Assembly (NCBI RefSeq): GCF_003018255.1
Contig: NZ_CP027440.1
DNA length: 64,000 nt
Reading direction: 5' to 3' (one strand)
Source: Escherichia coli
GTDB taxonomy: Bacteria > Pseudomonadota > Gammaproteobacteria > Enterobacterales > Enterobacteriaceae
Shown: piece by piece, positions 1 to 64,000 of the stretch
How positions within the stretch are numbered: the stretch's first letter is position 1
How the letters are laid out: each line of letters begins with the position of its first letter
Notes under the pieces: generated by a model
What the model was told of the DNA's origin: nothing
Database searches by the model: none
The model's input: the letters and a program-made list of their open reading frames with translations, nothing else
Made by a program: the position numbers and the translations under genes

Positions 1-398
1 GGCTTTATAACAGCAAAGCAGAAAATATCATCAAAACCTGCCGTATCTTACTGGAACAACATAATGGCGAGGTTCCGGAAGATCGTGCTGCGCTTGAAGC
101 CCTACCTGGCGTAGGTCGTAAAACAGCCAACGTCGTATTAAACACTGCATTCGGCTGGCCGACTATTGCTGTCGATACGCACATTTTCCGCGTTTGTAAT
201 CGTACTCAATTTGCGCCGGGGAAAAACGTCGAACAGGTAGAAGAAAAGCTACTGAAAGTGGTTCCGGCAGAGTTTAAAGTCGACTGCCACCATTGGTTGA
301 TCCTGCACGGGCGTTATACCTGCATTGCCCGCAAGCCCCGCTGTGGCTCTTGTATTATTGAAGATCTTTGTGAATACAAAGAGAAAGTTGACATCTAA
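1..398 (+). CDS. nth: endonuclease III, C-terminal fragment (5' end outside window)
   Basis: Frame from nt 3 translates to ...LPGVGRKTANVVL...CIARKPRCGSCIIEDLCEYKEKVDI*, with HhH motif and 4-Cys cluster; stop TAA at 396-398. Confidence 0.9.
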   Translation, partial: LYNSKAENIIKTCRILLEQHNGEVPEDRAALEALPGVGRKTANVVLNTAFGWPTIAVDTHIFRVCNRTQFAPGKNVEQVEEKLLKVVPAEFKVDCHHWLILHGRYTCIARKPRCGSCIIEDLCEYKEKVDI

Positions 399-1008
399 TG
401 ATAAGGGGTAACACCGATTACCCCATTGATAACCTTTCTTTATCCTCTTTTAAAACATCTTTTTAACGTCAATGATGCCATTGCTTAGCGTTATCATCAG
501 GTAATCCGTTTGCGGATAACCAAAAATGCAGGTTAATTGTTTTTTTAATAGCGAAATTTTCTATTCATTCGTGATCAAGATCACGATGCTGTGGCAATGT
601 AAAAACATTGCAAGAACTAGGTTAAAATCATTTAAATTTACACACGCAACAAATATTGACCTACAAAACATTACACTGGCTATTTTTCAGAAACTGGACT
701 ATCTCACTAGGAAAAACGCTAAATAGCAGAACATATCGCCGTTAAGCCATCATCCCCCTCTCAGGGTAGTGAAAAAATCTGCCGTTACGTTTTTTGAAAA
801 ATTTAACGCTGGATAACATTTCCCGGAATGGTTGAATTCCCCGCCTCAGTTATATGTAACAGATTATTACAAAGGACTTGTCTGAAAATGCAAGATAGTG
901 AACATTACCTGCCGTTTCCCCTCCCACTATAACAATTGCGCGTATGTTTTTTAGGCATAACGCGAGAAAGCACCCCCGTTAATATGGGATGTAAAAAAAG
1001 AGGTAAAA

Positions 1009-2511
1009 GTGTCCACTGCAAACCAAAAACCAACTGAAAGCGTCAGTTTGAACGCTTTCAAACAACCGAAGGCGTTCTATCTCATCTTCTCGATTGAGTT
1101 ATGGGAACGTTTTGGTTATTACGGCCTACAAGGAATTATGGCTGTTTACCTGGTTAAACAACTGGGTATGTCTGAAGCGGATTCAATCACCCTTTTCTCT
1201 TCCTTTAGTGCCCTGGTTTATGGTCTGGTCGCTATCGGCGGCTGGTTAGGTGACAAGGTACTGGGTACTAAACGCGTAATTATGCTTGGCGCTATTGTGC
1301 TGGCGATTGGTTATGCTCTGGTTGCCTGGTCTGGTCACGACGCCGGTATCGTTTATATGGGTATGGCGGCTATTGCGGTCGGTAACGGCCTGTTTAAAGC
1401 TAACCCGTCTTCTCTGCTTTCTACATGCTATGAGAAAAACGACCCGCGTCTGGACGGTGCATTCACCATGTACTACATGTCCGTCAACATCGGCTCTTTC
1501 TTCTCTATGATCGCCACCCCGTGGCTGGCCGCGAAATACGGCTGGAGTGTTGCGTTTGCGTTGAGCGTTGTAGGCCTGCTGATCACTATCGTTAACTTCG
1601 CCTTCTGCCAACGCTGGGTTAAACAGTACGGTTCAAAACCAGACTTCGAGCCTATCAACTACCGTAACCTGCTGCTGACCATTATTGGTGTTGTGGCACT
1701 GATCGCTATCGCCACCTGGCTGCTGCACAATCAGGAAGTTGCGCGTATGGCGCTGGGCGTTGTTGCCTTCGGTATTGTGGTTATCTTCGGTAAAGAAGCT
1801 TTCGCGATGAAAGGTGCTGCGCGTCGTAAAATGATCGTTGCCTTCATCCTGATGCTCGAAGCAATCATCTTCTTCGTGCTGTACAGCCAGATGCCAACGT
1901 CACTGAACTTCTTTGCGATTCGTAACGTTGAACACACCATTCTGGGCCTGGCCGTAGAACCTGAGCAGTATCAGGCACTGAACCCGTTCTGGATCATCAT
2001 TGGTAGCCCGATTCTGGCCGCTATCTATAACAAGATGGGCGATACCCTGCCGATGCCAACTAAGTTTGCAATCGGTATGGTGATGTGTTCTGGTGCGTTC
2101 CTGATTCTGCCGCTGGGTGCAAAATTCGCGTCTGACGCAGGTATCGTGTCTGTAAGCTGGCTGGTCGCAAGCTATGGCCTGCAGAGTATCGGGGAACTTA
2201 TGATCTCTGGTCTGGGTCTGGCAATGGTTGCACAACTCGTTCCGCAGCGTCTGATGGGCTTCATTATGGGTAGCTGGTTCCTGACCACTGCCGGTGCAAA
2301 CCTGATTGGTGGTTATGTTGCGGGTATGATGGCTGTGCCGGATAACGTTACCGATCCACTGATGTCACTGGAAGTCTATGGTCGCGTATTCTTGCAGATT
2401 GGTGTCGCTACTGCCGTTATTGCAGTACTGATGCTGCTGACCGCGCCGAAACTGCACCGCATGACGCAGGATGACGCTGCAGACAAAGCGGCGAAAGCAG
2501 CCGTAGCGTAA
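1009..2511 (+). CDS. dtpA: dipeptide/tripeptide:H+ symporter (POT family)
   Basis: 500 aa ORF, GTG start preceded by AAAGAGG; N-terminus [17 protein letters not shown]... recognised as DtpA (TppB/YdgR). Confidence 0.93.
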
Positions 2512-2533
2512 AATTCAGGGAAACTCTTTTACA

Positions 2534-2570
2534 AGCCGCTAACTTTTCGTTAGCGGCTTTTTTTTTTGTT
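2534..2570 (+). terminator. intrinsic terminator downstream of dtpA
   Basis: Inverted repeat AGCCGCTAAC/GTTAGCGGCT followed by a T-run of about 10. Confidence 0.8.
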
Positions 2571-2617
2571 CAGCAACGCACTACCATACTTTAAACCACA
2601 GACAAAAGGAGTTACCG

Positions 2618-3223
2618 ATGAAATTGTTCTACAAACCGGGTGCCTGCTCTCTCGCTTCCCATATCACCCTGCGTGAGAGCGGAAAGGATTTTACGCTCGT
2701 CAGTGTGGATTTAATGAAAAAACGTCTCGAAAACGGTGACGATTACTTTGCCGTTAACCCTAAGGGACAGGTACCTGCATTGCTGCTGGACGATGGTACT
2801 TTGCTGACGGAAGGCGTAGCGATTATGCAGTATCTTGCCGACAGCGTCCCCGACCGCCAGTTGCTGGCACCGGTAAACAGTATTTCCCGCTATAAAACCA
2901 TCGAATGGCTGAATTACATCGCCACCGAGCTGCATAAAGGTTTCACACCTCTGTTTCGCCCTGATACACCGGAAGAGTACAAATCGACAGTTCGCGCGCA
3001 GCTGGAGAAGAAGCTGCAATATGTGAACGAGGCACTGAAGGATGAGCACTGGATCTGCGGGCAACGATTTACAATTGCTGATGCCTATCTGTTTACGGTT
3101 CTGCGCTGGGCATACGCGGTGAAACTGAATCTGGAAGGGTTAGAGCACATTGCGGCATTTATGCAACGTATGGCTGAACGTCCGGAAGTACAAGACGCGC
3201 TGTCAGCGGAAGGCTTAAAGTAA
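2618..3223 (+). CDS. gstA: glutathione S-transferase
   Basis: 201 aa [25 protein letters not shown]...; recognised as E. coli GstA. Confidence 0.93.
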
Positions 3224-3230
3224 TAGCCAT

Positions 3231-3254
3231 CGGCCCACAGGTCGTTGTGGGCCG
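3231..3254. terminator. stem-loop between convergent gstA and pdxY
   Basis: 9 bp perfect stem CGGCCCACA/TGTGGGCCG in the 43 bp gap; no strong T-run, so terminator function is inferred. Confidence 0.5.
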
Positions 3255-3266
3255 AAATGAGATATT

Positions 3267-4130
3267 TCAGAGCTTTGTTGCGCTGAAATAATGTTCTGGT
3301 TTGGCAATACGATCCTGAGCAGCAACCACTTGCAGCTCATATTCCTGCATTGCTTTGGTGGTCACCATGATTTCGTATACTGCAGCGGTCACATGTTCCA
3401 GAGCCTCCTGCAGCGTTGCCCCCTGAAGCAGTTTCACCAGCAGTAAACCGCTCGTCACATCACCAACACCTACCGGCTGGCGCATACCAAAATCCACCAG
3501 CGGACGGCTGATATGCCAGGCTTCATCGGCGGTAACCAGCAGCATTTCAAAACGGTCACGGCTGTAGCCAGCCCGCGCCAGGTGTTTAACCAACACAATT
3601 TGTGGCCCTTGCGCAATGAGTTCACGCGCTGCCAGAACCGCTTCTTCGACGTTATTTACCGCATGCTCACAGAGTATTTCCAGCTCAACCAGATTCGGCG
3701 CAATGATATCGCTGGCAGGCAAACCGTGCCGCACATGAAACTCTGCGACACCCGGTGCAACGATACAGCCTTTTTCCGGATGACCCATTACCGGATCGCA
3801 AAAATATTTCGCCTGCGGATTCGCTGCTTTCACCTGACGAACGATACCGAGAATATGTTCACCCTGCTCCGCCGAACCCAGATAGCCACTTAATACGGCA
3901 TCACAGGTGTGTAATTTATCAATGGCGGCAATGCCTTGCACAATTTCGGTTAAATGGCTGGGCGGCATCACGCAGCCAGTCCATTTGCCGTATTGAGTGT
4001 GATTAGAAAATTGAACGGTGTTCAGCGGCCAGACGTTCGCGCCCAGGCGGCGCATCGGAAACTCTGCCGCACTGTTACCCGCATGACCATAAACAACGTG
4101 AGACTGGATAGCGAGAATATTTTTCATCAT
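3267..4130 (-). CDS. pdxY: pyridoxal kinase 2
   Basis: 287 aa [25 protein letters not shown]...; recognised as PdxY; upstream gene of the pdxY-tyrS-pdxH arrangement. Confidence 0.92.
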
Positions 4131-4188
4131 GTTCCCTGTATAAAAACCAGGGGGAGTGATTTCTCACTCCCCCTTTCCACTTAATGCA

Positions 4189-5463
4189 TTATTTCCAGCA
4201 AATCAGACAGTAATTCTTTTTGCCGCGACGCAATAAGGTAAAACGACCAAACAGACGATCTTCTTCTTTAAAGAAGTATTCAGGATCGGACTGTTTTTCA
4301 CCGTTAATGGTGATGGCATTGGAGGCGATAGTTTTACGCGCCTGACCACGGGAAGGTTGCAGTTCAGAATCGACCAGCGCCTGCATCAGGTCTGCGCCCT
4401 TCTCCATCTCAACCATCGGTACGCCGTCCTGCGCCAGCTGTTCGAAGTCCGCTTCACTCAGCGCACTCAAGGAACCGCTGAACAGGCATTCGGTAATACG
4501 TTTTGCCGCCTGCAAACCGTCTTCACCATGCACCAGACGTGTCACCTGTTCTGCAAGCACATACTGGGCGCGCGGTGCTTTACCGCTGTTTTTATCTTCT
4601 TCTTCCAGGGCGTTGATCTCTTCAATGCTCATGAAGGTGAAGAACTTCAGGAAGCGGTAAACGTCGGCATCCGCAGTGTTGATCCAGAACTGGTAGAATT
4701 TGTACGGGCTGGTTTTCTTCGGATCCAACCAGACTGCGCCGCCTTCAGTTTTACCAAATTTGGTGCCGTCTGCTTTGGTGATCAGCGGAACGGTCAAGCC
4801 AAACACCTGATTCTGATGCAGACGACGGGTCAGGTCGATACCAGAAGTGATGTTACCCCACTGGTCAGAACCACCGATTTGCAGCACCACACCGTACTGT
4901 TTGTTCAGACAGGCGAAGTCATAACCCTGCAACAGGTTGTAGGAAAACTCAGTGAACGAAATCCCCTGATCTTCACGGTTGAGACGCTGCTTAACCGCTT
5001 CTTTGTTGATCATCTGGTTAACGGAGAAGTGTTTGCCAATATCGCGCAGGAAGGTCAGCACATTCATATTGCCGAACCAGTCATAGTTGTTCGCCGCGAT
5101 AGCAGAGTTTTCTCCACAGTCGAAATCGAGGAACGGGGCAACCTGCTTGCGGATTTTGTCCACCCACTCCTGAACAGTTTCTTCAGTGTTCAGCTTACGC
5201 TCGGCAGCTTTGAAGCTCGGGTCGCCAATCAGACCCGTCGCGCCGCCTACCAGCGCAACCGGCTTGTGGCCCGCCTGCTGGAAGCGTTTCAGGCATAACA
5301 ATGGAACAAGATGCCCCAAATGCAAGCTGTCAGCGGTAGGATCGAAGCCGCAATAGAGCGCGATCGGGCCTTGCGCCAGTCGCTCTGCTAACGCTTCCTC
5401 GTCCGTCACCTGGGCTACCAGCCCCCGCTCTTGCAATTGTTTAATCAAGTTACTGCTTGCCAT
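4189..5463 (-). CDS. tyrS: tyrosyl-tRNA synthetase
   Basis: ORF track gives 428 aa ([10 protein letters not shown]...); GGAG lies 8 nt before the second ATG, giving the 424 aa form [14 protein letters not shown]; HLGH class I motif present. Confidence 0.93.
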
Positions 5464-5591
5464 CAAAATCTCCATGTATATAACGACTGCACCTTTGCCG
5501 GTACACGACTTTTCGCCAGATGCGAAAGAGACATAGAATAAAGTGCCAGAATCAGGAGTACCAGCGATTAAAGCAAGATTTTTGCATCTTT

Positions 5592-6248
5592 TCAGGGTGC
5601 AAGACGATCAATCTTCCACGCATCATTTTCACGCTGGTACAAAAAGCGGTCATGCAGGCGATGCTCACCGCCCTGCCAGAACTCAATCTGTTCAAGGCTG
5701 ACGCGAAAACCGCCCCAAAAACTCGGCAATGGCACTTCGCCCTGTTGAAACTTCTGCTTCAGCTCCAGGAATTTACTTTCAAGGATACCGCGGGCAGAAA
5801 TGCGACTGGACTGCTTCGAAACCCATGCACCAATCTGGCTATCACGTGGGCGACTATGAAAATATTTCATCACTTCGAGAGTCGAAAGTCGTTCCGCTTT
5901 ACCGATCACCATCACCTGGCGCTCAAGGGTATGCCACGGGAACAGCAGGCTAACGCGCGGATTATTTTCGATTTGATGTGCTTTACGGCTGCCGAGGTTG
6001 GTGTAAAACACCATGCCTTTTTCGTCGTAATGTTTGAGTAAAACGATGCGCTGATAAGGCTGACCATGTTCATCCACGGTAGCGACCACCATCGCGGTAG
6101 GGTCCGCCAGTTTGGCTTCACACGCCTGAGAGAGCCAGCGTTCAAAAAGGGTTAATGGATCGGCGGGAAGATCGCGGCGGCGTAATCCGCCTTTGGTGTA
6201 TTCACGGCGCAGATGCGCGATTTGCTGCAATTCGTCGTTATCAGACAT
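5592..6248 (-). CDS. pdxH: pyridoxine/pyridoxamine 5'-phosphate oxidase
   Basis: 218 aa [25 protein letters not shown]...; recognised as PdxH. Confidence 0.93.
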
Positions 6249-6306
6249 GGTTTTCTTTACGGATTGTCAGTGGGTGACGCTATTGTGCGCCGCCCCTGGA
6301 AAAATC

Positions 6307-6636
6307 TCAACGCTGTGGATTTTGTAACTGACAGTTATTCAAGACGATGCGGTCGCGTTTATAGACAGTCGCTTCCTCGCCTTTCGACCAGAAAACATAG
6401 ATCCCGTCGGTGTAACGTGCACCAGACGCAGAAATGCCCTGTTTGAGATGCAGTAGTTGATTATCGTAAACAAAACTGACTTCCTGGCGCGGATTATTCA
6501 GTTTGACCGTCAACGGTTTTTCATCACACTGGTATTCCAGCGTATCGGTTTGCATGCGCTCAAACAGTTGATTGAACGCGCTACAGTCGGTGAGAAGGAC
6601 CGGCAAACAGATCAGTAACAGTTTTTTCATAGACAT
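6307..6636 (-). CDS. mliC: membrane-bound lysozyme inhibitor of C-type lysozyme (lipoprotein)
   Basis: 109 aa ORF with signal peptide and lipobox-like LLTDCS; recognised as MliC/YdhA; exact start among the N-terminal Met codons uncertain. Confidence 0.85.
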
Positions 6637-6733
6637 ATCCCGAAGACTTTCCTGGTCTGGAGGGCAATACGCCCTCCCTAACGTTCCAAGTGTAACGGCA
6701 GACGCGGTAAGAAAAATTCAGTTAACTCTGATA

Positions 6734-7843
6734 TCACGGGTTAGCGGGGAAAATAGCCCCGAGTACCGTCTCCTGGCTTGCGCCAGTGACGGAAGGCAGA
6801 TTTCCTGGTAATCCCGCAAGCGTCCGCCAGGCAAGCCAGGCGAAAGCCAATGCTTCCATGTCATCGCCACTAATGCCAACGGCATCAGTGGTGGTGACTT
6901 CTGTGCCTGGCAGTAATGCCGCCAGACGCGCCATGAGTAGCGGATTACGACTTCCTCCACCACATACCATCAATCGTTCACAGCCACCGCTCAACAAAAC
7001 TTGTTCAGAAATGGTCACGGCGGTGAGTTCTGCCAGTGTGGCCTGCACATCACGGGGATCAACACCCGGAAAATGGCGCAAATGGCGCTCCAGCCAGCCG
7101 TAGTTAAAGTATTCGCGTCCGGTGCTTTTCGGTGCGGGTTGCGAGAAATACGGGTCGCTGAGCATATTTTGCAGCAGTGGGAGAATAACTTTACCCGCCC
7201 GTGCCCACTCGGCATCTTTATCGTAAGGTTTACCGGCCTGACGCCAGATCCAGGCATCCATCAGCATGTTACCAGGACCGGTATCGTAGCCCCCAACCGG
7301 CTGCCCAGGAATGAGCAGTGACAGATTGGCGATGCCGCCAATATTGAGCACCATTCGTCGCTCGGTTGGGTGAGCCAGCAGCGCATGATGGAACGCAGGT
7401 ACCAGCGGTGCGCCTTGTCCTCCCAAGGCAATATCGCGACGGCGAAAATCACCGACAACCGTAATTCCGGTGCGTGCCACAATTTGATTGTTATCGCCAA
7501 TCTGTAAAGTGTGTGGTGCCACGCCCGTCGGTTCATGCCAGACGGTTTGACCGTGACAGCCGATCGCAACGATATCTCTCGCCTGCAGGTTTTGTTCCTT
7601 AAGCAAGGCATTGACCGCATCAGCAAAAAGTCGCCCGAGTTGAGTATCAAGCTGTCCAAACTGAGAAAGTGTAAGCTGCTGGCCCTGGCAAATATCCAGT
7701 ACAGCCTGTTTCAGAGACACCGGGATCGGCCAGCTCAAACTTGCCAGCTGTGCGACCCGGTGTTCATCAATTGTCGCCAACACAACATCAACACCATCAA
7801 GGCTGGTGCCTGACATAACGCCAATAAAGCGGCCCGATTTCAT
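6734..7843 (-). CDS. anmK: anhydro-N-acetylmuramic acid kinase
   Basis: 369 aa [26 protein letters not shown]...; recognised as AnmK/YdhH. Confidence 0.92.
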
Positions 7844-7976
7844 AGTTCATCCTTTTTCAATCTGACGTTTGCGCACCACTCAAACATAAACTTTTCGTGA
7901 ATACCATGCGGAATGACCGATTTTTACCGTTGGTAGTAAAACATTATCTTCAAATCAATAATCATCATGAATGTTT

Positions 7977-7993
7977 TGTTTATAATTGGTTGA
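7977..7993 (+). promoter_or_regulatory. candidate PhoP box upstream of slyB
   Basis: TGTTTA-N5-GGTTGA direct repeat about 125 bp upstream of the slyB start; slyB is a known PhoP-activated gene. Confidence 0.4.
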
Positions 7994-8116
7994 TCCTACT
8001 TTCATTATGATTTGCTCATATTTGGTAGAACATGTAACCATGGATTCACATATGCCATATACTTTGACCATGAGGGATGCTTGCGTGGCGTTTCATGGTG
8101 AACAGGAGATTTTTCA

Positions 8117-8584
8117 ATGATTAAACGCGTATTGGTTGTTTCAATGGTAGGTCTGTCTCTTGTCGGTTGTGTTAATAACGACACCCTGTCAGGGGATGTT
8201 TATACCGCTTCTGAAGCGAAACAAGTACAGAATGTCAGCTATGGCACCATCGTTAACGTACGTCCGGTACAGATTCAGGGCGGTGATGATTCCAACGTTA
8301 TCGGCGCAATTGGCGGTGCTGTTCTTGGTGGTTTCCTGGGGAATACTGTTGGTGGCGGAACCGGGCGTTCTCTGGCTACTGCTGCAGGCGCTGTTGCAGG
8401 TGGCGTAGCCGGTCAGGGCGTACAGAGTGCAATGAACAAAACGCAGGGTGTCGAGCTGGAAATTCGTAAAGACGATGGTAATACCATCATGGTGGTACAG
8501 AAACAAGGCAACACTCGTTTCTCTCCGGGCCAACGTGTCGTACTGGCCAGCAATGGCAGTCAGGTGACCGTTTCCCCGCGCTAA
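8117..8584 (+). CDS. slyB: outer membrane lipoprotein SlyB (glycine-zipper)
   Basis: 155 aa ORF with signal peptide, lipobox LVGC and Gly-rich GAIGGAVLGGFLGNTVGGGTG segment. Confidence 0.93.
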   Translation: MIKRVLVVSMVGLSLVGCVNNDTLSGDVYTASEAKQVQNVSYGTIVNVRPVQIQGGDDSNVIGAIGGAVLGGFLGNTVGGGTGRSLATAAGAVAGGVAGQGVQSAMNKTQGVELEIRKDDGNTIMVVQKQGNTRFSPGQRVVLASNGSQVTVSPR

Positions 8585-8593
8585 ATAAGTTTG

Positions 8594-8620
8594 CGTGTGG
8601 TCAGGTTACTGACCACACGC
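8594..8620. terminator. bidirectional stem-loop between slyB and slyA
   Basis: 11 bp perfect inverted repeat GCGTGTGGTCA/TGACCACACGC in the 46 bp convergent gap. Confidence 0.7.
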
Positions 8621-8630
8621 CCCCTTCATT

Positions 8631-9065
8631 TCACCCTTTGGCCTGTAACTCAATGATATTATGCTCAAGTTTTGCGATGAGCTTAATCAGTTGTTCCAGT
8701 TCCTCTGCGGAGATGCCATGTAAAATTTCCGCGCGGGTTTTGTTAATAACAGCTTCCATTTCGCTGATCAGCGGCTCTGCCTTTTCCGTCAGTTTAATAC
8801 GTTTAGCCCGACGATCGCTGGCACAAGTTTGACGCGAAATTAACCCTTTTTCTTCCAGTTGGTCCAGAGTACGGACCAGTGATGGCTGCTCGATGCCAAT
8901 CGCTTTTGCCAGTTGAATTTGCGACTGGTCTGGAGGTAACTGATGGATATTGTGTAACGTAACCCAATGGGTTTGTGTTAACTCCAGCGGTTTCAGGCGA
9001 TGGTCTATCAGAGCACGCCATATGCGCACCAACCGTGCCAGATCAGAACCTAGTGGCGATTCCAA
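8631..9065 (-). CDS. slyA: MarR-family transcriptional regulator SlyA
   Basis: ORF track 146 aa from ATG at 9071 ([11 protein letters not shown]...); I recall a 144 aa annotated form starting two codons later at TTG; either way clearly SlyA. Confidence 0.9.
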
Positions 9066-9265
9066 TTTCATCTCCTTATAATTAGCTTGCTAAGATATTA
9101 TGCGGCTTTTAGAATAGTGTGCAGCAATTGTATTGCTAAAACAAATGTATTGCTGCATTTGGTTACCGTCAGACATATTTTTCAGAAATTGCGCGTAAAT
9201 TTTTCGCACTTAAAGAATATTTATTAATCTAACGCAATATATTCGGTCGTAAAGGAATCTACTTT

Positions 9266-9502
9266 GTGAAGTTTATGCTCAATGCAACAGGATTGCCCTT
9301 ACAAGATCTGGTGTTCGGTGCGTCCGTCTACTTTCCTCCGTTTTTCAAAGCCTTCGCGTTTGGATTCGTCATCTGGCTTGTCGTACACCGCCTGCTTCGT
9401 GGCTGGATCTACGCCGGTGACATCTGGCATCCCTTGTTAATGGATTTATCGCTGTTTGCGATTTGCGTTTGCCTTTCCCTGGCAATACTGATTGCGTGGT
9501 AA
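9266..9502 (+). CDS. ydhI: small inner-membrane protein (DUF1656, AaeX-like)
   Basis: 78 aa hydrophobic ORF immediately upstream of ydhJ; recognised as YdhI. Confidence 0.85.
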
Positions 9503-9504
9503 CT

Positions 9505-10362
9505 ATGTCAATTAAAACAATTAAGTATTTCTCAACAATCATTGTAGCGGTAGTTGCGGTTCTTGCCGGATGGTGGCTGTGGAATTATTACATGCAATCT
9601 CCGTGGACACGCGACGGGAAAATACGCGCAGAACAGGTTTCTATCACCCCTCAGGTGTCGGGACGTATTGTTGAGCTGAATATAAAAGACAACCAACTGG
9701 TTAACGCGGGGGATCTTCTGCTCACGATCGATAAAACGCCCTTTCAGATCGCCGAGCTGAACGCACAGGCTCAGTTGGCGAAAGCGCAATCTGACCTCGC
9801 AAAAGCCAATAACGAAGCGAATCGTCGTCGTCATCTCTCACAAAATTTTATTTCTGCCGAAGAACTCGATACCGCTAACCTCAATGTTAAAGCGATGCAG
9901 GCCAGTGTTGATGCCGCACAGGCGACGCTGAAACAGGCACAATGGCAACTGGCGCAAACGGAAATTCGCGCCCCGGTGAGTGGATGGGTGACTAACCTCA
10001 CTACCCGCATCGGCGATTACGCTGACACCGGGAAACCGCTGTTTGCCCTTGTCGACAGCCACTCGTTTTACGTCATTGGTTATTTTGAAGAAACCAAGTT
10101 GCGCCATATCCGCGAAGGTGCACCAGCACAAATTACCCTCTATAGTGATAACAAAACGTTACAGGGTCACGTTTCCAGTATCGGTCGGGCGATTTATGAT
10201 CAGAGCGTTGAAAGTGACTCAAACCTTATTCCGGATGTGAAACCTAACGTCCCCTGGGTTCGCCTCGCCCAACGAGTTCCCGTCCGCTTTGCGCTGGATA
10301 AAGTCCCAGGCGATGTCACGCTGGTGTCGGGCACCACCTGTAGTATTGCCGTAGGTCAATAA
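9505..10362 (+). CDS. ydhJ: membrane fusion protein (HlyD/AaeA-like efflux adaptor)
   Basis: ORF track 299 aa from 9463; internal Met [24 protein letters not shown] gives 285 aa with an N-terminal TM anchor; stop TAA overlaps the ydhK ATG in TAATG. Confidence 0.85.
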
Positions 10363-12374
10363 TGAACGCATCGTCATGGTCCTTGCGCAATTTGCCCTGG
10401 TTCAGGGCCACGCTGGCGCAATGGCGTTATGCGTTACGCAATACCATTGCCATGTGTCTGGCGCTGACGGTTGCCTATTATTTAAATCTGGATGAACCCT
10501 ATTGGGCGATGACCTCGGCTGCCGTGGTTAGCTTTCCCACCGTTGGAGGTGTCATCAGCAAAAGCCTCGGACGCATCGCTGGCAGTTTGCTCGGAGCCAT
10601 TGCGGCACTGCTTCTTGCCGGACATACGCTCAATGAGCCGTGGTTTTTTCTTTTGAGCATGGCGGCGTGGCTTGGCTTTTGTACCTGGGCCTGTGCGCAC
10701 TTCACGAATAATGTCGCGTATGCATTTCAACTGGCGGGCTACACAGCTGCCATCATCGCCTTTCCGATGGTTAATATTACTGAGGCCAGCCAGCTGTGGG
10801 ATATCGCTCAGGCGCGCGTTTGCGAGGTGATTGTCGGTATTTTGTGCGGCGGCATGATGATGATGATCCTGCCGAGCAGTTCCGATGCTACAGCCCTTTT
10901 AACCGCATTGAAAAACATGCACGCCCGATTACTGGAACATGCCAGTTTACTCTGGCAGCCTGAAACAACCGATGCCATTCGTGCAGCACATGAGGGGGTG
11001 ATTGGACAGATACTGACCATGAATTTGCTCCGTATCCAGGCTTTCTGGAGCCACTATCGTTTTCGCCAGCAAAACGCACGCCTTAATGCGCTGCTCCACC
11101 AGCAATTACGTATGACCAGTGTCATCTCCAGCCTGCGACGTATGTTGCTCAACTGGCCCTCACCGCCATGTGCCACACGAGAAATTCTCGAACAGCTGCT
11201 GACGGCGCTCGCCAGTTCGCAAACAGATGTTTACACCGTCGCACGTATTATCGCCCCGCTACGCCCGACCAACGTCGCCGACTATCGGCACGTCGCCTTC
11301 TGGCAGCGACTACGTTATTTTTGCCGCCTTTATCTGCAAAGTAGTCAGGAATTACAACATCTGCAAAGCGGTGTGGATGATCATACCAGACTTCCACGGA
11401 CATCCGGCCTGGCTCGTCATACCGATAACGCCGAAGCTATGTGGAGCGGACTGCGTACATTTTGTACGTTGATGATGATTGGCGCATGGAGTATTGCTTC
11501 GCAATGGGATGCCGGTTCCAATGCATTAACGCTGGCAGCAATTAGCTGCGTACTCTACTCCGCCGTCGCAGCACCGTTTAAGTCGTTGTCACTGCTGATG
11601 CGCACGCTGGTGTTACTTTCGCTATTCAGCTTTGTGGTCAAATTTGGCCTGATGGTCCAGATTAGCGATCTGTGGCAATTTTTACTGTTTCTCTTTCCAC
11701 TGCTGGCGACGATGCAGCTTCTTAAATTGCAGATGCCCAAATTTGCCGCATTGTGGGGGCAACTGATTGTTTTTATGGGTTCGTTTATCGCTGTCACTAA
11801 TCCCCCGGTGTATGATTTTGCTGATTTTCTTAACGATAATCTGGCAAAAATCGTTGGCGTTGCGCTGGCGTGGTTAGCGTTCGCCATTTTGCGTCCAGGG
11901 TCGGATGCTCGTAAAAGCCGTCGTCATATTCGCGCGCTGCGCCGGGATTTTGTCGATCAACTTAGCCGCCATCCAACACTGAGTGAAAGCGAATTTGAAT
12001 CGCTCACTTATCATCACGTCAGTCAGTTGAGTAACAGCCAGGATGCGCTGGCTCGCCGTTGGTTATTACGCTGGGGTGTAGTGCTGCTGAACTGTTCTCA
12101 TGTTGTCTGGCAATTGCGCGACTGGGAATCGCGTTCCGATCCGTTATCGCGAGTACGGGATAACTGTATTTCACTGTTGCGGGGAGTGATGAGTGAGCGT
12201 GGCGTTCAGCAAAAATCACTGGCGGCCACACTTGAAGAATTACAGCGGATTTGCGACAGCCTTGCTCGTCATCATCAACCTGCCGCCCGAGAGCTGGCGG
12301 CAATTGTCTGGCGGCTGTACTGCTCGCTTTCGCAACTTGAGCAAGCACCGCCGCAAGGTACGCTGGCTTCTTAA
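10362..12374 (+). CDS. ydhK: FUSC-family (AaeB-like) efflux/inner membrane protein
   Basis: 670 aa multi-TM ORF; start overlaps the ydhJ stop by 1 nt, suggesting translational coupling. Confidence 0.88.
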
Positions 12375-12896
12375 TTACTTAATTACACCACAGGCATAGC
12401 GTTCACCGCCACCGCCCAGCGGTTTAGGTTGATCGGACATATTATCGCCGCCAACGTGGACCATCAGTGCTTTGTCTTTGACTTCATCCAGTGATTTCAG
12501 ACGAGGCGCGATGACGGCATCGGTAGCTTTGCCGTCATTATTGACGACCAGTGCAGGCAGATCGCCTAAATGCCCGGCACCTTCTGGCCCTTCATGTTTA
12601 CCGGTATTTTGTGGATCAAGATGCCCGCCTGCGGATTCTGCGGCGCTGGCTTTGCCATCTTTGGTGGCTGGCTGGCAGCTTCCTTTGGCATGAATATGGA
12701 AGCCATGTTCACCGGGAGGTAATGCTTTCAGATCGGGCGAAAACTCCAGACCTTTATCGGTTTCAGTAATGGTGACGCTACCAATTGACTGCCCAACCCC
12801 TTGCGACGTGACGAGGTTCATCTCGACTTTTTCACTGGCAGCTTGTGCGCCGGTCGCAACAACCAGCGCCAGAATGGCCAGACTAAAACGTTTCAT
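12375..12896 (-). CDS. sodC: periplasmic Cu,Zn superoxide dismutase
   Basis: ORF track 190 aa; internal start MKRFSLAILALVVATGAQA (signal peptide) gives 173 aa; His-rich copper-site motifs HGFHIHAKGSC and GGGGERYACGVIK. Confidence 0.92.
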   Translation of the reverse strand: MKRFSLAILALVVATGAQAASEKVEMNLVTSQGVGQSIGSVTITETDKGLEFSPDLKALPPGEHGFHIHAKGSCQPATKDGKASAAESAGGHLDPQNTGKHEGPEGAGHLGDLPALVVNNDGKATDAVIAPRLKSLDEVKDKALMVHVGGDNMSDQPKPLGGGGERYACGVIK

Positions 12897-12976
12897 AAGA
12901 CCTCCGTTCATTGTGCATTCCTGAATAAGTGTAAACCAGTGACACATTTTTGAACGGCAGCTATTCCTAAAAGTGC

Positions 12977-13873
12977 TTACGGTACGTCGTAACCTAGTGC
13001 CGCTTTACGGATACGGAACCATTGTTGACGGGTCATTTTCAGTGTTTCTGCTTCGACTGCTGCCCGTACGCGCTCAATTTTACCTGAGCCGATAATTGGC
13101 AGCGGCTGCGACGGTAAACGTAATACCCAGGCGTAAACCACCTGTTCAATCGAGCCCGCGTTTAACTCCTCTGCCACCACAGCCAGTTCATCACGCAGCG
13201 GCTGGAAATAATCATCATTAAACAGACGACCACCACCAAGGCAGGACCACGCCATCGGACGAACACGCAGTTGTTGCAGTTGGTCGAGCGTGCCATCCAG
13301 CAGTAACGGCTGATGTACCGGGGATATTTCCACCTGATTAGTGGCAAGGGTAAACGGCAGGCGTGATTGCAAAAGCGCAAATTGCACAGGCGTAAAGTTC
13401 GATACGCCAAAATGACGCACTTTGCCGCTCTGATGCAGATGTTTAAACGCGTCCGCCACTTCATCGGCATCCATTAACGGGTCTGGTCGGTGGATTAACA
13501 GCAGATCCAGATGATCGGTCGCGAGATTAATTAGCGACTGTTCGGCGCTCTTAATGATGTGATCGCGGTCAGTGATGTAATGACCAATGACGTTTTCTTC
13601 ACGCGCGGTCGTCGCGATACCGCATTTACTGACGATTTCCATCCGTTCACGCAGGTGAGGTGCCAGTTTCAACGCCTCGCCAAACGCCGCTTCGCACTGA
13701 TAGCCACCATAAATATCAGCATGGTCCACGGTGGTCACGCCGAAATCCAGATGCTCTTCAATAAAACTGACCAGCTGGCGGGCGGACATATTCCAGTCCA
13801 TCAATCGCCAGTAGCCCATCACAAAACGGGAAAACTCCGGGCCTTGCGGCGCAATAGTAATACGCTGAACCAT
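12977..13873 (-). CDS. ydhF: aldo-keto reductase family oxidoreductase
   Basis: 298 aa ORF; recognised as YdhF. Confidence 0.88.
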   Translation of the reverse strand: MVQRITIAPQGPEFSRFVMGYWRLMDWNMSARQLVSFIEEHLDFGVTTVDHADIYGGYQCEAAFGEALKLAPHLRERMEIVSKCGIATTAREENVIGHYITDRDHIIKSAEQSLINLATDHLDLLLIHRPDPLMDADEVADAFKHLHQSGKVRHFGVSNFTPVQFALLQSRLPFTLATNQVEISPVHQPLLLDGTLDQLQQLRVRPMAWSCLGGGRLFNDDYFQPLRDELAVVAEELNAGSIEQVVYAWVLRLPSQPLPIIGSGKIERVRAAVEAETLKMTRQQWFRIRKAALGYDVP

Positions 13874-13921
13874 AATCGCTTCCTCTTATCAGATATGAGA
13901 GGAGTATACGCAAGATTAGGC

Positions 13922-14161
13922 TCAAAAGAGTGATGGTTGCTCCGGTTCGTCTGATGACGCTGGCTTATTTGCGCGTAATTTGCGCATTAATCGCTGCCGA
14001 CAAAGGCGCAGCACCTCTTGTTTTTCGCCATCGCTCATTTTATTCCAGTTAAAACGCTCATCCCGACTACGAAAACAGCCGCGACAAAACCCGCGTTCGT
14101 CAGACTGGCAAATTCCCCGGCACGGGCTCTGGACGGGAAAGAACTCTAATTGCTCCGCCAC
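13922..14161 (-). CDS. ydhL: DUF1289 Cys-rich small protein
   Basis: ORF track 136 aa; the form I recall is 79 aa starting at GTG (VAEQLEFFPVQSPCRGICQSDERGFCRGCF...); the longer frame would overlap the nemR start on the other strand. Confidence 0.75.
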   Translation of the reverse strand: MAEQLEFFPVQSPCRGICQSDERGFCRGCFRSRDERFNWNKMSDGEKQEVLRLCRQRLMRKLRANKPASSDEPEQPSLF

Positions 14162-14233
14162 TTCGCCCTCCTCAAATAAGATTATTACCATTATTGAAGC
14201 TGTTAATGCCCAAAGTAGCAACTTTGCTTGCAC

Positions 14234-14249
14234 TAGACCGACTGGTCTA
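14234..14249. promoter_or_regulatory. NemR operator-like palindrome
   Basis: TAGACC-GACT-GGTCTA (6 bp inverted arms, 4 bp spacer) about 15 bp upstream of the nemR start; matches the TetR-family NemR box type. Confidence 0.6.
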
Positions 14250-14263
14250 CTACACTCCAACGC

Positions 14264-14863
14264 ATGAACAAACACACCGAACATGATACTCGCGAACATC
14301 TCCTGGCGACGGGCGAGCAACTTTGCCTGCAACGTGGATTCACCGGGATGGGGCTAAGCGAATTACTAAAAACCGCTGAAGTGCCGAAAGGGTCCTTCTA
14401 TCACTACTTTCGCTCTAAAGAAGCGTTTGGCGTTGCCATGCTTGAGCGCCATTACGCCACATATCACCAACGACTGACTGAGTTGCTGCAATCCGGCGAA
14501 GGTAACTACCGCGACCGCATACTGGCTTATTACCAGCAAACACTGAACCAGTTTTGCCAACATGGAACCATCAGTGGTTGCCTGACAGTAAAACTCTCTG
14601 CCGAAGTGTGCGATCTGTCAGAAGATATGCGTAGCGCGATGGATAAAGGCGCTCGCGGCGTGATCGCCCTGCTCTCGCAGGCGCTGGAAAATGGCCGTGA
14701 TAGCCATTGTTTAACCTTTTGTGGCGAACCGCTGCAACAGGCACAAGTGCTTTACGCACTATGGCTGGGTGCGAATCTGCAGGCCAAAATTTCGCGCAGT
14801 TTCGAGCCACTGGAAAACGCGCTGGCACATGTAAAAACCATTATTGCGACGCCTGCCGTTTAG
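14264..14863 (+). CDS. nemR: TetR-family electrophile-sensing repressor
   Basis: 199 aa ORF MNKHTEHDTREHLLATGEQLCLQRGF...; recognised as NemR/YdhM. Confidence 0.92.
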   Translation: MNKHTEHDTREHLLATGEQLCLQRGFTGMGLSELLKTAEVPKGSFYHYFRSKEAFGVAMLERHYATYHQRLTELLQSGEGNYRDRILAYYQQTLNQFCQHGTISGCLTVKLSAEVCDLSEDMRSAMDKGARGVIALLSQALENGRDSHCLTFCGEPLQQAQVLYALWLGANLQAKISRSFEPLENALAHVKTIIATPAV

Positions 14864-14899
14864 CAGGCATTTTTTATCACCAGACGACCGGGAGCCTTT

Positions 14900-15997
14900 A
14901 TGTCATCTGAAAAACTGTATTCCCCACTGAAAGTGGGCGCGATCACGGCGGCAAACCGTATTTTTATGGCACCGCTGACGCGTCTGCGCAGTATTGAACC
15001 GGGTGACATCCCTACCCCGTTGATGGCGGAATACTATCGCCAACGTGCCAGTGCCGGTTTGATTATTAGCGAAGCCACGCAAATTTCTGCCCAGGCAAAA
15101 GGGTATGCTGGTGCACCTGGCATCCATAGTCCGGAACAAATTGCCGCATGGAAAAAAATTACCGCTGGCGTTCATGCTGAAAATGGTCATATGGCCGTAC
15201 AGCTGTGGCACACCGGACGCATTTCTCACGCCAGCCTGCAACCTGGCGGTCAGGCACCGGTAGCGCCTTCCGCACTTAGCGCGGGAACACGTACTTCTCT
15301 GCGCGATGAAAATGGTCAGGCGATCCGTGTTGAAACATCCATGCCGCGTGCGCTTGAACTGGAAGAGATTCCGGGTATCGTCAATGATTTCCGTCAGGCC
15401 ATTGCTAACGCGCGTGAAGCCGGTTTTGATCTGGTAGAGCTCCACTCTGCTCATGGTTATTTGCTGCATCAGTTCCTTTCTCCTTCTTCAAACCATCGTA
15501 CCGATCAGTACGGCGGCAGCGTGGAAAATCGCGCACGTCTGGTGCTGGAAGTGGTCGATGCCGGGATTGAAGAATGGGGTGCCGATCGCATTGGCATTCG
15601 CGTTTCGCCAATCGGTACTTTCCAGAACACAGATAACGGCCCGAATGAAGAAGCCGATGCACTGTATCTGATAGAACAACTGGGTAAACGCGGCATTGCT
15701 TATCTGCATATGTCAGAACCAGATTGGGCGGGGGGTGAACCGTATACTGATGCGTTCCGCGAAAAAGTACGCGCCCGTTTCCACGGTCCGATTATCGGCG
15801 CAGGTGCATACACGGTAGAAAAAGCCGAAACGCTGATCGGCAAAGGGTTAATTGATGCGGTGGCATTTGGTCGTGACTGGATTGCGAACCCGGATCTGGT
15901 CGCCCGCTTGCAACGCAAAGCTGAGCTTAACCCACAGCGTGCCGAAAGTTTTTACGGTGGCGGCGCGGAAGGCTACACTGATTACCCGACGCTGTAA
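14900..15997 (+). CDS. nemA: N-ethylmaleimide reductase (Old Yellow Enzyme family)
   Basis: 365 aa [31 protein letters not shown]...; recognised as NemA. Confidence 0.93.
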
Positions 15998-16077
15998 TCC
16001 AACATTGCGAGCGGCGCAAAGCCGCCGCTATACTAAAACAACATTTTGAATCTGTTAGCCATTTTGAGGATATAAAG

Positions 16078-16485
16078 ATGCGTCTTCTTCATACCATGCT
16101 GCGCGTTGGCGATCTGCAACGCTCCATCGATTTTTATACCAAAGTACTGGGCATGAAACTGCTGCGTACCAGCGAAAACCCGGAATACAAATACTCACTG
16201 GCGTTTGTTGGCTACGGCCCGGAAACCGAAGAAGCGGTGATTGAACTGACCTACAACTGGGGCGTGGATAAATACGAACTCGGCACTGCTTATGGTCACA
16301 TCGCGCTTAGCGTAGATAACGCCGCTGAAGCGTGCGAAAAAATCCGTCAGAACGGCGGTAACGTCACCCGTGAAGCGGGTCCGGTAAAAGGCGGCACTAC
16401 GGTTATCGCGTTTGTGGAAGATCCGGACGGTTACAAAATTGAGTTAATCGAAGAGAAAGACGCCGGTCGCGGTCTGGGCAACTAA
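16078..16485 (+). CDS. gloA: glyoxalase I (lactoylglutathione lyase)
   Basis: 135 aa [32 protein letters not shown]...; recognised as GloA. Confidence 0.94.
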
Positions 16486-16587
16486 TCTCCTGCCGGGCGT
16501 GAACTCATCGCGCCCGCATCTTTACTGCATCGACAAGTAATATTTGTCATAATGCGCGCTGCAATTTATCCGTATTAAGAGAATCAG

Positions 16588-17235
16588 ATGTCCGATAACG
16601 CTCAACTTACCGGTCTGTGCGACCGTTTTCGTGGTTTTTATCCTGTTGTGATCGATGTTGAAACAGCTGGATTTAACGCCAAAACCGATGCGCTGCTTGA
16701 GATTGCCGCCATCACCCTGAAAATGGATGAACAAGGCTGGCTGATGCCGGACACCACATTACATTTCCACGTCGAACCATTTGTCGGCGCAAATTTGCAG
16801 CCAGAGGCCCTCGCCTTCAACGGCATTGACCCGAACGATCCCGATCGCGGCGCGGTCAGCGAATACGAGGCGCTGCACGAAATTTTTAAAGTTGTGCGTA
16901 AAGGTATTAAAGCGAGCGGTTGTAACCGCGCCATTATGGTGGCGCACAACGCCAATTTCGATCACAGCTTTATGATGGCCGCCGCAGAACGCGCCTCACT
17001 GAAACGTAACCCGTTCCACCCTTTCGCCACTTTTGACACTGCTGCACTGGCCGGGCTGGCACTCGGACAAACCGTATTGTCAAAGGCTTGCCAGACCGCT
17101 GGCATGGACTTCGACAGCACCCAGGCGCACTCCGCGCTGTACGACACCGAACGCACTGCTGTGCTGTTTTGTGAAATCGTCAACCGCTGGAAACGTCTGG
17201 GAGGCTGGCCGCTACCTGCCGCCGAAGAGGTGTAA
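16588..17235 (+). CDS. rnt: ribonuclease T (DEDDh exonuclease)
   Basis: 215 aa [32 protein letters not shown]...; recognised as RNase T. Confidence 0.94.
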
Positions 17236-17327
17236 TCGAGTCGATGCCTGATGACATGCAATGATTCAGGCATCTATAGTGAGGCTATTCCACGCATCAT
17301 GCATGATATTCACGGGGAATAGCGTTA

Positions 17328-20300
17328 ATGGCAGATAATCCAAACCTTTCATCGCCCCTGCCGGACGTGTTTTCACCGGCAACCCGCGACTGGTTTCTTC
17401 GCGCCTTTAAACAGCCGACCGCTGTCCAGTCGCAAACATGGCATGTGACGGCGCGAGGCGAACATGCGCTGGTGATTGCACCGACCGGCTCCGGGAAAAC
17501 GCTGGCAGCATTTCTCTACGCCCTCGATCAGCTCTTCCGCGAAGGCGGCGAAGATACCCGCGAGGCGCATAAACGTAAAACCTCACGCATCCTCTATATT
17601 TCACCGATAAAAGCCCTTGGCACCGACGTTCAGCGCAACTTGCAGATCCCGTTACAGGGTATTGCCGATGAACGGCGGCGGCGCGGCGAAACGGAAGTCA
17701 ATCTTCGCGTGGGGATCCGTACTGGCGATACGCCCGCACAGGAACGCAGCAAACTCACCCGTAATCCGCCGGATATTCTGATCACCACACCCGAATCACT
17801 CTATCTGATGCTGACCTCCCGCGCGCGCGAAACGCTACGCGGCGTCGAAACGGTAATTATTGATGAAGTCCACGCGGTAGCAGGCAGTAAACGTGGTGCG
17901 CATCTGGCGTTAAGTCTGGAGCGGCTCGATGCGCTGCTCCACACCTCAGCACAGCGAATTGGCCTTTCTGCCACTGTGCGTTCAGCCAGCGATGTGGCAG
18001 CATTTCTTGGTGGCGATCGCCCGGTTACGGTAGTCAACCCGCCCGCAATGCGCCATCCGCAGATACGGATTGTCGTACCGGTCGCCAATATGGATGATGT
18101 CTCATCGGTCGCCAGCGGCACCGGCGAAGACAGCCATGCCGGCCGGGAAGGCTCCATCTGGCCATATATTGAAACGGGTATCCTTGATGAAGTTTTGCGC
18201 CATCGCTCGACCATTGTCTTTACTAATTCACGCGGGCTGGCGGAAAAACTGACGGCACGATTAAATGAGCTTTACGCCGCACGCTTACAGCGTTCCCCAT
18301 CTATCGCCGTTGATGCGGCCCATTTCGAGTCGACCTCCGGCGCAACCTCTAACCGTGTACAAAGTAGCGACATTTTTATTGCCCGCTCACACCACGGCTC
18401 CGTCTCTAAAGAACAACGAGCAATCACCGAACAGGCGCTGAAATCGGGTGAATTACGCTGTGTGGTTGCAACCTCCAGTCTCGAACTGGGGATTGATATG
18501 GGCGCGGTGGATCTGGTGATTCAGGTGGCAACGCCGCTTTCTGTTGCCAGTGGGTTACAACGCATTGGACGTGCCGGACACCAGGTAGGTGGTATCTCCA
18601 AAGGGCTTTTTTTCCCCCGAACCAGGCGTGACTTAGTCGATTCCGCAGTCATTGTTGAGTGTATGTTCGCAGGCAGGCTGGAAAACCTGACACCACCGCA
18701 TAATCCACTCGACGTCCTTGCGCAGCAAACCGTTGCCGCCGCGGCGATGGATGCATTACAGGCAGACGAATGGTACTCCCGCGTACGCCGTGCCGCACCG
18801 TGGAAAGATCTGCCAAGACGTGTTTTTGACGTCACGCTGGATATGCTTTCCGGGCGCTATCCCTCTGGCGATTTTTCTGCTTTTCGACCAAAACTGGTCT
18901 GGAACAGGGAGACCGGGATATTGACCGCCCGACCTGGCGCTCAGCTGTTGGCGGTTACCAGCGGTGGCACCATTCCGGATCGTGGCATGTATAGCGTGTT
19001 ATTACCCGAAGGTGAAGAACAGGCCGGTTCGCGGCGGGTGGGTGAACTGGATGAGGAGATGGTATATGAGTCGCGGGTGAACGACATTATCACTCTCGGC
19101 GCTACCTCATGGCGGATCCAGCAAATCACCCGCGATCAGGTGATTGTGACTCCTGCTCCAGGTCGTTCTGCCCGCCTTCCCTTCTGGCGTGGTGAAGGTA
19201 ACGGACGTCCGGCAGAATTAGGCGAGATGATCGGCGATTTTCTCCATTTACTGGCGGATGGCGCGTTCTTTTCCGGGACTATTCCCCCGTGGTTGGCAGA
19301 AGAAAATACGATCGCCAATATTCAGGGGTTGATTGACGAGCAGCGCAACGCGACGGGCATCGTTCCGGGGAGTCGTCATCTGGTCCTCGAACGGTGCCGT
19401 GATGAAATTGGTGACTGGCGTATTATTTTGCACTCTCCCTATGGAAGACGGGTGCATGAACCCTGGGCGCTGGCGATTGCCGGGCGAATACATGCACTAT
19501 GGGGCGCTGACGCGTCTGTGGTTGCCAGTGATGACGGCATTGTTGCGCGCATTCCTGACACCGATGGTAAATTGCCTGATGCCGCGATTTTTTTGTTTGA
19601 ACCAGAAAAGTTGCTGCAAATTGTCCGCGAGGCGGTAGGCAGCTCGGCACTTTTCGCCGCCCGTTTTCGCGAATGCGCCGCGCGGACATTATTAATGCCG
19701 GGCCGCACGCCGGGCCATCGCACCCCGCTCTGGCAACAACGGCTGCGCGCCAGTCAGTTGCTGGAAATCGCTCAGGGATATCCAGATTTTCCGGTCATTC
19801 TCGAAACCCTACGCGAATGTCTGCAAGATGTTTATGATCTTCCCGCGCTGGAACGTTTGATGCGTCGCCTGAACGGTGGCGAAATTCAAATATCCGATGT
19901 AACGACCACTACGCCTTCGCCTTTCGCCGCCAGTTTATTGTTCGGCTATGTCGCGGAATTTATGTACCAGAGCGACGCCCCGCTGGCAGAGCGCCGGGCA
20001 TCCGTACTGTCGCTGGACAGCGAGTTACTGCGCAATCTACTCGGACAGGTCGATCCGGGGGAATTACTCGACCCACAGGTCATTCGCCAGGTGGAAGAAG
20101 AGTTGCAACGACTGGCTCCTGGCAGAAGAGCGAAAGGTGAAGAAGGATTGTTCGACCTGCTGCGCGAACTGGGGCCAATGACCGTTGAAGACCTGGCGCA
20201 ACGACATACAGGCAGCAGTGAAGAGATTGCGTCGTATCTGGAAAATCTTCTTGCAGTAAAACGAATCTTCCCGACCATGATTAGCGGGCAGGAGCGTCTT

Positions 20301-21944
20301 GCCTGTATGGATGATGCCGCCAGGCTGCGCGATGCTCTCGGCGTACGACTACCAGAGTCACTGCCAGAGATTTATTTGCACCGAGTCAGTTACCCGCTTC
20401 GCGACCTCTTTCTGCGCTATCTCCGGGCTCATGCTCTGGTCACGTCTGAACAACTGGCTCATGAGTTTAGTCTCGGTATTGCCATTGTCGAAGAGCAACT
20501 TCAGCAACTGCGCGAACAGGGGCTGGTGATGAATCTGCAACAAGACATCTGGGTGAGCGATGAAGTATTTCGTCGTCTGCGTTTGCGCTCGCTGCAAGCC
20601 GCCAGAGAAGCGACGCGTCCCGTTGCGGCCACGACCTATGCGCGATTGCTGCTGGAACGTCAGGGCGTATTACCCGCCACCGATGGTAGCCCGGCACTCT
20701 TTGCCTCAACATCGCCAGGCGTTTATGAGGGCGTGGATGGCGTCATGCGGGTGATCGAACAGCTTGCCGGAGTCGGTTTACCCGCCTCACTCTGGGAAAG
20801 CCAGATCCTGCCTGCCCGCGTACGCGACTATTCGCCAGAAATGCTCGATGAATTACTGGCAACCGGTGCGGTTATCTGGTCGGGGCAAAAAAAGCTGGGT
20901 GAAGATGACGGTCTGGTGGCACTGCATCTACAGGAATATGCCGCAGAATCGTTCACTCCCGCCGAAGCGAATCAGGCGAATAGTTCGGCGCTGCAGCAAG
21001 CGATAGTCACGGTTCTGGCTGACGGAGGAGCCTGGTTTGCACAACAAATCAGCCAACGGATACGCGATAAAATCGGCGAATCGGTTGATCCCTCAGCCAT
21101 GCAAGAGGCGTTATGGGCGCTGGTCTGGCAAGGCGTCATCACCAGCGACATTTGGGCACCGTTACGCGCCCTCACCCGCAGCAGTACCAACACACGCACC
21201 TCAACTCGCCGCAGTCACCGGGCTCGTCGTGGACGTCCTGTCTATGCGCAACCCGTCTCGCCGCTGGTATCTTACAACACACCAAAGCTTGCTGGACGCT
21301 GGTCGTTATTGCAGGTGGAGCCACTAAACGATACCGAAAGGATGCTGGCGCTGGCGGAAAATATGCTCGACCGCTACGGCATCATCAGTCGTCAGGCGGT
21401 GATAGCCGAAAATATCCCTGGCGGGTTTCCATCGATGCAAACGCTTTGTCGAAGTATGGAAGACTCCGGGCGAATTATGCGAGGTCGTTTTGTAGAAGGT
21501 CTGGGTGGCGCGCAATTCGCTGAACGTCTGACTATTGACCGATTGCGCGATCTGGCGACACAAGCCACGCAAACGCGCCACTATACACCAGTGGCGCTCT
21601 CTGCCAACGATCCGGCTAATGCATGGGGAAATCTTCTGCCCTGGCCTGCACATCCGGCAACGCTGATACCAACGCGTCGGGCGGGTGCGCTGGTGGTCGT
21701 TTCTGGCGGCAAATTGTTACTCTATCTGGCGCAAGGTGGCAAAAAAATGCTGGTCTGGCAGGAAAAAGAGGAATTACTCGCCCCAGAGATTTTCCACGCG
21801 CTGACTACCGCACTGCGTCGCGAACCACGGCTGCGCTTTACGCTAACAGAAGTGAATGACCTACCGGTCCGGCAAACGCCGATGTTTACGCTGCTGCGTG
21901 AGGCGGGATTTTCAAGTTCGCCACAAGGGCTGGATTGGGGATAG
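17328..21944 (+). CDS. lhr: large ATP-dependent helicase Lhr (SF2, DEAH)
   Basis: 1538 aa ORF with Walker A APTGSGKT and DEVH motifs; recognised as Lhr. Confidence 0.94.
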   Translation: MADNPNLSSPLPDVFSPATRDWFLRAFKQPTAVQSQTWHVTARGEHALVIAPTGSGKTLAAFLYALDQLFREGGEDTREAHKRKTSRILYISPIKALGTDVQRNLQIPLQGIADERRRRGETEVNLRVGIRTGDTPAQERSKLTRNPPDILITTPESLYLMLTSRARETLRGVETVIIDEVHAVAGSKRGAHLALSLERLDALLHTSAQRIGLSATVRSASDVAAFLGGDRPVTVVNPPAMRHPQIRIVVPVANMDDVSSVASGTGEDSHAGREGSIWPYIETGILDEVLRHRSTIVFTNSRGLAEKLTARLNELYAARLQRSPSIAVDAAHFESTSGATSNRVQSSDIFIARSHHGSVSKEQRAITEQALKSGELRCVVATSSLELGIDMGAVDLVIQVATPLSVASGLQRIGRAGHQVGGISKGLFFPRTRRDLVDSAVIVECMFAGRLENLTPPHNPLDVLAQQTVAAAAMDALQADEWYSRVRRAAPWKDLPRRVFDVTLDMLSGRYPSGDFSAFRPKLVWNRETGILTARPGAQLLAVTSGGTIPDRGMYSVLLPEGEEQAGSRRVGELDEEMVYESRVNDIITLGATSWRIQQITRDQVIVTPAPGRSARLPFWRGEGNGRPAELGEMIGDFLHLLADGAFFSGTIPPWLAEENTIANIQGLIDEQRNATGIVPGSRHLVLERCRDEIGDWRIILHSPYGRRVHEPWALAIAGRIHALWGADASVVASDDGIVARIPDTDGKLPDAAIFLFEPEKLLQIVREAVGSSALFAARFRECAARTLLMPGRTPGHRTPLWQQRLRASQLLEIAQGYPDFPVILETLRECLQDVYDLPALERLMRRLNGGEIQISDVTTTTPSPFAASLLFGYVAEFMYQSDAPLAERRASVLSLDSELLRNLLGQVDPGELLDPQVIRQVEEELQRLAPGRRAKGEEGLFDLLRELGPMTVEDLAQRHTGSSEEIASYLENLLAVKRIFPTMISGQERLACMDDAARLRDALGVRLPESLPEIYLHRVSYPLRDLFLRYLRAHALVTSEQLAHEFSLGIAIVEEQLQQLREQGLVMNLQQDIWVSDEVFRRLRLRSLQAAREATRPVAATTYARLLLERQGVLPATDGSPALFASTSPGVYEGVDGVMRVIEQLAGVGLPASLWESQILPARVRDYSPEMLDELLATGAVIWSGQKKLGEDDGLVALHLQEYAAESFTPAEANQANSSALQQAIVTVLADGGAWFAQQISQRIRDKIGESVDPSAMQEALWALVWQGVITSDIWAPLRALTRSSTNTRTSTRRSHRARRGRPVYAQPVSPLVSYNTPKLAGRWSLLQVEPLNDTERMLALAENMLDRYGIISRQAVIAENIPGGFPSMQTLCRSMEDSGRIMRGRFVEGLGGAQFAERLTIDRLRDLATQATQTRHYTPVALSANDPANAWGNLLPWPAHPATLIPTRRAGALVVVSGGKLLLYLAQGGKKMLVWQEKEELLAPEIFHALTTALRREPRLRFTLTEVNDLPVRQTPMFTLLREAGFSSSPQGLDWG

Positions 21945-21994
21945 AGAAAGGACTGACGAATGCCCGTTCGCATCCGTCAGTATTGCAGGACGGA

Positions 21995-22342
21995 TTATTC
22001 AGCGTCCGGCTCTTCAGACTTGTATTTAGCGGCAGTTTCTTTGATCAGCTGCTGCAGTTCGCCACGCTGATACATTTCGATCACGATATCACAACCGCCG
22101 ACCAGCTCGCCGTCAACCCACAGTTGCGGGAAGGTCGGCCAGTTAGCATATTTCGGCAGTTCCGCACGAATGTCCGGATTCTGCAGGATATCAACATAGG
22201 CAAAACGTTCGCCACATGCGGCAAGCGCCTGGACTGCCTGGGCAGAGAAACCGCAGCTCGGCAGTTTCGGTGAACCTTTCATGTACAGCAGGATCGGGTT
22301 TTCAGCAATCTGGCGTTGGATTTTTTCGATAGTGGTGCTCAT
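21995..22342 (-). CDS. grxD: monothiol glutaredoxin (Grx4)
   Basis: 115 aa ORF with CGFS active-site motif (PKLPSCGFSAQ). Confidence 0.93.
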   Translation of the reverse strand: MSTTIEKIQRQIAENPILLYMKGSPKLPSCGFSAQAVQALAACGERFAYVDILQNPDIRAELPKYANWPTFPQLWVDGELVGGCDIVIEMYQRGELQQLIKETAAKYKSEEPDAE

Positions 22343-22676
22343 TGTCTTGCTTCCTCAAACTTCTTTACGGCAGTAATCTGACATTGTAGCGGGTCAGTGC
22401 GGCATCGGAAAATAACATTTTCATCACGCTTTTGCTATTTTATCCCTTTGCTCTATTTGTTGCATTTCAAATATTCGTTTCTTCCCTGACGCACGGCAAA
22501 CTGGCGTATTTATAACCATTTTTAGCTTTCACTGCTGCATTTTTTTGCGCTCGCCAACGAAACGTATTTTTTAACAATAAAAGCTATTAACTTTCTCTTC
22601 TTCTATGCATTAGAATCATCAAGTTTTGTAAATCAGACGCAGGCATGATAGACCTGCCTTAACAGAGGGACGCTCA

Positions 22677-23504
22677 GTGGCGCGGATAAACCGTATTTCG
22701 ATCACGCTCTGTGCTTTACTTTTTACCACCCTGCCTTTAACGCCTATGGCCCATGCTTCAAAGCAAGCCAGGGAGAGTTCTGCTACTACTCATATCACCA
22801 AAAAAGCAGATAAAAAGAAAAGCACGGCAACCACCAAAAAGACCCAGAAAGCCAGCCAGAAAACAGCGAAAAAAGCCGCCAGTAAAAGTACGACCAAAAG
22901 CAAAACCGCTTCTTCCGTTAAAAAATCTTCCATTACCGCTTCTAAAAACGCCAAAACTCGCAGCAAACATGCCGTCAATAAAACGGCCTCAGCCAACTTT
23001 ACCGAAAAGTGTACCAAACGTAAGGGCTATAAATCGCATTGTGTGAAAGTCAAAAATGCCGCGTCAGGAACCCTTGCCGACGCGCACAAAGCGAAGGTGC
23101 AAAAAGCCACGAAAGTGGCAATGAATAAACTGATGCAACAAATTGGTAAGCCATATCGTTGGGGCGGCAGCTCACCGCGTACCGGTTTTGATTGCAGCGG
23201 CCTGGTTTATTACGCTTATAAAGATTTGGTGAAAATTCGTATTCCGCGTACGGCGAATGAAATGTATCACCTGCGTGATGCAGCACCTATCGAACGTAGT
23301 GAACTGAAAAACGGCGACCTGGTCTTCTTCCGTACTCAGGGACGCGGTACAGCCGATCATGTCGGCGTGTATGTCGGCAACGGCAAATTTATTCAGTCAC
23401 CGCGCACGGGCCAAGAAATTCAAATCACTTCTCTCAGTGAAGACTACTGGCAGCGCCACTATGTTGGCGCTCGTCGGGTAATGACCCCAAAAACACTTCG
23501 CTAA
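22677..23504 (+). CDS. mepH: peptidoglycan DD-endopeptidase, NlpC/P60 family
   Basis: ORF from GTG at 22677 (275 aa) with signal peptide, Lys/Thr/Ser-rich linker and C-terminal NlpC/P60 domain (DCSGLVYYAY...H); exact start uncertain by a few codons. Confidence 0.88.
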   Translation: MARINRISITLCALLFTTLPLTPMAHASKQARESSATTHITKKADKKKSTATTKKTQKASQKTAKKAASKSTTKSKTASSVKKSSITASKNAKTRSKHAVNKTASANFTEKCTKRKGYKSHCVKVKNAASGTLADAHKAKVQKATKVAMNKLMQQIGKPYRWGGSSPRTGFDCSGLVYYAYKDLVKIRIPRTANEMYHLRDAAPIERSELKNGDLVFFRTQGRGTADHVGVYVGNGKFIQSPRTGQEIQITSLSEDYWQRHYVGARRVMTPKTLR

Positions 23505-23510
23505 AACTTT

Positions 23511-23548
23511 ACCCTGTTGTTACGGCAACAGGGTAAGTTCATCTTTTG
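23511..23548 (+). terminator. intrinsic terminator downstream of mepH
   Basis: ACCCTGTTG/CAACAGGGT stem followed by a T-rich tract. Confidence 0.6.
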
Positions 23549-23631
23549 TCTCACCTTTTAATTTGCTACCCTATCCATACGCACAATAAGGCTATTGTAC
23601 GTATGCAAATTAATAATAAAGGAGAGTAGCA

Positions 23632-24213
23632 ATGTCATTCGAATTACCTGCACTACCATATGCTAAAGATGCTCTGGCACCGCACATTTCTGCGGAAACC
23701 ATCGAGTATCACTATGGCAAGCATCATCAGACTTATGTCACTAACCTGAACAACCTGATTAAAGGTACCGCGTTTGAAGGTAAATCACTGGAAGAGATTA
23801 TTCGCAGCTCTGAAGGTGGCGTATTCAACAACGCAGCTCAGGTCTGGAACCATACTTTCTACTGGAACTGCCTGGCACCGAACGCGGGTGGCGAACCGAC
23901 TGGAAAAGTCGCTGAAGCTATCGCCGCATCTTTTGGCAGCTTTGCCGATTTCAAAGCACAGTTTACTGATGCAGCAATCAAAAACTTTGGTTCTGGCTGG
24001 ACCTGGCTGGTGAAAAACAGCGATGGCAAACTGGCTATCGTTTCAACCTCTAACGCGGGTACTCCGCTGACCACCGATGCGACTCCGCTGCTGACCGTTG
24101 ATGTCTGGGAACACGCTTATTACATCGACTATCGCAATGCACGTCCTGGCTATCTGGAGCACTTCTGGGCGCTGGTGAACTGGGAATTCGTAGCGAAAAA
24201 TCTCGCTGCATAA
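23632..24213 (+). CDS. sodB: Fe superoxide dismutase
   Basis: 193 aa [39 protein letters not shown]...; recognised as SodB; RBS AAAGGAGAG upstream. Confidence 0.95.
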
Positions 24214-24231
24214 TAACTGATGGCAAATGCA

Positions 24232-24300
24232 ACATTGCCTGATGCACTTCGCTTACCATGCCAACTCGGATGAAGCGTTAACACCGCATCCGGCAAGATA
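24232..24300. repeat. degenerate REP-like palindromic element
   Basis: Reverse complement reads tGCCGGATGCGGtGTtAACGCtTcATCCG..., resembling the REP consensus GCCGGATGCGGCGTGAACGCCTTATCCGGCCTAC with several mismatches. Confidence 0.45.
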
Positions 24301-24324
24301 AATCGCACGTTGCCAGCAACTGTA

Positions 24325-24353
24325 ACGCAGAAGGTTATCCTTCTGCGTTTTTG
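24325..24353 (+). terminator. intrinsic terminator of sodB
   Basis: ACGCAGAAGG-TTAT-CCTTCTGCGT hairpin followed by TTTTTG. Confidence 0.8.
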
Positions 24354-24358
24354 TGTAA

Positions 24359-25528
24359 TTAGCTGTTGGCAACGCAAACTGCCTCAGGTTGTTTTCTGGC
24401 TGACATAAACACCAGCAATAATGCCAGTCCCGCGACAATCGCCCCCATCACCGGCACAAAGCTGTATCCCAGCCCAGCGGAAATTACCGCACCACCAGCA
24501 GCAGCTCCCAGCGCATTTCCAAGATTAAAGGCACCAATATTGACTGATGAAGACAGACCAGGCGCTTCACTGGCGACACGCATCACGCGCATCTGTAACG
24601 GCGGTACGACCGCAAAGGTTGCAGCTCCCCACACCACCATGCTAATAGCTGCGCCGAACTCATTGCGGGCCAGGAACGGGATTGCTAGCATAATCACCAT
24701 CAGCAGCAACAAAAAGCCTTTCAACGTGCCGTTAACTGAACGATCTGCCAGTTTGCCGCCGAGATAGTTACCGATAGAGAATCCGACACCAATCAGCACC
24801 AGCATTGCCGTAACGAACACCGGCGTTGCGTGGGTAATACTTTGCAGTACCGGAGAGATATAGGTGTAGAGGGTAAACATTGCACCAGCTCCCAGTACCG
24901 TCGTCAGCAATGCAGACAGCACCTGCGGACGCATTAATACCGCCAGCTCTTTTTTCACTTCAGGTCGCGCCCCTGCGCCACCTTTAGGTAATGAGAAGAA
25001 CAGACTTACCATTGAAATCACGCCCAGCCCCGCCGTTGCCAGAAATGACATCCGCCAGCCGATGGTTTCGCCCAACCAGGTCGCTGCCGGAACGCCACCG
25101 ATATTTGCCAGGGTTAACCCCATAAACATAGTGGCAACTGCGCTGGCCTGTTTATGTTTTGGCACCACGCTTGCGGCCACAACTGAACCCAAACCAAAAA
25201 ATGCTCCGTGATTCAGGCTGGTCAAAATGCGTGAAAGCATCAGCGTCATATAATCCGGCGCGATGGCGGAAAGTACGTTGCCGAGCGTGAAAATCGCCAT
25301 CAGGAAAATCAACGCACTGCGGCGAGCACGATGAGAAAGTAGAAGCGTCATCAGCGGCGCGCCAACCATTACGCCAACTGCATAGGCACTGATTAACATT
25401 CCGGCAGCGGGAATCGAGACATCCACACCGCGCGCAATGACGGGCAATAAGCCCATTGGCGAGAACTCCGTTGTCCCGATACCAAACGCGCCAATCGCCA
25501 GCGCCAGCAACGGATAGTTAATTTTCAT
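24359..25528 (-). CDS. ydhP: MFS transporter (DHA1 family)
   Basis: 389 aa 12-TM-type ORF MKINYPLLALAIGAFGIGTTEFSPMGLLPV...; recognised as YdhP. Confidence 0.88.
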   Translation of the reverse strand: MKINYPLLALAIGAFGIGTTEFSPMGLLPVIARGVDVSIPAAGMLISAYAVGVMVGAPLMTLLLSHRARRSALIFLMAIFTLGNVLSAIAPDYMTLMLSRILTSLNHGAFFGLGSVVAASVVPKHKQASAVATMFMGLTLANIGGVPAATWLGETIGWRMSFLATAGLGVISMVSLFFSLPKGGAGARPEVKKELAVLMRPQVLSALLTTVLGAGAMFTLYTYISPVLQSITHATPVFVTAMLVLIGVGFSIGNYLGGKLADRSVNGTLKGFLLLLMVIMLAIPFLARNEFGAAISMVVWGAATFAVVPPLQMRVMRVASEAPGLSSSVNIGAFNLGNALGAAAGGAVISAGLGYSFVPVMGAIVAGLALLLVFMSARKQPEAVCVANS

Positions 25529-25693
25529 GCCTTATCTCCACCTCTTCGCGTCATTACGCGATATTCATTAAAGTGGCGAAAGCATGACAGCAATCACAAA
25601 AAAATGAAAATAACAAAAAGAGAAAACACTTTTGCCATTTTGCTAACAAACAGGAAGGAGATGCGAGGGAGAACGCGCTCCCTCGAGAGGAAA

Positions 25694-25783
25694 TCAGTGC
25701 AGCGCGGCAGTCAAACCCACGGCCACGATCAAACCGAGGACGATAATCGTTGTTACCAGTGAAAATTTAAGGTCGGTGCTCAT
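25694..25783 (-). CDS. ynhF: 29 aa hydrophobic small membrane protein
   Basis: Manual translation of the minus strand: ATG...TGA encoding MSTDLKFSLVTTIIVLGLIVAVGLTAALH; below the ORF-track size cutoff; matches the small protein YnhF I recall between ydhP and purR. Confidence 0.7.
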   Translation of the reverse strand: MSTDLKFSLVTTIIVLGLIVAVGLTAALH

Positions 25784-26021
25784 CAAGTTTTCTCCTTTTT
25801 TATTACCACACAAAAAGTGATATTACGCATTTTTACACACTGTGATGAAAAAATCTCCCGTCATTTATAATGATAAGTGTTTTTACCACTTCCCCTTTTC
25901 GTCAAGATCGGCCAAAATTCCACGCTTACACTATTTGCGTACTGGCCATTGACCCCTTCCTGACGCTCCGTGTCGTTTTTCCGGCGTACCGCAACACTTT
26001 TGTTGTGCGTAAGGTGTGTAA

Positions 26022-26037
26022 AGGCAAACGTTTAGCT
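26022..26037 (+). promoter_or_regulatory. PurR operator (pur box) O1 in the purR leader
   Basis: AGGCAAACGTTTAGCT matches the pur-box core GCAAACGTTT; purR is autoregulated by two downstream operators. Confidence 0.7.
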
Positions 26038-26081
26038 TGCGATTTTGCAGGAGCTGAAGTTAGGGTCTGGAGTGAAATGGA

Positions 26082-27107
26082 ATGGCAACAATAAAAGATG
26101 TAGCGAAACGAGCAAACGTTTCCACTACAACTGTGTCACACGTGATCAACAAAACACGTTTCGTCGCTGAAGAAACGCGCAACGCCGTGTGGGCAGCGAT
26201 TAAAGAATTACACTACTCCCCTAGCGCGGTGGCGCGTAGCCTGAAGGTTAACCACACCAAGTCTATCGGTTTGCTGGCGACCAGCAGCGAAGCGGCCTAT
26301 TTTGCCGAGATCATTGAAGCGGTTGAAAAAAATTGCTTCCAGAAAGGTTACACCCTGATTCTGGGCAATGCGTGGAACAATCTTGAGAAACAGCGGGCTT
26401 ATCTGTCGATGATGGCGCAAAAACGCGTCGATGGTCTGCTGGTGATGTGTTCTGAGTACCCAGAGCCGTTGCTGGCGATGCTGGAAGAGTATCGCCATAT
26501 CCCAATGGTGGTGATGGACTGGGGTGAAGCAAAAGCTGACTTCACCGATGCGGTCATTGATAACGCATTCGAAGGCGGCTACATGGCCGGGCGTTATCTG
26601 ATTGAACGCGGTCATCGCGAAATCGGCGTTATCCCTGGCCCGCTGGAACGTAACACCGGCGCAGGCCGCCTTGCCGGTTTTATGAAGGCGATGGAAGAAG
26701 CGATGATCAAAGTGCCGGAAAGCTGGATTGTACAGGGTGACTTTGAACCTGAATCCGGTTATCGCGCCATGCAGCAAATACTGTCGCAACCGCATCGCCC
26801 TACTGCCGTCTTCTGTGGTGGCGATATCATGGCAATGGGCGCACTTTGTGCTGCTGATGAAATGGGTCTGCGCGTGCCGCAGGATGTTTCGCTGATCGGT
26901 TATGATAACGTGCGCAACGCCCGCTATTTTACGCCAGCGCTGACCACGATCCATCAGCCAAAAGATTCGCTGGGCGAAACGGCGTTCAACATGCTGTTGG
27001 ATCGTATCGTCAATAAACGCGAAGAACCGCAGTCCATTGAAGTGCATCCGCGCTTGATTGAACGCCGCTCCGTGGCTGACGGCCCGTTCCGCGACTATCG
27101 TCGTTAA
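26082..27107 (+). CDS. purR: purine repressor (LacI family)
   Basis: 341 aa [31 protein letters not shown]...; recognised as PurR. Confidence 0.95.
26110..26125 (+). promoter_or_regulatory. PurR operator (pur box) O2 inside the purR coding region
   Basis: GAGCAAACGTTTCCAC at codons 10-15 of purR; second pur-box match. Confidence 0.65.
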
Positions 27108-28036
27108 TCACCCGTTGCGGGAGTCTCTTCCGGCTCCCGCAGCCACTCCTTATTCAGCGTCTCACTATCGCCGAGATACTCAAGCAACCAGGTTAACGCA
27201 GGCGACATATCATTTTGCTGCCATGTCAGACAACATGCCGAATCCGGGAAGGGGTTTTCCAGTTCTAGTGCTACCCACTTCCCCTCATTAAGCCACGGTT
27301 TGGCGAAATGTGTTGGCACCATCCCTATGCATAATCCTGCCGAGATACAGGTTGCCGATGATTCCCAGTCAGGCACGACAAGTCTTTTTTGGTTATCCAG
27401 CAACCAGGTAATACGTTTAGGTAGCGTTCGCGAGGTGTCTTCGCGCACCAACGACGGCCAGTTGCGCAACGTATCATCGCTGAACGGGCCATCCATCAAC
27501 GCCAGCGGGTGGTGGCTGGCAACAACGCAACTCCAGCTTAGCATCCCCATATCGCGGAAGGCATAACGACCGCCTACCGGAATCGCGCGTGTTGCGCCAA
27601 TCGCCAGTTCCACGCGCCCGTCGGAAAGCGCATCCCAGACACCGTTGAACACTTCCTGAAAGACAAGAAGTTCGACATCATCAAAATGGCGATAAAAATC
27701 AACGATCATCTGCCGTGTACGTTCTGGCCTGACAATATTATCCACTGCGATAGCTAACTGACCGCGCCAGCCGTTCGCTATCTGCTGACATTGCTGCCGG
27801 GTGATCTGCATTTTTTTGACAACAGAGCGCCCTTCTTTGAGAAACCACGCCCCGGCAGCGGTCAGTTCCACATCACGGTGACGTCGTTCAAACAGCGGCA
27901 CCGCCAGCCACTCTTCCAGCTGACGCACGGTATAGCTGACCGCAGAAGGAACGCGATGCAACTCCTGTGCCGCAGCGCTAAAACTACCATTACGCGCTAC
28001 CGCATCAACAACTTCGAGTGAATATTCTGACCACAT
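27104..28036 (-). CDS. punR: LysR-family transcriptional regulator
   Basis: 310 aa ORF with N-terminal HTH ([41 protein letters not shown]); recognised as YdhB/PunR; divergent from punC. Confidence 0.88.
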
Positions 28037-28148
28037 AGTCTGCCTGCAAAATTTTTGAAACCAGTCATCAAATATTACCGTTTCACAACACTAATTTCAC
28101 TCCCTACACTTTGCGGCGGTGTTTAATTGAGAGATTTAGAGAATATAC

Positions 28149-29360
28149 ATGCAACCTGGGAAAAGATTTTTAGTCTGGCTGGCGGGTTTGAGCGTACTCG
28201 GTTTTCTGGCAACCGATATGTATCTGCCTGCTTTCGCCGCCATACAGGCCGACCTGCAAACGCCTGCGTCTGCTGTCAGTGCCAGCCTTAGTCTGTTCCT
28301 TGCCGGTTTTGCCGCAGCCCAGCTTCTGTGGGGGCCGCTCTCCGACCGTTATGGTCGTAAACCGGTATTATTAATCGGCCTGACAATTTTTGCGTTAGGT
28401 AGTCTGGGGATGCTGTGGGTAGAAAACGCCGCTACGCTGCTGGTATTGCGTTTTGTACAGGCTGTGGGTGTCTGCGCCGCGGCAGTTATCTGGCAAGCGT
28501 TAGTGACGGATTATTATCCTTCACAGAAAGTTAACCGTATTTTTGCGACCATCATGCCGCTGGTGGGTCTATCTCCGGCACTGGCTCCTCTGTTAGGAAG
28601 CTGGCTGCTGGTCCATTTTTCCTGGCAGGCGATTTTCGCCACCCTGTTTGCCATTACCGTGGTGCTGATTCTGCCTATTTTCTGGCTCAAACCCACGACG
28701 AAGGCCCGTAACAATAGTCAGGATGGTCTGACCTTTACCGACCTGCTACGTTCTAAAACCTATCGCGGCAACGTGCTGATATATGCGGCCTGTTCAGCCA
28801 GTTTTTTTGCATGGCTGACCGGCTCACCGTTCATCCTTAGTGAAATGGGCTACAGCCCGGCAGTTATTGGTTTAAGTTATGTCCCGCAAACTATCGCGTT
28901 TCTGATTGGTGGTTATGGCTGTCGCGCCGCACTGCAGAAATGGCAAGGCAAGCAGTTATTACCGTGGTTGCTGGTACTGTTTGCTGTCAGCGTCATTGCG
29001 ACCTGGGCTGCGGGCTTCATTAGCCATGTGTCGCTAGTCGAAATCCTGATCCCATTCTGTGTGATGGCGATTGCCAATGGCGCGATCTACCCGATTGTTG
29101 TCGCCCAGGCGCTGCGTCCCTTCCCACATGCAACTGGTCGCGCCGCAGCGTTGCAGAACACTCTACAACTGGGTCTGTGCTTCCTCGCAAGTCTGGTAGT
29201 TTCCTGGCTTATCAGTATCAGCACGCCATTGCTCACCACCACCAGCGTGATGTTATCAACAGTAGTGCTGGTCGCTCTGGGTTACATGATGCAACGTTGT
29301 GAAGAAGTAGACTGTCAGAATCATGGCAATGCCGAAGTCGCTCATAGCGAATCACACTGA
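28149..29360 (+). CDS. punC: MFS transporter (purine nucleoside/drug exporter type)
   Basis: 403 aa multi-TM ORF; recognised as YdhC/PunC. Confidence 0.88.
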
Positions 29361-29650
29361 TCTATATCGATATGATTATACTTAGGCTGCTAACAAAATT
29401 TTGTTGTATGATTGAAATTAGCGGCCTATACTAATTTCGAGTTGTTAAAGCTACGATAAATATTATGTTTTTACGGGGACAGGATCGTTCCCGACTCACT
29501 ATGGATGGTCATTTCGGCAAGGGTTCCTCCTTTCCCTCTGTTCTACGTCGGATTATAGACTCGCGGTTTTTTCTGCGAGATTTCTCACAAAGCCCAAAAA
29601 GCGTCTACGCTGTTTTAAGGTTCTGATCACCGACCAGTGATGGAGAAACT

Positions 29651-30799
29651 ATGAGTTCATCGTGTATAGAAGAAGTCAGTGTACCGGATGACAACTGGTA
29701 CCGTATCGCCAACGAATTACTTAGCCGTGCCGGTATAGCCATTAACGGTTCTGCCCCGGCGGATATTCGTGTGAAAAACCCCGATTTTTTTAAACGCGTT
29801 CTGCAGGAAGGATCGTTGGGGTTAGGCGAAAGTTATATGGATGGCTGGTGGGAATGTGACCGACTGGATATGTTTTTTAGCAAAGTCTTACGCGCAGGTC
29901 TCGAGAACCAACTCCCCCATCATTTCAAAGACACGCTGCGTATTGCCGGCGCTCGTCTCTTCAATCTGCAGAGTAAAAAACGTGCCTGGATAGTCGGCAA
30001 AGAGCATTACGATTTGGGTAATGACTTGTTCAGCCGCATGCTTGATCCCTTCATGCAATATTCCTGCGCTTACTGGAAAGATGCCGATAATCTGGAATCT
30101 GCCCAGCAGGCGAAGCTCAAAATGATTTGTGAAAAATTGCAGTTAAAACCAGGGATGCGCGTACTGGATATTGGCTGCGGCTGGGGCGGACTGGCGCACT
30201 ACATGGCATCTAATTATGACGTAAGCGTGGTTGGCGTCACCATTTCTGCCGAACAGCAAAAAATGGCTCAGGAACGCTGTGAAGGCCTGGATGTCACCAT
30301 TTTGCTGCAAGATTATCGTGACCTGAACGACCAGTTTGATCGTATTGTTTCTGTGGGGATGTTCGAGCACGTCGGACCGAAAAATTACGATACCTATTTT
30401 GCGGTGGTGGATCGTAATTTGAAACCGGAAGGCATATTCCTGCTCCATACTATCGGTTCGAAAAAAACCGATCTGAATGTTGATCCCTGGATTAATAAAT
30501 ATATTTTTCCGAACGGTTGCCTGCCCTCTGTACGCCAGATTGCTCAGTCCAGCGAACCCCACTTTGTGATGGAAGACTGGCATAACTTCGGTGCTGATTA
30601 CGATACTACGTTGATGGCGTGGTATGAACGATTCCTCGCCGCATGGCCAGAAATTGCGGATAACTACAGTGAACGCTTTAAACGGATGTTTACCTATTAT
30701 CTGAATGCCTGTGCAGGTGCTTTCCGCGCCCGTGATATTCAGCTCTGGCAGGTGGTGTTCTCACGCGGTGTTGAAAACGGCCTTCGAGTCGCTCGCTAA
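29651..30799 (+). CDS. cfa: cyclopropane-fatty-acyl-phospholipid synthase
   Basis: 382 aa ORF with SAM-binding motif VLDIGCGWGGLA; recognised as Cfa. Confidence 0.94.
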   Translation: MSSSCIEEVSVPDDNWYRIANELLSRAGIAINGSAPADIRVKNPDFFKRVLQEGSLGLGESYMDGWWECDRLDMFFSKVLRAGLENQLPHHFKDTLRIAGARLFNLQSKKRAWIVGKEHYDLGNDLFSRMLDPFMQYSCAYWKDADNLESAQQAKLKMICEKLQLKPGMRVLDIGCGWGGLAHYMASNYDVSVVGVTISAEQQKMAQERCEGLDVTILLQDYRDLNDQFDRIVSVGMFEHVGPKNYDTYFAVVDRNLKPEGIFLLHTIGSKKTDLNVDPWINKYIFPNGCLPSVRQIAQSSEPHFVMEDWHNFGADYDTTLMAWYERFLAAWPEIADNYSERFKRMFTYYLNACAGAFRARDIQLWQVVFSRGVENGLRVAR

Positions 30800-30809
30800 A
30801 GGCTATTCT

Positions 30810-30832
30810 ATCGCCCCCTCTCCGGGGGCGAT
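30810..30832. terminator. bidirectional stem-loop between cfa and ribC
   Basis: Perfect 9 bp GC-rich inverted repeat ATCGCCCCC-TCTCC-GGGGGCGAT in the 39 bp convergent gap. Confidence 0.7.
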
Positions 30833-30838
30833 TTCAGA

Positions 30839-31480
30839 TCAGGCTTCTGTACCTGGTTGATTCATGGCATTTTCTCGTGCTGCCAGCACACGTTCTACGG
30901 TATCTACCACTGCCTGAGTTTGTGGATCAATTTCAATGTTGACGCGTGCGCCGAGTTTTTTCTTCCCAAGAGTCGTGCGTTCCAGGGTTTCCGGAATTAA
31001 ATGGACGCAAAAACGCGTTGGCGTGACTTCGCCGACGGTCAGGCTAATACCGTCGATGCCAATAAATCCTTTGTACAGAATATATTTCATCAACTGACTA
31101 TCCTGGACTTTAAACCAGATCTGGCGATTATTTTCCGAGGTTAATATTTTCGCCACTTCAGCGGTGGTCATAATATGACCTGACATTAAGTGTCCGCCAA
31201 TTTCATCACTGAATTTCGCCGCACGCTCAACGTTTACCCAATCCCCCACTTTTAAATCGCCAAGATTGGTAATGCGTAACGTTTCTTTCATCAGGTCAAA
31301 ACTGACATGGTTGCCGTTAATTTCCGTCACGGTCAGGCAGCAACCGTTATGCGCCACGGACGCACCGGTTTCCAGGCCCTCCAGCATGTGGTCGGGTAAC
31401 TCCACCACATGCGTACGAAAATTTGGTTTCTCGTCAATCGACACCAGTTTTGCGGTGCCCTGTACAATCCCCGTAAACAT
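30839..31480 (-). CDS. ribC: riboflavin synthase
   Basis: 213 aa [33 protein letters not shown]...; recognised as riboflavin synthase. Confidence 0.93.
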
Positions 31481-31673
31481 ACTTACAACTCCTGAAATCA
31501 GTTAAGACATTCTGTTCAGCACAATAGCAGGTGGCAAACGCCCTTACCAGTGAAGGGGTAAGAATGACTATTTTTTCACTGGAGAATTAATAAATCCTCG
31601 CTACAATAGACTGAATTTCCCCTGCTTCTTCTTTTTGCTGCCCATTCAGGCGGCTTTTTAGTCTCTCATATAA

Positions 31674-33068
<1,395 letters not shown>

Positions 33069-33077
33069 TAAAGACAA

Positions 33078-33110
33078 GGCGCAACCTTCACGGGTTGCGC
33101 CTGTGTTTTT
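33078..33110 (+). terminator. intrinsic terminator after mdtK (convergent with ydhQ)
   Basis: GGCGCAACC-TTCACG-GGTTGCGCC hairpin followed by TGTGTTTTT. Confidence 0.75.
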
Positions 33111-34365
33111 ACGCAGGCTGGAGCGTTGCGCCAATCCCGTCTTCGTCTGGCTGTAGTTTCAGTGCGTTACACAGAGTTTGCCGACTGGCATCTGTTATCT
33201 CAACGTGTATATCACCAGTAACTTCCCCTTTCACATTGATGAAGTCAGGTGAAATTTCTTTCGCACTGGTTTGCAGGCAAATCGCTCCCTCTCCGCGCAG
33301 GCGTTTCACTTTCAGTTGCACATGCGTTGCCGCACCAGTGATTAGCCACAGTTTTCCGCCATTTAGATTGATGCTACCAACACTGAAAGTGACACTGTCA
33401 CCTTTTACCGTACTGCCGTCGAGAATCAATACACCGCCCTGCTGTACAGTAATCGTTGATTGTTGCAGATCTGCGCCATAGCCAATAATCATTGAAGCGC
33501 CGTCCAGTAATGCAACACTACCGGTCAGTTCAACCGGTGCGCGATCTTCCTCTACGACAAAATTTTCGTCCGCGCTGGTGGGTGACAACAGGATGACTGT
33601 CCCACCTTGTATTACCGCATTTTCCAGCGTACCGGCATGCACTTCAGCCCGACCACCCACATTAACGGACAGGTTTTGCGTCTTACCGGAACTGTAGAGC
33701 TGAAGACCATCCGTCCCCAGACGATAAGTGGATCCATTCTCAACAATAGTGTCAGAGTCTTCACCACCGAGATTATTCATGGTGCCACCAGCAAGCAATG
33801 TATCACTGGCTTTCCCCGCCAGCATAAAAACGCCGCCCTGATTAATCTCACAATTGCTGGCTTCCCCACCTGGATACACCAACAATTCACCACCTTCATC
33901 TACCACGACCGCTGAGGTTGTCCCATTGACCAACAGGCCACCCTCTTGATCGAGAATAATTTTTTCCGCGCGATGGCCTTCCAGTACACGCAGGTTACCG
34001 CCATTTTCCAGCAACAAACCGCAGGCATAACCTTTATCAACGCTGAATTCACCTTCGGGATGGCGGCCATTAACCGTAGCGAGCGTAGAGAGACTAATTG
34101 CGCCTCCCTCGGACTGAACAATATCTGTGGCAATGGCACCGTCGCTGACCGATAGCGTGCCATTGTTGCCGTACTGTGTGCATTTGGCGATCCCACCGGT
34201 TGCCACTTTCAACCAGCCAGCCCCCGTGACCACGGTATTTTCGGCTCTTCCGCCAGCTTCAACAATTAACTCACCTTCAGTAAGTTGCGTCGCGCCAATG
34301 ACCTCGCCGGTCTTAACAATTTGCACGTTCCCGTCGCTCATCAAGTTTTTCGCATCAGATCCCAT
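33109..34365 (-). CDS. ydhQ: autotransporter-passenger-like repeat protein
   Basis: 418 aa ORF rich in Gly/Thr/Val beta-strand-type repeats; no obvious N-terminal signal peptide and too short for a C-terminal beta-barrel; recognised as YdhQ. Confidence 0.85.
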   Translation of the reverse strand: MGSDAKNLMSDGNVQIVKTGEVIGATQLTEGELIVEAGGRAENTVVTGAGWLKVATGGIAKCTQYGNNGTLSVSDGAIATDIVQSEGGAISLSTLATVNGRHPEGEFSVDKGYACGLLLENGGNLRVLEGHRAEKIILDQEGGLLVNGTTSAVVVDEGGELLVYPGGEASNCEINQGGVFMLAGKASDTLLAGGTMNNLGGEDSDTIVENGSTYRLGTDGLQLYSSGKTQNLSVNVGGRAEVHAGTLENAVIQGGTVILLSPTSADENFVVEEDRAPVELTGSVALLDGASMIIGYGADLQQSTITVQQGGVLILDGSTVKGDSVTFSVGSINLNGGKLWLITGAATHVQLKVKRLRGEGAICLQTSAKEISPDFINVKGEVTGDIHVEITDASRQTLCNALKLQPDEDGIGATLQPA

Positions 34366-34618
34366 GATTTATTCCTTTGCTGCATCTGTGTGCCTTTATT
34401 GCTACCTAAGTGTAAAGGCTACGGAGGATTTATCCACGACAGATTTTGAGATGGTGGCAAACAACTCTGTTTAAACTCTGATACACGGATTATTGGGTTG
34501 TATCTGATGTAAATGCGATCCTGAATAAAAATCGCCCTTGCAAATCAACAAAATATAGCCAATTTGCTTAAAAGCTCTGCAAACGGTCGAAATAGCGCAG
34601 AAAATTACGTTTTGCCTC

Positions 34619-34647
34619 TTGCCACCTTCCCACTCTGCCGCTAATAT
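34619..34647 (+). promoter_or_regulatory. candidate sigma70 promoter of the valV-valW tRNA operon
   Basis: TTGCCA -35, 17 bp spacer, TAATAT -10, followed by GC-rich discriminator TCGTCCCCG about 20 bp before the tRNA 5' end. Confidence 0.55.
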
Positions 34648-34673
34648 TCGTCCCCGTTGTCACCTACAACGTT

Positions 34674-34750
34674 GCGTTCATAGCTCAGTTGGTTAGAGCA
34701 CCACCTTGACATGGTGGGGGTCGTTGGTTCGAGTCCAATTGAACGCACCA
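34674..34750 (+). tRNA. valV: tRNA-Val (anticodon GAC)
   Basis: 77 nt: GCGTTCATAGCTCAGTTGGTTAGAGCACCACCTTGACATGGTGGGGGTCGTTGGTTCGAGTCCAATTGAACGCACCA; canonical D-loop, T-loop GTTCGAGTC and encoded CCA. Confidence 0.95.
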
Positions 34751-34754
34751 TCCT

Positions 34755-34831
34755 GCGTCCGTAGCTCAGTTGGTTAGAGCACCACCTTGACATGGTGGGG
34801 GTCGGTGGTTCGAGTCCACTCGGACGCACCA
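34755..34831 (+). tRNA. valW: tRNA-Val (anticodon GAC), tandem copy
   Basis: 77 nt copy 4 bp downstream of valV; differs in acceptor stem (TCCG...CGGA vs TTCA...TGAA) and T-stem with compensatory changes; encoded CCA. Confidence 0.95.
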
Positions 34832-34938
34832 GATTTTCTTAATCTGGTCTTCTCCTTTTTCCCTCTGTTTCTTCTCTATATCCAATACGTTAAAAGATTT
34901 ACACTGTCTTCGTATGCGTTATCAGAAGGAGAATCGCT

Positions 34939-35244
34939 ATGGCAACTTTGTTACAACTTCATTTTTCTTTCAATGGCCCATTTGGCGACGCAATGGCTGA
35001 GCAGCTTAAACCGCTTGCTGAGTCGATTAATCAGGAACCTGGTTTTCTGTGGAAGGTATGGACAGAAAGTGAAAAGAACCACGAAGCCGGTGGGATCTAC
35101 CTTTTTACTAATGAAAAAAGCGCCCTTGCCTATCTGGAAAAACATACTGCCCGACTGAAAAATCTCGGCGTTGAGGAAGTTGTCGCCAAAGTTTTCGATG
35201 TCAATGAGCCACTTAGTCAAATCAATCAGGCAAAACTCGCCTGA
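34939..35244 (+). CDS. ydhR: small monooxygenase-like protein
   Basis: 101 aa ORF with RBS AGAAGGAG; recognised as YdhR. Confidence 0.85.
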
Positions 35245-35369
35245 CAGAATTTAATCAAGGGCGGTTAGCGCCCTTTTCATCCCTGTCTGAAATTTCTCAA
35301 ATTCTAAAAATCTCAACCAAACTTATCTGATAACACTAAATTCGAAAGAATGCGTACAGGTAAGTAACA

Positions 35370-36980
35370 ATGAAAAAAATTGCTATTGTGGGTGCCGGGC
35401 CTACGGGGATCTACACCTTATTCTCGCTTCTACAGCAACAAACTCCACTTTCTATTTCTATCTTCGAGCAGGCTGATGAAGCCGGTGTCGGGATGCCATA
35501 CAGTGATGAGGAAAACTCAAAAATGATGCTGGCAAATATTGCCAGTATTGAAATACCGCCGATTTATTGTACGTATCTCGAATGGCTACAAAAGCAAGAA
35601 GCCAGCCATCTCCAGCGTTATGGCGTTAAAAAAGAAACCTTGCACGATCGTCAGTTTTTACCGCGAATTCTGCTGGGCGAATATTTCCGCGATCAATTTT
35701 TACGATTAGTAGACCAGGCACGACAGCAAAAATTTGCAGTGGCTGTTTATGAATCATGCCAGGTTACCGATCTGCAAATTACAAATGCTGGCGTCATGCT
35801 CGCTACAAATCAGGATTTACCCAGCGAGACGTTTGATTTAGCGGTGATCGCCACGGGTCACGTCTGGCCTGATGAAGAAGAAGCAACCCGAACGTATTTT
35901 CCCAGCCCGTGGTCAGGCCTGATGGAAGCAAAGGTCGATGCGTGTAACGTGGGTATTATGGGAACATCCTTGAGCGGACTGGATGCGGCAATGGCAGTGG
36001 CTATTCAGCATGGTTCGTTCATTGAAGATGATAAACAACACGTCGTTTTTCACCGCGATAACGCAAGTGAAAAGCTAAATATTACGTTGATGTCGCGTAC
36101 GGGTATTTTACCCGAAGCCGATTTCTATTGCCCTATTCCCTACGAGCCCTTACACATCGTCACCGATCAAGCATTAAATGCTGAGATTCAAAAAGGCGAA
36201 GTGGGCCTTTTGGATCGGGTATTTAGATTGATAGTAGAGGAAATCAAATTTGCTGATCCAGACTGGAGCCAACGCATAGCCTTAGAAAGCCTGAATGTCG
36301 ATTCCTTTGCTCAAGCCTGGTTTGCCGAGCGCAAACAACGCGACCCATTCGACTGGGCAGAAAAAAATCTCCAGGAAGTCGAACGCAATAAACGAGAAAA
36401 ACATACTGTTCCCTGGCGTTATGTCATTCTGCGCCTGCATGAAGCCGTACAGGAAATTGTTCCTCATCTGAATGAACACGACCATAAACGGTTCAGTAAA
36501 GGCCTTGCCCGGGTTTTCATCGATAATTATGCGGCAATCCCTTCAGAGTCTATTCGTCGACTACTGGCCTTACGTGAAGCGGGAATCATTCATATTCTCG
36601 CCCTCGGTGAAGACTACGAAATGGAAATTAATGAGTCGCGCACCGTCCTGAAAACGGAAGACAATAGCTACTCGTTTGACGTTTTTATTGATGCCCGTGG
36701 GCAGCGTCCGCTTAAAGTGAAAGATATTCCTTTCCCTGGACTACGCGAACAATTACAGAAAACAGGGGATGAAATCCCTGATGTTGGCGAAGATTATACG
36801 CTACAGCAACCCGAAGAAATTCGTGGGCGCGTAGCGTTCGGCGCGTTGCCCTGGTTGATGCACGACCAGCCATTCGTACAGGGACTTACGGCATGTGCAG
36901 AAATTGGTGAGGCGATAGCTCAGGCGGTCGTAAAGCCTGCATCCCGTGCTCGTCGGCGTCTTTCGTTTAATCAAATGTAA
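35370..36980 (+). CDS. ydhS: FAD/NAD(P)-binding protein
   Basis: 536 aa ORF with N-terminal dinucleotide-binding fingerprint IAIVGAGPTG; recognised as YdhS; start may differ by a codon or two. Confidence 0.85.
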   Translation: MKKIAIVGAGPTGIYTLFSLLQQQTPLSISIFEQADEAGVGMPYSDEENSKMMLANIASIEIPPIYCTYLEWLQKQEASHLQRYGVKKETLHDRQFLPRILLGEYFRDQFLRLVDQARQQKFAVAVYESCQVTDLQITNAGVMLATNQDLPSETFDLAVIATGHVWPDEEEATRTYFPSPWSGLMEAKVDACNVGIMGTSLSGLDAAMAVAIQHGSFIEDDKQHVVFHRDNASEKLNITLMSRTGILPEADFYCPIPYEPLHIVTDQALNAEIQKGEVGLLDRVFRLIVEEIKFADPDWSQRIALESLNVDSFAQAWFAERKQRDPFDWAEKNLQEVERNKREKHTVPWRYVILRLHEAVQEIVPHLNEHDHKRFSKGLARVFIDNYAAIPSESIRRLLALREAGIIHILALGEDYEMEINESRTVLKTEDNSYSFDVFIDARGQRPLKVKDIPFPGLREQLQKTGDEIPDVGEDYTLQQPEEIRGRVAFGALPWLMHDQPFVQGLTACAEIGEAIAQAVVKPASRARRRLSFNQM

Positions 36981-36985
36981 AGCTA

Positions 36986-37798
36986 TCAGCACTCAACAAA
37001 CTGATGCTGTTCATTAAGGCGATAGCGGACTCCGGCTCGAATATTGTTTTCACCTTCAATGGCGACGGCGAAGCGAACTCTTTCGCCGTCATGATATGCC
37101 AGTGCGGCGCTTCCCCCTGGCCCGAGAATAATTGAGTCGACCACGCCCGTGCTCACTATTGTTGAATCTTCACCGCTGGCAATGATGTGTACATTGTCGC
37201 CGCTGTTGGCAATTCTGGCGTTTGCGCCAAAGCTGGCGATTTGCACCAGGTCACCATTACTGGCGACATGACATCGTTCACCCAATGTACAAACGCGTAC
37301 TCGCATTCCGGTATTCGCAATCCGACTGCTATCTCCAGCGCTGCTTATCCGCGAAGAATTACCGGTTACAGCAACCCGTGCGCGTTCACCGGAGCTGCCA
37401 ATGTGACTGTTAAAGCCGACACTTCCAATCCGCACGCTATAACCCATACTGGCAATTTGCGCGGCATACCCAGCGGTTGCGATTCTGGCATTATCCTCAC
37501 AACAGCCGATGCGAGCATGATCGTCGCTGCGGGCAAACTGACTGCAAAATGCTCTCTCTCCGGGATCTGTGGCCAGTTTTTGCATAGAAGAAACTTCCTG
37601 ATGCGCGAAGTTTTCATCCGCCAGCCATTTTTTCCACGCATACTCAACCAGACTCTCCGCCCAGTCCGTATATCCTTCCTCAATCAGTGCATGATGAATA
37701 TCGGCATAACTACCGCCGCGTGGGAAATGGCGCAGAAACCAGCGATACATCACCGCTCCGATACGCCATTCTCGCAGGTCTGCTCGTGTAATGATCAT
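36986..37798 (-). CDS. ydhT: beta-solenoid-like nonapeptide-repeat protein, last gene of ydhYVWXUT
   Basis: 270 aa ORF; residues 93-227 form 15 consecutive 9-residue repeats (e.g. DNARIATAG, NSSRISSAG, DSSRIANTG, ANARIANSG); recognised as YdhT. Confidence 0.85.
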   Translation of the reverse strand: MIITRADLREWRIGAVMYRWFLRHFPRGGSYADIHHALIEEGYTDWAESLVEYAWKKWLADENFAHQEVSSMQKLATDPGERAFCSQFARSDDHARIGCCEDNARIATAGYAAQIASMGYSVRIGSVGFNSHIGSSGERARVAVTGNSSRISSAGDSSRIANTGMRVRVCTLGERCHVASNGDLVQIASFGANARIANSGDNVHIIASGEDSTIVSTGVVDSIILGPGGSAALAYHDGERVRFAVAIEGENNIRAGVRYRLNEQHQFVEC

Positions 37799-37801
37799 TC
37801 G

Positions 37802-38587
37802 TTAGTGCCGGTGATAGCCATCGACCATGCTTTTAAAGGTTTCGTGTGGCGTACGCCCCGTGGTGCAAAGATAAAGATGACCGAAGATAAAAAAGAGGCT
37901 TATAAATGCCAGAGCAAAATGCGCCTGCAATAACCAGTATCTTACGCCAGGAAACATATCTCCCACGGCTTGCGGATAGAGACACAGCAGCCCCGTCAAT
38001 AGTAACAATGGCAGCAATCCATACATGACACCAACATAGGCGACCTGCTGTAAGGGATTAAATTTAGACTGGGTTGTTGCCGGGAAAGGATGTTCTTCCC
38101 CCTGCATAATGCCAAACAAATAGAATCGCGTTTGTTTTGCCGCTCGCTCCAGCCCCCCCTGACGACGAATGCGATAGTGGTGACCATTACCCCCAACGGC
38201 ATTGATCAGAACAAAGCCGAGCCAGCATGCCAGTAACAAAAATCCGCAAACTTCATGCACCGCAACCAGACTTTTAACCGTAGTTGCGCCCACCAGCGCA
38301 AAGTGATTTATCAGCCCACTTGCCAGCAACAATACAAAGAGTAACGCATTCGACCAGTGCCATAATCTGACCGCTTTGCTGTAAAGATAAACCTTCTCAC
38401 CATGGTCGTTGGCTGATTTCTTCACGCCACGAGCACGAAGCAAGGCATGCAGCCCCAGCACCAACCACATCCCTACCAGCAATAGTCCGGCAATGATCAA
38501 CCACACCGGCCAAAATTGGGGAGTGAACAGTGGCACATAGTTCGCCAACTGGCTCTGAAACTGTTCAGCATGTTGCGACGGGTTCAT
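37802..38587 (-). CDS. ydhU: PhsC-like cytochrome b-type membrane subunit
   Basis: 261 aa multi-TM ORF with conserved His residues; 3 bp from ydhT and 4 bp overlap with ydhX; recognised as YdhU. Confidence 0.85.
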   Translation of the reverse strand: MNPSQHAEQFQSQLANYVPLFTPQFWPVWLIIAGLLLVGMWLVLGLHALLRARGVKKSANDHGEKVYLYSKAVRLWHWSNALLFVLLLASGLINHFALVGATTVKSLVAVHEVCGFLLLACWLGFVLINAVGGNGHHYRIRRQGGLERAAKQTRFYLFGIMQGEEHPFPATTQSKFNPLQQVAYVGVMYGLLPLLLLTGLLCLYPQAVGDMFPGVRYWLLQAHFALAFISLFFIFGHLYLCTTGRTPHETFKSMVDGYHRH

Positions 38588-39252
38588 ACATTTTCCTTTT
38601 TAATCAAATGTTGACCGAACCGGCGATACAGGTGCGGTTTCCCGGCACCAGGTAGCTGATATTGATAGTATTTATTTTCCTGCAACCACGCCTGAATTTC
38701 TGGGCTATCTTCGCGACCAAAGATCAATGCGTGTTCCGGACAGGCGCTGACGCAAATGGGCGGAAAGCCTTTTGCCAGTCGGGACTCAGCGCAGAAATCA
38801 CATTTATCTGCCACTTTAGTGACAGGGTTAAGGTAGCGAACCTGGTAAGGACAAGCGCCAATGCAATAACTGCAGCCGATGCACTGCGATTTTTCTACCC
38901 GCACGATCCCCTGCTCATCACGCCACGACGCCCCTGTCGGGCAAACGTCGATGCAAGGAGCATCTTCACAGTGCTGGCATGACTGGCGAAAAAAGTGATA
39001 CTGCGTTTCGTTGTCGTTATCGGTGACTGGAATGTGTGCTATCGATAAACGGCTTCCCTGAGCGGGGACGTGGTTAGTTTTACGGCATGCGCGGGCGCAA
39101 ATATTACAGCCATTGCACCGTGACTCGTCATGAATCATGGCATACCGAACTTTCTTTTCTTGCATCGTGTTCGCTAACAGAGAAGACGCAGAACCAGTAA
39201 AAAAGATTACTGTTCCCATCCCCAGAACAAATTTGCGTCGAGTGAAGGACAT
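38584..39252 (-). CDS. ydhX: Tat-exported 4Fe-4S ferredoxin-type subunit
   Basis: ORF track 239 aa; internal start MSFTRRKFVLGMG... (twin-arginine motif) gives 222 aa; four Cys-cluster motifs including CQHCEDAPCIDVCP and CIGCSYCIGACP. Confidence 0.85.
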   Translation of the reverse strand: MSFTRRKFVLGMGTVIFFTGSASSLLANTMQEKKVRYAMIHDESRCNGCNICARACRKTNHVPAQGSRLSIAHIPVTDNDNETQYHFFRQSCQHCEDAPCIDVCPTGASWRDEQGIVRVEKSQCIGCSYCIGACPYQVRYLNPVTKVADKCDFCAESRLAKGFPPICVSACPEHALIFGREDSPEIQAWLQENKYYQYQLPGAGKPHLYRRFGQHLIKKENV

Positions 39253-39315
39253 CTGATTATCCCCTAATGCAGTGGCTGCTACTGTCCACCCTATCCATGA
39301 CATCTCCCTGAAATT

Positions 39316-39963
39316 TCAGGGGTTCTGAAACTGCTCTACCTCGAACCATTCGCATAAGCCATACGCCTTGCCATAGGTCATAAATCGCTCGCTAAACAAG
39401 TACAACACCGCCGTCGATGACTCCACCTGCCGTATATCAGCATATTCAGGTGCAATATCCATCGCGGCGATCGCGGCTTCGATCTGCGCTTCCTGGAAGT
39501 AATATGGCGCTTGCATCAGCATGGCGACTTTGTAAGGACGAGGATACGTCTGGCACTCAAAACGAACGGCGTGTGCAATGGCGCGACAAATGTCCTGCTC
39601 CACAACTTGCAAAGACATCGCCGCGTAGTTTTCACTCATGGCCTGCGTTGAGTAATAGTAATCATCCTGGCTTCCCGTCATACACGCGATATCCGCGTGG
39701 TCTCCGTTCTGCTTAATGTTTTCCAGCAAAACTGACAGTTCCTCTTCTGCAACCGAATAGGGCGGCGAGAGAAACACGGCGCGCGCCACCAGCTGCCCAG
39801 CCGCAGAATGCTGACGAATGAACTCTGCCAGGATTTCAGCAGGTTCTGGTTCGGTTACCGTATCAACGGGGTGACGCATCCCCTGCAACCATTGCCGCTT
39901 CGCCTCATCAACTTCGCTGACTTTCGCTAACGGCAATTCATCCTGATGGTTCATCTCACCCAT
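39316..39963 (-). CDS. ydhW: uncharacterised protein of the ydh oxidoreductase operon
   Basis: 215 aa acidic ORF between ydhV and ydhX; recognised as YdhW; no catalytic motif seen. Confidence 0.8.
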   Translation of the reverse strand: MGEMNHQDELPLAKVSEVDEAKRQWLQGMRHPVDTVTEPEPAEILAEFIRQHSAAGQLVARAVFLSPPYSVAEEELSVLLENIKQNGDHADIACMTGSQDDYYYSTQAMSENYAAMSLQVVEQDICRAIAHAVRFECQTYPRPYKVAMLMQAPYYFQEAQIEAAIAAMDIAPEYADIRQVESSTAVLYLFSERFMTYGKAYGLCEWFEVEQFQNP

Positions 39964-39966
39964 TCC

Positions 39967-42716
<2,750 letters not shown>

Positions 42717-42917
42717 TTATTTCGCATCCTCTTCGCAAACACAGTGCTGACAATTCAGCAGCCTGATATTAGGCACTCAACTAATACGCTGCTGACTCTG
42801 TCCTCAACACCAGATATTTTCCCTAACCCAATAGTGTATGAGAAAAGATTTAACGCTGATAAACTAATCCTTTATGGTTAGGAGAAAAAATAATGTGATT
42901 ATTCTGGGCTCTTAACA

Positions 42918-42931
42918 TTGATCGTTATCAA
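42918..42931 (-). promoter_or_regulatory. FNR (CRP/FNR-family) binding site upstream of ydhY
   Basis: Perfect match TTGAT-CGTT-ATCAA to the FNR consensus TTGAT-N4-ATCAA, about 200 bp upstream of the ydhY start in an AT-rich region. Confidence 0.7.
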
Positions 42932-43171
42932 TTAAAATCACAAAGCAAGAAATTATAAGTGAACTGATATTTATTATCATTTGAAATAAATTTAACTTAA
43001 CCGACAATTATTTGTGAAGTTCATCGCAGAAAATAAAAATAACTTTATCGCTATAAATTAAAATACACACCGAAATTCGTATAATTTCAGCAGTTGTTAT
43101 TTAGAATGATTAACTGGACCGCAACTGAAGCAAGAATATCAGGATGAAGCTTACCGCCTCATCCTGAATGG

Positions 43172-43381
43172 TCATTTTACCAGTGCGTTAATGACGGTTT
43201 CCATCGCCTGCTTTTCCAGCTCACTGCGCTGAATGCGTTTATTGGCTAATGCTGTACGTAATACGCCTGCGATAACAATATGCTTTGGTTCCTGCCCCAG
43301 ATCGCGCATTTCCAGCACAACTTTACCGACAACTCTGCACATTTCTCGGTACAGTTCATCCTCTTTTGTCCGATTTCCCAT
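43172..43381 (-). CDS. fumD: small fumarase D (formerly ydhZ)
   Basis: 69 aa ORF MGNRTKEDELYREMCRVVGKVVLEMRDLGQEPKH...; recognised as YdhZ/FumD. Confidence 0.85.
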   Translation of the reverse strand: MGNRTKEDELYREMCRVVGKVVLEMRDLGQEPKHIVIAGVLRTALANKRIQRSELEKQAMETVINALVK

Positions 43382-43716
43382 TCTTTATACCTATTTATCA
43401 TGCCAACTATCAGCATATATCAATCTAACCAATTAAACAAAAATCAAACAAAATCAGACAAATAACGCGATAAATTATTTTAACTGTAGCAATTGAGCGA
43501 TGATGTATTTATACACCGGATGAACTTTCACTTATCTTCACAGTGACAACCCCGGCACCAGACGTTGCGCAAACAGCGAAGTTTTTGCGTAACCTTTTCC
43601 CTGGAACGTTAAATCTTTGATAACAATTTATTGTCTAACAAGTTGTATATTTTTTGAAACGCTGTTTTTGTTTTCCTTTTGGATTAATTTCAGCGTATAA
43701 TGCGCGCCAATTGACT

Positions 43717-43732
43717 CTTGAATGGTTTCAGC
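43717..43732. promoter_or_regulatory. candidate Cra (FruR) operator upstream of pykF
   Basis: CTTGAATGGTTTCAGC; reverse complement GCTGAAACCATTCAAG matches the Cra half-site GCTGAAAC; pykF is a known Cra-repressed gene. Confidence 0.5.
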
Positions 43733-43937
43733 ACTTTGGACTGTAGAACTCAACGACTCAAAAACAGGCACTCACGTTGGGCTGAGACACAAGCACACAT
43801 TCCTCTGCACGCTTTTTCGATGTCACCTATCCTTAGAGCGAGGCACCACCACTTTCGTAATACCGGATTCGCTTTCCGGCAGTGCGCCCAGAAAGCAAGT
43901 TTCTCCCATCCTTCTCAACTTAAAGACTAAGACTGTC

Positions 43938-45350
43938 ATGAAAAAGACCAAAATTGTTTGCACCATCGGACCGAAAACCGAATCTGAAGAGATGTTAGCT
44001 AAAATGCTGGACGCTGGCATGAACGTTATGCGTCTGAACTTCTCTCATGGTGACTATGCAGAACACGGTCAGCGCATTCAGAATCTGCGCAACGTGATGA
44101 GCAAAACTGGTAAAACCGCCGCTATCCTGCTTGATACCAAAGGTCCGGAAATCCGCACCATGAAACTGGAAGGCGGTAACGACGTTTCTCTGAAAGCGGG
44201 TCAGACCTTTACTTTCACCACTGATAAATCTGTTATCGGCAACAGCGAAATGGTTGCGGTAACGTATGAAGGTTTCACTACTGACCTGTCTGTTGGCAAC
44301 ACCGTACTGGTTGACGATGGTCTCATCGGTATGGAAGTTACCGCCATTGAAGGTAACAAAGTTATCTGTAAAGTGCTGAACAACGGCGACCTGGGTGAAA
44401 ACAAAGGTGTGAACCTGCCTGGCGTTTCCATTGCCCTGCCAGCACTGGCTGAAAAAGACAAACAGGACCTGATCTTTGGTTGCGAACAAGGCGTAGACTT
44501 TGTTGCTGCTTCCTTTATTCGTAAGCGTTCTGACGTTATCGAAATCCGTGAGCACCTGAAAGCGCACGGCGGCGAAAACATCCACATCATCTCCAAAATC
44601 GAAAACCAGGAAGGCCTCAACAACTTCGACGAAATCCTCGAAGCCTCTGACGGCATCATGGTTGCGCGTGGCGACCTGGGTGTAGAAATCCCGGTAGAAG
44701 AAGTTATCTTCGCCCAGAAGATGATGATCGAAAAATGTATCCGTGCACGTAAAGTCGTTATCACTGCGACCCAGATGCTGGATTCCATGATTAAAAACCC
44801 ACGCCCGACTCGCGCAGAAGCCGGTGACGTTGCAAACGCCATCCTCGACGGTACTGACGCAGTGATGCTGTCTGGTGAATCCGCAAAAGGTAAATACCCG
44901 CTGGAAGCGGTTTCTATCATGGCGACCATCTGCGAACGTACCGACCGCGTGATGAACAGCCGTCTCGAGTTCAACAATGACAACCGTAAACTGCGCATTA
45001 CCGAAGCGGTATGCCGTGGTGCCGTTGAAACTGCTGAAAAACTGGATGCCCCGCTGATCGTGGTTGCTACCCAGGGCGGTAAATCTGCTCGCGCAGTACG
45101 TAAATACTTCCCGGATGCCACCATCCTGGCACTGACCACCAACGAAAAAACGGCTCATCAGTTGGTACTGAGCAAAGGCGTTGTGCCGCAGCTGGTTAAA
45201 GAGATCACTTCTACTGATGATTTCTACCGTCTGGGTAAAGAACTGGCTCTGCAGAGCGGTCTGGCACACAAAGGTGACGTCGTAGTTATGGTTTCTGGTG
45301 CACTGGTACCGAGCGGCACTACTAACACCGCATCTGTTCACGTCCTGTAA
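43938..45350 (+). CDS. pykF: pyruvate kinase I
   Basis: ORF track is 542 aa in-frame from 43722; true start is the internal ATG giving 470 aa [40 protein letters not shown]. Confidence 0.95.
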
Positions 45351-45381
45351 TATTGCTTTTGTGAATTAATTTGTATATCGA

Positions 45382-45410
45382 AGCGCCCTGATGGGCGCTT
45401 TTTTTATTTA
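45382..45410 (+). terminator. intrinsic terminator of pykF
   Basis: AGCGCCC-TGAT-GGGCGCT hairpin followed by TTTTTTTATTT. Confidence 0.85.
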
Positions 45411-45586
45411 ATCGATAACCAGAAGCAATAAAAAATCAAATCGGATTTCACTATATAATCTCACTTTATCTAAGATGAATCCGATGGAAGCATCCTGTTT
45501 TCTCTCAATTTTTTTATCTAAAACCCAGCGTTCGATGCTTCTTTGAGCGAACGATCAAAAATAAGTGCCTTCCCATCAAAAAAATA

Positions 45587-45616
45587 TTCTCAACATAAAA
45601 AACTTTGTGTAATACT
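45587..45616 (+). promoter_or_regulatory. lpp promoter
   Basis: TTCTCA -35, 17 bp spacer, TAATAC(T) -10, preceded by an A-tract; leaves a leader of about 38 nt before the lpp ATG. Confidence 0.7.
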
Positions 45617-45648
45617 TGTAACGCTACATGGAGATTAACTCAATCTAG

Positions 45649-45897
<249 letters not shown>

Positions 45898-45914
45898 TAG
45901 TACCTGTGAAGTGA

Positions 45915-45945
45915 AAAATGGCGCACATTGTGCGCCATTTTTTTT
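45915..45945 (+). terminator. intrinsic terminator of lpp
   Basis: AATGGCGCACA-TTG-TGCGCCATT hairpin followed by a T-run of 8. Confidence 0.85.
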
Positions 45946-45960
45946 GCCTGCCATTTACCG

Positions 45961-46965
45961 CTACTGCGTCGCGCGTAACATATTCCCTTGCTCTGGTTCA
46001 CCATTCTGCGCTGACTCTACTGAAGGCGCATTGCTGGCTGCGGGAGTTGCTCCACTGCTCACCGCAACCGGATACCCTGCCCGACGATACAACGCTTTAT
46101 CGACTAATTTCTGATCTACACCCTTATTGTCTTTAAATTGCGTAAAGCCTGCTGGCAGTGTGTATGGCATTGTCTGAACGTTCTGCTGTTCTTCTGCCGA
46201 TAGTGGTCGATGTACTTCAACATAACGCATCCCGTTAGGCTCCACGGAATATTTCACCGGTTCGTTGATCACTTTCACCGGCGTTCCCGTCCGCACGCTG
46301 GAGAATAAGGCTTTAATATCCGGTGCATTCATGCGAATACACCCTGAACTGACGCGCAAACCGACGCTGTCCGGCGCACTGGTGCCGTGAATGAGGTATT
46401 CGCCATTACCATGCGCGAGGCGCAGTGCGTAACGTCCTAGTGGGTTATTGGGCCCGGCAGGAACGACTGGTGGTAATTTAATGCCACGTTCCAGCGAACG
46501 TTGACGAATGCCCGCCGTAGGCGTCCAGGTTGGGTTAGGGATTTTCTGCCCCACACGCGTTTCCATCACCGGCGTTTCCAGCCCCTGCAAACCAATACCT
46601 ATCGGATAAACCTGCACGATATTTTCTCCCGGCGGATAATTATAAAGGCGCAGCTCTGCAAGGTTTACAATAATCCCCTGACGCGGCGCATCAGGTAATA
46701 ATAGTTGTGAAGGAATAGTTATCGTCGTACCGGGTTTTGGCACCGGGGCGATAGTGTTATTGGCTTCAAGGATCAACATTGCCGCAGTATCAAAACGTCG
46801 GGCGATGGCCTGAAGGTTTTTATCCCCTTCTTGCACCGTATACGTTTGATTTTGCCCAACCAGTCGACTGCCGGTTGGTGGTAGCGGATAATCAACCGCC
46901 CAGGCAGCCTGGATGGCGCTAAAAGCGCCGATAAGCGTGAGTGTAAGCAAAGACGCGCATTTCAT
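45961..46965 (-). CDS. ldtE: L,D-transpeptidase (LysM + YkuD domains)
   Basis: 334 aa ORF with signal peptide [23 protein letters not shown]; recognised as YnhG/LdtE. Confidence 0.9.
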
Positions 46966-47113
46966 TGTAAACCTCCTGTATTTGCCGGAGACTCACGCTG
47001 AAACGTCGGATGGCGCTTATGTTCACCTGAAACCAAAACACTCCTGTGCAGGCCAGTGTAAACATTGACCACCCGGCAATGTGAGCCAACCGGATGAAAG
47101 CTGTCCCTTTAGT

Positions 47114-47530
47114 TTAGCTAAGTGCAGCGGCTTTGGCGCGAATTGCGCGAATCATCGCTTCCAGACCTTGTGAGCGTGATGGGGTGAGATGTTGGGTGAG
47201 CGCCATTTTTTCAAACCACGGGCGCACATCGAAATTGACAATATCCTGCGGCGTCATTTGATCGTAAAGAATAAAGACGACCGCAATAAGCCCTTTTACA
47301 ATGGCCGCATCGCTGTCGCCCTGTAATTCAATAATTCCCTGCGCATTTTGACGCATCACAATCCACACCTGACTCTGGCAGCCCTGGATGCTATTTTGCG
47401 GGCTTTTGTCTTCGTCACGTAATTCTGGCAGACGCTGACCCAACTCAATAATGTAGAGATATTTCTCTTCCCAGTTGGCGCAGCGTAAAAAATTACGCAG
47501 CAATTTTTCTTTATCCGGCAATAAAGCCAT
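47114..47530 (-). CDS. sufE: sulfur acceptor protein SufE
   Basis: 138 aa [34 protein letters not shown]...; last gene of sufABCDSE. Confidence 0.94.
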
Positions 47531-47542
47531 AGTGCCTCCCTG

Positions 47543-48763
47543 TTATCCCAGCAGACGGTGAATACGTTGCAGGCCGGTCACCAGACGATCCACTTCTTCA
47601 TGGGTGTTATACATGGCCAGCGATGCCCGACACATCGCAGGGACGTTGTAATAGGCCATTAATGGCATTGCGCAGTGATGTCCGGTACGCACAGCAATGC
47701 CGTAATTATCGAGAAAACTGCCAACATCATAGGCGTGGTGTTTACCGAGATTAAAAGCAATAACGCCAAGCCTGTTTTGTGGGCCATAGAGAGTGAGATC
47801 CGGTACAGATTCCAACTGTGATAACGCGTAATGCATCAGATTCTGTTCATACTCGGCTATGTTATTAAGCCCCAGCGCCGAAACATACTCCAGCGCCGCG
47901 CCAAGACCAATGATGCCTCCGGTATTGGGTGTACCGGCTTCAAACCGCCATGGTGCTTTGGTCCAGGTAGTGCCTTCACTCAGGCTGACGGTGGCGATCA
48001 TAGAACCGCCCCCTTCCCACGGCGGCATCTCCTGCAACAAGGCTTCTTTGACATAAAGAATGCCAATTCCGGTAGGGCCATACAGTTTATGCCCGGAGAA
48101 CACGTAAAAATCGCAATCCAGCGCCTGAACATCCACCGGATGATGCATCACCGCCTGAGCGCCATCCACCAGCACTTTTGCGCCATGTTGATGCGCAAGT
48201 GTGATCATCTCCGCCAGCGGATTTTCTGTCCCAAGCACGTTGGAGACATGAGTAATTGCCAGCAGACGAGTTTTCTCATCAAACAGCGTAGGCAGCGTCT
48301 CCAGTTGCAGAGTACCGTCGGGGTTGAGCGGGATCACACGCAGCTCTGCGCCAACGCGTGCACAAAGCATCTGCCAGGGGACAATGTTAGCGTGGTGCTC
48401 CATCTGACTGATGATGATGTTATCGCCCGCTCGCACATTGCTGTTGCCCCAGCTATTGGCGACCAGATTGATCCCTTCCGTCGTGCCGCGGACGAACACC
48501 AGCTCTTCCGCCGAACGGGCATTAATAAACAGCGATGCCCGCTTGCGCACGTTCTCCATTTTCTCGGTCGCCTGGGCGCTTAAGGTATGAATACCGCGAT
48601 GCACCGCCGCGTAGCCATGACGATAAAACTCAGCCTCGGCATCAATCACCTGGCTCGGTTTCTGCGCACTGGCGGCGCTGTCGAGATAAGCCAGCGGCAA
48701 ACCGTTTACCTCACGAGAAAGCACCGGAAAGTCGGCCCGCACTTTGTCGACGGAAAAAGTCAT
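47543..48763 (-). CDS. sufS: cysteine desulfurase (group II, PLP-dependent)
   Basis: 406 aa [39 protein letters not shown]...; recognised as SufS. Confidence 0.95.
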
Positions 48764-50031
48764 CTTGCACCTCCTGGCAGTCGTTGACCGATTCGGGCCA
48801 GCACCTGCTGTTTAAGCCCCTCATCACGCAGTGCTTCCGTCAGTTCGGCAGCAAAGGCGTAAATGATCATCTGCTGGGCATCTTGCTGATTGATCCCGCG
48901 CGAGCGCAGATAAAACATCTGTTCGTCATCAATACGCCCCACCGTCGCGCCGTGGCTGCATTTCACATCATCTGCATAGATTTCCAGCTGCGGTTTCGTA
49001 TCCACTTCCGCCAGTTTGCCCATCAGCAGATTATTGTTGGTCATCTGACCATCCGTTTTGATGGCGTGCTGCGCGACGTTGATCAAACCGTTAAATACCG
49101 CGCGGCCTTTGTCGCTGACGATAGTTTTGTGCAACTGTCGGCTGTTACAAAAACCTTTATTGTGTTCCAACCAGGTACGAGTATCACACACCTCGTTTTT
49201 CACCGGCATCGCCAGGCTATTGATCCGCAGCGTGCTGTTTTCGCCATTGAGTTGCGTACTGGTGTTGTGTCGTAATACTGCGCCACCCAGCAGGAAACTG
49301 TGGCTAAATGCGGTGGCATCGTCAGCCAGCAACAAATCGTTATGAGCAAAGTGGTGACTGAGCGGGTTTTCAAACGCCAGCTTGATATGCTGCAAATGGG
49401 CGTTCGCTGCGACGTTGATAGTGAACCGTGCGCCGGTGAAGTGACGAGCATCATTAAGGCTGACAAAATGTTCGATCACCGTTGCTTCGGCACCTTCCGC
49501 CAGATCCAGATGATGCCGGTAATGGGCAGTATTCACCTCTTCACCTGCCACGCCCTGGGTGATATGCATTAACAGCAATGGCTTTGCCGGCCGTTGACCG
49601 CGCTTCACGGCGATATGCGTCACGCTTTGTGCCAGGCTTTCCGTCAAATGCAGAAACACTTCCGCCTGAATAGCATCGGGTAACCCCTGACGGTCGTCGT
49701 TAATGCTCACTTCATATCCGCTGCCTTCAGTTGCATCGCTCAGTGCGGGCACGTAACGTCCATCGACAAACACCAGCCGCACGGCGTCTAATGTTAACGC
49801 TAAGGCATCACGCTGCTGTGGGGATATCTCCCCCGCAATGCTGACAAACTGGCTATTGGTCAGCCCGTCCAGCGGCGTATATTTCCAGTTTTCATGTTTA
49901 CGTGTCGGCAGTCCGGTACGCAGCAATTGTTGTAAATGCTGCTGTGCTTGCGGGGAGCGTTTCGCCCCTTCAGCTTCAAACAAATGATGCCACTGTTGCA
50001 GTGCGTTACTGCTGTTCGGTAAGCCAGCCAT
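48760..50031 (-). CDS. sufD: Fe-S cluster assembly protein SufD
   Basis: 423 aa ORF; 4 bp overlap with sufS and overlap with sufC typical of the operon. Confidence 0.93.
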
Positions 50032-50752
50032 AACCCTGCTCCTCCAGTTGTTTGACCAACGTGAAATCGCCGGATTTCACAATTCGTCCCTGATACAGCA
50101 CATGGACGTAATCAGGCTTGATGTAGTCGAGAATGCGTTGGTAGTGCGTAACAATGATGAATGAACGCTTGCCGTCACGCAGCGAGTTCACGCCATCGGC
50201 AACCACTTTTAATGCGTCAATATCCAGCCCGGAGTCTGACTCATCAAGAATGCATAACTCCGGTTCCAGCACCGCCATTTGCAAAATATCGTTGCGCTTT
50301 TTCTCACCGCCGGAAAAACCAACGTTTACCGAACGGGTTAATAAATCTTCCGGCATCTTCAGGAGAGCGATTTTCTCTTCCATCAAATCCTGAAAATCAA
50401 AGCGGTCGAGCGTTTCCTGGCCGCGATAGCTGCGCACCGCATTAAGTGCCGTTTGCAGGAAAAACTGGTTACTGACGCCGGGAATTTCCACCGGATACTG
50501 GAAGGCCATAAAGATGCCTTCACCTGCACGATCTTCCGGTGACAGCGCAAGCAAATCTTTGCCTTTGAACTCAACCGTGCCGCCCGTCACCTCATAATCT
50601 TCTCGCCCGGCAAGCGTTGCCGATAAGGTACTTTTGCCAGAACCGTTTGGCCCCATAATGGCGTGAACTTCGCCGGGACGAACGTCGAGGCTTAATCCAC
50701 GCAGGATAGCTTTATCTTCCACGCTGACGTGTAAATCTTTAATACTTAACAT
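50006..50752 (-). CDS. sufC: Fe-S cluster assembly ATPase SufC
   Basis: 248 aa ABC-type ATPase with Walker A GPNGSGKST. Confidence 0.95.
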   Translation of the reverse strand: MLSIKDLHVSVEDKAILRGLSLDVRPGEVHAIMGPNGSGKSTLSATLAGREDYEVTGGTVEFKGKDLLALSPEDRAGEGIFMAFQYPVEIPGVSNQFFLQTALNAVRSYRGQETLDRFDFQDLMEEKIALLKMPEDLLTRSVNVGFSGGEKKRNDILQMAVLEPELCILDESDSGLDIDALKVVADGVNSLRDGKRSFIIVTHYQRILDYIKPDYVHVLYQGRIVKSGDFTLVKQLEEQGYGWLTEQQ

Positions 50753-50761
50753 GTTTATTCC

Positions 50762-52249
50762 TTATCCGACGCTGTGTTCAAGACTGATGGCGAGGAGTTT
50801 TTGTGCTTCAACGGCAAATTCCAGCGGCAGTTCCGAGAACACGTCTTTGCAAAAACCGTTAACAATCATCGAGATGGCATCTTCTTCGCTGATCCCGCGT
50901 TGCAGGCAGTAAAACAGTTGATCTTCACCAATACGTGATGTCGTTGCCTCGTGCTCCAGCTGAGCGCTGTTATTGCGACATTCGACATACGGGAAGGTAT
51001 GCGCCCCACAATTAGCGCCAATCAGCATTGAATCGCACTGAGTGAAATTGCGCGCATTGGTTGCCGTCGGCATGATTTTCACTAAGCCGCGATAACTGTT
51101 CTGACTATGTCCGGCAGAGATCCCTTTCGAGATAATGGTCGATTTGGTGTTTTTACCGATGTGGATCATCTTGGTGCCGGTATCCGCTTGCTGATGACCG
51201 CTGGTCAGCGCCACTGAGTAAAACTCACCAATGGAGTTATCGCCGCGCAAAATGCAGCTGGGATATTTCCACGTAATCGCTGACCCGGTTTCTGATTGCG
51301 TCCATGACATTTTGCTGTTTTCGCCTTCGCACAACGCACGCTTGGTGACGAAGTTGAGAATACCGCCGGTGTTGTTATCGCCAGGGAACCAGTTTTGTAC
51401 CGTGGAATATTTCACCTCGGCGTTTTTATGGATGATGACTTCCACCACCGCCGCGTGTAACTGATAGCTGTCACGCACCGGAGCGGAACAGCCTTCAATG
51501 TAGCTAACGTAGCTGTCTTCGTCGGCCACCAGAATGGTGCGCTCAAACTGCCCGGTTTTTTCCGCGTTAATGCGAAAATAGGTGGAAAGTTCCATCGGGC
51601 AACGCACGCCTTTAGGCACATAAATAAACGTACCGTCAGAGGCTACCGCCGCATTAAGTGCGGCAAAGAAGTTGTCATTCCCCGGCACCACGGTGCCGAG
51701 ATATTTACGCACCAGTTCCGGGTGATCGTGGATCGCCTCGCCAAAGGAACAAAAAATAATTCCCTGCTCCGCCAGTTTTTCGCGATAAGTAGTGGCAACC
51801 GAAACAGAGTCGAAAATGGCATCCACTGCCACCTCTTTGCCTTCCCGCACGGGAACGCCCAACTGCTCAAACGCCGCCTCCACCTCTTTACTTAAAAAGG
51901 CGTTCGCGCCAGTTTGCTGCACCGCGCCGGGTTCAGACGCACAAGTGTCGTCACAATTACCGCACGATGGTGCCGAATAGTAGCTGTAATCCTGATAATT
52001 CAGCTTGTCGTAGTGCGCTTTCAACCAGTGCGGTTCTTCCATCTCCAGCCATGCGCGATAGGCATTTAGACGAAACTCCAGCATCCACTCCGGCTCATTA
52101 CGCTTCGCCGAAATTGCGCGCACCACCTCTTCGTTTATCCCCTTTGCCAGCTCATCGGTGGCTAACTGGGTGAAGAATCCTTCTTTATAATTCAGCGGGC
52201 CGCCGGTCCAGGTTTTGACATCGTCAGTTGCTTCAGTATTACGAGACAT
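50762..52249 (-). CDS. sufB: Fe-S cluster scaffold SufB
   Basis: ORF track 508 aa; internal start [26 protein letters not shown] gives 495 aa. Confidence 0.93.
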
Positions 52250-52257
52250 AGTACCGC

Positions 52258-52626
52258 CTATACCCCAAAGCTTTCGCCACAGCCACATTCATTCTGGGCT
52301 TTAGGGTTGTGAAATTTGAATATCTGATTAAGTCCTTCACGAACGAAATCGACTTCCGTGCCATCAATAAACGGCATCGCTTGCAGCGGGACAAACAGCT
52401 TCGCGCCATCGTGTTCAAACAGCAGATCGTCTTTGTCCGGCTCGCTAACACTGTCGAGCACATAGCCAAAGCCCGCGCAGCCCGTTTGCTTCACGCCTAA
52501 GCGCACGCCGACCATACCCGGCTGCTTTGCCACCAGCTCGCGGATGTGGACAGCGGCTGCGGGTGTCAGCGTTAAGCCCTGCCAGGCGAAATCCTGTGGA
52601 TTAAAGGTTCCTGAATGCATGTCCAT
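52258..52626 (-). CDS. sufA: A-type Fe-S carrier SufA
   Basis: 122 aa ORF ending ...[11 protein letters not shown] with conserved Cys ligands; first gene of the suf operon. Confidence 0.94.
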
Positions 52627-52669
52627 CGATTTACCTCACTTCATCGCTTTCAGCGTATAACAGCATGTT

Positions 52670-52688
52670 AGTGATAATGATTATCAGT
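52670..52688 (-). promoter_or_regulatory. Fur box in the sufA promoter
   Basis: GTGATAATGATTATCAGTT matches the Fur consensus GATAATGATAATCATTATC, about 45-60 bp upstream of the sufA ATG. Confidence 0.65.
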
Positions 52689-52950
52689 TCAACCCAGCAA
52701 ACGCAGGGACTTTAGCGTAAAACATGCTTTTTACCTGCTTTTAATAAGCATAGACCCTGATGTGTGGGTTAACAGGCACGCTAAGAATTAGGTATCTCAT
52801 TGTTAGATAATGATTATTATCTAAGGAGCATTAAGGCTGTGATGAAAAAGAAAAAGTTGTATTGAAAATGACTATTTAAGGGATAGGTAAAAAAGTGCAG
52901 CGTTCAGAAATAAGAAAACCCTTAAGTCTGTGCGACACAGGCTTAAGGGT

Positions 52951-53018
52951 TTCTACCCCATCCGGCGCTTATCTCCGGCACTCACAGTGGCTTAGCTCTT
53001 GAAGGGGCGATAAGAATA
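52951..53018 (-). ncRNA. rydB: small RNA RydB (approximate ends)
   Basis: Placement from my recollection of rydB lying between sufA and ydiH on this strand; a perfect 11 bp hairpin AAACCCTTAAG/CTTAAGGGTTT at 52913-52950 plus U-rich tract lies just 3' and may be its terminator, so the 3' end may extend to about 52908. Confidence 0.45.
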
Positions 53019-53174
53019 ATCTCATAAAGCTAACCCGCCGTTTTAACACAAACTGCGATTAGTATTATTTTTGAACAATATCAGGCGGATAGATAAGCAG
53101 TATTAAGAAGGTCATCGAACCTGGACGGAGGTTAATCCAGGTCGATTTGGCAAAATTGCGGCATTAAGTCAGGA

Positions 53175-53363
53175 TCAATGCACGCCCAGACGCCAGGCAA
53201 AGTAGATTTCTTCTTTTAATTCAGCAGAAGAGAGAGTAAGCAGGTCAGCAAATTCAAGTTCTAGTTGTTTCAGACGTTTGAGATATTGGGCAGGTGAAAG
53301 ATTGCTCTGGTCACGGCGTAAAAATTCAATGGCCAGCTGGGTGGGATCAAGTTGAGTAGACAT
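53175..53363 (-). CDS. ydiH: small uncharacterised protein
   Basis: ORF track 89 aa; the form I recall is 62 aa starting MSTQLDPTQLAIEFLRRDQ... Confidence 0.75.
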   Translation of the reverse strand: MSTQLDPTQLAIEFLRRDQSNLSPAQYLKRLKQLELEFADLLTLSSAELKEEIYFAWRLGVH

Positions 53364-53462
53364 AGCATCCTCGCTTTTAGACAAGACCTGCACAGTATAC
53401 CACCGTTTACTGTGCAGATAATGACCAAAAGCAATATGCGTCACACTTTTCTGGTGACAACG

Positions 53463-53873
53463 TCACAAAATGGCGGTCGTTAATCGTGACGAACAGCACA
53501 AACGCCCTTTCTCATCGAAGATTTCAATCTGCCAGACCTGGTGACGCGAACCGAGATGCAACGGTTTGCATACGCCGCGCACCCGCCCTTCTCGTGCCGA
53601 GCGGACGTGGTTAGCATTGATTTCCAGACCAACCACCTTTTGCTCACCTTCGGTACATAAATAACCGGCAACGGAACCGATACTTTCGGCCAGTACCACG
53701 GATGCCCCTCCATGCAGCAACCCGAAAGGCTGCTTTGTCCGCGAGTCTACTGGCATTGTCGCTTCAAGGGTGTCATCACCAATATGTTCAAAGCGAATAT
53801 CCAGCAACCCCACCATGTTTCCTTCACCCATGGCATTCAGTGCTTCCAGGGTGATTTTTCGTTTCCATATCAT
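53463..53873 (-). CDS. menI: 1,4-dihydroxy-2-naphthoyl-CoA hydrolase (hotdog-fold thioesterase)
   Basis: 136 aa ORF MIWKRKITLEALNAMGEGNMVGLLDIRFEHIGDD...; recognised as YdiI/MenI. Confidence 0.9.
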   Translation of the reverse strand: MIWKRKITLEALNAMGEGNMVGLLDIRFEHIGDDTLEATMPVDSRTKQPFGLLHGGASVVLAESIGSVAGYLCTEGEQKVVGLEINANHVRSAREGRVRGVCKPLHLGSRHQVWQIEIFDEKGRLCCSSRLTTAIL

Positions 53874-56800
53874 TTAATAATCTCCAGTAAAGCCTGCACA
53901 GGATGGCGTACCCCCGTGCCTTCGACCCGTTTTACCTGGCTACGGCAGGAATATCCGGTCGCCAGACAGCGATTACGCGGCAGTCGCTGCATCGCCTGAT
54001 GCCAGGATAACTCATAGATCCCGAGCGAATTTTTATGGTTTTTCGCTTCATGTCCGTAAGTCCCTGCCATGCCGCAGCACCCCACGCTGACATTTTCCAG
54101 TTTCGCGCCAAAACGGGCAAATATCGCAACCCATTGTGCTGGCGCGCCCGGCAAAGCGGTAACTTCGGTACAGTGACCAAAGAAATACCATGATTCACCG
54201 CTGACTGTAGCCACTGGCTGTGAGTCAAGTGCGCTTGCCAGCCATTCATTCGCCAGTAAGACGTTAAACTCGCCACGTTCCTCGCCCAGCGCCAGTTTAT
54301 ATTCATCGCGATAACAAAGTACCAGCGCCGGATCGACGCCCACCATTGGCATCCCCAGCTTCGCCATACGGTTGAGGAAATCCGCCGTCTTTTTCGCCGT
54401 CTTCGCAAAACGATTAAGAAAGCCTTTGATATGCTGGGCTTTGCCATTTGGCGAAAATGGCAGTAACACAGGCTGGAAACCTAATTTTTCAACCAGACGG
54501 ACAAAATCCGCCACCACTTGCGCATCGTAATAGCTGGTAAAGGGGTCCTGCACCACCAACACCGTGCGCGCTTTCTGCTCTGCATTGAGAGCTTCAAGCT
54601 GTTCCAGCGTCATATTCGCCGAGCGATGCCCCACCATTTGTTGTTGTAGCGAGGGGACTGACAGCAGTGGCAAATCAACCATGCCGATATGTTTTTCCGA
54701 GAGCTTGCGCACCAGCGGCTGGTTAATGAAGAAGTTAAAGGTTTTCGGCGCGCGTGCCATCAGCGGTGCGTAGCTCTCGACCGTAGCAACGAGGTGGTCA
54801 CGAAGCGGGCGTAAATAACGGGTGTGATAGAGCTGCAGAAAACGAGAGCGAAACTCCGGCACATCAATTTTGATGGGGCACTGGGTCGAACACGCTTTAC
54901 AGGCAAGACAGCCCGACATCGCCTCTTTGACTTCGTGTGAGAAGTCGTATTCGCCTTTATTCGCATGCCAGCTATTGCGCGTGCGGGCAATTAACGTCCG
55001 CAAACTGACGCCGGATTCAGGCAGTTCTTGTTCCAGTTTGAGTGGGTCAACGCCGCGATCCGCCAACAAGCGCAGCCATTCACGCACCAGCGTTGCGCGC
55101 CCTTTCGGTGAATGAATCCGGTTCTGGGTGATCTTCATCGACGGACACATCGAACTACGGGCATCAAAGTTGAAGCATAAACCGTTGCCGTTACACTCCA
55201 TCGCACCGCGCCACTGCTGGCGTACCGCAATGGGGATCTGCCGATCGAATGTACCGCGCTTCACCGCGTCCACTTTCATCATCGGCGCATCGAGACCTTC
55301 TGGCGGGCAAATCTTCCCTGGGTTGAGTCGGTTATGCGGGTCAAATGCCGCTTTCACTTTGCGCAGTTCTGCAAAAAGTTCCTCACCGAAAAACGCAGGG
55401 CTGTATTCGGCACGAAAACCTTTGCCGTGTTCGCCCCACAACAAACCACCGTATTTCGCGGTAAGCGCCACTACGTCATCAGAGATTTGCTTCATCAAAA
55501 TCTCTTGTTGCGGATCGCACATATCCAGCGCAGGACGGACGTGCAAGACACCTGCGTCGACGTGACCGAACATACCGTAGCTTAAGCCGTGGCTGTCGAG
55601 CAGCGCGCGAAATTCAGCAATATAATCGGCCAGATGTTCCGGCGGTACGCAGGTATCCTCAGCAAACGGAATTGGCTTAGCGGCACCTTTGGCATTGCCA
55701 AGCAGACCAACGGCTTTTTTGCGCATCGCATAGATACGTTCAACACCCGCCAGCTCGCGGCACACCTGCCAGCCAATCACACCTGCCTGTTGGCTGGCAA
55801 TCAGTTCATCCAACCGCGCACAGAGTGCATTTACCCGCTCATCAATCAGCGTCTCATCATCACCAGCAAATTCCACAATGTTCAGCCCGAGCATTTCTTT
55901 GTCAGGCACATCGGTAATCAACTCGCTGACGGAATGCCAGACAATATCTTCCCGCGCCAGATTCAGCACTTTTGAGTCCACCGTCTCTACCGAAAGCGCC
56001 CGCGCCTCAACCATAAACGGCGCGTTACGCAGCGCGGAGTCAAAAGAGTCATATTTGACGTTCACCAGACGGCGCACTTTAGGCAAGGGCGTAATATCCA
56101 GCCGCGCTTCGGTAATAAAGGCCAGCGTCCCTTCTGAACCCGTCAGAATGCGCGTCAGGTCGAACTCGGTCATCTCATCGTTAAAGACATGACGCAGATC
56201 GTAACCGGTAAGAAAGCGGTTAAGTTTGGGGAAGTTGTCGATGATTAACTGGCGTTGCTGACGGCAACATTGATAAACCGTGTTATAAATTCGCCCGATT
56301 GCGGTATTGGTTTTACCCAGCGTTTCTGCCAGTTCGACGGGTAAAGGTTGCGTATCGAGAATATCGCCCCCCAACAACACCGCGCGTACGCCAAGTACGT
56401 GATCTGACGTTTTGCCATAGACCAGCGATCCCTGACCGGATGCATCGGTATTGATCATCCCACCGAGCGTTGCCCGGTTGCTGGTCGAAAGTTCCGGCGC
56501 AAAAAAGTAGCCGAACGGTTTCAGGTACTGATTGAGTTGATCTTTTATCACCCCGGCCTCAACGCGCACCCAGCCCTCTTCAGGGTTAATTTCGATGATG
56601 CGGTTCATATGGCGGGACATATCAACAATAATCCCCTGGTTGAGCGCCTGACCGTTAGTGCCGGTGCCGCCGCCGCGGGGGGTAAAGATCAGCGATGAAT
56701 AGCGTTCCTGCGCGGCAAGACGGGCTATAAGCGCCACATCTGCGGTTGAACGCGGAAATACCACCGCATCGGGGAGAAGTTGGTAAATACTGTTGTCGGT

Positions 56801-56926
56801 CGACATTGTCAGACGATCGGCATAACTTGTCGCCGTATCGCCGGTAAAACCTTGTTGCTCCAGCTCTTGCAAAAAATTAAGCACCAGTTGAACGACGCCG
56901 GGTGCCTGGGAAATCTGTGGAATCAT
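53870..56926 (-). CDS. ydiJ: large FAD-linked oxidase with C-terminal Fe-S/CCG domains
   Basis: ORF track 1042 aa; internal start MIPQISQAPGVVQLVLNFLQ gives 1018 aa; FAD-binding PCMH-type N-terminal domain and C-terminal Cys-rich region (CLACKACSTQCP). Confidence 0.88.
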   Translation of the reverse strand: MIPQISQAPGVVQLVLNFLQELEQQGFTGDTATSYADRLTMSTDNSIYQLLPDAVVFPRSTADVALIARLAAQERYSSLIFTPRGGGTGTNGQALNQGIIVDMSRHMNRIIEINPEEGWVRVEAGVIKDQLNQYLKPFGYFFAPELSTSNRATLGGMINTDASGQGSLVYGKTSDHVLGVRAVLLGGDILDTQPLPVELAETLGKTNTAIGRIYNTVYQCCRQQRQLIIDNFPKLNRFLTGYDLRHVFNDEMTEFDLTRILTGSEGTLAFITEARLDITPLPKVRRLVNVKYDSFDSALRNAPFMVEARALSVETVDSKVLNLAREDIVWHSVSELITDVPDKEMLGLNIVEFAGDDETLIDERVNALCARLDELIASQQAGVIGWQVCRELAGVERIYAMRKKAVGLLGNAKGAAKPIPFAEDTCVPPEHLADYIAEFRALLDSHGLSYGMFGHVDAGVLHVRPALDMCDPQQEILMKQISDDVVALTAKYGGLLWGEHGKGFRAEYSPAFFGEELFAELRKVKAAFDPHNRLNPGKICPPEGLDAPMMKVDAVKRGTFDRQIPIAVRQQWRGAMECNGNGLCFNFDARSSMCPSMKITQNRIHSPKGRATLVREWLRLLADRGVDPLKLEQELPESGVSLRTLIARTRNSWHANKGEYDFSHEVKEAMSGCLACKACSTQCPIKIDVPEFRSRFLQLYHTRYLRPLRDHLVATVESYAPLMARAPKTFNFFINQPLVRKLSEKHIGMVDLPLLSVPSLQQQMVGHRSANMTLEQLEALNAEQKARTVLVVQDPFTSYYDAQVVADFVRLVEKLGFQPVLLPFSPNGKAQHIKGFLNRFAKTAKKTADFLNRMAKLGMPMVGVDPALVLCYRDEYKLALGEERGEFNVLLANEWLASALDSQPVATVSGESWYFFGHCTEVTALPGAPAQWVAIFARFGAKLENVSVGCCGMAGTYGHEAKNHKNSLGIYELSWHQAMQRLPRNRCLATGYSCRSQVKRVEGTGVRHPVQALLEIIK

Positions 56927-57314
56927 TATATTGACCCTTTCCTGCGGTCTGTGATGTAGGTCGATACACTGTTCTTTCAGGCGGCTGCAATAGCGCACTG
57001 AAAGGTGATGTTTGTTTACTCTATGGATTTCGTGTTGCAGGAAGGCGGCAAGCGAGTGAACTCCAGGAGCTTACAACAGTAAGTAACTGGGGTGAACGAA
57101 CGTAGCCGCAGCATATGCAACTTGAAATACGACGAGTAAATCGTTTGCGTGTTGCCTGAGTTGTTGTACCACATTTTTTTCTAACACGCCCATCAGAATT
57201 AAGGGCAGAATCGGCCTGTTAAAAACCGCTGAAATTGCTCATCATTATGCAGGTGAGTTTCGCGTGTTCACGTCGCGTCGACGATTTGACGCACAAAAAA
57301 GGTGAAAAGTAGTT

Positions 57315-58427
57315 ATGGTAAATGTTCGTCAGCCCAGGGATGTCGCACAAATTCTGCTTTCGGTGCTGTTTTTAGCCATCATGATTGTGGCATGTCTGTG
57401 GATTGTTCAACCCTTTATTCTCGGCTTTGCATGGGCCGGTACAGTGGTTATCGCCACCTGGCCGGTATTGTTACGTTTGCAAAAGATCATGTTTGGCCGC
57501 CGCTCTCTCGCCGTTCTGGTGATGACGCTGTTATTAGTGATGGTGTTTATCATCCCTATTGCCTTGTTGGTTAACAGTATTGTCGATGGCAGCGGTCCGC
57601 TAATTAAAGCCATTTCCAGCGGTGACATGACGTTACCCGATCTGGCGTGGCTTAATACCATTCCGGTGATTGGCGCGAAGCTATATGCAGGCTGGCACAA
57701 CTTGCTGGATATGGGGGGTACGGCGATCATGGCGAAAGTCCGTCCTTATATTGGCACCACCACCACCTGGTTCGTTGGGCAGGCGGCGCATATCGGGCGC
57801 TTTATGGTGCATTGTGCGCTGATGCTTCTCTTCAGTGCCCTGCTGTACTGGCGCGGTGAACAGGTGGCACAAGGCATTCGCCATTTTGCAACCCGTCTGG
57901 CAGGCGTTCGCGGTGATGCTGCTGTGCTACTGGCGGCACAGGCTATCCGCGCGGTGGCGCTGGGTGTGGTGGTGACGGCGTTAGTACAGGCAGTGCTTGG
58001 CGGTATCGGCCTCGCCGTATCCGGCGTACCTTATGCAACTTTGCTCACGGTGTTAATGATCCTCTCCTGCCTTGTCCAGCTTGGACCGTTGCCGGTACTG
58101 ATTCCGGCGATTATCTGGCTCTACTGGACCGGTGATACCACCTGGGGAACGGTATTGTTAGTGTGGAGCGGTGTGGTTGGCACGCTGGATAACGTCATCC
58201 GCCCAATGTTAATTCGCATGGGTGCCGATTTACCGCTGATCCTGATCCTCTCTGGTGTTATTGGTGGTTTGATTGCTTTCGGGATGATCGGCCTGTTTAT
58301 TGGTCCGGTTCTGTTAGCCGTTTCCTGGCGTCTTTTTGCCGCGTGGGTGGAAGAAGTCCCACCGCCGACGGACCAACCGGAAGAAATTCTCGAAGAACTT
58401 GGCGAAATCGAGAAATCGAATAAGTAA
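57315..58427 (+). CDS. ydiK: AI-2E/UPF0118-family membrane transporter
   Basis: 370 aa multi-TM ORF MVNVRQPRDVAQILLSVLFLAIMIVACLW...; recognised as YdiK. Confidence 0.88.
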   Translation: MVNVRQPRDVAQILLSVLFLAIMIVACLWIVQPFILGFAWAGTVVIATWPVLLRLQKIMFGRRSLAVLVMTLLLVMVFIIPIALLVNSIVDGSGPLIKAISSGDMTLPDLAWLNTIPVIGAKLYAGWHNLLDMGGTAIMAKVRPYIGTTTTWFVGQAAHIGRFMVHCALMLLFSALLYWRGEQVAQGIRHFATRLAGVRGDAAVLLAAQAIRAVALGVVVTALVQAVLGGIGLAVSGVPYATLLTVLMILSCLVQLGPLPVLIPAIIWLYWTGDTTWGTVLLVWSGVVGTLDNVIRPMLIRMGADLPLILILSGVIGGLIAFGMIGLFIGPVLLAVSWRLFAAWVEEVPPPTDQPEEILEELGEIEKSNK

Positions 58428-58433
58428 TTTCTC

Positions 58434-58460
58434 ATCAGGCGGCTCTGCCGCCTGATTGTT
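58434..58460 (+). terminator. stem-loop downstream of ydiK
   Basis: ATCAGGCGG-CTCT-GCCGCCTGAT perfect hairpin just after the stop; weak T-tract. Confidence 0.6.
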
Positions 58461-58612
58461 AACCCCTGCTAATTGATATTTGCTTGCTCTTCCCCATATT
58501 TTCCTGCTTACCGCCATTCAGCTGGTAGTACCTGTCGCAAATTCTTTACAGTTTTTAAACTAATGAGACGAATCTGATCGACGCAAAAAGTCCGTATGCC
58601 TACTATTAGCTC

Positions 58613-58718
58613 ACGGTTATAAATCAACATATTGATTTATAAGCATGGAAATCCCCTGAGTGAAACAACGAATTGCTGTGTGTAGTCTTTGCCCATCTCC
58701 CACGATGGGCTTTTTTTT
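58613..58718 (+). ncRNA. rprA: small regulatory RNA RprA (RpoS translational activator)
   Basis: ACGGTTATAAATCAACATATTGATTTATAAGCATGGAAATCCCCTGAGTGAAACAACGAATTGCTGTGTGTAGTCTTTGCCCATCTCCCACGATGGGCTTTTTTT recognised as RprA, with terminal hairpin CCCATC...GATGGG plus T-run. Confidence 0.88.
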
Positions 58719-58855
58719 AACATTTTTCCGCTTTGCTATCTCGCCCCTCACGCTTTCCAATAATGTTGCACAAGATACTGTGACTCTCTTCAAGCCGTCA
58801 GCAGGCTGATAATGTTATTTATATTTTATTGTTTATTTCATGCAGCCATTACACG

Positions 58856-59212
58856 ATGAACGCTTATGAACTCCAGGCACTTCGCCATATTTTTGCCATG
58901 ACTATTGATGAATGCGCGACCTGGATTGCCCAGACCGATGACAGTGAAAGCTGGCGTCAGTGGGAAAATGGCAAATGCGCCATTCCTGATCGTGTAGTCG
59001 AGCAACTGTTGGCTATGCGTCAGCAACGAAAAAAACATCTTCATGCCATCATAGAGAAAATAAATAACCGCATCGGCAACAACACCATGCGTTTTTTCCC
59101 CGACTTAACCGTGTTTCAACAAGTCTACCCTGATGGCAATTTTATTGACTGGAAGATCTATCAATCGGTAGCCGCTGAATTATATGCACACGATCTGGAG
59201 CGGCTTTGTTAA
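58856..59212 (+). CDS. ydiL: DUF1870-family small protein
   Basis: ORF track 127 aa; the form I recall is 118 aa starting MNAYELQALRHIFAMTIDE... Confidence 0.8.
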   Translation: MNAYELQALRHIFAMTIDECATWIAQTDDSESWRQWENGKCAIPDRVVEQLLAMRQQRKKHLHAIIEKINNRIGNNTMRFFPDLTVFQQVYPDGNFIDWKIYQSVAAELYAHDLERLC

Positions 59213-59311
59213 TTTCTCCACACAAAGGAATTGTCTTTGTTACAACAATAATGAACGGATACTGACACAACATCTCTACACTTTTTAAAGCACCTTTGCT
59301 AAGTAGAACCT

Positions 59312-60526
59312 ATGAAAAATCCCTATTACCCTACCGCACTTGGGTTGTATTTTAATTACCTGGTGCATGGTATGGGCGTCATTTTGATGAGCCTGAATAT
59401 GGCCTCGCTGGAGACGCTTTGGCAGACTAATGCCGCGGGCGTCTCGATAGTTATCTCATCACTGGGCATTGGTCGATTAAGTGTCTTGCTTTTTGCAGGA
59501 TTATTATCCGATCGCTTTGGTCGCCGCCCTTTTATCATGCTCGGGATGTGCTGCTATATGGCCTTCTTTTTTGGCATCCTGCACACCAATAACATCATTA
59601 TCGCTTATGTTTTTGGCTTTCTGGCGGGAATGGCAAACAGTTTTCTCGATGCAGGCACCTATCCCAGTTTGATGGAAGCTTTTCCACGCTCACCGGGTAC
59701 AGCCAATATTTTAATTAAAGCATTTGTTTCCAGCGGACAATTTTTATTACCGCTAATTATCAGCCTGTTAGTGTGGGCTGAACTGTGGTTCGGTTGGTCC
59801 TTTATGATTGCCGCAGGCATTATGTTTATTAACGCTCTGCTTTTATACCGTTGTACGTTCCCACCCCATCCGGGTCGTCACTTACCTGTCATAAAGAAAA
59901 CCACCAGCTCTACGGAACATCGCTGTTCAATTATCGATTTAGCCAGTTATTCCCTATATGGCTATATCTCAATGGCAACGTTTTATCTGGTTAGCCAGTG
60001 GCTGGCACAATACGGACAATTTGTCGCCGGCATGTCATACACCATGTCGATCAAATTACTCAGTATCTACACCGTGGGTTCGCTGCTTTGTGTATTTATT
60101 ACCGCTCCACTCATTCGTAATACCGTTCGCCCAACAACATTACTGATGCTGTACACCTTTATCTCATTTATCGCCCTGCTCACCGTCTGCCTGCATCCCA
60201 CATTTTATGTGGTGATAATATTTGCTTTCGTCATCGGTTTTACCTCCGCAGGCGGTGTTGTACAAATTGGCCTGACGTTAATGGCGGAACGTTTTCCCTA
60301 CGCTAAAGGAAAAGCAACGGGGATCTATTACAGTGCGGGCAGCATTGCAACCTTTACTATTCCGTTGATTACGGCTCATCTTTCGCAAAGAAGTATTGCC
60401 GATATTATGTGGTTCGATACCGCCATCGCTGCCATCGGCTTTATACTGGCACTGTTTATTGGCTTACGCAGTCGCAAAGAAACGCGGCATCACTCGCTAA
60501 AGGAAAATGTCGCTCCGGGTGGGTAA
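59312..60526 (+). CDS. ydiM: MFS transporter
   Basis: 404 aa multi-TM ORF; paralogous to the adjacent ydiN (shared motifs LHG..VI...NM.SL and GRL..L.F.G..SD.FGRR). Confidence 0.88.
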   Translation: MKNPYYPTALGLYFNYLVHGMGVILMSLNMASLETLWQTNAAGVSIVISSLGIGRLSVLLFAGLLSDRFGRRPFIMLGMCCYMAFFFGILHTNNIIIAYVFGFLAGMANSFLDAGTYPSLMEAFPRSPGTANILIKAFVSSGQFLLPLIISLLVWAELWFGWSFMIAAGIMFINALLLYRCTFPPHPGRHLPVIKKTTSSTEHRCSIIDLASYSLYGYISMATFYLVSQWLAQYGQFVAGMSYTMSIKLLSIYTVGSLLCVFITAPLIRNTVRPTTLLMLYTFISFIALLTVCLHPTFYVVIIFAFVIGFTSAGGVVQIGLTLMAERFPYAKGKATGIYYSAGSIATFTIPLITAHLSQRSIADIMWFDTAIAAIGFILALFIGLRSRKETRHHSLKENVAPGG

Positions 60527-60752
60527 TGCAATATTCTTTTCAGGTCATGCAAGATCTTACGGATAAATAACTCTTTCTGCGCTAACTAAGGAAAATCGCG
60601 ATCAAAAACAAACTATGACATGCAATATTCCTGGAAACATAAACTTTATGCCATGTACCCAGGGAAAATTATCTTCAGTATAGTAATTATGTAAACCGTC
60701 GGAGAACAATACGTACGGTAACGAAATTATCTTTCAGCAAGGAGCTGTGAAA

Positions 60753-62018
60753 ATGTCTCAAAATAAGGCTTTCAGCACGCCATTTATCCTGGCTGTTCTT
60801 TGTATTTACTTCAGCTATTTCCTGCACGGCATTAGTGTTATTACGCTTGCCCAAAACATGACATCTTTGGCAGAAAAGTTTTCCACTGACAACGCGGGCA
60901 TTGCCTATTTAATTTCCGGTATCGGATTGGGGCGATTGATCAGTATTTTATTCTTCGGAGTGATCTCCGATAAGTTTGGTCGTCGGGCGGTGATATTAAT
61001 GGCAGTAATAATGTATCTGCTATTCTTCTTTGGTATTCCTGCTTGCCCGAATTTAACTCTCGCCTACTGTCTGGCAGTGTGCGTAGGTATCGCTAACTCA
61101 GCGCTGGATACGGGTGGCTACCCCGCGCTTATGGAATGCTTTCCGAAAGCCTCTGGTTCGGCGGTCATACTGGTTAAAGCGATGGTGTCATTCGGGCAAA
61201 TGTTCTACCCAATGCTGGTGAGCTATATGTTGCTCAATAACATCTGGTACGGCTATGGGCTGATTATTCCGGGTATTCTGTTTGTACTGATCACGCTGAT
61301 GCTGTTGAAAAGCAAATTCCCCAGCCAGTTGGTGGACGCCAGCGTAGCTAATGAATTACCGCAAATGAACAGCAAACCGTTAGTCTGGCTGGAAGGTGTT
61401 TCATCAGTACTGTTCGGTGTAGCCGCATTCTCGACCTTTTATGTGATTGTGGTGTGGATGCCCAAATATGCGATGGCTTTTGCTGGTATGTCAGAAGCTG
61501 AGGCATTAAAAACCATCTCTTATTACAGTATGGGTTCGCTGGTCTGTGTCTTTATTTTTGCCGCCCTGCTGAAAAAAATGGTCCGGCCCATCTGGGCTAA
61601 TGTATTTAACTCTGCACTGGCAACAATAACAGCTGCCATTATCTACCTGTACCCTTCTCCATTGGTGTGTAATGCCGGAGCCTTTGTTATCGGTTTCTCA
61701 GCAGCTGGCGGCATTTTACAGCTCGGCGTTTCGGTCATGTCAGAGTTTTTCCCAAAAAGCAAAGCCAAAGTCACCAGTATATATATGATGATGGGTGGAC
61801 TGGCTAACTTTGTTATTCCGCTGATTACCGGTTATCTGTCGAACATCGGCCTGCAATATATCATTGTTCTCGATTTTACTTTCGCGCTGCTGGCCCTGAT
61901 TACCGCAATTATTGTTTTTATCCGCTATTACCGCGTTTTCATTATTCCTGAAAATGATGTGCGGTTTGGCGAGCATAAATTTAGCACCCGGTTAAACACG
62001 ATTAAGCATAGAGGTTAA
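60753..62018 (+). CDS. ydiN: MFS transporter
   Basis: ORF track starts at GTG 60747; AAGGAG lies 8 nt before the ATG at 60753, giving 421 aa ([16 protein letters not shown]...); 11 bp before ydiB. Confidence 0.88.
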
Positions 62019-62029
62019 AGGAGTTAATT

Positions 62030-62896
62030 ATGGATGTTACCGCAAAATACGAATTGATTGGGTTGATGGCCTATCCCATCCGCCACAGTTTATCGCCCGA
62101 AATGCAGAATAAAGCCTTAGAAAAAGCGGGATTGCCATTTACCTATATGGCCTTTGAAGTGGATAACGATAGTTTTCCCGGAGCAATTGAAGGATTAAAA
62201 GCCCTCAAAATGCGCGGAACTGGTGTATCAATGCCGAACAAACAACTGGCGTGTGAATATGTTGATGAATTAACGCCAGCGGCCAAACTGGTGGGAGCCA
62301 TCAACACCATCGTTAATGATGATGGCTATCTGCGTGGCTATAACACCGACGGCACGGGTCATATTCGCGCCATTAAAGAGAGCGGTTTTGATATCAAAGG
62401 CAAAACGATGGTGCTATTAGGGGCCGGTGGTGCCTCAACGGCAATTGGCGCGCAGGGGGCAATTGAAGGTTTAAAAGAAATTAAACTCTTTAACCGTCGG
62501 GATGAGTTCTTCGATAAAGCTCTCGCCTTCGCGCAGCGGGTTAACGAAAACACCGATTGCGTCGTGACAGTCACCGATCTCGCCGATCAGCAAGCCTTTG
62601 CAGAAGCCCTGGCTTCCGCCGACATTTTAACCAATGGCACCAAAGTGGGTATGAAACCCCTTGAGAATGAATCATTGGTTAATGATATCAGTCTGTTACA
62701 TCCGGGACTTCTGGTCACTGAATGCGTGTATAACCCTCATATGACGAAGTTATTGCAGCAGGCGCAACAAGCGGGTTGCAAAACGATTGATGGATACGGC
62801 ATGTTGTTGTGGCAAGGGGCTGAACAGTTCACGTTATGGACTGGCAAAGATTTCCCTCTGGAATATGTTAAACAGGTCATGGGGTTCGGTGCCTGA
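62030..62896 (+). CDS. ydiB: quinate/shikimate dehydrogenase (NAD(P)-dependent)
   Basis: 288 aa [38 protein letters not shown]... with Rossmann GAGGAS motif; recognised as YdiB. Confidence 0.93.
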
Positions 62897-62926
62897 CAGG
62901 CTGACCGCGTGCAGAAAGGGTAAAAA

Positions 62927-63685
62927 ATGAAAACCGTAACTGTAAAAGATCTCGTCATTGGTACGGGCGCACCTAAAATCATCGTCTCGCTGATGGCGAA
63001 AGATATCGCCAGCGTGAAATCCGAAGCTCTCGCCTATCGTGAAGCGGACTTTGATATTCTGGAATGGCGTGTGGACCACTATGCCGATCTCTCCAATGTG
63101 GAGTCTGTCATAGCGGCAGCAAAAATTCTCCGTGAAACCATGCCAGAAAAACCGCTGCTGTTTACCTTCCGCAGTGCCAAAGAAGGCGGCGAGCAGGCGA
63201 TTTCCACCGAGGCTTATATTGCACTCAATCGTGCAGCCATCGACAGCGGCCTGGTTGATATAATCGATCTGGAGTTATTTACCGGCGATGATCAGGTTAA
63301 AGAAACCGTCGCCTACGCCCACGCGCATGATGTGAAAGTTGTCATGTCCAACCATGACTTCCATAAAACGCCGGAAGCCGAAGAAATCATTGCCCGTCTG
63401 CGCAAAATGCAGTCCTTCGATGCCGATATTCCTAAGATTGCGCTGATGCCGCAAAGTACCAGCGATGTGCTGACGTTGCTTGCTGCGACCCTGGAGATGC
63501 AGGAGCAGTATGCCGATCGTCCAATCATCACGATGTCGATGGCAAAAACTGGCGTAATTTCTCGTCTGGCTGGTGAAGTATTTGGCTCGGCGGCAACTTT
63601 TGGTGCGGTAAAAAAAGCCTCTGCGCCAGGGCAAATCTCGGTAAATGATTTGCGTACGGTATTAACTATTTTACATCAGGCATAA
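62927..63685 (+). CDS. aroD: 3-dehydroquinate dehydratase (type I)
   Basis: 252 aa [40 protein letters not shown]...; recognised as AroD. Confidence 0.95.
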
Positions 63686-63830
63686 GCAATAATATTTCGG
63701 CGGGAATACTCTCCCCCGCCGAACTAAAAAAAGTATTTTTAACCGTATTTAATAAAAATATTTCGTGAGTCTCTGTGCGCTAATTCTCCATCTGGCGTAG
63801 GGAAAATCACACCTGAATCAGGAATTAACA

Positions 63831-64000
63831 ATGAAACCTGTAAAACCACCTCGCATTAATGGACGAGTGCCGGTCCTGTCGGCACAGGAAGCGGTGAATT
63901 ATATTCCCGACGAAGCAACACTTTGTGTGTTAGGCGCTGGCGGCGGTATTCTGGAAGCCACCACGTTAATTACTGCTCTTGCTGATAAATATAAACAGAC
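63831..64000 (+). CDS. ydiF: acyl-CoA:acetate CoA-transferase, N-terminal fragment (3' end outside window)
   Basis: ATG at 63831 preceded by GGAATTAACA; translation MKPVKPPRINGRVPVLSAQEAVNYIPDEATLCVLGAGGGILEATTLITALADKYKQ...; recognised as YdiF. Confidence 0.8.
   Translation, partial: MKPVKPPRINGRVPVLSAQEAVNYIPDEATLCVLGAGGGILEATTLITALADKYKQ

Follow-up and report, generated by a model that had tools for sequence, protein, structure and literature searches.

The slyA–ydhIJK locus of Escherichia coli: a conserved FUSC-family export module with probable SlyA and sigma-E control

In E. coli, slyA and the divergent ydhIJK genes very probably form a conserved core-genome unit, in which a FUSC export module stands under the control of both SlyA and sigma-E. 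The gene arrangement, the parallel to AaeAB, SlyA binding and repression, relief by salicylate, and the fusaric acid phenotype are already known from work in print between 2017 and 2025. Moreover, E. coli genome annotations invariably include the locus, which as a genome-scan finding contains nothing new. Added here are the conservation of gene order and overlaps across about 25 genera, the ALMT-like duplicated fold of YdhK with its one-sided pore arginines, and the assignment of YdhJ to the EmrA type. All positions refer to the window, i.e., the whole analyzed stretch of 64,000 nucleotides, which is E. coli chromosome.

Organization of the locus

The original prediction had recognized slyA, ydhI, ydhJ, and ydhK from the sequence alone. 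All four genes are found where it had placed them, and RefSeq, Pfam, and NCBIfam confirm their identities and family assignments. SlyA (8631–9065, minus strand) is a MarR-family transcription factor of 144 amino acids when read from the TTG start at 9065 annotated in RefSeq, while an in-frame upstream ATG at 9071 opens an alternative reading frame of 146 amino acids (8631–9071, minus strand). The Shine-Dalgarno motif AAGGAG directly abuts this ATG, but is located 6 nt before the TTG. With the annotated TTG, the divergent control region between slyA and ydhI (9066–9265) measures exactly 200 bp, the predicted distance; with the ATG, it measures 194 bp. Its GC content is 32%, compared to 50% for the window.

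On the plus strand, ydhI (9266–9502) begins with GTG and encodes a two-helix DUF1656 membrane protein of 78 amino acids, a paralogue of AaeX. After a gap of 2 nt follows ydhJ (9505–10362), whose product of 285 amino acids is a membrane-anchored periplasmic adaptor (membrane fusion protein, MFP) and a paralogue of AaeA, and then ydhK (10362–12374), which encodes an inner-membrane FUSC-family transporter of 670 amino acids paralogous to AaeB. The TAA stop codon of ydhJ (10360–10362) and the ATG of ydhK (10362–10364) have one base in common, resulting in the overlap TAATG (10360–10364, plus strand). The overlap on which the predicted translational coupling of ydhJ and ydhK had been based is thus present; coupled translation itself would be a consequence of this overlap, and the overlapping ydhJ and ydhK genes of 65 of 80 species support it.

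Between slyA and the convergent slyB, a hairpin with a 12-bp stem (8593–8620) folds with a dG of −24.8 kcal/mol (z −6.05). This terminator-like site likely bounds the slyA transcript. An Rfam scan of 7800–13200 detected no RNA family and gave a single match at chance level (E 0.23). Chance cannot account for any of the features of the locus.

Conservation of gene order and junctions

Of 5426 complete E. coli genomes, 5425 carry the locus, and 5409 to 5425 have an intact operon. Across 80 species from about 25 genera, the order slyA (minus), ydhI-ydhJ-ydhK (plus) is kept in all but one (79/80). Reading frames are intact and both junctions are conserved throughout this set: ydhJ and ydhK overlap by 1 nt in 39 species and by 4 nt in 26, with a gap of at most 8 nt in all of them, while the ydhI-ydhJ gap does not exceed 10 nt. 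The homologous-protein search returned close orthologues only (at least 76% identity). Distant relatives at 25–28% identity retain the DUF1656-MFP-FUSC order, with the DUF1656 gene at the same position upstream of the MFP gene, and transposon fitness data link DUF1656 to pumps composed of MFP and FUSC proteins (10.1101/072470). According to PMC6401476, repeated losses of the operon have occurred beyond the E. coli/Salmonella cluster. In the 80 species, neither the operon nor its surroundings up to 6 kb contain a gene for an outer-membrane factor (OMF), and none was found next to two distant relatives either.

Compared with K-12, ydhK differs by 40 nucleotides and 5 of 670 amino acids. We therefore rejected the idea that the strain carries a divergent ydhK allele, which had been suggested by an identity of 95–96% to the database representatives.

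SlyA and the shared control region

SlyA matches the Pfam MarR model with an E-value of 7e-17 and the NCBIfam equivalog NF002926 with 278.9 bits (cut-off 120), aligned over 1–143 of 144 positions. It is thus a true member of the SlyA equivalog with the characteristics of a MarR winged-helix protein. The slyA-ydhI intergenic region is 100% identical to that of K-12 MG1655. In a comparison of 80 Enterobacteriaceae species, the half near slyA (9066–9155) shows a conservation of 90% or more, in contrast to the divergent half near ydhI.

In the 5′ leader of slyA, the 12-mer TTAGCAAGCTAA (9082–9093, minus strand) represents an exact SlyA consensus operator, the sole exact match in 64 kb, where 0.01 are expected by chance. 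Of 80 related species, 79 have this box. We take the 12-mer to be the high-affinity SlyA consensus of Stapleton et al. 2002. A high-affinity SlyA site with a 12-bp consensus is also mentioned in PMC6401476. Allowing up to three mismatches, the intergenic region contains four strand-specific matches that correspond to three distinct sites (0.29 expected from shuffles, P 0.0015). The second site, TTGTATTGCTAA (9128–9139, minus strand), matches the consensus at 9 of 12 positions and may likewise serve SlyA, as judged from its sequence. The third, TTATTAATCTAA (9221–9232, plus strand), also with 9 of 12 matches, is located 34–45 nt upstream of the ydhI start and aligns with a better palindrome in Salmonella, TTAGCTATAACTAA. 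The salicylate-sensitive SlyA operator of Salmonella is a 75% consensus match near the −35 element of the ydhI promoter (PMC6401476). In E. coli, this type of operator is degenerate and situated in the poorly conserved half of the control region, and 9221–9232 is a putative SlyA operator.

Much of what the original prediction had proposed as checks is already in print. SlyA binding to the 200-bp region was demonstrated for K-12 by EMSA with an apparent Kd of about 50–100 nM (PMC5797941), and the primers of that study map to 9066–9265, i.e., exactly to the intergenic region. In Salmonella, SlyA represses ydhI 19-fold, salicylate relieves this repression, and both in vitro transcription and footprinting have been performed (PMC6401476). 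Salmonella RNA-seq also shows repression of ydhIJK by SlyA, and its authors remark on the homology to AaeAB (PMC12506092). Further, YdhJ increases 45- to over 100-fold in the proteome of Klebsiella mutants in kvrA, the slyA orthologue (10.1101/845925). The susceptibility to fusaric acid has been determined as well, again in Salmonella: The ydhIJK deletion strain is sensitive, with delayed growth in 30 µg/ml fusaric acid, while the slyA mutant grows better (PMC6401476).

Salmonella Typhimurium (slyA-ydhIJK) and Klebsiella pneumoniae (kvrA-ydhIJK) have orthologous genes arranged exactly as in E. coli, and both the SlyA box and the half of the control region next to slyA are conserved between them and E. 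coli. In contrast to the repression in both relatives, overproduction of SlyA in K-12 did not lower ydhIJK but increased it 2.2-fold (PMC5797941), which is the sole K-12 expression datum on this point. Thus, the sign of SlyA control appears to differ between E. coli and Salmonella.

Sigma-E induction of ydhIJK

PMC7075262 lists a known sigma-E start site for the ydhIJK operon and reports a 20-fold increase of its RNA upon sigma-E induction. ydhK is listed as a gene of the sigma-E regulon (PMC2685091). ydhI, ydhJ, and ydhK are all absent from the main text of Rhodius et al. (PMC1312014). Our own consensus scan yielded one plausible match, a candidate sigma-E-type promoter with the elements cGCACTT and TCTAA separated by 16 nt (9205–9232, plus strand), which is conserved within Escherichia only. 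We infer the position of the ydhIJK sigma-E promoter from this motif. The ydhI-proximal promoter half of E. coli differs from that of Salmonella in two respects, namely the degenerate operator and the Escherichia-specific sigma-E-like motif. Sigma-E control in E. coli had not been part of the original prediction.

YdhI and YdhJ

YdhI matches Pfam DUF1656 with an E-value of 2e-14 and 53.7 bits (gathering score 26.5). It has two hydrophobic segments, in keeping with a two-helix membrane protein, and its gene directly precedes that of the MFP. Its GTG start and the AAAGGA Shine-Dalgarno motif are conserved across genera, and the motifs YFPPxF and WHPxLxD are kept out to AaeX and distant relatives.

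YdhJ matches HlyD_3, HlyD_D23, and Biotin_lipoyl_2 of Pfam with E-values of about 1e-17. Its AlphaFold model comprises a transmembrane helix (residues 3–31), a lipoyl domain, an α-hairpin (78–109/118–150), and a β-barrel, and lacks a membrane-proximal domain. The best matches among solved folds are EmrA, AcrA, and MacA, all with a Foldseek probability of 1.00, headed by EmrA in EmrAB-TolC (E 5e-17). EmrA shares with YdhJ the N-terminal membrane anchor, the lipoyl domain, the hairpin, the β-barrel, and the lack of a membrane-proximal domain, but is ~105 residues longer, a difference that appears to reside mostly in the hairpin. Each hairpin arm of YdhJ has ~32 residues, equivalent to ~48 Å at 1.5 Å per helical residue. 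Judged by this model, YdhJ is a membrane fusion protein of the HlyD-EmrA type with a split lipoyl domain and a short coiled-coil hairpin.

YdhK is an internally duplicated FUSC protein

Residues 20–661 of YdhK align with positions 1–658 of 660 of the Pfam FUSC model PF04632 (E 7.6e-140). YdhK is thus a full-length member of the FUSC family (TCDB 2.A.85, ArAE/PET) and internally duplicated. The structural model (pLDDT 94) has two tandem repeats, and in each of them a cytosolic helical domain follows the transmembrane bundle. The N- and C-terminal halves align by hhalign over 285 columns with a probability of 96.5% (E 7.8e-10), while plain BLASTP of the two halves against each other gives an E-value of 0.19, so that the repeat becomes clear only with profiles.

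Plant ALMT malate channels are the best solved-fold matches of the YdhK model, and the family profile of YdhK matches ALMT channels at E-values of 4e-9 to 7e-7. A PDB search with the single YdhK sequence gave a marginal match to ALMT12 alone (E 0.24). Both pore arginines of ALMT1 align with near-invariant residues of YdhK, R71 and R152. Hence, YdhK combines the ALMT fold with the pore arginines of TM3 and TM6, and the basic pore residues are kept in the N-terminal repeat alone, not in the C-terminal one. Plant ALMT channels and the mycobacterial FUSC-domain channel Rv2571c have a single repeat and form homodimers. In YdhK, by contrast, two diverged repeats are joined in a single chain, which moreover has a periplasmic adaptor and a small subunit as partners.

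Related FUSC systems and the outer-membrane route

MdtNOP (SdsRQP), Burkholderia FusCDE-Bucl8, and Stenotrophomonas FuaABC resemble YdhIJK in combining a FUSC transporter with a membrane fusion protein. The Burkholderia operon, which confers fusaric acid resistance, also encodes a small “DUF” subunit (FusD). In contrast to ydhIJK, these systems have their own outer-membrane channel (MdtP, Bucl8, and FuaA, respectively). YdhJ is 33% identical to MdtN, whose hairpin is about 50 residues longer. MdtO is related to YdhK weakly and with swapped repeats, the N-terminal repeat of YdhK aligning with the C-terminal repeat of MdtO (E 6e-6). YtcA, encoded upstream of mdtN, was considered as a counterpart of YdhI and rejected as unrelated. 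We also rejected hairpin length as a predictor of an outer-membrane factor: The hairpin is short in YdhJ and longer in MdtN, which has its own OMF, yet Burkholderia FusE is short (about 293 amino acids, computed from published gene coordinates) and has Bucl8. Because no outer-membrane factor gene is linked to ydhIJK, export beyond the periplasm is putative; TolC, encoded elsewhere, may serve as a shared factor.

Proposed function and alternative explanations

We propose that YdhIJK acts as an inner-membrane FUSC (ArAE/PET) export module, in which YdhK would be the membrane transporter, YdhJ the EmrA-type periplasmic adaptor, and YdhI an accessory subunit, small and with two helices. A single transcript probably carries all three genes, and their near-zero spacing would favor coupled translation. 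SlyA binds the shared 200-bp region and represses the pump in Salmonella and Klebsiella, and aromatic carboxylates such as salicylate release it from the DNA. In E. coli, sigma-E, the envelope-stress sigma factor, is a strong inducer. The most likely cargo consists of aromatic or other organic carboxylate anions, which may be conducted through an ALMT-like pore lined by K67, R71, and R152 of YdhK and would then require a route across the outer membrane. The original prediction had called the exported substrate unknown. This holds for the physiological substrate, which is still undetermined according to PMC12506092, but not entirely in light of the Salmonella fusaric acid phenotype, itself a growth delay and not measured efflux (PMC6401476).

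The closest known parallel is AaeXAB (YhcRQP), which ydhIJK had been predicted to mirror. Indeed, both systems encode DUF1656, membrane fusion, and FUSC proteins in the same order, with K-12 identities of 33% for YdhI/AaeX (E 1e-5), 41% end to end for YdhJ/AaeA (E 5e-68), and 24% for YdhK/AaeB (E 3e-28). The adaptor hairpins are of equal length, the regulator is encoded divergently, and neither locus has a linked outer-membrane factor gene; the outer-membrane partner of AaeXAB is given as “?” in a 2021 review. Moreover, YdhI, YdhJ, and YdhK each have an Aae model as their top NCBIfam match. The shared gene order and families, the adaptor alignment with its equal hairpins, and the NCBIfam matches would fit a second AaeXAB that likewise exports p-hydroxybenzoate and related compounds as a “metabolic relief valve”, which we nevertheless consider improbable. 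YdhI, YdhJ, and YdhK score far below the equivalog cut-offs (21.4 versus 82 bits for NF008615, 243.8 versus 400 for NF007850, and 121.6 versus 870 for NF007916) and are therefore paralogues, not orthologues, of AaeX, AaeA, and AaeB. The identity of the transporters is low, both loci coexist in K-12, and PMC12506092 does not treat the YdhIJK substrate as settled. In addition, the LysR-type activator AaeR contrasts with the MarR-type SlyA, a repressor in the relatives. The two loci also differ in the sigma-E control of YdhIJK and in the spacing of their last two genes: aaeA and aaeB are 5 nt apart, whereas ydhJ and ydhK overlap.

It is conceivable, albeit short of probable, that YdhIJK releases an endogenous anionic metabolite, e.g., an aromatic or TCA-related carboxylate that is also a SlyA ligand, through YdhK as a gated ALMT-like channel and not a proton antiporter, with protection from fusaric acid as a side effect. 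The ALMT matches and the aligned R71 and R152 point in this direction, and M. tuberculosis reportedly has an ALMT-like α-ketoglutarate channel in the form of a single-repeat FUSC protein (10.64898/2026.03.10.710584). The authors of PMC12506092 also favor an endogenous substrate, and induction by sigma-E suggests stress physiology over drug defense. However, periplasmic adaptors are typical of active tripartite pumps and not of channels, TCDB files the family among secondary carriers, and both the endogenous substrate and channel activity of two-repeat FUSC proteins are predictions. A wider proposal we put forward as speculative: YdhK, and by extension AaeB and other two-repeat FUSC proteins, might be a fused, asymmetric ALMT-like anion conduit, through which the membrane potential, not proton antiport, would drive organic anions into the YdhJ duct. 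The N-terminal repeat alone would then supply the pore residues K67, R71, and R152, and the endogenous substrate of YdhIJK could be the natural ligand tuning SlyA. If true, such a channel-plus-adaptor efflux machine would belong to a mechanistic class for which no envelope pump has been described so far. The ALMT-like fold with its one-sided pore arginines provides R71 and R152 as concrete mutation targets, and thereby a specific, testable alternative to proton antiport for the whole FUSC family, including AaeAB, which is in use for engineering aromatic acid tolerance. Compared with these readings of an active export module, a cryptic, essentially silent remnant without current function in E. 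coli is very unlikely. No E. coli K-12 phenotype is published, YdhK is listed as an orphan transporter in a metabolomics screen (PMC10971958), ydhK overexpression is toxic (PMC2685091), and the repeated operon loss mentioned above would agree with a remnant. Against this stand the near-universal integrity of the operon in E. coli, the reading frames and junctions conserved in 80 species, the large excess of synonymous changes over replacements relative to K-12, and the 20-fold induction by sigma-E. Finally, ydhK transposon mutants are among the fitness candidates of UPEC in the bloodstream.

Gene layout and start/stop junctions

The slyA-ydhIJK locus is known, annotated and partly characterised. 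What the original prediction observed here is confirmed, and its interpretation as an AaeXAB-like efflux module is supported. The genes lie in the chromosomal order anmK, slyB, slyA, ydhI, ydhJ, ydhK, sodC, ydhF. slyA, on the minus strand (8631-9071 as an ORF from the first ATG), is divergent from ydhI (9266-9502, GTG start, 78 aa), ydhJ (9505-10362, 285 aa) and ydhK (10362-12374, 670 aa), all on the plus strand; the positions predicted for these reading frames agree exactly with the ORF calls. Of 5426 complete E. coli genomes, 5425 contain a match to a 4.2-kb query spanning the locus, and 5409 cover 80% or more of the query. Compared with K-12, ydhK carries 40 nucleotide differences and only 5 amino-acid differences.

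RefSeq places the slyA start at an unusual TTG (9065; 144 aa), and an in-frame ATG (9071) lies two codons upstream. As no spacer separates the Shine-Dalgarno AAGGAG from the ATG, whereas 6 nt separate it from the TTG, the sequence favours the annotated start. Counted from the TTG, the divergent spacer measures exactly 200 bp, the length originally given. Likewise, the predicted TAATG overlap is found at 10360-10364, where the last base of the ydhJ stop is also the first of the ydhK start, while ydhI and ydhJ are separated by 2 nt.

These junctions are conserved. Scanning one genome per species yielded 297 YdhK relatives, and our comparisons use the best 80 of them, all from Enterobacteriaceae (about 25 genera, 73-95% identity). 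slyA is divergent upstream of ydhI-ydhJ-ydhK in 79 of these 80 loci; in the remaining one the contig is cut. At the ydhJ/ydhK junction the genes overlap by 1 nt in 39 species and by 4 nt in 26, with a gap never exceeding 8 nt, and ydhI and ydhJ lie 2 nt apart in 46/80 and at most 10 nt apart in all. This conservation supports a single ydhIJK operon in which, we infer, translation is coupled.

Rare database entries have YdhJ and YdhK annotated as a fusion (P0002, 845 aa, and P0048, 900 aa, Salmonella enterica), the outcome to be expected if one altered base where stop and start overlap put both genes into one frame. Each entry is a single-member cluster, so sequencing error may also account for them.

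At the slyA end, the convergent slyB/slyA gap contains a GC-rich hairpin (8593-8620, 12-bp stem, dG -24.8 kcal/mol, z -6.05), for which only the minus (slyA) strand scores as terminator-like, with a T-rich tail. At the other end, the ydhK stop TAA (12372-12374) abuts the stop of convergent sodC (TTA on the plus strand, 12375-12377). The zero intergenic bases leave no room for a terminator, which implies that transcription of each of the convergent genes ydhK and sodC runs on into the other. Elsewhere in Enterobacteriaceae (67 other species), the spacing of the two stops ranges from -25 to +14 nt, with overlapping coding ends in 38.

Control region and regulation by SlyA and sigma-E

The slyA-ydhI spacer has 32% GC compared with 50% for the window and is 100% identical to that of K-12 MG1655. 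The 12-mer TTAGCAAGCTAA, which we take to be the high-affinity SlyA consensus, has a single exact match in the 64 kb, at 9082-9093 in the slyA leader (0.01 expected by chance), and this exact box is kept in 79/80 species. Two further SlyA-like sites match at 9/12 positions (9128-9139 and 9221-9232), and near-consensus sites are enriched in the spacer over shuffled sequence (P about 0.0015). Across the 80 species, the 90 bp next to slyA are nearly invariant, with conservation of 90% or more, whereas the ydhI-proximal 100 bp diverge, a split of the control region also described by Will et al (2019, PMC6401476). The poor conservation between genera, seen for instance against the Salmonella loci L021 and L024, covers 9160-9250. 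Across genera, ydhI keeps its GTG start and its AAAGGA ribosome-binding site.

The checks that had been proposed are largely published already for E. coli or close relatives, including SlyA binding, regulation and growth in fusaric acid. In Salmonella, SlyA represses ydhI about 19-fold in vitro, salicylate relieves this repression, and a salicylate-sensitive SlyA site lies near the -35 of the ydhI promoter (PMC6401476). In fusaric acid, deletion of ydhIJK delays growth while a slyA mutant grows better (PMC6401476). RNA-seq confirmed the repression by SlyA in a later study, which states the homology to AaeAB and considers the physiological YdhIJK substrate probably endogenous (Will et al, 2025, PMC12506092). 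In Klebsiella, YdhJ rises 45- to over 100-fold upon disruption of kvrA, the slyA orthologue (10.1101/845925).

In E. coli K-12, by contrast, overproduction of SlyA raises ydhIJK 2.2-fold alongside SlyA binding (Curran et al, 2017, PMC5797941). The K-12 fragment binds SlyA at about 50-100 nM in gel shift (PMC5797941), and since the published primers map to 9066-9088 and 9245-9265, this fragment is exactly the spacer sequence of the window. As ydhIJK rose despite binding, SlyA may act in E. coli either as a repressor or as an activator. The Salmonella operator TTAGCTATAACTAA aligns with a degenerate E. coli version, TTATTAATCTAA, and judging from this alignment, the degeneration may be a reason for the opposite effects.

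A second input, absent from the original prediction, is sigma-E: ydhIJK belongs to the E. coli sigma-E regulon, with RNA up 20-fold on sigma-E induction (PMC7075262). A putative sigma-E motif (cGCACTT, 16 nt, TCTAA) at 9205-9232 is a candidate promoter, found among the species compared in Escherichia only. Overexpression of ydhK is toxic in E. coli (PMC2685091).

YdhIJK is a paralogue of AaeXAB

All four proteins fall into the expected families: SlyA into Pfam MarR (E 7e-17), YdhI into DUF1656 (53.7 bits against a gathering score of 26.5), YdhJ into HlyD_3, HlyD_D23 and Biotin_lipoyl_2, and YdhK, across its whole length, into FUSC (E 8e-140). Against the K-12 proteins (NC_000913), YdhI is 33% identical to AaeX (E 1e-5), YdhJ 41% to AaeA (E 5e-68) and YdhK 24% to AaeB (E 3e-28). 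For each of the three, the corresponding Aae equivalog model is the top NCBIfam match, yet all scores fall far under the curated cut-offs, while SlyA clears its own. Thus, the predicted mirroring of aaeXAB holds as paralogy but not as orthology.

A third FUSC module of the species, mdtNOP, is more distant from YdhIJK than AaeXAB. YdhJ shares 33% identity with MdtN, whose coiled-coil hairpin is much longer, and YdhK aligns weakly with MdtO, its N-repeat pairing with the MdtO C-repeat. YtcA, considered as a counterpart of YdhI, is unrelated on comparison.

Adaptor, small subunit and possible outer-membrane route

The YdhJ model (pLDDT 78) has a membrane anchor, a lipoyl domain, a beta-barrel and a hairpin whose arms span about 32 residues each; a membrane-proximal domain is absent. 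By fold, YdhJ is most similar to EmrA from the EmrAB-TolC complex. Some orthologues are longer (298-312 aa versus 285; 5063-5998 in locus L044, 5038-5970 in L064, 5105-5998 in L077) and, like MdtN, have both arms of the hairpin extended by paired insertions. Since the insertions are matched, adaptor reach varies between genera while the transporter is conserved.

YdhI is predicted from sequence to be a two-helix membrane protein, and its motifs YFPPxF and WHPxLxD are common to AaeX and distant relatives. Fitness data from transposon mutants associate DUF1656 proteins with pumps composed of a membrane fusion protein and a FUSC protein (10.1101/072470). In one distant locus (L085, YdhK 28% identical), the DUF1656 gene preceding the membrane fusion protein gene is missing from the source annotation; the 66-aa ORF at 3906-4106 bears YFPPF and WHPAL. 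DUF1656 small subunits are thus probably under-annotated.

None of the loci examined (80 species and two distant relatives) has a linked gene for an outer-membrane factor, and a 2021 review enters the outer-membrane partner of AaeAB as "?". The Burkholderia fusaric-acid pump FusCDE-Bucl8 has the same inner-membrane components as YdhIJK but brings its own outer-membrane channel (PMC7682875).

YdhK resembles plant ALMT channels

A YdhK representative search returned 3115 related clusters. The AlphaFold model, built from an 88-sequence alignment (pLDDT 94, pTM 0.91), consists entirely of helices, arranged as two transmembrane bundles with a cytosolic helical domain after each; hhalign shows its halves to be homologous (probability 96.5%, E 8e-10). 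In a Foldseek search against solved structures, the top nine matches are plant ALMT malate channels (probability 1.00; next at most 0.21), and the family profile likewise matches ALMT sequences in the PDB (E 4e-9 to 7e-7). In the profile alignment, R71 and R152 coincide with R80 and R165 of ALMT1; arginines in TM3 and TM6 of ALMT are described as malate-coordinating pore residues (2026 preprint, 10.64898/2026.03.10.710584). K67, R71 and R152 are basic in 98-100% of the 88 sequences. Of their C-repeat counterparts, R414 is basic in 38%, and D492 is variable.

M. tuberculosis is reported to have a single-repeat FUSC protein that acts as a dimeric, ALMT-like channel for alpha-ketoglutarate (10.64898/2026.03.10.710584). 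Because of this precedent and the likeness to ALMT, it is plausible, by model and analogy, that YdhK conducts organic anions rather than working by proton antiport. A pseudo-dimeric pore would then carry the anions, with the membrane potential as the driving force. The fuller mechanism, a channel plus adaptor with an asymmetric pore, is a tentative and rather doubtful reading of the model; it would concern the whole FUSC family and not the ydhIJK locus in particular. Separately, a shortened YdhK of 535 aa (protein cluster P0087, 519 member sequences, 99% identical over 80% of the length) points to a lineage in which ydhK is either truncated or annotated differently.

Follow-up and report, generated by a model that had tools for sequence, protein, structure and literature searches.

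The convergent ydhK/sodC junction of Escherichia coli has no intergenic spacer, and its transcripts probably end by Rho-dependent termination inside the neighbouring gene

Gene organization at the ydhK/sodC junction

The window analysed here is a 64,000-nucleotide stretch of E. coli chromosomal DNA. Over the kilobase that was tested, it matches strain DETEC-S792 at 100% identity and the majority of other E. coli at approximately 98.5%. In it ydhK, the last gene of the ydhIJK operon, converges on sodC (Table 1). The + strand at the junction reads ...GCT TCT TAA / TTA CTT AAT TAC ACC..., with the ydhK stop codon to the left of the division and the complement of the sodC stop codon to the right. 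The first-pass annotation had described the two stop codons as adjoining without an intergenic base, and the sequence, the list of open reading frames and RefSeq all agree with this description. The stop-to-stop gap is 0 nt both in DETEC-S792, whose annotation in window coordinates places ydhK up to 12374 and sodC at 12375..12896, and in K-12 MG1655, with the last base of ydhK at 1724133 and sodC at 1724134-1724655. The length of ydhK is the same in the window and in K-12 (b1645) by annotation. A mechanically called sodC reading frame extends to an upstream ATG at 12947, while the annotated start is at 12896; the translated SodC protein ends in ...ACGVIK*. Among 5426 complete genomes of E. coli, all but one (5425) carry the locus. 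The junction is already known, as it is annotated in RefSeq, catalogued as an excludon (PMC12288877), and has a Rho site on the sodC strand tabulated (PMC7815308).

Table 1. Features at and around the ydhK/sodC junction, in window coordinates
Feature	Position	Strand	Basis and remarks
ydhK CDS	10362..12374	+	670 aa, FUSC-family transporter; ORF list and RefSeq annotation of identical strain
Rho termination region inside ydhK	~11769 (K-12 1723528)	+	Score 3.17, p = 8.8e-6 (PMC7815308); 605 nt before ydhK stop, coarse
Long antisense ORF	12019..12348	-	
Predicted sodC 3' extension, antisense to last ~200-240 nt of ydhK	12135..12374	-	C/G profile, Rho region, antisense RPM
C-rich, G-poor rut-like bubble	12239-12135 (peak 12209-12150)	-	C/G profile
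Rho termination region classed 'antisense ydhK'	~12178 (K-12 1723937)	-	197 nt beyond sodC stop, inside ydhK (PMC7815308)
Tandem octamer CTTAATTA x2 (12370-12385) plus C	12370..12386		Contains both stop codons; sequence and strain alignment
ydhK stop codon TAA	12372-12374	+	Sequence
sodC CDS	12375..12896	-	173 aa, periplasmic Cu,Zn superoxide dismutase; ORF list and annotation
sodC stop codon TAA (TTA on + strand)	12375-12377	-	Sequence
10-bp hairpin GATGACGGCA / TGCCGTCATT	12510..12539	+	In ydhK-sense RNA, 136 nt beyond ydhK stop, inside sodC antisense; fold

Tight packing of ydhK and sodC is conserved across the Enterobacteriaceae

Conservation of the arrangement was examined in one genome per species with SodC, which gave 80 Enterobacteriaceae loci. 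In all 80 species ydhK converged on sodC, at stop-to-stop distances between -25 and +14 nt. The claim that the junction leaves no space for an intergenic terminator therefore holds both for the 0-nt gap in the window and across this sample. A distance of 0 nt was seen in Escherichia, most Citrobacter and Superficieibacter, and one of +1 nt in three species; the largest spacer, +14 nt, was that of Pseudescherichia vulneris. In most relatives the two coding sequences overlap, by 4 nt (one MAG), 8 nt (Kosakonia, Pseudocitrobacter, Franconibacter and others), 11 nt (Phytobacter), 22 nt (Enterobacter, Leclercia, Lelliottia) or 25 nt (Salmonella). The registers of the two reading frames thus vary modulo 3 between genera, and therefore the end of sodC, encoding ACGVI(K), is fixed while the unconserved tail of YdhK drifts. 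This tail shifts through small indels and adopts whatever stop codon the sodC antisense strand supplies. Tight packing of the two genes is ancient and predates the divergence of the Enterobacteriaceae genera, whereas the exact 0-nt register does not.

We also asked how common this packing is among convergent genes of E. coli. The sample comprised the 25 convergent pairs in 164 kb of annotation, made up of the 64-kb window and two arbitrary 50-kb regions of K-12. Stop-to-stop gaps were 43, 46, 0, 50, 145, -4, 39, 40, 5 and 63 nt in the window; 48, 199, -4, 47, -4, 136, 42 and -30 nt in K-12 200-250 kb; and -16, 208, 55, 47, -4, 42 and 75 nt in K-12 2700-2750 kb. Because the gap was 0 nt or less in seven of the 25 pairs (0, -4 four times, -16 and -30), with an eighth pair at 5 nt, the ydhK/sodC layout is not unusual; only its persistence across species stands out. 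Missing terminator space does not single out this junction, and approximately a quarter of convergent pairs in E. coli must terminate within the coding sequence of the neighbour. Other tight junctions inside the window were purR/punR (-4 nt) and ydhS/ydhT (+5 nt). The pairs with 4-nt overlaps (purR/punR, dkgB/yafC, yafS/rnhA and yfiM/kgtP) are likewise arranged tail-to-tail without a spacer. However, the ydhK and sodC coding sequences of E. coli touch without having a base in common, and a short tandem octamer of varying copy number lies just where their 0-nt register falls.

Transcripts of ydhK and sodC overlap, predominantly in one direction

The first-pass annotation had also proposed that the two transcription units overlap, and published transcriptome data bear this out: the pair is listed by ExcludonFinder, ydhK contains a Rho termination region of the sodC strand 197 nt in from its stop codon, and antisense reads are found over ydhK. 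With a gap of 0 nt, any complete mRNA of one gene must run into the other. In the ExcludonFinder study (NAR 2025, PMC12288877), ydhK-sodC appears in Table 1 as one of 165 convergent excludons seen in at least 50% of the 58 MG1655 transcriptomes. Of the pairs in our sample, that table includes all eight whose gap is 5 nt at most but not one of the 17 with wider gaps, and the excludon listing therefore follows from geometry.

The stranded RNA-seq data of Huang et al. 2020 (PMC7373196, Table S1c) provided sense and antisense read densities for each gene. For ydhK, sense and antisense values were 17.7 and 21.0 RPM in the wild type, 9.55 and 11.56 RPM in the rnc-14 mutant, and 7.07 and 8.43 RPM in the rnc-38 mutant. 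Corresponding values for sodC were 66.4 and 1.51 RPM, 30.3 and 0.66 RPM, and 16.1 and 1.49 RPM. The proposed convergent 3' overlap was thus upheld on the sodC strand and is strongly one-sided in these data, with antisense RNA over sodC at approximately 2% of sodC sense. The overlap is mostly RNA of sodC polarity entering ydhK. Dividing the 21.0 RPM antisense to ydhK by the density of sodC (66.4 RPM per 0.522 kb) gives approximately 165 nt of coverage at the level of sodC. This would fit the distance of approximately 197 nt to the Rho region if the reads antisense to ydhK are read-through from sodC, although part of them could derive from an internal antisense promoter. RNA of ydhK polarity over sodC was present at approximately one third of the mean density of ydhK itself. 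With a Rho region located upstream of the ydhK stop codon (Table 1), many ydhK transcripts may stop short of the junction in LB. All of these expression data come from conditions in which ydhIJK is poorly expressed.

Rho-dependent termination on the sodC strand

Folding and a consensus scan found no canonical hairpin followed by a U-tract past either stop codon. An intergenic bidirectional intrinsic terminator was likewise absent, as the junction has no spacer, is AT-rich and contains no stem. The region around the site gave no match to Rfam at the gathering score, and none at E<=1 within 11700-13000.

Evidence of Rho-dependent termination was found in supplementary file 2 of the study by Adams et al. 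(2021; PMC7815308), which places a region of Rho termination on the - strand at K-12 1723937. Its upstream/downstream counts were 74/14 in untreated cells and 29/28 with bicyclomycin (BCM), with a Rho score of 5.10 and p = 2.8e-5. BCM thus raises read-through on the sodC strand in these published data, at coarse resolution: the coordinates derive from DirectRNA-seq with and without bicyclomycin in 800-nt windows, under one condition and with low read counts. Transfer of the Rho sites from K-12 to the window rests on the equal length of ydhK. The RNA downstream of sodC contains a C-rich, G-poor rut-like bubble whose C/G ratio reaches 2.56 at +166..225 past the sodC stop codon; it is the strongest C>G bubble of this RNA and it contains the Rho region. 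A C>G bubble was present in 65-84% of the 80 species. We considered this conservation as proof of selection for a rut site and rejected it as such; it is only compatible with selection, as similar bubbles recur farther along the antisense strand of ydhK.

The BCM-sensitive fall in coverage approximately 200 nt past the sodC stop codon, in C-rich and G-poor RNA, resembles the Rho-terminated untranslated and antisense RNAs of the same study (PMC7815308). In contrast to such terminators, the rut-like region and the termination zone of sodC lie wholly inside the coding sequence of the opposite-strand neighbour.

In the ydhK direction the only + strand entry in the table of Rho regions is K-12 1723528, inside ydhK. 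The table contains no BCM-sensitive region past the ydhK stop codon, and low expression may mask one; the excess of C over G downstream of this stop codon is only mild. No sodC or ydhK 3' end appears in the Term-seq lists of Adams et al. (PMC7815308, supplementary files 1 and 3), and entries for both genes are absent from the SMRT-Cappable-seq supplements.

A model of termination at the junction

The reading we favour, with a probability of about three in four, is that of an ordinary compact convergent junction without an intergenic terminator, at which Rho ends transcripts inside the neighbouring gene and the overlap results from geometry. The most likely mechanism is Rho-dependent termination within the neighbour. 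Neither unit has an intergenic terminator because the spacer is absent. Each polymerase would therefore pass the stop codon of its own gene and enter the antisense strand of its neighbour; since the RNA beyond the stop codon is untranslated, Rho could load on C-rich stretches and terminate transcription. The sodC transcript would thereby be prolonged by roughly 165-200 nt that are complementary to the 3' part of the ydhK coding region. Some ydhK transcription would end within the gene itself, and a minor fraction would enter sodC. We infer that Rho accounts for most termination in both directions and that the overlap plays no part in regulation; it probably sets the level of neither product.

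While both units are active, head-on collision of polymerases could play a part, although the collision model was built on intergenic elements containing hairpins (bioRxiv 10.1101/2022.10.23.513370), which are absent at ydhK/sodC. The bidirectional terminators found with SEnd-seq by Ju et al. 2019, as they are described in that preprint, have the same convergent arrangement and face the same two-polymerase problem. By that description they are intergenic hairpins in typical spacers of approximately 40-60 nt, like those of most pairs in the window, whereas ydhK/sodC has neither a spacer nor a shared hairpin.

On present evidence the junction is of little significance beyond being a clean and well-conserved example of how convergent pairs manage without an intergenic terminator.

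Does the overlap couple the two genes?

The first-pass annotation had raised the potential for transcriptional interference or antisense pairing between the two units. If the overlap were functional, the units would antagonise each other, either because polymerases collide head-on or because the sodC extension pairs with the 3' coding region of ydhK and RNase III then cleaves the RNA, such that sigma-S induction of sodC damps the efflux pump or the reverse. The Salmonella ydhIJK genes form an inducible and functional efflux operon for fusaric acid and aromatic carboxylates, divergent from slyA (PMC6401476), and SlyA of E. coli binds the slyA-ydhIJK region (PMC5797941). One study assigns ydhK to the sigma-E regulon and sodC to the sigma-S regulon, and in its time course ydhK rose at the 1-h point and sodC at the 3-h point (PMC2685091). 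Besides this time course, the presence of the pair in at least half of the 58 transcriptomes (PMC12288877), the approximately 200 nt of ydhK spanned by the sodC extension and the tight junction in all 80 species speak for a functional overlap; retention of a spacer-free junction in so many species could reflect selection for coupling instead of inertia. Some double-stranded RNA captured by p19 also derives from both genes, at moderate levels of 43-103 RPM for ydhK and 8-57 RPM for sodC (PMC7373196).

However, the listing is uninformative on function, as it takes in all sampled pairs whose gap does not exceed 5 nt. The pair shares with other convergent excludons (PMC12288877) adjacent genes on opposite strands with 3'-overlapping transcripts, whereas of the features that define an excludon only this overlap, and not mutually exclusive expression, is documented for ydhK-sodC, and the rnc data give no hint of the latter. 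The antisense/sense ratio of ydhK was 1.18 in the wild type, 1.21 in rnc-14 and 1.19 in rnc-38 (PMC7373196), and we read the sense levels and the sense/antisense ratios as unresponsive to the loss of RNase III in these two strains. In the part of the coordinate-sorted Table S3 of the same study that was covered, the perfect RNase III duplexes include none at the junction; among those listed, one lies in ydhK approximately 1.2 kb upstream of the junction and the next entry is in nemR. Natural spacers of 8 and 16 nt exist in E. coli without obvious cost, though the overlap would persist in these strains. A literature search found no paper testing coupling of ydhK and sodC or perturbing this pair. 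Interference or antisense regulation is not favoured by this scant evidence, and we consider a functional excludon at this locus unlikely. Should the overlap be shown to couple SodC and YdhIJK, the junction would be one more validated excludon, a class of which few members have been tested for function in E. coli.

Possible intrinsic terminators embedded in the neighbouring coding sequences

Intrinsic terminators could instead set the 3' ends from within the neighbouring coding sequences, with Rho as a backup. The candidates would be the hairpin at 12510-12539 for ydhK and a GC-rich hairpin approximately 80-100 nt past the stop codon for sodC. The former has a stem of 10 bp on the + strand and is followed by UUAUU, within the poor U-tract AUUGACGA, where the consensus scan gives a weak match. 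The latter is a 7-bp GC stem (UGCCGCC...GGCGGCA) in the RNA of sodC direction. Among the 78 species scanned, a minority also share weak hairpins that recur near +150-160 and +275-283. The U-tracts of these structures are poor or missing, and the hairpin at 12510-12539 is not kept outside Escherichia: it is well formed only in that genus (the window and L004) and is broken elsewhere by synonymous and amino-acid changes. We therefore rejected it as a conserved intrinsic terminator for ydhK inside sodC; at best it is a weak Escherichia-specific pause or terminator. Terminator-like hairpins per locus in the 78 species numbered 0.08 in the sodC direction and 0.22 in the ydhK direction, compared with 0.17 in the interior control, and were thus not enriched. 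Termination on the sodC strand is sensitive to BCM (PMC7815308), and the Term-seq tables of that study contain no 3' end at the junction. Embedded intrinsic terminators as the main determinants of the 3' ends are distinctly improbable on these grounds.

A more elaborate form of coupling is still harder to credit, namely that the junction has been kept because the Rho-terminated 3' extension of sodC would act as a cis-antisense RNA to the 3' end of ydhK, coupling sigma-S or oxidative-stress induction of SodC to the shut-down of YdhIJK, or the reverse by polymerase collision, with the octamer tuning the register. The least probable alternative is that RNA-RNA overlap is near-absent, with ydhIJK weak and internally terminated so that a cell would seldom contain both full-length ydhK mRNA and the sodC extension; this would agree with the Rho region 605 nt before the ydhK stop codon, with sense reads of ydhK of only 17.7 RPM over 2 kb and antisense reads over sodC of 1.5 RPM, and with the approximately 19-fold repression of Salmonella ydhIJK by SlyA in vitro, which salicylate relieves (PMC6401476), but ExcludonFinder detects overlap in most transcriptomes (PMC12288877), and the low values come only from non-inducing conditions for an operon that is inducible and functional in Salmonella (PMC6401476).

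Copy number of the junction octamer varies among E. coli strains

Alignment of strains revealed that the octamer CTTAATTA at the junction is present in two, three or four copies in E. coli, giving spacers of 0, 8 or 16 nt. Strains MCJCHV-1 and OkiPb01713 have three copies and an 8-nt spacer, as indicated by alignment with the window and K-12 and by their annotated gaps, and strain SCU-387 has four copies and a 16-nt spacer, by its sequence and annotated gap. The SNPs flanking the three-copy alleles of MCJCHV-1 and OkiPb01713 differ, which suggests that these alleles arose independently. Spacer variants are rare in E. coli; numbers of three-copy genomes are to be read as minima only, since BLAST aligned the repeat in two pieces, which confounded the identity bands. 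Within the species the exact 0-nt gap is thus not invariant. Additional octamers leave both proteins intact, as translation of ydhK stops at the first TAA in the array and that of sodC at the last TTA. With a single copy, the sodC stop codon would be lost and SodC would be fused to the long antisense reading frame (Table 1).

We considered whether the octamer repeat was the evolutionary origin of the 0-nt gap. This was ruled out, as the 0-nt gap occurs with an imperfect repeat in other Escherichia species and without any repeat in Citrobacter. Since the gap exists without a perfect repeat, the repeat is a consequence of the junction and not its cause. It looks like a chance meeting of the sodC end ...ATT AAG TAA with the ydhK end TCT TAA, and it now allows slippage. 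The natural variants with spacers of 0, 8 and 16 nt are available for comparison, and the variation in octamer copy number at ydhK/sodC is a new, if minor, observation.

Copy number of the octamer at the ydhK/sodC junction

We examined the octamer array in which both stop codons lie at the convergent ydhK/sodC junction. Most E. coli genomes carry two copies of CTTAATTA, leaving a 0-nt gap between the coding sequences. Three copies, giving an 8-nt gap, were present in MCJCHV-1 and OkiPb01713, and in at least six further genomes within the 80-90% identity band. SCU-387 has four copies and a 16-nt gap, and the same arrangement is probably present in N54. The flanking SNP alleles differ among the strains with extra copies, which suggests that the octamer has undergone recurrent slippage. 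In a one-copy form, the sodC stop would be lost. The frame that sodC would then enter is that of a 109-aa ORF antisense to ydhK; this ORF most probably arises incidentally from the codon composition of ydhK.

Only 4 of the 5425 complete E. coli genomes were ≥99% identical to the window over 11900-12900, with the remainder at 95-99%, so that the window derives here from an allele or lineage that is uncommon. Its SodC, for example, carries DEVKDK at a position where K-12 SodC has DEIKDK.

Features of the window considered with the ydhK/sodC junction
Feature	Position	Strand or arrangement	Description
slyB/slyA	8584-9065	convergent	46-nt gap; neighbours ydhK/sodC
109-aa ORF	12019-12348	-	antisense to ydhK 3' part
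CTTAATTA octamer array	12370-12386	ydhK/sodC junction	copies differ between E. coli genomes
STnc550 (Rfam 'sRNA')	25691-26081	-	full-length match, 388 bits
purR/punR	27104-27107	convergent	4-nt CDS overlap
HPnc0260 (Rfam antisense family)	34793-34955	-	112 bits
ydhS/ydhT	36980-36986	convergent	5-nt gap

Other convergent pairs and Rfam matches

Published evidence for transcript overlap is stronger for slyB/slyA than for ydhK/sodC. A + strand Rho termination region lies antisense to slyA (K-12 position 1720658, window position ~8899, Rho score 9.1; PMC7815308). RNase III duplexes are abundant in the slyB-slyA spacer and slyA interior, reaching 930 reads in the available part of Table S3 of Huang et al. 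(PMC7373196), and in the wild type antisense signal over slyA exceeded sense (49.6 and 42.6 RPM; PMC7373196). Like ydhK/sodC, the purR/punR and ydhS/ydhT pairs are too tight for a terminator; both appear beside ydhK-sodC in ExcludonFinder Table 1 (PMC12288877).

Because the Rfam STnc550 match overlaps cydH, an annotated small-protein gene (25694-25783, - strand), this 'sRNA' family represents a small-protein mRNA. Opposite the HPnc0260 match lie the second tRNA-Val gene (34755-34831, + strand) and the start of ydhR; this match is probably not a genuine antisense RNA but a tRNA-complement artefact of the family.

Follow-up and report, generated by a model that had tools for sequence, protein, structure and literature searches.

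The ydhL-nemR control region of Escherichia coli: the known NemR operator, two probable back-to-back sigma-70 promoters and a non-coding open frame upstream of ydhL

In the TetR/tetO systems of Tn10 and Tn1721 and at the AltR operator of Pantoea ananatis, a divergent gene pair is separated by a palindromic operator that lies over the -35 and -10 elements of the repressor gene, and the tetR mRNA of Tn1721 is leaderless. The NemR box of the E. coli nemRA-gloA operon, reportedly treated by Umezawa et al. 2008, Gray et al. 2013 and Lee et al. 2013, has the same architecture: a TetR-family autorepressor acts on an inverted repeat in its own promoter, the nemR mRNA is leaderless, and the operon is derepressed when the site carries point mutations. 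A 2026 paper also summarises NemR as the binder of an inverted-repeat operator in its own promoter. The locus analysed here has the same position and the same sequence as this NemR box; we found no difference between the two, and the DNA represents a natural E. coli allele. It departs from the tet systems in that tet operators act on both divergent genes, whereas the NemR operator overlaps the nemR promoter only and lies at no conserved distance from ydhL.

The window (the whole stretch of DNA that was analysed, 64,000 nucleotides of E. coli contig NZ_CP027440.1) contains the sodC-ydhF-ydhL / nemR-nemA-gloA locus. RefSeq annotates ydhF, ydhL and nemR around the region of interest, followed by nemA and gloA. 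The nemR gene (14264-14863, plus strand) encodes a TetR-family repressor of 199 amino acids with matches to the Pfam domains TetR_N (E = 6.3e-10) and TetR_C_13 (E = 4.4e-10). On the minus strand, ydhL (13922-14161) encodes a DUF1289 protein (PF06945) of 79 amino acids with a GTG start, and its neighbour on the same strand, ydhF (12977-13873), encodes an aldo/keto reductase according to Pfam. The spacer between ydhL and nemR is 102 bp long. Of 5426 complete E. coli genomes, 5425 contain a match to the sequence from 13800 to 14400. Identity over these 601 nt is 100% with strain 2012C-4221 and 99.3% with K-12 MG1655. For the comparative analysis we used 80 orthologous ydhL loci from Enterobacterales genomes, together with an alignment of the ydhL-nemR spacers of 20 genera.

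We hold with high confidence a single explanation for this region, which draws on established coordinates, conservation, published transcription start sites (TSSs) and published operator mutations: the spacer would consist of two back-to-back sigma-70 promoters with the NemR operator in the nemR promoter only, ydhL would be translated from its GTG, and the 57 open codons upstream of that GTG would not be expressed. The region combines a known NemR operator with a known DUF1289 gene, and as a control region it holds nothing new. What the analysis adds is that the two promoters are set out at base resolution, and that phylogenetic footprinting and published TSS data agree on them. All sequence features that an earlier note on this DNA had described were found where it had placed them. 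As for its interpretation, the operator and the cysteine-rich DUF1289 protein stand, while a meaningful overlap of the extended ydhL frame with nemR does not.

The nemR promoter is composed of the -35 hexamer TTGCAC (14228-14233, plus strand), a 17-bp spacer and the -10 hexamer TACACT (14251-14256, plus strand). Across the 20-genus alignment, TTGCA (14228-14232) and the TAnAnT positions of the -10 hexamer are invariant, and the ATG follows the -10 hexamer at a fixed distance of 6-8 nt. The mapped TSS is the A of the nemR ATG (14264, plus strand; Kim et al. 2012, Tables S1 and S4, PMC3415461), with 7 nt between it and the -10 hexamer. In these tables, the 5'UTR is given as 0 for nemR in E. coli and for its orthologue in K. 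pneumoniae, and both genes are included among the leaderless mRNAs of Table S4. Neither the window nor the 20-genus alignment shows a Shine-Dalgarno sequence ahead of the nemR ATG. nemR is not among the five leaderless mRNAs of Romero 2014, and the supplement of that study is also silent on it; the Cappable-seq supplement has no entries for the ydhL-nemR locus. That the nemR mRNA is leaderless is already known, and it is consistent with a repressor-occluded promoter. A consensus promoter scan of 13850-14400 returned nothing, and both promoters described here came from the alignment.

The palindrome TAGACCGACTGGTCTA (14234-14249), a perfect 16-bp inverted repeat of the form TAGACC-N4-GGTCTA, essentially fills the spacer of the nemR promoter; it is flanked by the nemR ATG and, on the minus strand, by the ydhL start at 14161. 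The earlier note had reported TAGACC-GACT-GGTCTA between the two genes, which proved an exact match, and had proposed it as an operator. Taken alone, the palindrome is statistically unremarkable: the window contains 27 perfect inverted repeats with 6-4-6 spacing, against 15.3 +/- 3.4 in shuffled sequences. What marks it as real is that it is conserved, sits inside a promoter and is hit by published mutations. Among the 80 Enterobacterales loci, it is present exactly or with at most two mismatches in most of those with an adjacent nemR, where its distance to the nemR ATG is constant at about 14-15 nt. In the 20-genus alignment, its half-sites form an invariant block on the nemR side. A G>A change at window position 14245, the second G of GGTCTA, is recorded in four independently honey-evolved, methylglyoxal-selected E. 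coli isolates in a supplementary mutation table, where it is placed at -84 from ydhL and -19 from nemR. A review also describes a point mutation within the site to which NemR binds that confers glyoxal resistance. The operator assignment is thereby borne out by site, conservation, mutations and the inverted repeat described in the literature, and the palindrome is the already known NemR operator.

The NemR dimer, as a TetR-family protein bound to the palindrome, would block RNA polymerase at the nemR promoter, presumably by steric occlusion. According to the literature, electrophiles or HOCl modify cysteines of NemR, upon which the repressor would be released. Transcription would then start at the A of the ATG and produce a leaderless nemR-nemA(-gloA) mRNA.

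The half-sites of the NemR box (GACC...GGTC) are presumably nearly identical to those of the RutR box, whose consensus we take to be TTGACCAnnTGGTCAA, with an A/T difference from the NemR palindrome at the second and fifteenth positions. Half-sites this close would explain why, as a review states, RutR was bound upstream of nemRA and had no regulatory effect there.

On the opposite strand, the ydhL promoter has the -35 hexamer TTGCTA (14216-14221), 17 bp, and the -10-like hexamer TTCAAT (14193-14198), the latter being non-canonical because it has no A at -11. In plus-strand letters, GCAA (14218-14221) within the -35 hexamer and ATTGAAG (14193-14199) around the -10 hexamer are invariant, and the -35 hexamer is contained in the promoter sequence given in Kim 2012. 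We had predicted position 14186 (minus strand), an A that is invariant in the 20-genus alignment and follows the -10 hexamer by 7 nt, as the ydhL TSS from the alignment before the published TSS was found, and the two agree exactly. Table S1 of Kim 2012 (PMC3415461) has the ydhL TSS at position 1723969 of U00096.2, which leaves 25 nt of 5'UTR, with the support of two reads in this single study. The Shine-Dalgarno sequence AGGAGG (14167-14172, minus strand) is located 5 nt before the GTG, and a GGAG-like sequence is found in the 80 loci. Transcription from 14186 would thus yield a 25-nt leader carrying AGGAGG, from which the 79-amino-acid YdhL would be translated at the GTG. The predicted fold of the ydhL mRNA is unremarkable (z = +0.5).

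The -35 hexamers of nemR and ydhL are separated by only 6 bp, and about 55 bp separate the ydhL TSS from the operator centre upstream of it. Such proximity would suit a bidirectional NemR operator that brings ydhL, and with it ydhF, into the NemR electrophile regulon, a reading further favoured by the divergent arrangement of ydhL and nemR in many Enterobacterales, by an ASKA library screen in which overexpression of ydhL scored as H2O2- and HOCl-resistant, and by the aldo/keto reductase YdhF, a plausible electrophile detoxifier. We nevertheless consider this reading unlikely. The ydhL core promoter lies clear of the operator, and among genera anything from 0 to about 70 bp is found between the operator and the ydhL promoter module. 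The arrangement of the two genes varies as well: eptA lies between ydhL and nemR in Lelliottia, gaps of about 0.75-1.9 kb separate them in loci of Enterobacter, Buttiauxella and Cedecea, and in Erwinia, Winslowiella and Photorhabdus ydhL-ydhF occur with no nemR nearby. One primary study on the induction of nemRA by methylglyoxal makes no mention of ydhL. We infer that NemR does not control ydhL, with the operator belonging to the nemR promoter.

The more constant neighbour of ydhL is ydhF, which in about 70 of the 80 loci is the next gene after it in the same orientation. Between its entries for sodC and ydhL, Table S1 of Kim 2012 (PMC3415461) has no TSS assigned to ydhF. From this adjacency and the missing ydhF start, the conserved unit is ydhL-ydhF and not ydhL-nemR, and ydhF is probably co-transcribed with ydhL as an operon. 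The location of ydhL beside an electrophile-detoxification operon, to which the earlier note had drawn attention, holds for the neighbours at this locus, but a functional tie to the nemRA operon is weak, with ydhF as the conserved partner and the spacing and adjacency of nemR variable.

Upstream of the ydhL GTG, 57 further codons are open (14162-14332, minus strand), so that the complete ORF (13922-14332, minus strand) would encode 136 amino acids from a TTG start, 57 codons more than the annotated 79. As had been reported, this open stretch crosses the palindrome and codons 1-23 of nemR. The stop-free run extends over 64 codons in total, up to an in-frame TAG at 14356, and the chance probability of a stop-free run of 57-64 codons is 0.08-0.105. 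The part of the frame from 14264 to 14332 is in the codon-aligned antisense register of nemR, in which a stop requires a TTA, CTA or TCA codon in nemR, and the first 23 codons of nemR use none of these. The other 34 of the 57 extension codons are intergenic and would be free of stops by chance. Shadow ORFs are the closest comparison: the distal 23 extension codons are alike in having the exact antisense register of nemR, while the ydhL run differs in being joined to a real gene through the 34 intergenic codons, so that it resembles an N-terminal extension and not a free-standing ORF. Some annotation pipelines indeed call a ydhL product of 125 amino acids.

The evidence for the annotated start is consistent across the family. 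Every one of the 80 loci has a start codon at the position of the E. coli GTG and, ahead of it, a Shine-Dalgarno sequence of the GGAG type, and YdhL is exactly 79 amino acids long in all 81 orthologues. In a set of 150 distant representatives, 1-4 residues from the N-terminus is almost without exception where the DUF1289 domain begins, and the starts of distant family members fall within about 3 residues of the YdhL N-terminus. None of the nine in-frame ATG, GTG or TTG codons upstream has a Shine-Dalgarno sequence, in contrast to the AGGAGG of the annotated GTG. With the published TSS at 14186, only the last 8 codons of the extension are on the transcript. The frame is also not conserved: across the 80 loci, anything between 0 and 65 codons is open upstream, namely 3 in Salmonella, 7 in each of E. 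albertii and E. whittamii, 3-28 in Citrobacter and 16 in a genome close to E. coli. Read as a meaningful overlap with the nemR start, the extended frame fails on the position of the TSS 25 nt from the GTG, on the missing Shine-Dalgarno sequences, on conservation and on the N-terminus shared by the homologues. The 57-codon extension is not coding but a shadow frame that arose by chance. What looks like a longer ydhL is a trap for annotation, and the 79-amino-acid product from the GTG is confirmed.

A weak sigma-54 ChIP-seq site, CTGGTTCAGTGTTTGCT, is located inside nemR in antisense orientation (14535-14551, minus strand). It corresponds to site IA14 of Bonocora 2015, described as lying 363 bp upstream of ydhL and oriented towards it, with a low PSSM score and low occupancy; most such sigma-54 sites were transcriptionally inactive in the conditions of that study. 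As a sigma-54 promoter for ydhL, this site was rejected, as the GG-N10-GC elements are not conserved. The -12 element reads TTGC only in the E. coli sequence of the window, CTGC in the sister species and TTCC in most genera. If it were ever active, the site could be the only conceivable source of a transcript that covers the extension.

A longer transcript, from this sigma-54 site or from antisense read-through, would be required for an N-terminally extended YdhL isoform of up to 136 amino acids. The sigma-54 peak with its motif on the right strand, the 125-amino-acid gene calls and the 64 codons that are open in the window as well as in all five further E. coli strains checked could be cited for such an isoform. 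The last of these is expected, because the region differs at just 2-5 bases among the strains, and the few intergenic polymorphisms of E. coli are all non-synonymous in the extension frame. Stops close the frame in the nearest sister species and in almost every other genus, the upstream starts are all without a Shine-Dalgarno sequence, and the conserved N-terminal motif M-x-E-Q-L-E-F-F falls right at the annotated start. Together with the unconserved -12 element and the inactivity of most comparable sigma-54 sites, this makes an extended isoform very improbable.

We give slightly less credence still to the idea that the open frame is a small antisense gene in its own right, or an antisense RNA that regulates nemR. 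Antisense transcription is common in E. coli, and the frame does overlap the nemR start and the operator. The frame is however not conserved, the promoter scan gave no promoter-like site, and no Rfam match was obtained at E <= 1. In the TSS table of Kim 2012 (PMC3415461), no minus-strand TSS is present between the entries for ydhL and nemR. The chance shadow frame upstream of the 79-amino-acid ydhL thus remains our reading of the open stretch.

The YdhL protein belongs to DUF1289, which to our knowledge is a widespread, cysteine-rich and uncharacterised family with no solved structure. The cysteine-rich peptide CRGICQSDERGFCRGCF, singled out in the earlier note, is present in YdhL, and the match to PF06945 (E = 7.7e-19) has 67.7 bits against a gathering cutoff of 27. 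In 50 diverse homologues, the four cysteines C14, C18, C26 and C29 (C-x3-C-x7-C-x2-C) are at least 90% conserved, as are P13, G24, G28, R31, R33, E35 and W39. An AlphaFold2 model of YdhL from an alignment of 50 sequences has a pLDDT above 90 for residues 11-60 and consists of a cysteine knuckle followed by a long helix, with the termini less confident. From the four near-invariant cysteines, it is plausible that YdhL binds a metal or an Fe-S cluster, and some sources give metal or Fe-S binding as the name of the protein. The gene neighbourhoods of three distant DUF1289 genes showed no consistent partner, and no functional work on the family was found in the literature searched. A TraDIS study has ydhL in its 'essential' list; a natural strain carries ISApl1 inside ydhL, and the gene is therefore dispensable.

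Both termini of YdhL resemble beta-clamp-binding motifs and are strongly conserved. The protein starts with M-A-E-QLEFF and ends with QPSLF-COOH. Across 81 orthologues, M-x-E-QLEFF-P and QP[ST]LF-COOH are at least 90% invariant, residues 63-73 vary, and the termini are the most conserved parts of YdhL beyond the cysteine core. The published bacterial consensus for beta-clamp binding is QL(S/D)LF, and clamp-binding proteins such as Pol II, UmuC and Hda have a terminal QL[SD]LF, with which the YdhL and DUF1289 tails agree in sequence. The N-terminal motif differs from those of the clamp binders in its fixed distance from the cysteine core and may be structural. We tentatively suggest, as a possibility that we rate well short of likely, that YdhL and other DUF1289 proteins are small four-cysteine, metal-binding proteins that dock on the beta sliding clamp (DnaN). 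In an AlphaFold2 model of a DnaN-linker-YdhL fusion, built from a shallow alignment, DnaN itself was unfolded and the pLDDT averaged 52. If clamp docking were true, a widespread uncharacterised family would connect redox or metal chemistry with a hub of the replisome, and the clamp-binding-like termini could offer a first functional handle on DUF1289.

The two motifs are also found in more distant members of the family. Among 140 distant DUF1289 proteins, 119 carry Q-x-[ED]-[LF]-F immediately ahead of the first cysteine and 75 have Qxx[LIMVF][FLWY] in their variable tail. The strict tail motif is present in 55 of the 140, compared with 1.8 +/- 1.3 (maximum 6) in 500 shuffles of the tails, an enrichment of about 30 times. 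The commonest tail forms are QFDLF, QLDMF, QIDLF, QASLF, QLSLF, QLDLF, QLGLF and QLNLF.

The genes ydhL and ydhF, the latter encoding an aldo/keto reductase, are adjacent on the minus strand of the window (12977-14161). Among the 80 Enterobacterales loci compared, about 70 have ydhF on the same strand 48-60 nt after ydhL, and this adjacency is also kept at Enterobacterales loci without nemR. No separate ydhF transcription start site (TSS) is present in the published TSS listing, and ydhL and ydhF probably form a conserved operon.

YdhL itself (13922-14161, minus strand) carries QLEFF near its N-terminus (residues 4-8) and QPSLF at its C-terminus (residues 75-79), both similar in sequence to the beta-clamp-binding motif QL[SD]LF. 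Across 81 orthologues, each of the two peptides is invariant at a level of 90% or more, and the variable tails of distant DUF1289 proteins (n = 140) show an approximately 30-fold enrichment of beta-clamp-binding-like motifs. The termini of YdhL may bind the beta clamp (DnaN). Some long DUF1289 homologues (P0144 and P0220) have a bacterial SH3 domain (SH3_3) at the C-terminus, and the low-complexity tails of 100-200 aa found in many others gave no Pfam match. The public databases also hold an E. coli cluster of 120 member sequences annotated as DUF1289 domain-containing protein (P0002) with a length of 125 aa; the extended ydhL frame is therefore called by some annotation pipelines, from an ATG at position 14299.

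While ydhL has been called essential by TraDIS, this is contradicted by a natural isolate, E. coli strain 2017.15.01CC, in which the gene is split by ISApl1 (L086:304-1645).

Upstream of ydhL is a second perfect 6-4-6 palindrome, CAAAGT-AGCA-ACTTTG (14211-14226), separated by 8 bp from the NemR box and overlapping the -35 hexamer of ydhL. In the 20-genus intergenic alignment, this palindrome is confined to Escherichia. A weak sigma-54 ChIP-seq site, IA14 (CTGGTTCAGTGTTTGCT, 14535-14551, minus strand), has been published (Bonocora 2015). It lies within nemR on the antisense strand, at a distance of 363 bp upstream from ydhL. Its -12 TTGC element, which requires a CAA Gln codon, is absent in sister species. 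The nemR start lacks a Shine-Dalgarno sequence (-10 hexamer to start, 14251-14266), and 7 nt separate the end of the -10 hexamer from the ATG across 20 genera. In both E. coli and K. pneumoniae, nemR is leaderless according to published TSS mapping (Kim 2012, PMC3415461).

In Escherichia albertii (L004:571-816) and E. whittamii (L006:2763-3012), about 124 bp of sequence is inserted into the ydhL 5'UTR and separates the -10/TSS from the Shine-Dalgarno sequence; this would give a longer ydhL leader and closes the upstream ydhL frame. We take this insertion to resemble an ERIC/IRU repeat (core ...CCCAGGAGCTTACTAAAGTAAGTGACTGGGG...). The ydhL-nemR gap reaches approximately 0.75-1.9 kb in Enterobacter, Buttiauxella, and Cedecea loci. 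Between ydhL and nemR, Lelliottia nimipressuralis carries a gene for an EptA-type phosphoethanolamine transferase (L014:1224-2855), assigned by an NCBIfam equivalog match (898 bits versus a cutoff of 660), with MCR families matching more weakly.

Follow-up and report, generated by a model that had tools for sequence, protein, structure and literature searches.

A decayed pair of inverted REP units between sodB and ydhP in Escherichia coli

Introduction

The genes sodB and ydhP of Escherichia coli converge on a short intergenic spacer, in which an initial annotation had recognised a single degenerate REP-like element. The locus raises the question of what this element is, how it came to lie between a stop codon and a transcription terminator, and whether it has any bearing on sodB mRNA. 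These questions are addressed here for a 64,000-nucleotide stretch of E. coli DNA, referred to below as the window.

Taken as a whole, the evidence makes it highly probable that the spacer holds a decayed BIME, inserted in the Escherichia lineage at the REP128 site and persisting as a near-neutral relic. An element of this kind at this catalogued locus is already known, REPv128ab having been listed for sodB (PMC10100675). The new points are that the element is a pair of units and not a single one, that its decayed form is the common allele of E. coli and the K-12 form a minority, that the block carrying it is specific to Escherichia, and that its TnpA-REP and IS621 motifs are gone. The locus matters little by itself; it illustrates that a badly decayed REP can be recognised from sequence alone, and it offers what may be a compact example of the birth of a BIME between a stop codon and a terminator, its expansion, its collapse by recombination between units and its decay.

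The sodB–ydhP spacer

In the window the spacer measures 145 nt and ends in an intrinsic terminator (Table 1). The sodB stop codon, TAA at 24211–24213, is directly followed by a second TAA, and the stretch from there to the terminator is made up of the REP pair and its single-copy flanks. The terminator has an 11-bp stem, AACGCAGAAGG/CCTTCTGCGTT at 24324–24349, with the loop TTAT, and continues into TTTTTG; the stop codon of ydhP lies 9 nt past the stem. The initial annotation had placed its element upstream of an intrinsic sodB terminator, and this 11-bp stem with its T-run, downstream of the REP pair, agrees with that placement. The sequence of the terminator is unchanged in every sampled E. 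coli allele and is conserved across Enterobacteriaceae. A T-to-G change at 24355, directly past the T-run, is seen in the window alone among nine sampled short alleles. The gene context is widely shared, with sodB and ydhP annotated under the match in K-12 and in 5,425 of 5,426 complete E. coli genomes.

Table 1. Positions of the features discussed, numbered along the window
Feature	Position	Strand	Basis
sodB CDS (Fe superoxide dismutase)	23632–24213	+	ORF list; RefSeq annotations
Escherichia-lineage block, ~105–110 nt	24214–24323	+	Comparison with related genera
Flanking stem, 5′ half (UG.UGGCAA.UGC)	24218–24230	+	Predicted fold
Left REP unit, short-Z type, head to tail, TGCCTGATGCACTTCGCTTACCATGCCAAC	24236–24265	+	24/29 to published short-Z
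Right REP unit, Y type, TGCCGGATGCGGTGTTAACGCTTCATCCGAGTTGG	24261–24295	−	25/34 ungapped, 25/29 local versus published Y
Flanking stem, 3′ half (GCA..UUGCCA.CA)	24305–24318	+	Predicted fold
sodB intrinsic terminator	24324–24354	+	Terminator scan; cross-genus conservation
ydhP (MFS transporter), convergent with sodB	24359–25528	−	ORF list; annotations

Two observations concern the other end of sodB. The sodB leader and start codon, at 23557–23661, give a sub-threshold Rfam match to RF02775 (SodB 5′UTR thermometer), with 31.4 bits where the gathering score is 98. A strong terminator-like hairpin with a 13-bp stem (23508–23537) directly follows mepH (22677–23504), ahead of the sodB promoter region.

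Two inverted REP units

The 145-nt spacer was searched by local alignment with the three REP sequences, of Y and Z types including short Z, that are printed in the Methods of PMC11208160. The Y-type sequence matches on the minus strand with a score of 38 (25/29 identical, TGCCGGATGCGGTGTTAACGCTTCATCCG) and the short-Z sequence on the plus strand with a score of 33 (24/29 identical, 24237–24265, GCCTGATGCACTTCGCTTACCATGCCAAC). The top scores among 439 other 145-nt tiles of the window were 24 (Y) and 25 (short Z), and none of 200 shuffled versions of the whole window, with dinucleotides preserved, equalled either match in ungapped scans. Alignment to a REP consensus, by which the initial annotation proposed that its reading be checked, is thus significant for both types, with all tiles and shuffles falling below. 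Scanning the 64 kb with the published sequences revealed no further REP-like match at 62% identity or more. A consensus search allowing up to three mismatches returned no match in the window, because the element is too decayed for it.

A permissive search of complete E. coli genomes with the 110-nt block (24214–24323) found a median of at least 32 places per genome, and at least 11 in the lowest case. When the REP pair was removed and the two flanks were joined, the median fell to one place per genome; the repeated part of the block is therefore its REP core. One extra place that was inspected, in the djlC–hscC spacer of a plasmid-like record, holds a REP-like palindrome, GCCGGATGCAGCGTTTACGCCGCATCCGGC.

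By its alignments, the stretch 24236–24295 is assigned as two inverted REP units, tail to tail, forming a decayed BIME without a linker. Its organisation is that of a BIME, with a Z unit on the plus strand and a Y unit on the minus strand, and its position is extragenic, between the stop codons of two convergent genes. The initial annotation had read the reverse complement of the stretch as REP-like; this holds for the right two thirds (24261–24295) and fails for the left third (24237–24265), where a second unit lies in forward orientation. The proposed kinship with REPs accordingly stands, and the proposed single element gives way to an inverted pair. Indeed, the alignments, the shuffles, the multi-copy core and the canonical REPs that K-12 carries at the orthologous site bear out the presence of a degenerate REP between sodB and ydhP, and the same evidence refutes a chance palindrome unrelated to REPs, which has nothing in its favour except the number of mismatches to the consensus and to which we assign virtually zero probability.

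The annotation of the K-12 element as REP128 was checked through PMC10100675; the RefSeq feature table of K-12 shows no REP features at all over 49 kb.

Decay of the units and of their mobility motifs

The two units of the window share a 5-nt tail (24261–24265), hence the zero linker, and carry 5 (left) and 9 (right) mismatches. The tail of the left unit reads CCAAC and not CCTAC, which leaves GTTG on the minus strand in place of the GTAG foot. The GTAG foot of the right unit is gone as well, the plus strand reading CAAC/CCAA at this point. Folded alone, the left unit has lost its own hairpin (−1.7 kcal/mol, where the K-12 and consensus units reach about −13), and the right unit, with its basal 7-bp stem retained, attains −8.2 kcal/mol, canonical units lying at −16 to −21. 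The stem-loop with a conserved bulge that characterises each REP unit is lacking in the window and present in the K-12 allele. Since both unit hairpins are weak or lost here and those of K-12 are intact, the window pair is regarded as a degenerate member of the family by descent.

These changes reach the motifs on which mobility depends. The GTAG motif is essential for E. coli TnpA-REP, which tolerates no GTAG mutation (PMC8266576). Both GTAG feet are lost in the window allele.

IS621, an insertion sequence specific for REPs, belongs to the IS110 family and uses a bridge-RNA recombinase. Its published natural target is the REP-borne ATCAGGCCTAC, of 11 nt with the core CT (PMC11208160). The equivalent in the window, ACCATGCCAAC, has three mismatches to this target and the core CA instead of CT. 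Judging from the lost motifs, the window pair is probably no longer a substrate for either TnpA-REP/RAYT or IS621. A copy of IS621 is present at this locus in E. coli K99B (NZ_CM135133.1, 1790–3075), inside the canonical left REP of a four-REP allele of the sodB–ydhP spacer. Its junction reads ATCAGGCCT^CTAC, in agreement with the published target and the CT core, and corresponds approximately to window positions 24258–24262.

Variation among E. coli strains is concentrated in the same part of the spacer. Across nine sampled short alleles, the 31-nt terminator is invariant, each flank has 2 variable sites and the 60-nt pair has 8, so that variability in the spacer is greatest in the REP part. 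A G-to-A change at 24246, found in the window alone among these nine alleles, breaks a pair of the stem formed between the two units.

Alleles and origin of the block

A survey of 5,426 complete E. coli genomes distinguishes three forms of the spacer that differ by whole REP units. The short decayed pair, with a spacer of 145 nt, was counted by the identity of the best place in each genome to the 110-nt block of the window: about 594 genomes carry it at 95% identity or more, and 3,148, including O157, at 90–95%. A spacer of 234 nt marks the four-REP allele, which occurs in 1,350 genomes; the K-12 type has a spacer of 161 nt and occurs in about 357. The decayed short pair is thus the majority form, at ~69% of all genomes surveyed, and the 76-nt core of the window itself is present in 376. 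The K-12 form accounts for roughly 7%; in other words, the reference form, REP128, is a minority allele and most E. coli carry a worn-out pair from which the motifs used by the REP transposase and by IS621 have disappeared.

The K-12 element, REP128 (REPv128a,b), occupies the same site as the window pair, between the same flanks and before the same terminator, and has the same arrangement of a Z-type unit on the plus strand and a Y-type unit on the minus strand, tail to tail. It consists of GCCTGAAGCGCTACGCTTATCAGGCCTAC (28/29), a 13-nt linker and GTAGGTCGGATAAGGCACTCGCCGCATCCGGCA, that is, of canonical short-Z and Y units that are near the consensus and keep their CTAC/GTAG feet, whereas the window pair has overlapping tails and no linker. 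The two elements also appear to differ in descent. The right unit of the window agrees best with unit 4 of the four-REP allele (31/34); it shares 27/34 with the right unit of Escherichia whittamii and 24/35 with the K-12 Y unit. On these identities it is assigned as the orthologue of four-REP unit 4 and of the E. whittamii right unit, not of the K-12 Y unit, and would derive from a different, older unit than the Y unit of REP128. The left unit matches equally well, at 24–25/29, a plain short-Z unit and the predicted recombinant of units 1 and 3.

The origin of the block was sought in an outgroup scan of 115 loci, which included one further Escherichia species, E. whittamii. In Salmonella arizonae, several Citrobacter, Enterobacter, Trabulsiella and Leclercia, the conserved terminator ACGCAGAAGG..CCTTCTGCGTTTT follows the sodB stop codon after 5–12 nt, with no REP between them. 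The terminator stands directly after the stop codon and REPs are missing in these related genera, and the block was thus acquired by insertion within the Escherichia lineage. E. whittamii has the block too, and in it the same decayed right unit comes after a long-Z unit; what is said here of the ancestral state in the genus relies on this one species, the sole Escherichia outgroup.

We infer from these comparisons that, in the Escherichia lineage, a REP pair was inserted behind the sodB stop codon and ahead of the terminator, and that the locus later diversified in E. coli through gains and losses of REP units and through point mutation. An old pair, of a long-Z and a decayed Y unit, would be ancestral. 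The four-REP allele would have originated when a fresh canonical pair was gained upstream of this old one, and the K-12 allele would then derive from it by a deletion that joined the two Y units across their common CCGCATCCG. The short allele may have arisen either by deletion or recombination between the Z units (1 and 3) of the four-REP allele or by simple decay of a short-Z unit.

The manner of insertion admits a different account, in which the whole ~105-nt block moved as a MITE-like unit that ends in its own inverted repeats, produced a target-site duplication and had the REP pair as its cargo. Relative to a Citrobacter-like empty site, the block is bracketed by the 5-nt direct repeat AACTG (24216–24220 and 24318–24322), and its flanks hold the inverted repeat TGGCAA/TTGCCA (24221–24226 and 24310–24315). 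However, a repeat of 5 nt easily arises by chance when its boundaries can be freely chosen, the inverted repeat of the flanks is only partly kept in E. whittamii, and the flanks have a median of one place in E. coli genomes, where they are single copy. We regard this account as exceedingly improbable and retain the insertion of a REP pair.

In Kluyvera ascorbata (two loci), the first 60 nt past the sodB stop codon hold a different hairpin, AACCCGGC...GCCGGGTT. This unrelated hairpin is inserted between the stop codon and the terminator, which suggests that palindromic insertions land there recurrently.

Predicted RNA fold and possible function

The minimum-free-energy fold of 24211–24358 has −49.4 kcal/mol, with z = −4.75 relative to shuffles. 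In this prediction the two units pair with each other in one imperfect hairpin of −18.7 kcal/mol (−34.7 for the K-12 pair), which is enclosed by the stem that the flanks form, and the terminator hairpin follows downstream. The same architecture is predicted for eight other alleles and for E. whittamii. No compensatory changes were found among the alleles; the changes are one-sided, converting G-C to G-U or a mismatch to a pair. The strong z value and the retention of the fold in all alleles would also fit a maintained RNA structure.

If transcription stops at the terminator, the REP pair would be transcribed within the 3′UTR of sodB mRNA, and the hairpin between the units (about −19 kcal/mol, some half as stable as its K-12 counterpart) would stand directly upstream of the terminator hairpin. 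The latter is expected to form the mature 3′ end of sodB mRNA; the 3′-end (Term-seq) supplements of an eLife 2021 study hold no sodB entry. In this position the pair could at most act as a second, weak barrier to 3′-to-5′ exonucleases or slightly modulate read-through from convergent ydhP. Liang, Rudd and Deutscher reportedly described REPs, in 2015, as translation brakes when the hairpin lies within about 15 nt of the stop codon; in the window the REP pair begins at 24236, at a distance of 22 nt from the end of the stop codon (24213).

The initial annotation had added that decayed REP copies can affect the 3′-end stability of highly expressed mRNAs such as that of sodB, a suggestion that would carry general REP lore over to this locus. 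A stronger version would make the pair a working 3′UTR regulator similar to REP325 of yjdMN. The pair would then block 3′-to-5′ exonucleases and cause partial termination, thereby measurably raising the level of sodB and perhaps ydhP mRNA, and the alleles would tune sodB expression between strains. Its place in the 3′UTR upstream of the terminator is suited to such a role, and the composite hairpin is predicted to be stable and is retained in all alleles. In other operons, REPs stabilise the upstream mRNA and attenuate read-through (PMC10100675; bioRxiv 10.64898/2026.03.23.713779), and a correlation of REPs between convergent genes with higher expression of both has been described in the same preprint (bioRxiv 10.64898/2026.03.23.713779). 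Against this, a 3′ hairpin is already supplied by the strong and invariant terminator, sodB is expressed in related genera that lack the element, and the window units are far weaker than canonical ones and form the most variable part of the region. Moreover, the effect is carried by the more canonical REPs, and terminal REPs are not linked to longer half-lives (bioRxiv 10.64898/2026.03.23.713779). A working regulator is thus unlikely, and we argue that any effect of the REP pair on sodB mRNA would be small.

A related proposal is that the three common alleles set different stabilities of sodB, and perhaps ydhP, mRNA, and act as a strain-level expression dial maintained by selection. We consider such a dial quite improbable. 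The alleles are natural variants that can be used for testing the effects of REPs on mRNA stability.

Small RNAs derived from 3′UTRs usually come from a structured 3′UTR that closes in a terminator hairpin, and the sodB 3′UTR has this layout; a small RNA or sponge might accordingly be processed from sodB mRNA. In a scan of 23400–24700, however, no Rfam family was found in the spacer even at E = 10, and a literature search found no mention of a sodB 3′UTR RNA. The sequence is also missing from related genera, and whole REP units vary between strains. There is, in our estimate, next to no chance that such an RNA is produced.

Positive supercoils accumulate between convergent genes, and a role of the pair at the DNA level would be to shape supercoiling there as a site for binding or cleavage by DNA gyrase, IHF or DNA polymerase I. 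BIMEs of some classes are reported to bind these proteins. Such activities belong to BIMEs of a particular build that includes linker motifs, whereas the units of the window are decayed and abut without a linker, and no IHF-like ATCAA..TT motif was seen in the stretch. A model REP was moreover found to have no chromosome-organising role (bioRxiv 10.64898/2026.03.23.713779), and we judge a DNA-level role very improbable.

A near-neutral relic remains the most likely reading of the pair. It would be under little or no selective constraint, because relatives do without the element, E. coli strains vary freely in it, and variability is highest in this part of the spacer.

Comparison with known systems

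The window pair shares with the REP/BIME family of Enterobacteriaceae (Y, Z1 and Z2) its sequence, its location in a spacer between convergent genes, its inverted pairing and its multi-copy relatives. It departs from the family in the left unit, where the GTAG foot and the bulged hairpin are absent, and in the right unit, where both are weakened. As in REPINs, the REP pairs mobilised by RAYTs (Bertels and Rainey, PMC3116915), two inverted REPs form one long hairpin; unlike REPINs, the window pair bears no signs of recent mobility, and the feet needed by E. coli TnpA-REP are mutated.

With REP325 of yjdMN, the window pair has in common that a REP in the 3′UTR would in principle be able to block decay or read-through. 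REP325 has several canonical units, lies between tandem genes and is supported by experiment as a dual terminator and stabiliser (bioRxiv 10.64898/2026.03.23.713779), whereas the element of the window is a decayed pair with a strong intrinsic terminator next to it and a convergent gene opposite.

A REP-like hairpin is also present in the lhr–grxD spacer, at approximately 21953–21980, where it reads CTGACGAATGC ccgttc GCATCCGTCAG. This site is known in the literature as REPt127 for grxD, and the hairpin of the window differs from that of K-12 by a single G-to-A change, which disrupts one pair of its stem.

What the first reader, a model, noticed from the sequence alone, without database searches (positions are those of the whole stretch)
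25694..25783. 29-codon hydrophobic small ORF between ydhP and purR, absent from the ORF track
The minus strand encodes MSTDLKFSLVTTIIVLGLIVAVGLTAALH (one predicted TM helix) with ATG start and TGA stop, matching the small membrane protein YnhF I recall. Such sub-50-aa proteins are systematically missed by length-thresholded ORF calling and their functions are largely unknown.
Basis: partly seen in the sequence, partly recalled or inferred. Interest (0 to 1): 0.4.

Follow-up and report, generated by a model that had tools for sequence, protein, structure and literature searches.

The report
Known gene cydH (ynhF), oxidase subunit
The 29-codon reading frame is real, but it is the well-known E. 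coli gene cydH (formerly ynhF), whose product is a one-helix membrane peptide already seen in solved structures as the fourth subunit of the respiratory enzyme cytochrome bd-I, so the finding is correct and not new.

Summary
Observation confirmed: window 25694-25783 (minus strand) is ATG...TGA and encodes MSTDLKFSLVTTIIVLGLIVAVGLTAALH, with an AGGAG ribosome-binding site 8 nt upstream. RefSeq annotates it at exactly these coordinates as cydH, "cytochrome bd-I accessory subunit CydH". It is present in 5,424 of 5,426 complete E. coli genomes. The peptide is identical over all 29 residues to chain H of PDB 6RKO and passes the NCBIfam equivalog model NF033411.

In 109 loci from 27 named genera, anchored on the neighbouring purR gene, the frame is always intact and always 29 codons long. 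Third codon positions vary most, and pN/pS is 0.25, against 1.2-1.6 in the shifted frames. Published cryo-EM and intact-mass spectrometry show the formylated peptide bound to CydA, where it shields heme b595.

Side finding: the Rfam "sRNA" family STnc550 matches full-length over the purR-cydH spacer plus this ORF. Its predicted structure has no covariation support, so the family largely describes the cydH coding sequence plus DNA conserved around divergent purR.

Verdict: already known; low interest.

The parts
25694..25783 (-). cydH (ynhF) coding sequence: 29 codons plus a TGA stop, encoding a single-transmembrane-helix subunit of cytochrome bd-I
   Evidence: Translation. RefSeq CDS at identical coordinates, WP_000102278.1. 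Identical to PDB 6RKO chain H. NF033411 equivalog, 50.2 bits. pN/pS 0.25 across 106 distinct syntenic sequences.
25792..25796 (-). Shine-Dalgarno sequence AGGAG, 8 nt upstream of the ATG
   Evidence: Read directly from the sequence. Moderately conserved in the 109-locus alignment. Its function as a ribosome-binding site is inferred.
25828..25839 (-). Highly conserved upstream block TGTGTAAAAATG, which reads as an extended -10-like element (TG-n-AAAAAT). Candidate cydH promoter; inferred, not shown.
   Evidence: At least 95% conserved columns in the 109-locus alignment, while the neighbouring bases vary. The simple sigma-70 scan found no minus-strand promoter here, so this assignment is inference only.
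25849..25855 (-). Conserved block GATTTTT upstream of the candidate -10 element; role unknown (possibly a regulator or UP-like element)
   Evidence: At least 95% conserved columns in the 109-locus alignment.
25664..25685 (-). GC-rich hairpin CGAGGGAG-CGCGTT-CTCCCTCG, starting 9 nt after the stop codon. Probably the terminator or 3'-end stabiliser of a monocistronic cydH transcript.
   Evidence: MFE fold: 8-bp perfect stem, -17.6 kcal/mol for the 71-nt stretch, z = -1.8. A hairpin is present at the same place in relatives although the sequence is not conserved: 90 of 109 loci have z < -2, median z -3.3. The U-tract is weak, and the consensus terminator scan did not call it.
25691..26081 (-). 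Full-length match to Rfam RF02081 'STnc550' (annotated as an enterobacterial sRNA). It covers the whole purR-cydH spacer plus the cydH ORF.
   Evidence: 388 bits against a gathering score of 48, model positions 1-388 of 388. The unstructured 3' part of the model is the cydH coding sequence. The consensus structure has no covariation support.

Best explanation
This is the gene cydH (older names ynhF and cydY). It is translated from the ATG at 25783 into a 29-residue peptide that keeps its N-formyl-methionine and forms one transmembrane helix. [quoted passage not shown] It sits in a cleft between transmembrane helices 1 and 9 of CydA. There it covers the membrane-facing access to heme b595, which is the site used as the oxygen entry in the Geobacillus enzyme and as a menaquinone site in mycobacteria. 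As a result, O2 reaches heme d through a separate narrow channel that starts on CydB. The gene is an orphan: it lies outside the cydABX operon, between ydhP and purR, and is reported to be expressed under low oxygen. Shown: the identity of the peptide, its presence in the purified enzyme and its binding site. Inferred from structure: the channel-blocking role. Inferred here from conservation only: the promoter and terminator assignments.
For: Sequence identity to PDB 6RKO chain H and 7 further entries. NCBIfam equivalog NF033411 'cytochrome bd-I oxidase subunit CydH', 50.2 bits against a cut-off of 30. RefSeq CDS 'cydH' at the same coordinates, present in 5,424 of 5,426 complete E. coli genomes and at least 99% identical in 5,413. 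Thesseling et al. 2019 (PMC6853902) identified the fourth subunit by MS as YnhF, described the gene as lying between ydhP and purR and outside the cyd operon, reported low-oxygen expression and a retained fMet, and proposed that it blocks the dioxygen channel. Reviews and later structures agree. Top-down MS detects intact, formylated CydH at 100% coverage. New here: at the syntenic position upstream of purR, 109 of 109 loci with enough flank, from 27 named genera, carry an intact ATG-started ORF of exactly 29 codons. There are 106 distinct DNA sequences and 76 distinct peptides. Per-position entropy is 0.59/0.35/1.35 for codon positions 1/2/3. pN/pS is 0.25 (dN/dS about 0.13), against 1.19 and 1.59 in the shifted frames. 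No cyd genes occur in the first 50 kb of the window's reference equivalent.
Against: Nothing contradicts the identity. The functional claim is weaker. The channel-blocking role is deduced from structures, and none of the papers I could search reports a cydH deletion phenotype. E. coli bd-II and the mycobacterial bd oxidases work without such a subunit, using a conserved isoleucine as the barrier. A dual membrane orientation has been reported for CydH, cited. The original expression papers (Hemm 2008 and 2010, Guan 2011) are not held and were seen only through citation. I found no ribosome-profiling paper that mentions ynhF.
Confidence: 0.96

Rival explanations
1. The locus is a non-coding small RNA (Rfam STnc550), and the 29-codon ORF inside it is incidental.
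For: Full-length Rfam hit at 388 bits, typed 'Gene; sRNA'.
Against: The ORF portion shows a coding substitution pattern: third-position entropy is 2-4 times higher, pN/pS is 0.25 against more than 1 in the other frames, and there are no indels in 109 loci. The peptide is physically observed. The Rfam consensus structure has 21 pairs with changes on both sides, against 23-30 in the slid controls, so covariation is not above background. No paper in the library mentions STnc550.
Confidence: 0.01
2. The transcript has two functions. As well as encoding CydH, a long 5' leader (the 5' 300 nt of STnc550) runs antisense to the purR 5' region and influences purR expression, or the reverse.
For: The Rfam family begins at the base next to the purR ATG and spans the whole spacer, which is strongly conserved.
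Against: No minus-strand sigma-70-like promoter was found near 26081-26150. There is no covariation support for leader structure. The best 'helix' (26022-26037) has an invariant AAACGTTT core with no compensatory changes, as expected of a protein-binding DNA palindrome serving purR. That would explain the conservation without any RNA role. A sharply conserved extended -10-like block sits only about 45 nt upstream of the ATG, which suggests a short leader.
Confidence: 0.04
3. The real product is the longer 39-aa protein that starts at the upstream TTG (25813), as the mechanical ORF list gives it.
For: the ORF listing reports 25694-25813 with a TTG start.
Against: The PDB chain and the intact-mass MS are 29 residues with fMet at the ATG. 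The in-frame upstream extension varies in length, sequence and start codon among relatives, or is absent, while the ATG is invariant. The AGGAG lies inside the putative extension, correctly spaced for the ATG.
Confidence: 0.01
4. It is a chance ORF with no product.
For: Short ORFs are abundant: 76 of at least 20 aa in 4.5 kb.
Against: All of the conservation and protein evidence above.
Confidence: 0

Closest known systems
CydH / CydY (YnhF), fourth subunit of E. coli cytochrome bd-I (PDB 6RKO chain H; UniProt A5A618; NCBIfam NF033411)
   Same: Identical 29-residue sequence, the same genomic position between ydhP and purR, and the same RefSeq protein WP_000102278.1.
   Different: Nothing; this is that gene.
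CydX / AppX / CydS, the other small single-helix subunit of bd oxidases
   Same: Also a peptide under 40 aa with one transmembrane helix, bound to CydA and missed by early annotation.
   Different: CydX is encoded in the cydABX operon, binds the opposite side of CydA (TM1, 5, 6) and is needed for assembly and stability. CydH is an orphan gene, binds between TM1 and TM9 and shields heme b595. No sequence relationship between them was detected or claimed.
Rfam RF02081 STnc550 (enterobacterial sRNA)
   Same: The covariance model matches window 25691-26081 (minus strand) end to end at 388 bits.
   Different: The 3' quarter of the model is the cydH coding sequence under purifying selection. The 5' three quarters are the purR-cydH spacer, whose predicted helices lack covariation. 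It therefore behaves as an mRNA plus shared regulatory DNA, not as a structured non-coding RNA.

Membership tests
CydH/YnhF family (NCBIfam NF033411, equivalog) | Whole-protein HMM score above the curated cut-off (30 bits) | tested here: met
   50.2 bits, E = 1.7e-13, covering residues 1-29 of a 29-position profile.
CydH/YnhF family | Sequence of the peptide seen as the fourth subunit in solved bd-I structures | tested here: met
   29 of 29 residues identical to 6RKO chain H, with 7 further entries carrying the same sequence.
CydH/YnhF family | Peptide of about 29 aa consisting of one hydrophobic transmembrane helix, with length conserved | tested here: met
   Residues 8-28 are almost entirely hydrophobic. 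The ORF is exactly 29 codons in 109 of 109 syntenic loci, with M1, T11, T12, L16, I19 and A26 invariant.
CydH/YnhF family | Orphan gene between ydhP and purR, outside the cydABX operon | tested here: met
   (no cyd genes within the first 50 kb of the window's reference equivalent); stated in PMC6853902.
CydH/YnhF family | Physical association with CydA in the bd-I complex of this organism | not testable with these tools
   Established for E. coli by cryo-EM and MS in the literature. The sequence here is identical.
CydH/YnhF family | Co-occurrence with long-Q-loop (L-subfamily) CydAB in the same genome | not tested
   Reported in the review PMC8951039, citing Safarian 2019. The loci fetched here do not include cydAB.
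CydH/YnhF family | Expression under low oxygen | not testable with these tools
   Seen only through citation of Hemm 2008/2010; the original papers are not held. No FNR- or ArcA-type site could be assigned by eye.
Rfam RF02081 STnc550 (sRNA) | Covariance-model score above the gathering threshold | tested here: met
   388 bits against 48.
Rfam RF02081 STnc550 (sRNA) | Conserved RNA secondary structure supported by compensatory changes | tested here: not met
   62 non-redundant sequences: 68% of cells paired, against 40-44% in the slid controls, which is expected for a structure derived from these sequences. Pairs with changes on both sides number 21, against 23-30 in the slid controls.
Rfam RF02081 STnc550 (sRNA) | Non-coding | tested here: not met
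   Model positions of about 296-385 are the cydH ORF, with pN/pS 0.25 and an observed protein product.

The most novel reading that the evidence does not exclude
The cydH transcript may have a second role. If a long form really starts next to the purR start codon, as the Rfam STnc550 boundaries imply, it would be fully complementary to the purR 5' leader. That could couple purine-repressor expression to the low-oxygen induction of the bd-I accessory subunit. Separately, the physiological consequence of losing CydH appears not to be reported in the papers I could search, so its true contribution to bd-I (gas selectivity, protection of heme b595, quinone-site occlusion) is still experimentally open.
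Probability: 0.04. Interest if true: 0.4.

Novelty: already known. Interest (0 to 1): 0.07.

Why it matters
It matters mainly as a check on the scan. The first-stage reader correctly picked a genuine 29-aa gene out of raw sequence that a length-thresholded ORF track omits. That gene now has a name, a structure and a proposed role in a respiratory oxidase that is being pursued as an antibiotic target. Nothing new about the gene itself emerges. The cross-genus analysis adds a clean quantitative demonstration of purifying selection on a 29-codon frame. The one mildly useful by-product is that the Rfam family STnc550 appears to be a mis-typed mRNA and regulatory region rather than a structured sRNA.

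Tried and rejected
- The search for homologous proteins and the search for related loci both rejected the 29-aa peptide as too short. I replaced them with a degenerate DNA pattern for the PurR N-terminus as a synteny anchor.
- **Pfam has no model for the peptide**.
- **Original papers not held.** Hemm 2008, Hemm 2010 and Guan 2011 could not be read and were used only through their citation in PMC6853902.
- **Literature searches with no hits.** 'ynhF' plus 'ribosome profiling' and 'STnc550' each returned nothing. 'ynhF' with ArcA/FNR returned no paper containing ynhF.
- **Consensus scans.** The promoter/terminator scan found no minus-strand promoter for cydH and did not call the post-stop hairpin as a terminator. 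The promoter and terminator assignments rest on conservation only.
- **PurR-box search.** My recalled perfect palindrome ACGCAAACGTTTGCGT found nothing at up to 3 mismatches. The candidate at 26022-26037 has 4 mismatches by my own count, so calling it the purR operator remains a lead from memory, not a tested result.
- **FNR/ArcA sites.** I looked by eye upstream of cydH and found none convincing, so I make no claim.
- **Open antisense frame.** One antisense frame is open in 104 of 106 sequences. I reject it as a gene: stops in that frame would need sense codons beginning TA or CA after a T or C, which a hydrophobic helix almost never has, so the openness follows from composition.
- **39-aa TTG-start form** rejected; see the rival explanations.

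Full report
**1. Observation**

The minus strand of window 25694-25783 reads ATG AGC ACC GAC ... CAC TGA and translates to MSTDLKFSLVTTIIVLGLIVAVGLTAALH*. An AGGAG lies at 25796-25792, 8 nt before the ATG.

With the threshold lowered to 20 aa, the mechanical ORF list shows the same frame as a 39-aa ORF from an upstream TTG at 25813.

A short ORF is not itself unusual, since 76 ORFs of at least 20 aa overlap the surrounding 4.5 kb. The case must therefore rest on other evidence.

**2. Identity**

- The 801 bp around the ORF match 5,425 of 5,426 complete E. coli genomes, and the feature under the match is annotated 'cydH: cytochrome bd-I accessory subunit CydH'.
- In strain 118UI the CDS sits at exactly the window's coordinates, 25694-25783 minus, protein WP_000102278.1.
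- A 201-bp query centred on the ORF is found in 5,424 of 5,426 genomes, at 99% identity or more in 5,413.
- The peptide is identical over 29 of 29 residues to PDB 6RKO chain H and to seven further entries, named 'Uncharacterized protein YnhF / Cytochrome bd-I ubiquinol oxidase CydH'.
- It scores 50.2 bits against the NCBIfam equivalog model NF033411, whose cut-off is 30. Pfam has no model.
- The exact sequence is on record on at least 1,000 contigs, under the names 'stress response protein YnhF' and 'cytochrome bd-I accessory subunit CydH'.

**3. What is published**

- Thesseling et al. 2019 (PMC6853902) found an unexpected fourth, single-helix subunit of about 3 kDa in purified E. coli bd-I and identified it by MS as YnhF. 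They noted that it is made under low oxygen and keeps its formyl-methionine. They also noted that its gene is not in the cyd operon but lies between ydhP and purR. They proposed that it blocks the dioxygen channel leading to heme b595, which is conserved with the Geobacillus enzyme.
- Reviews place it in a cleft between TM1 and TM9 of CydA, stabilised by a lipid. They note that the same site holds a menaquinone in mycobacteria, and that homologues co-occur with long-Q-loop bd oxidases in proteobacteria.
- E. coli bd-II lacks such a subunit.
- Cryo-EM work from 2025-26 again models the CydA-CydB-CydX-CydH heterotetramer.
- Top-down MS detects intact, N-formylated CydH at 100% coverage.
- A bacterial two-hybrid screen recovered it as an RNase E interactor. 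The authors attributed this to generic transmembrane-helix stickiness.
- I found no report of a cydH deletion phenotype in the searchable library. The channel-blocking role therefore remains an inference from structure.

**4.

The homology tools refuse a 29-aa query. I therefore anchored on synteny. A degenerate DNA pattern for the first 13 PurR residues was scanned against one genome per species and returned 120 loci.

Upstream of purR, on the opposite strand, 109 loci carry a CydH-like ORF whose ATG lies about 236-309 nt from the purR ATG. The 11 loci without one are explained as follows:
- Eight have under 375 nt of upstream sequence, too little to hold the ORF. These include the Salmonella and K. 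pneumoniae representatives.
- Three are Firmicutes or Tenericutes contigs that matched the anchor pattern but are not enterobacterial: L027, L043 and L081.

The 109 positive loci come from 27 named genera, running from Escherichia through Klebsiella, Kosakonia, Buttiauxella and Mangrovibacter to Acerihabitans. Their properties are:
- Every ORF starts with ATG and is exactly 29 codons long. The stop codon is TGA in 81 and TAA in 28.
- There are 106 distinct DNA sequences and 76 distinct peptides.
- M1, T11, T12, L16, I19 and A26 are invariant.
- Mean column entropy is 0.59, 0.35 and 1.35 for codon positions 1, 2 and 3.
- Nei-Gojobori pN/pS is 0.25 (ratio of mean dN to mean dS 0.13). The same DNA read in the two shifted frames gives 1.19 and 1.59.
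- The in-frame sequence upstream of the ATG varies in length and start codon, which argues for the ATG and against the 39-aa form.

**5. Transcription-unit anatomy (inference)**

- *Downstream.* The sequence is not conserved, but a GC-rich hairpin follows the stop almost everywhere. In the window it is CGAGGGAG/CTCCCTCG at 25685-25664. In 90 of 109 loci the 60 nt after the stop fold with z < -2. I read this as a terminator or 3'-end stabiliser that separates cydH from ydhP, although the U-tract is weak and the consensus scan did not call it.
- *Upstream.* Two sharply conserved blocks stand out: GATTTTT (25855-25849) and TGTGTAAAAATG (25839-25828). The second reads as an extended -10 element (TG-n-AAAAAT), which would give a leader of about 40 nt. 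This is not shown, and the consensus promoter scan found nothing on this strand.

**6. Side finding: Rfam STnc550**

Rfam RF02081 'STnc550', typed as an enterobacterial sRNA, matches 25691-26081 on the minus strand end to end at 388 bits. The match begins at the base next to the purR ATG and ends 3 nt beyond the cydH stop. Its unstructured 3' quarter is the cydH coding sequence, with every third consensus base weakly conserved.

I mapped the Rfam consensus structure onto 62 non-redundant relatives:
- 68% of cells are paired, against 40-44% in the slid controls. That is expected for a structure derived from these sequences.
- Pairs with changes on both sides number 21, against 23-30 in the slid controls. 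Covariation is therefore not above background.
- The best helix (26037-26022) has an AAACGTTT core present in every sequence that aligns there (59 of 62; the other 3 have gaps) and no compensatory change. That pattern fits a protein-binding DNA palindrome.
- The helix resembles the PurR operator I recall, but it has 4 mismatches to that recalled consensus, and a search allowing up to 3 mismatches found nothing. This is a lead only.

No paper in the library mentions STnc550. My reading is that the family mostly captures the cydH mRNA plus DNA conserved for the divergent purR gene. A regulatory long leader is not excluded, but it is unsupported.

**7. Verdict**

Interest is low. The residual open questions are the in vivo phenotype of losing CydH, its regulator and its true 5' end. 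These are ordinary follow-ups, not surprises.

Noticed in passing
window 25691-26081, minus strand: Rfam RF02081 'STnc550', typed as an sRNA, matches full-length at 388 bits. It consists of the purR-cydH spacer plus the cydH coding sequence. Its consensus structure shows no covariation above the slid controls in 62 non-redundant relatives, so the family looks like an mRNA and regulatory region rather than a structured non-coding RNA.
   Followed up: partly
window 26022-26037: Palindrome AGCTAAACGTTTGCCT, about 50 nt upstream of the purR ATG, forms the best 'helix' of the Rfam model. Its AAACGTTT core is present in all 59 relatives that align there, with no compensatory changes. It resembles the PurR operator recalled from memory (4 mismatches to a perfect palindrome; not found at up to 3 mismatches), so purR autoregulation is a plausible reason for its conservation.
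   Followed up: partly
window 25664-25685, minus strand: A hairpin immediately after the cydH stop is conserved as a structure but not as sequence across genera (90 of 109 loci fold with z < -2). Many share a GAGGGAG/CTCCCTC-type stem. The U-tract is weak.
   Followed up: partly
window 25828-25855, minus strand: Two sharply conserved upstream blocks, GATTTTT and TGTGTAAAAATG (extended -10-like), are separated by a variable stretch. They are candidate promoter or regulator sites for the reported low-oxygen induction. No FNR or ArcA consensus was recognisable by eye.
   Followed up: partly
window 25604-25762, plus strand: A 52-aa ORF lies antisense to cydH, and one antisense frame is open in 104 of 106 relatives. 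This is explained by the amino-acid composition of the sense helix, since stops in that frame need sense TA or CA codon starts. It is not taken as a gene.
   Followed up: yes
E. coli genome collection: One match to the cydH region lies on a plasmid. Two of 5,426 complete genomes lack the 201-bp region. One genome (H40, NZ_CP190018.1) has two places, the best covering only 86% of the query, which suggests a rearrangement there.
   Followed up: no
L122 43736-43930 (the reference equivalent of the window; collinearity checked only around 22.6-28 kb): RefSeq annotates another small protein gene, ynhH (195 nt), immediately upstream of pykF. It is a further recently added short ORF that is probably also inside this window.
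   Followed up: no
L027, L043, L081: Three non-enterobacterial contigs (Faecalicatena, Candidatus Izimaplasma and a Clostridiales MAG) match the 38-nt degenerate PurR N-terminus pattern exactly but have no cydH-like ORF upstream. They are probably LacI-family regulators with the same N-terminal helix-turn-helix residues.
   Followed up: no
literature (PMC12529367): [quoted passage not shown] This conflicts with the bd-II structure paper, which found no fourth subunit. It is probably a slip for bd-I.
   Followed up: yes

Follow-up and report, generated by a model that had tools for sequence, protein, structure and literature searches.

The two pur boxes at the start of purR in this E. coli DNA are the operators purRo1 (O1) and purRo2 (O2) of the autoregulated purR gene, a system that was already published in 1990. 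The core finding adds nothing beyond what was known then, namely that purR is autoregulated via one leader operator and one intragenic operator. Our analysis adds three points: a constraint at the level of the DNA on codons 11-14 of purR, shown quantitatively; the finding that O2 is limited to Enterobacteriaceae and goes with Asn12 there; and an allele of O1 that is very rare. We consider it highly probable that the explanation as a whole, i.e., two-operator autorepression of purR by PurR through O1 and O2, is correct.

Under this explanation, PurR loaded with hypoxanthine or guanine would repress its own gene through O1 and O2, both of which would lie 3′ of the promoter, O1 in the untranslated leader and O2 in codons 10-15. 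Bound PurR would most likely hinder RNA polymerase after initiation, as a roadblock of the kind shown for purB, and the outcome would be a mild negative feedback on the level of PurR. O1 would be a strong and ancient site and O2 a weak site that arose in the Enterobacteriaceae, where selection on the DNA itself would keep O2 and freeze the synonymous positions of codons 11-14. The sequence, position and non-random occurrence of the boxes, the identity of the gene, the conservation and the wobble constraint described below were observed directly in this study.

Identification of purR and its two pur boxes

The window, by which we mean the whole 64-kb stretch of DNA that was analyzed, is a segment of the E. 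coli chromosome stretching from nth to ydiF, with 98.1% identity to positions 1711763-1775762 of MG1655; the nearest complete genome showed 99.7% identity over 24 kb. The ORF at 26082..27107 (+ strand, 341 aa) scored 711 bits against the NCBIfam PurR equivalog NF007979 (cutoff 501) and carries the RefSeq annotation purR, as does the locus in 5,424 E. coli genomes. It is located between cydH and punR in the gene order sodB-ydhP-cydH-purR-punR, which is the E. coli context. O1 (AGGCAAACGTTTAGCT, 26022..26037, no strand assigned) starts 60 nt 5′ of the purR ATG, i.e., in the leader/intergenic region, and is a variant of the published K-12 O1, which ends in ACCT. O2 (GAGCAAACGTTTCCAC, 26110..26125, likewise with no strand assigned) occupies nucleotides 29-44 of the coding sequence, from the last two bases of codon 10 to the second base of codon 15; these codons (R10 A11 N12 V13 S14 T15) encode the turn of PurR's own helix-turn-helix. 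The two boxes are 88 bp apart, centre to centre. The 301 b around both boxes equal MG1655 except for one base, 26035, inside O1, and O2 is identical to that of K-12. A first-pass annotation had reported two pur-box core matches, one in the purR leader and one in the coding sequence at codons 10-15, and had taken them for PurR operators of purR. Both 16-mers were found exactly at the positions given above, the codon numbering was confirmed from the ATG at 26082, and the operator assignment is borne out by the identity of the gene as a PurR equivalog and by the presence of the O1 motif in published ChIP data.

A pur box is defined here as a 16-bp imperfect palindrome with a central CpG and half-sites of the type ACGCAAAC / GTTTGCGT. 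Both boxes have these properties, and both also sit at the start of a PurR-regulon gene, purR itself, in an organism that encodes PurR. Both carry the exact core GCAAAC–GTTT, and this shared 10-mer (GCAAACGTTT) occurs in the 64 kb, on both strands, only at these two sites. We also built a log-odds weight matrix; the 27 PurR motifs used for it come from Cho et al. (2011; PMC3159470; Table 1) and do not include purR's own site. These training sites scored between 11.9 and 25.5 bits. The window allele of O1 scored 18.0 bits, inside the training range and second in the window, while O2 scored 10.45 bits, sixth in the window and under the weakest training site. Judged by its sequence alone, O2 thus appears to be a weak box; it was accepted as real because of the exact shared core, the short distance to O1, the conservation and the literature. 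A search with the perfect palindrome ACGCAAACGTTTGCGT, with up to three mismatches allowed, found no match in the window; O1 of the window departs from it at four positions, which explains the empty result, and O2 at five. The perfect palindrome is too strict a probe, and the weight matrix was used in its place.

We give a practically negligible probability to the view that a short palindrome rich in A and T was matched here twice by chance. The matrix score of O2, taken alone, is unexceptional and would fit such a reading. However, two exact copies of the 10-mer stand against 0.27 expected, with at least two copies in only 2 of 100 shuffles, the two boxes are close neighbours at the gene for PurR itself, neither varies between species, and in vivo binding has been published as a ChIP peak. 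The conservation together with the published binding refutes a chance origin.

The top matrix score in the whole window (18.6 bits), above that of O1, belonged to a third pur box, AGTAAATCGTTTGCGT, at 57135-57150 (+) in the ydiJ/ydiK intergenic region, 165 nt 5′ of the ydiK ATG. It is identical in K-12 (MG1655 1768894-1768909) and, with the coordinates converted, falls inside the ‘ydiJ/ydiK’ PurR ChIP region, which is given without a listed motif in Cho et al. (2011; PMC3159470). Strain E04 is without this box and has a shorter ydiJ/ydiK intergenic region.

PurR binding at purR in the literature

PurR binding and the need for both sites are taken here from the literature. The title of the 1990 work of Rolfes and Zalkin reportedly places both purR operator sites downstream of the promoter, and its abstract is said to state that both sites are needed for a two- to three-fold autoregulation, that O1 is bound about six-fold better than O2, and that binding is non-cooperative. 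The description of that year is also said to locate O1 between the transcription start and the start codon. Our matrix scores, in which O1 lies above O2, agree with this affinity order. The purRo1 and purRo2 operators of E. coli K-12 purR (Rolfes and Zalkin, 1990, J Bacteriol 172:5758; Meng, Kilstrup and Nygaard, 1990, Eur J Biochem 187:373) belong to the same gene and occupy the same positions as the boxes in the window, and O2 is identical; K-12 purRo1, in contrast, reads AGGCAAACGTTTACCT, so that O1 of the window is not the sequence that was footprinted. The 1990 work of Rolfes and Zalkin is cited for exactly these sites in PMC5110547, PMC3548332, and PMC13328217, and in RegulonDB the PurR sites are supported by footprinting and site mutation (PMC3548332). 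Cho et al. (2011; PMC3159470) found an adenine-dependent in vivo PurR ChIP-chip peak at purR, and the motif given for it, AGGTAAACGTTTGCCT, is the reverse complement of K-12 O1. According to the same authors, PurR has its binding site within the open reading frame at purB and purR and there blocks elongation; the reference given for this is the purB study.

O2 constrains the codons of purR

Relatives of purR were fetched from species-representative genomes with a degenerate protein probe for codons 17-28, which has no overlap with the box, and 119 usable loci were obtained. Amino-acid identity was at least 89% in 25 orthologues, and every one of them carried Asn12 together with the core GCAAACGTTTC; in these Enterobacteriaceae species codons 11, 12, and 13 were GCA, AAC, and GTT in 25/25, and codon 14 was TCC in 24/25. 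The 25 species came from Escherichia, Citrobacter, Enterobacter, Kluyvera, Pluralibacter, Siccibacter, Cedecea, Mangrovibacter, Shimwellia, Phytobacter, and others, with family membership verified for the genera checked. In a full-length set of 22 Enterobacteriaceae orthologues (77-93% nucleotide identity), no more than 11 of the 322 degenerate codons were invariant, and three of these were codons 11, 12, and 13. Codons 11-13 formed the least variable three-codon window of purR (rank 1/288), which upholds the constraint that the first-pass annotation had proposed for the N-terminal codons under the intragenic box; the four-codon window likewise ranked 1/274 for lack of variation, and nucleotides 31-41 of the coding sequence tied for the longest invariant run in the gene. 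The frozen wobbles correspond to box positions 5, 8, 11, and 14, at which the published sites have A (22/27), C (27/27), T (27/27), and C (27/27), respectively. The wobble of codon 10, at box position 2, varies between A and C, and the published sites have C or G there about equally. Within the species, the K-12 form of O2 with 5 b on each side was found exactly in 5,332 of the 5,424 E. coli genomes.

Among the 119 loci sampled, O2 was confined to Enterobacteriaceae and never occurred without Asn12. The other Enterobacterales sampled, which include Yersinia, Serratia, Rahnella, Pantoea, Erwinia, Pectobacterium, Dickeya, Brenneria, Hafnia, Edwardsiella, Photorhabdus, Xenorhabdus, and Budvicia, have Gly12 (AGVS), no O2 box, and matrix scores below 0, save for Acerihabitans; the Vibrionaceae and Pasteurellaceae loci likewise have Gly12, no O2 box, and scores below 0. 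In these Gly12 lineages the same codons vary freely, the synonymous positions being free at GCN GGN GTN TCN, and Gly is found at residue 12 in nearly all more distant LacI-family proteins caught by the probe. Codon 12 of purR corresponds to window positions 26115-26117, and where it reads AAC (Asn) it provides the bases at the centre of O2. With Gly at this residue, box positions 6-7 would be GG, whereas A is the base in 25/27 and 17/27 of the published sites, respectively, so O2 cannot exist without a Gly-to-Asn replacement. The outlier Acerihabitans (Pectobacteriaceae) has Asn12 but reads GCT AAC GTA TCG with no box, which shows that Asn12 alone does not force the O2 sequence.

These data also bear on whether O2 is just a by-product of the conserved helix-turn-helix peptide A-N-V-S, which can be read as GCAAACGTTTC, with no selection on the DNA. 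In keeping with that reading, the box lies wholly inside highly conserved residues and its matrix score is weak, five other places in the window scoring equal or better. However, the peptide needs only GCN AAY GTN TCN, yet the first three codons are fixed in every orthologue and the fourth in all but one, and this stretch is the least variable of the whole gene. The frozen wobbles coincide with high-information columns of the matrix, and Acerihabitans, which encodes the same peptide, lacks the box, showing that the DNA sequence is not dictated by the peptide. We regard the by-product reading as very improbable, the wobble analysis having largely refuted it, and selection on O2 as DNA as the better account.

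A different possibility is that GalR, in addition to PurR or in its place, is the ligand of the boxes, above all of O2, with their conservation reflecting cross-regulation of purR. O2 departs at one position from GTGNAANCGNTTNCAC, which we take to be the gal operator consensus; the variable codon 10 wobble (A or C), however, sits where that consensus wants T. A GalR ChIP-chip peak, validated by ChIP-qPCR, was reported at ynhF/purR, and AGGCAAACGTTTACC and GTGGAAACGTTTGCT, the latter being the reverse complement of O2, are both listed as inferred GalR sites (PMC5110547), so that both boxes count as in vivo GalR sites in that study. Against this, the expression arrays of the same study showed little or no regulation of purR by GalR (PMC5110547), and PurR autoregulation via both sites has direct experimental support in the literature. 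We therefore consider it quite unlikely that GalR accounts for the boxes and retain PurR as their main ligand; part of the O2 constraint could serve GalR.

O1 is more widely distributed than O2. A box in the O1 place, about 60 nt 5′ of the ATG, is found in most Enterobacterales, with the form AGGCAAACGTTTACCT in Enterobacteriaceae and AGGCAAACGATTAACA or ACGCAAACGTTTAACA in other Enterobacterales. Its core GCAAACGTTT is invariant in 16/16 aligned Enterobacteriaceae species, and the flanks vary. No box was found at the O1 place in the sampled loci of Vibrionaceae and most Pasteurellaceae. This distribution fits the account of Ravcheev et al. (2002) that is given in PMC13328217. Both O1 and O2 are conserved beyond their surrounding sequence, and the distribution of the two boxes indicates that O1 is much older than O2.

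A very rare allele of O1

The single base in which O1 of the window differs from that of K-12 is 26035 (+ strand): it is G here and C in K-12, as in every other E. coli examined. The substitution turns ...TTTACCT into ...TTTAGCT and falls at position 14 of the box, or position 3 when counted on the other strand. We tested it with a 53-mer in which each 28-base word includes 26035: the window version was found in no complete E. coli genome and the K-12 version in 5,424, and in sensitive mode none of the 5,424 was identical to the 53-mer of the window, so that the G allele is present in 0/5,424 complete E. coli genomes carrying the locus. A 30-mer test with the K-12-type O1 and 5 b on each side gave exact matches in 5,416/5,424 and the G allele in 0. 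G at box position 14 was also not seen in the 25 other Enterobacteriaceae species, nor in any other species examined. Metagenome scans gave 0 hits for the G allele and only 5 for the C allele, the collection holding too few E. coli purR loci for a comparison.

Position 26035 is the only base of 24,001 at which the window differs from all five nearest genomes. If one private base were placed at random, it would fall in O1 with a chance of 16/24001 (~0.07%) and in the 104-b span of the finding with a chance of ~0.4%. The same comparison over all 64 kb, with three strains and K-12, gave 39 candidates. The nearest genomes had been selected for the 14-38 kb segment and the window is a mosaic, so that this count is uninformative elsewhere, and we rely on the 24-kb comparison alone. 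Among the matches listed, the G allele is present in the draft assembly GCA_029307295.1 (contig ABLCDI010000001.1), which matches the window without a single difference for 24,617 b; C was found at 26035 in two further strains that have the same Lhr protein. We rejected the idea that G is an artefact of the window, given a public assembly that is identical over 24.6 kb including the G; a sequencing or assembly error at this base in GCA_029307295.1 is possible.

At box position 14 the published sites have C in 27/27 on one strand and G in 24/27 on the other, and the C-to-G change costs 3.5 bits on the matrix, from 21.5 to 18.0. On this measure the G allele would weaken O1 modestly, and autorepression would be slightly weaker. 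Neutrality, assembly error, and an effect via the folding of the leader RNA are possible alternatives; in RNA folds of the O1 variant the change is local, and the energies differ by 1-2 kcal/mol in opposite directions depending on the fragment. Since the autoregulation is mild, any effect of the O1 allele should be small, and the allele matters only if PurR levels measurably change.

Position of the operators relative to the purR promoter

Because O2 lies within the coding sequence it is necessarily downstream of the transcription start, and at +29 of the coding sequence it can act only after initiation. This position, and the analogy with purB, suggest that PurR acts as a roadblock at purR as well. 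He and Zalkin (1992, J Bacteriol 174:7121) are cited as having demonstrated a PurR roadblock experimentally at purB. The purB intragenic operator resembles O2 in being a pur box inside a coding sequence, far 3′ of its promoter and bound by the same repressor, and Cho et al. (2011; PMC3159470) group purB with purR. The two genes differ in that purB has one operator deep in the gene with a roadblock that was shown, whereas purR has a leader site as well as an intragenic one, both weaker-acting, and a roadblock that is presumed.

A sigma-70 consensus scan of 25780-26140 found no strong promoter. The probable purR promoter region is 25905..25945 (+), where a conserved block GAT..CAAAATTCCACGCT is followed by an AT-rich −10-like stretch, forming a footprint in 16 species. 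Candidate −10-like hexamers are TACACT (25927-25932) or TATTTG (25932-25937), and E. albertii has TATACT in the place of TACACT. The upstream regions of these 16 Enterobacteriaceae, when aligned, show conserved blocks at 25906-25926, 25937-25986, and 26012-26019, in addition to O1, CAGGAG, and the Shine-Dalgarno region. The footprint, together with a conserved hairpin, suggests a purR start near 25940, which would place O1 near +85 and O2 near +175. That O1 lies downstream of the promoter we infer from the literature and from this probable promoter near 25905-25945.

The hairpin, at 25984..26010 (+) directly 5′ of O1, is of the type CGCAAC-loop-GTTGCG and was seen in single-sequence folds. In more than 20 Enterobacteriaceae folded in this way, a stem of 5-7 bp was kept in most, with changes on both sides and variable loops; stem variants include CGCAAT/ATTGCG and CACAATC/GATTGTG, and Phytobacter has a wholly different stem. 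The hairpin has no T-run after it and is absent from the Gly12 Enterobacterales. RNAalifold on a MAFFT alignment of the leader showed no covariation and did not recover the hairpin, the arms being misaligned in that alignment; the arms were picked by the folding itself, which makes the folds weak evidence. As a lead only, the hairpin is possibly part of a transcribed purR leader.

Other features of the region upstream of purR were also observed. In the cydH-purR gap, 25937-25986 is a strongly conserved non-coding block in Enterobacteriaceae, GCGTACCGGCCATTGACCCC..CCTGACG..GTGTCGTTTTCCCGGCG, which includes TTGACC and a terminator-like stem with a T-rich sequence after it; it might be part of a structured purR leader or the binding site of another factor. 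In several Enterobacteriaceae loci (L006, L016, L018, L084, L087, L103) the region matching 26048-26081 reads CAGGAGnTTAnGATATGGTCTGGAGTGAnATnTAATGG, in which CAGGAG resembles a Shine-Dalgarno sequence and precedes a mini-ORF of six codons, ATG GTC TGG AGT GAC ATT TAA, whose stop overlaps the purR ATG. The E. coli leader has TTAGGG instead of ATATGG and thus no mini-ORF.

It is unlikely, in our estimate, that O1 hinders initiation or promoter escape and not elongation, with a start just 5′ of O1, for example from a −10 element TAAGGT at 26010-26015. TAAGGT retains the T, A, and final T of a −10 hexamer, its +1 would fall at the edge of O1, and the sigma-70 scan offered no strong promoter elsewhere in the region. 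However, TAAGGT is without an acceptable −35 at the right spacing, and the conserved blocks and the hairpin between 25937 and 26019 suggest a transcribed stretch. O1 is also said to have been described in 1990 as lying between the start site and the start codon, and O2, as noted above, acts only post-initiation. Cho et al. (2011; PMC3159470), for their part, speak of an elongation block. A roadblock after initiation would therefore seem the better reading for both sites.

Comparison with other operator systems

The pur boxes that overlap promoters (purF, purHD, purMN, purL, purEK, purC, and others) share the 16-bp motif and the hypoxanthine/guanine-dependent repressor with the purR boxes. They differ in lying between or over −35 and −10, where they block initiation, and in strength, with a median of 20.3 bits against the 10.45 of O2. 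The lacO2 site inside lacZ and gal OE/OI are, like the purR boxes, cases of an intragenic operator of the LacI family paired with an operator near the promoter; among LacI-family predicted sites, fewer than 1% are in coding regions (PMC4052901). In lac and gal there is cooperative looping between phased operators, whereas the purR boxes are not in phase: their spacing equals 8.4 turns at 10.5 bp per turn, so that on this weak geometric test they do not share the face of the helix as looping would require.

Implications

With regard to origins, we consider possible, at somewhat less than even probability, a reading in which O2 is an innovation of the Enterobacteriaceae that needed the replacement of Gly12 by Asn in the repressor's own helix-turn-helix, and in which the C-to-G change in O1 is perhaps a natural operator-down allele that raises the PurR set-point. 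purR offers a clean and well-controlled case of a regulatory site that lies within coding DNA, and the footprint of such a site consists of wobbles frozen exactly at the informative motif positions together with a lineage-specific Gly-to-Asn replacement. The O2 footprint can be used as a positive control in genome scans for unknown intragenic operators. If the proposed origin of O2 is true, a regulatory DNA site in the Enterobacteriaceae would have dictated protein sequence, beyond the choice of codons.
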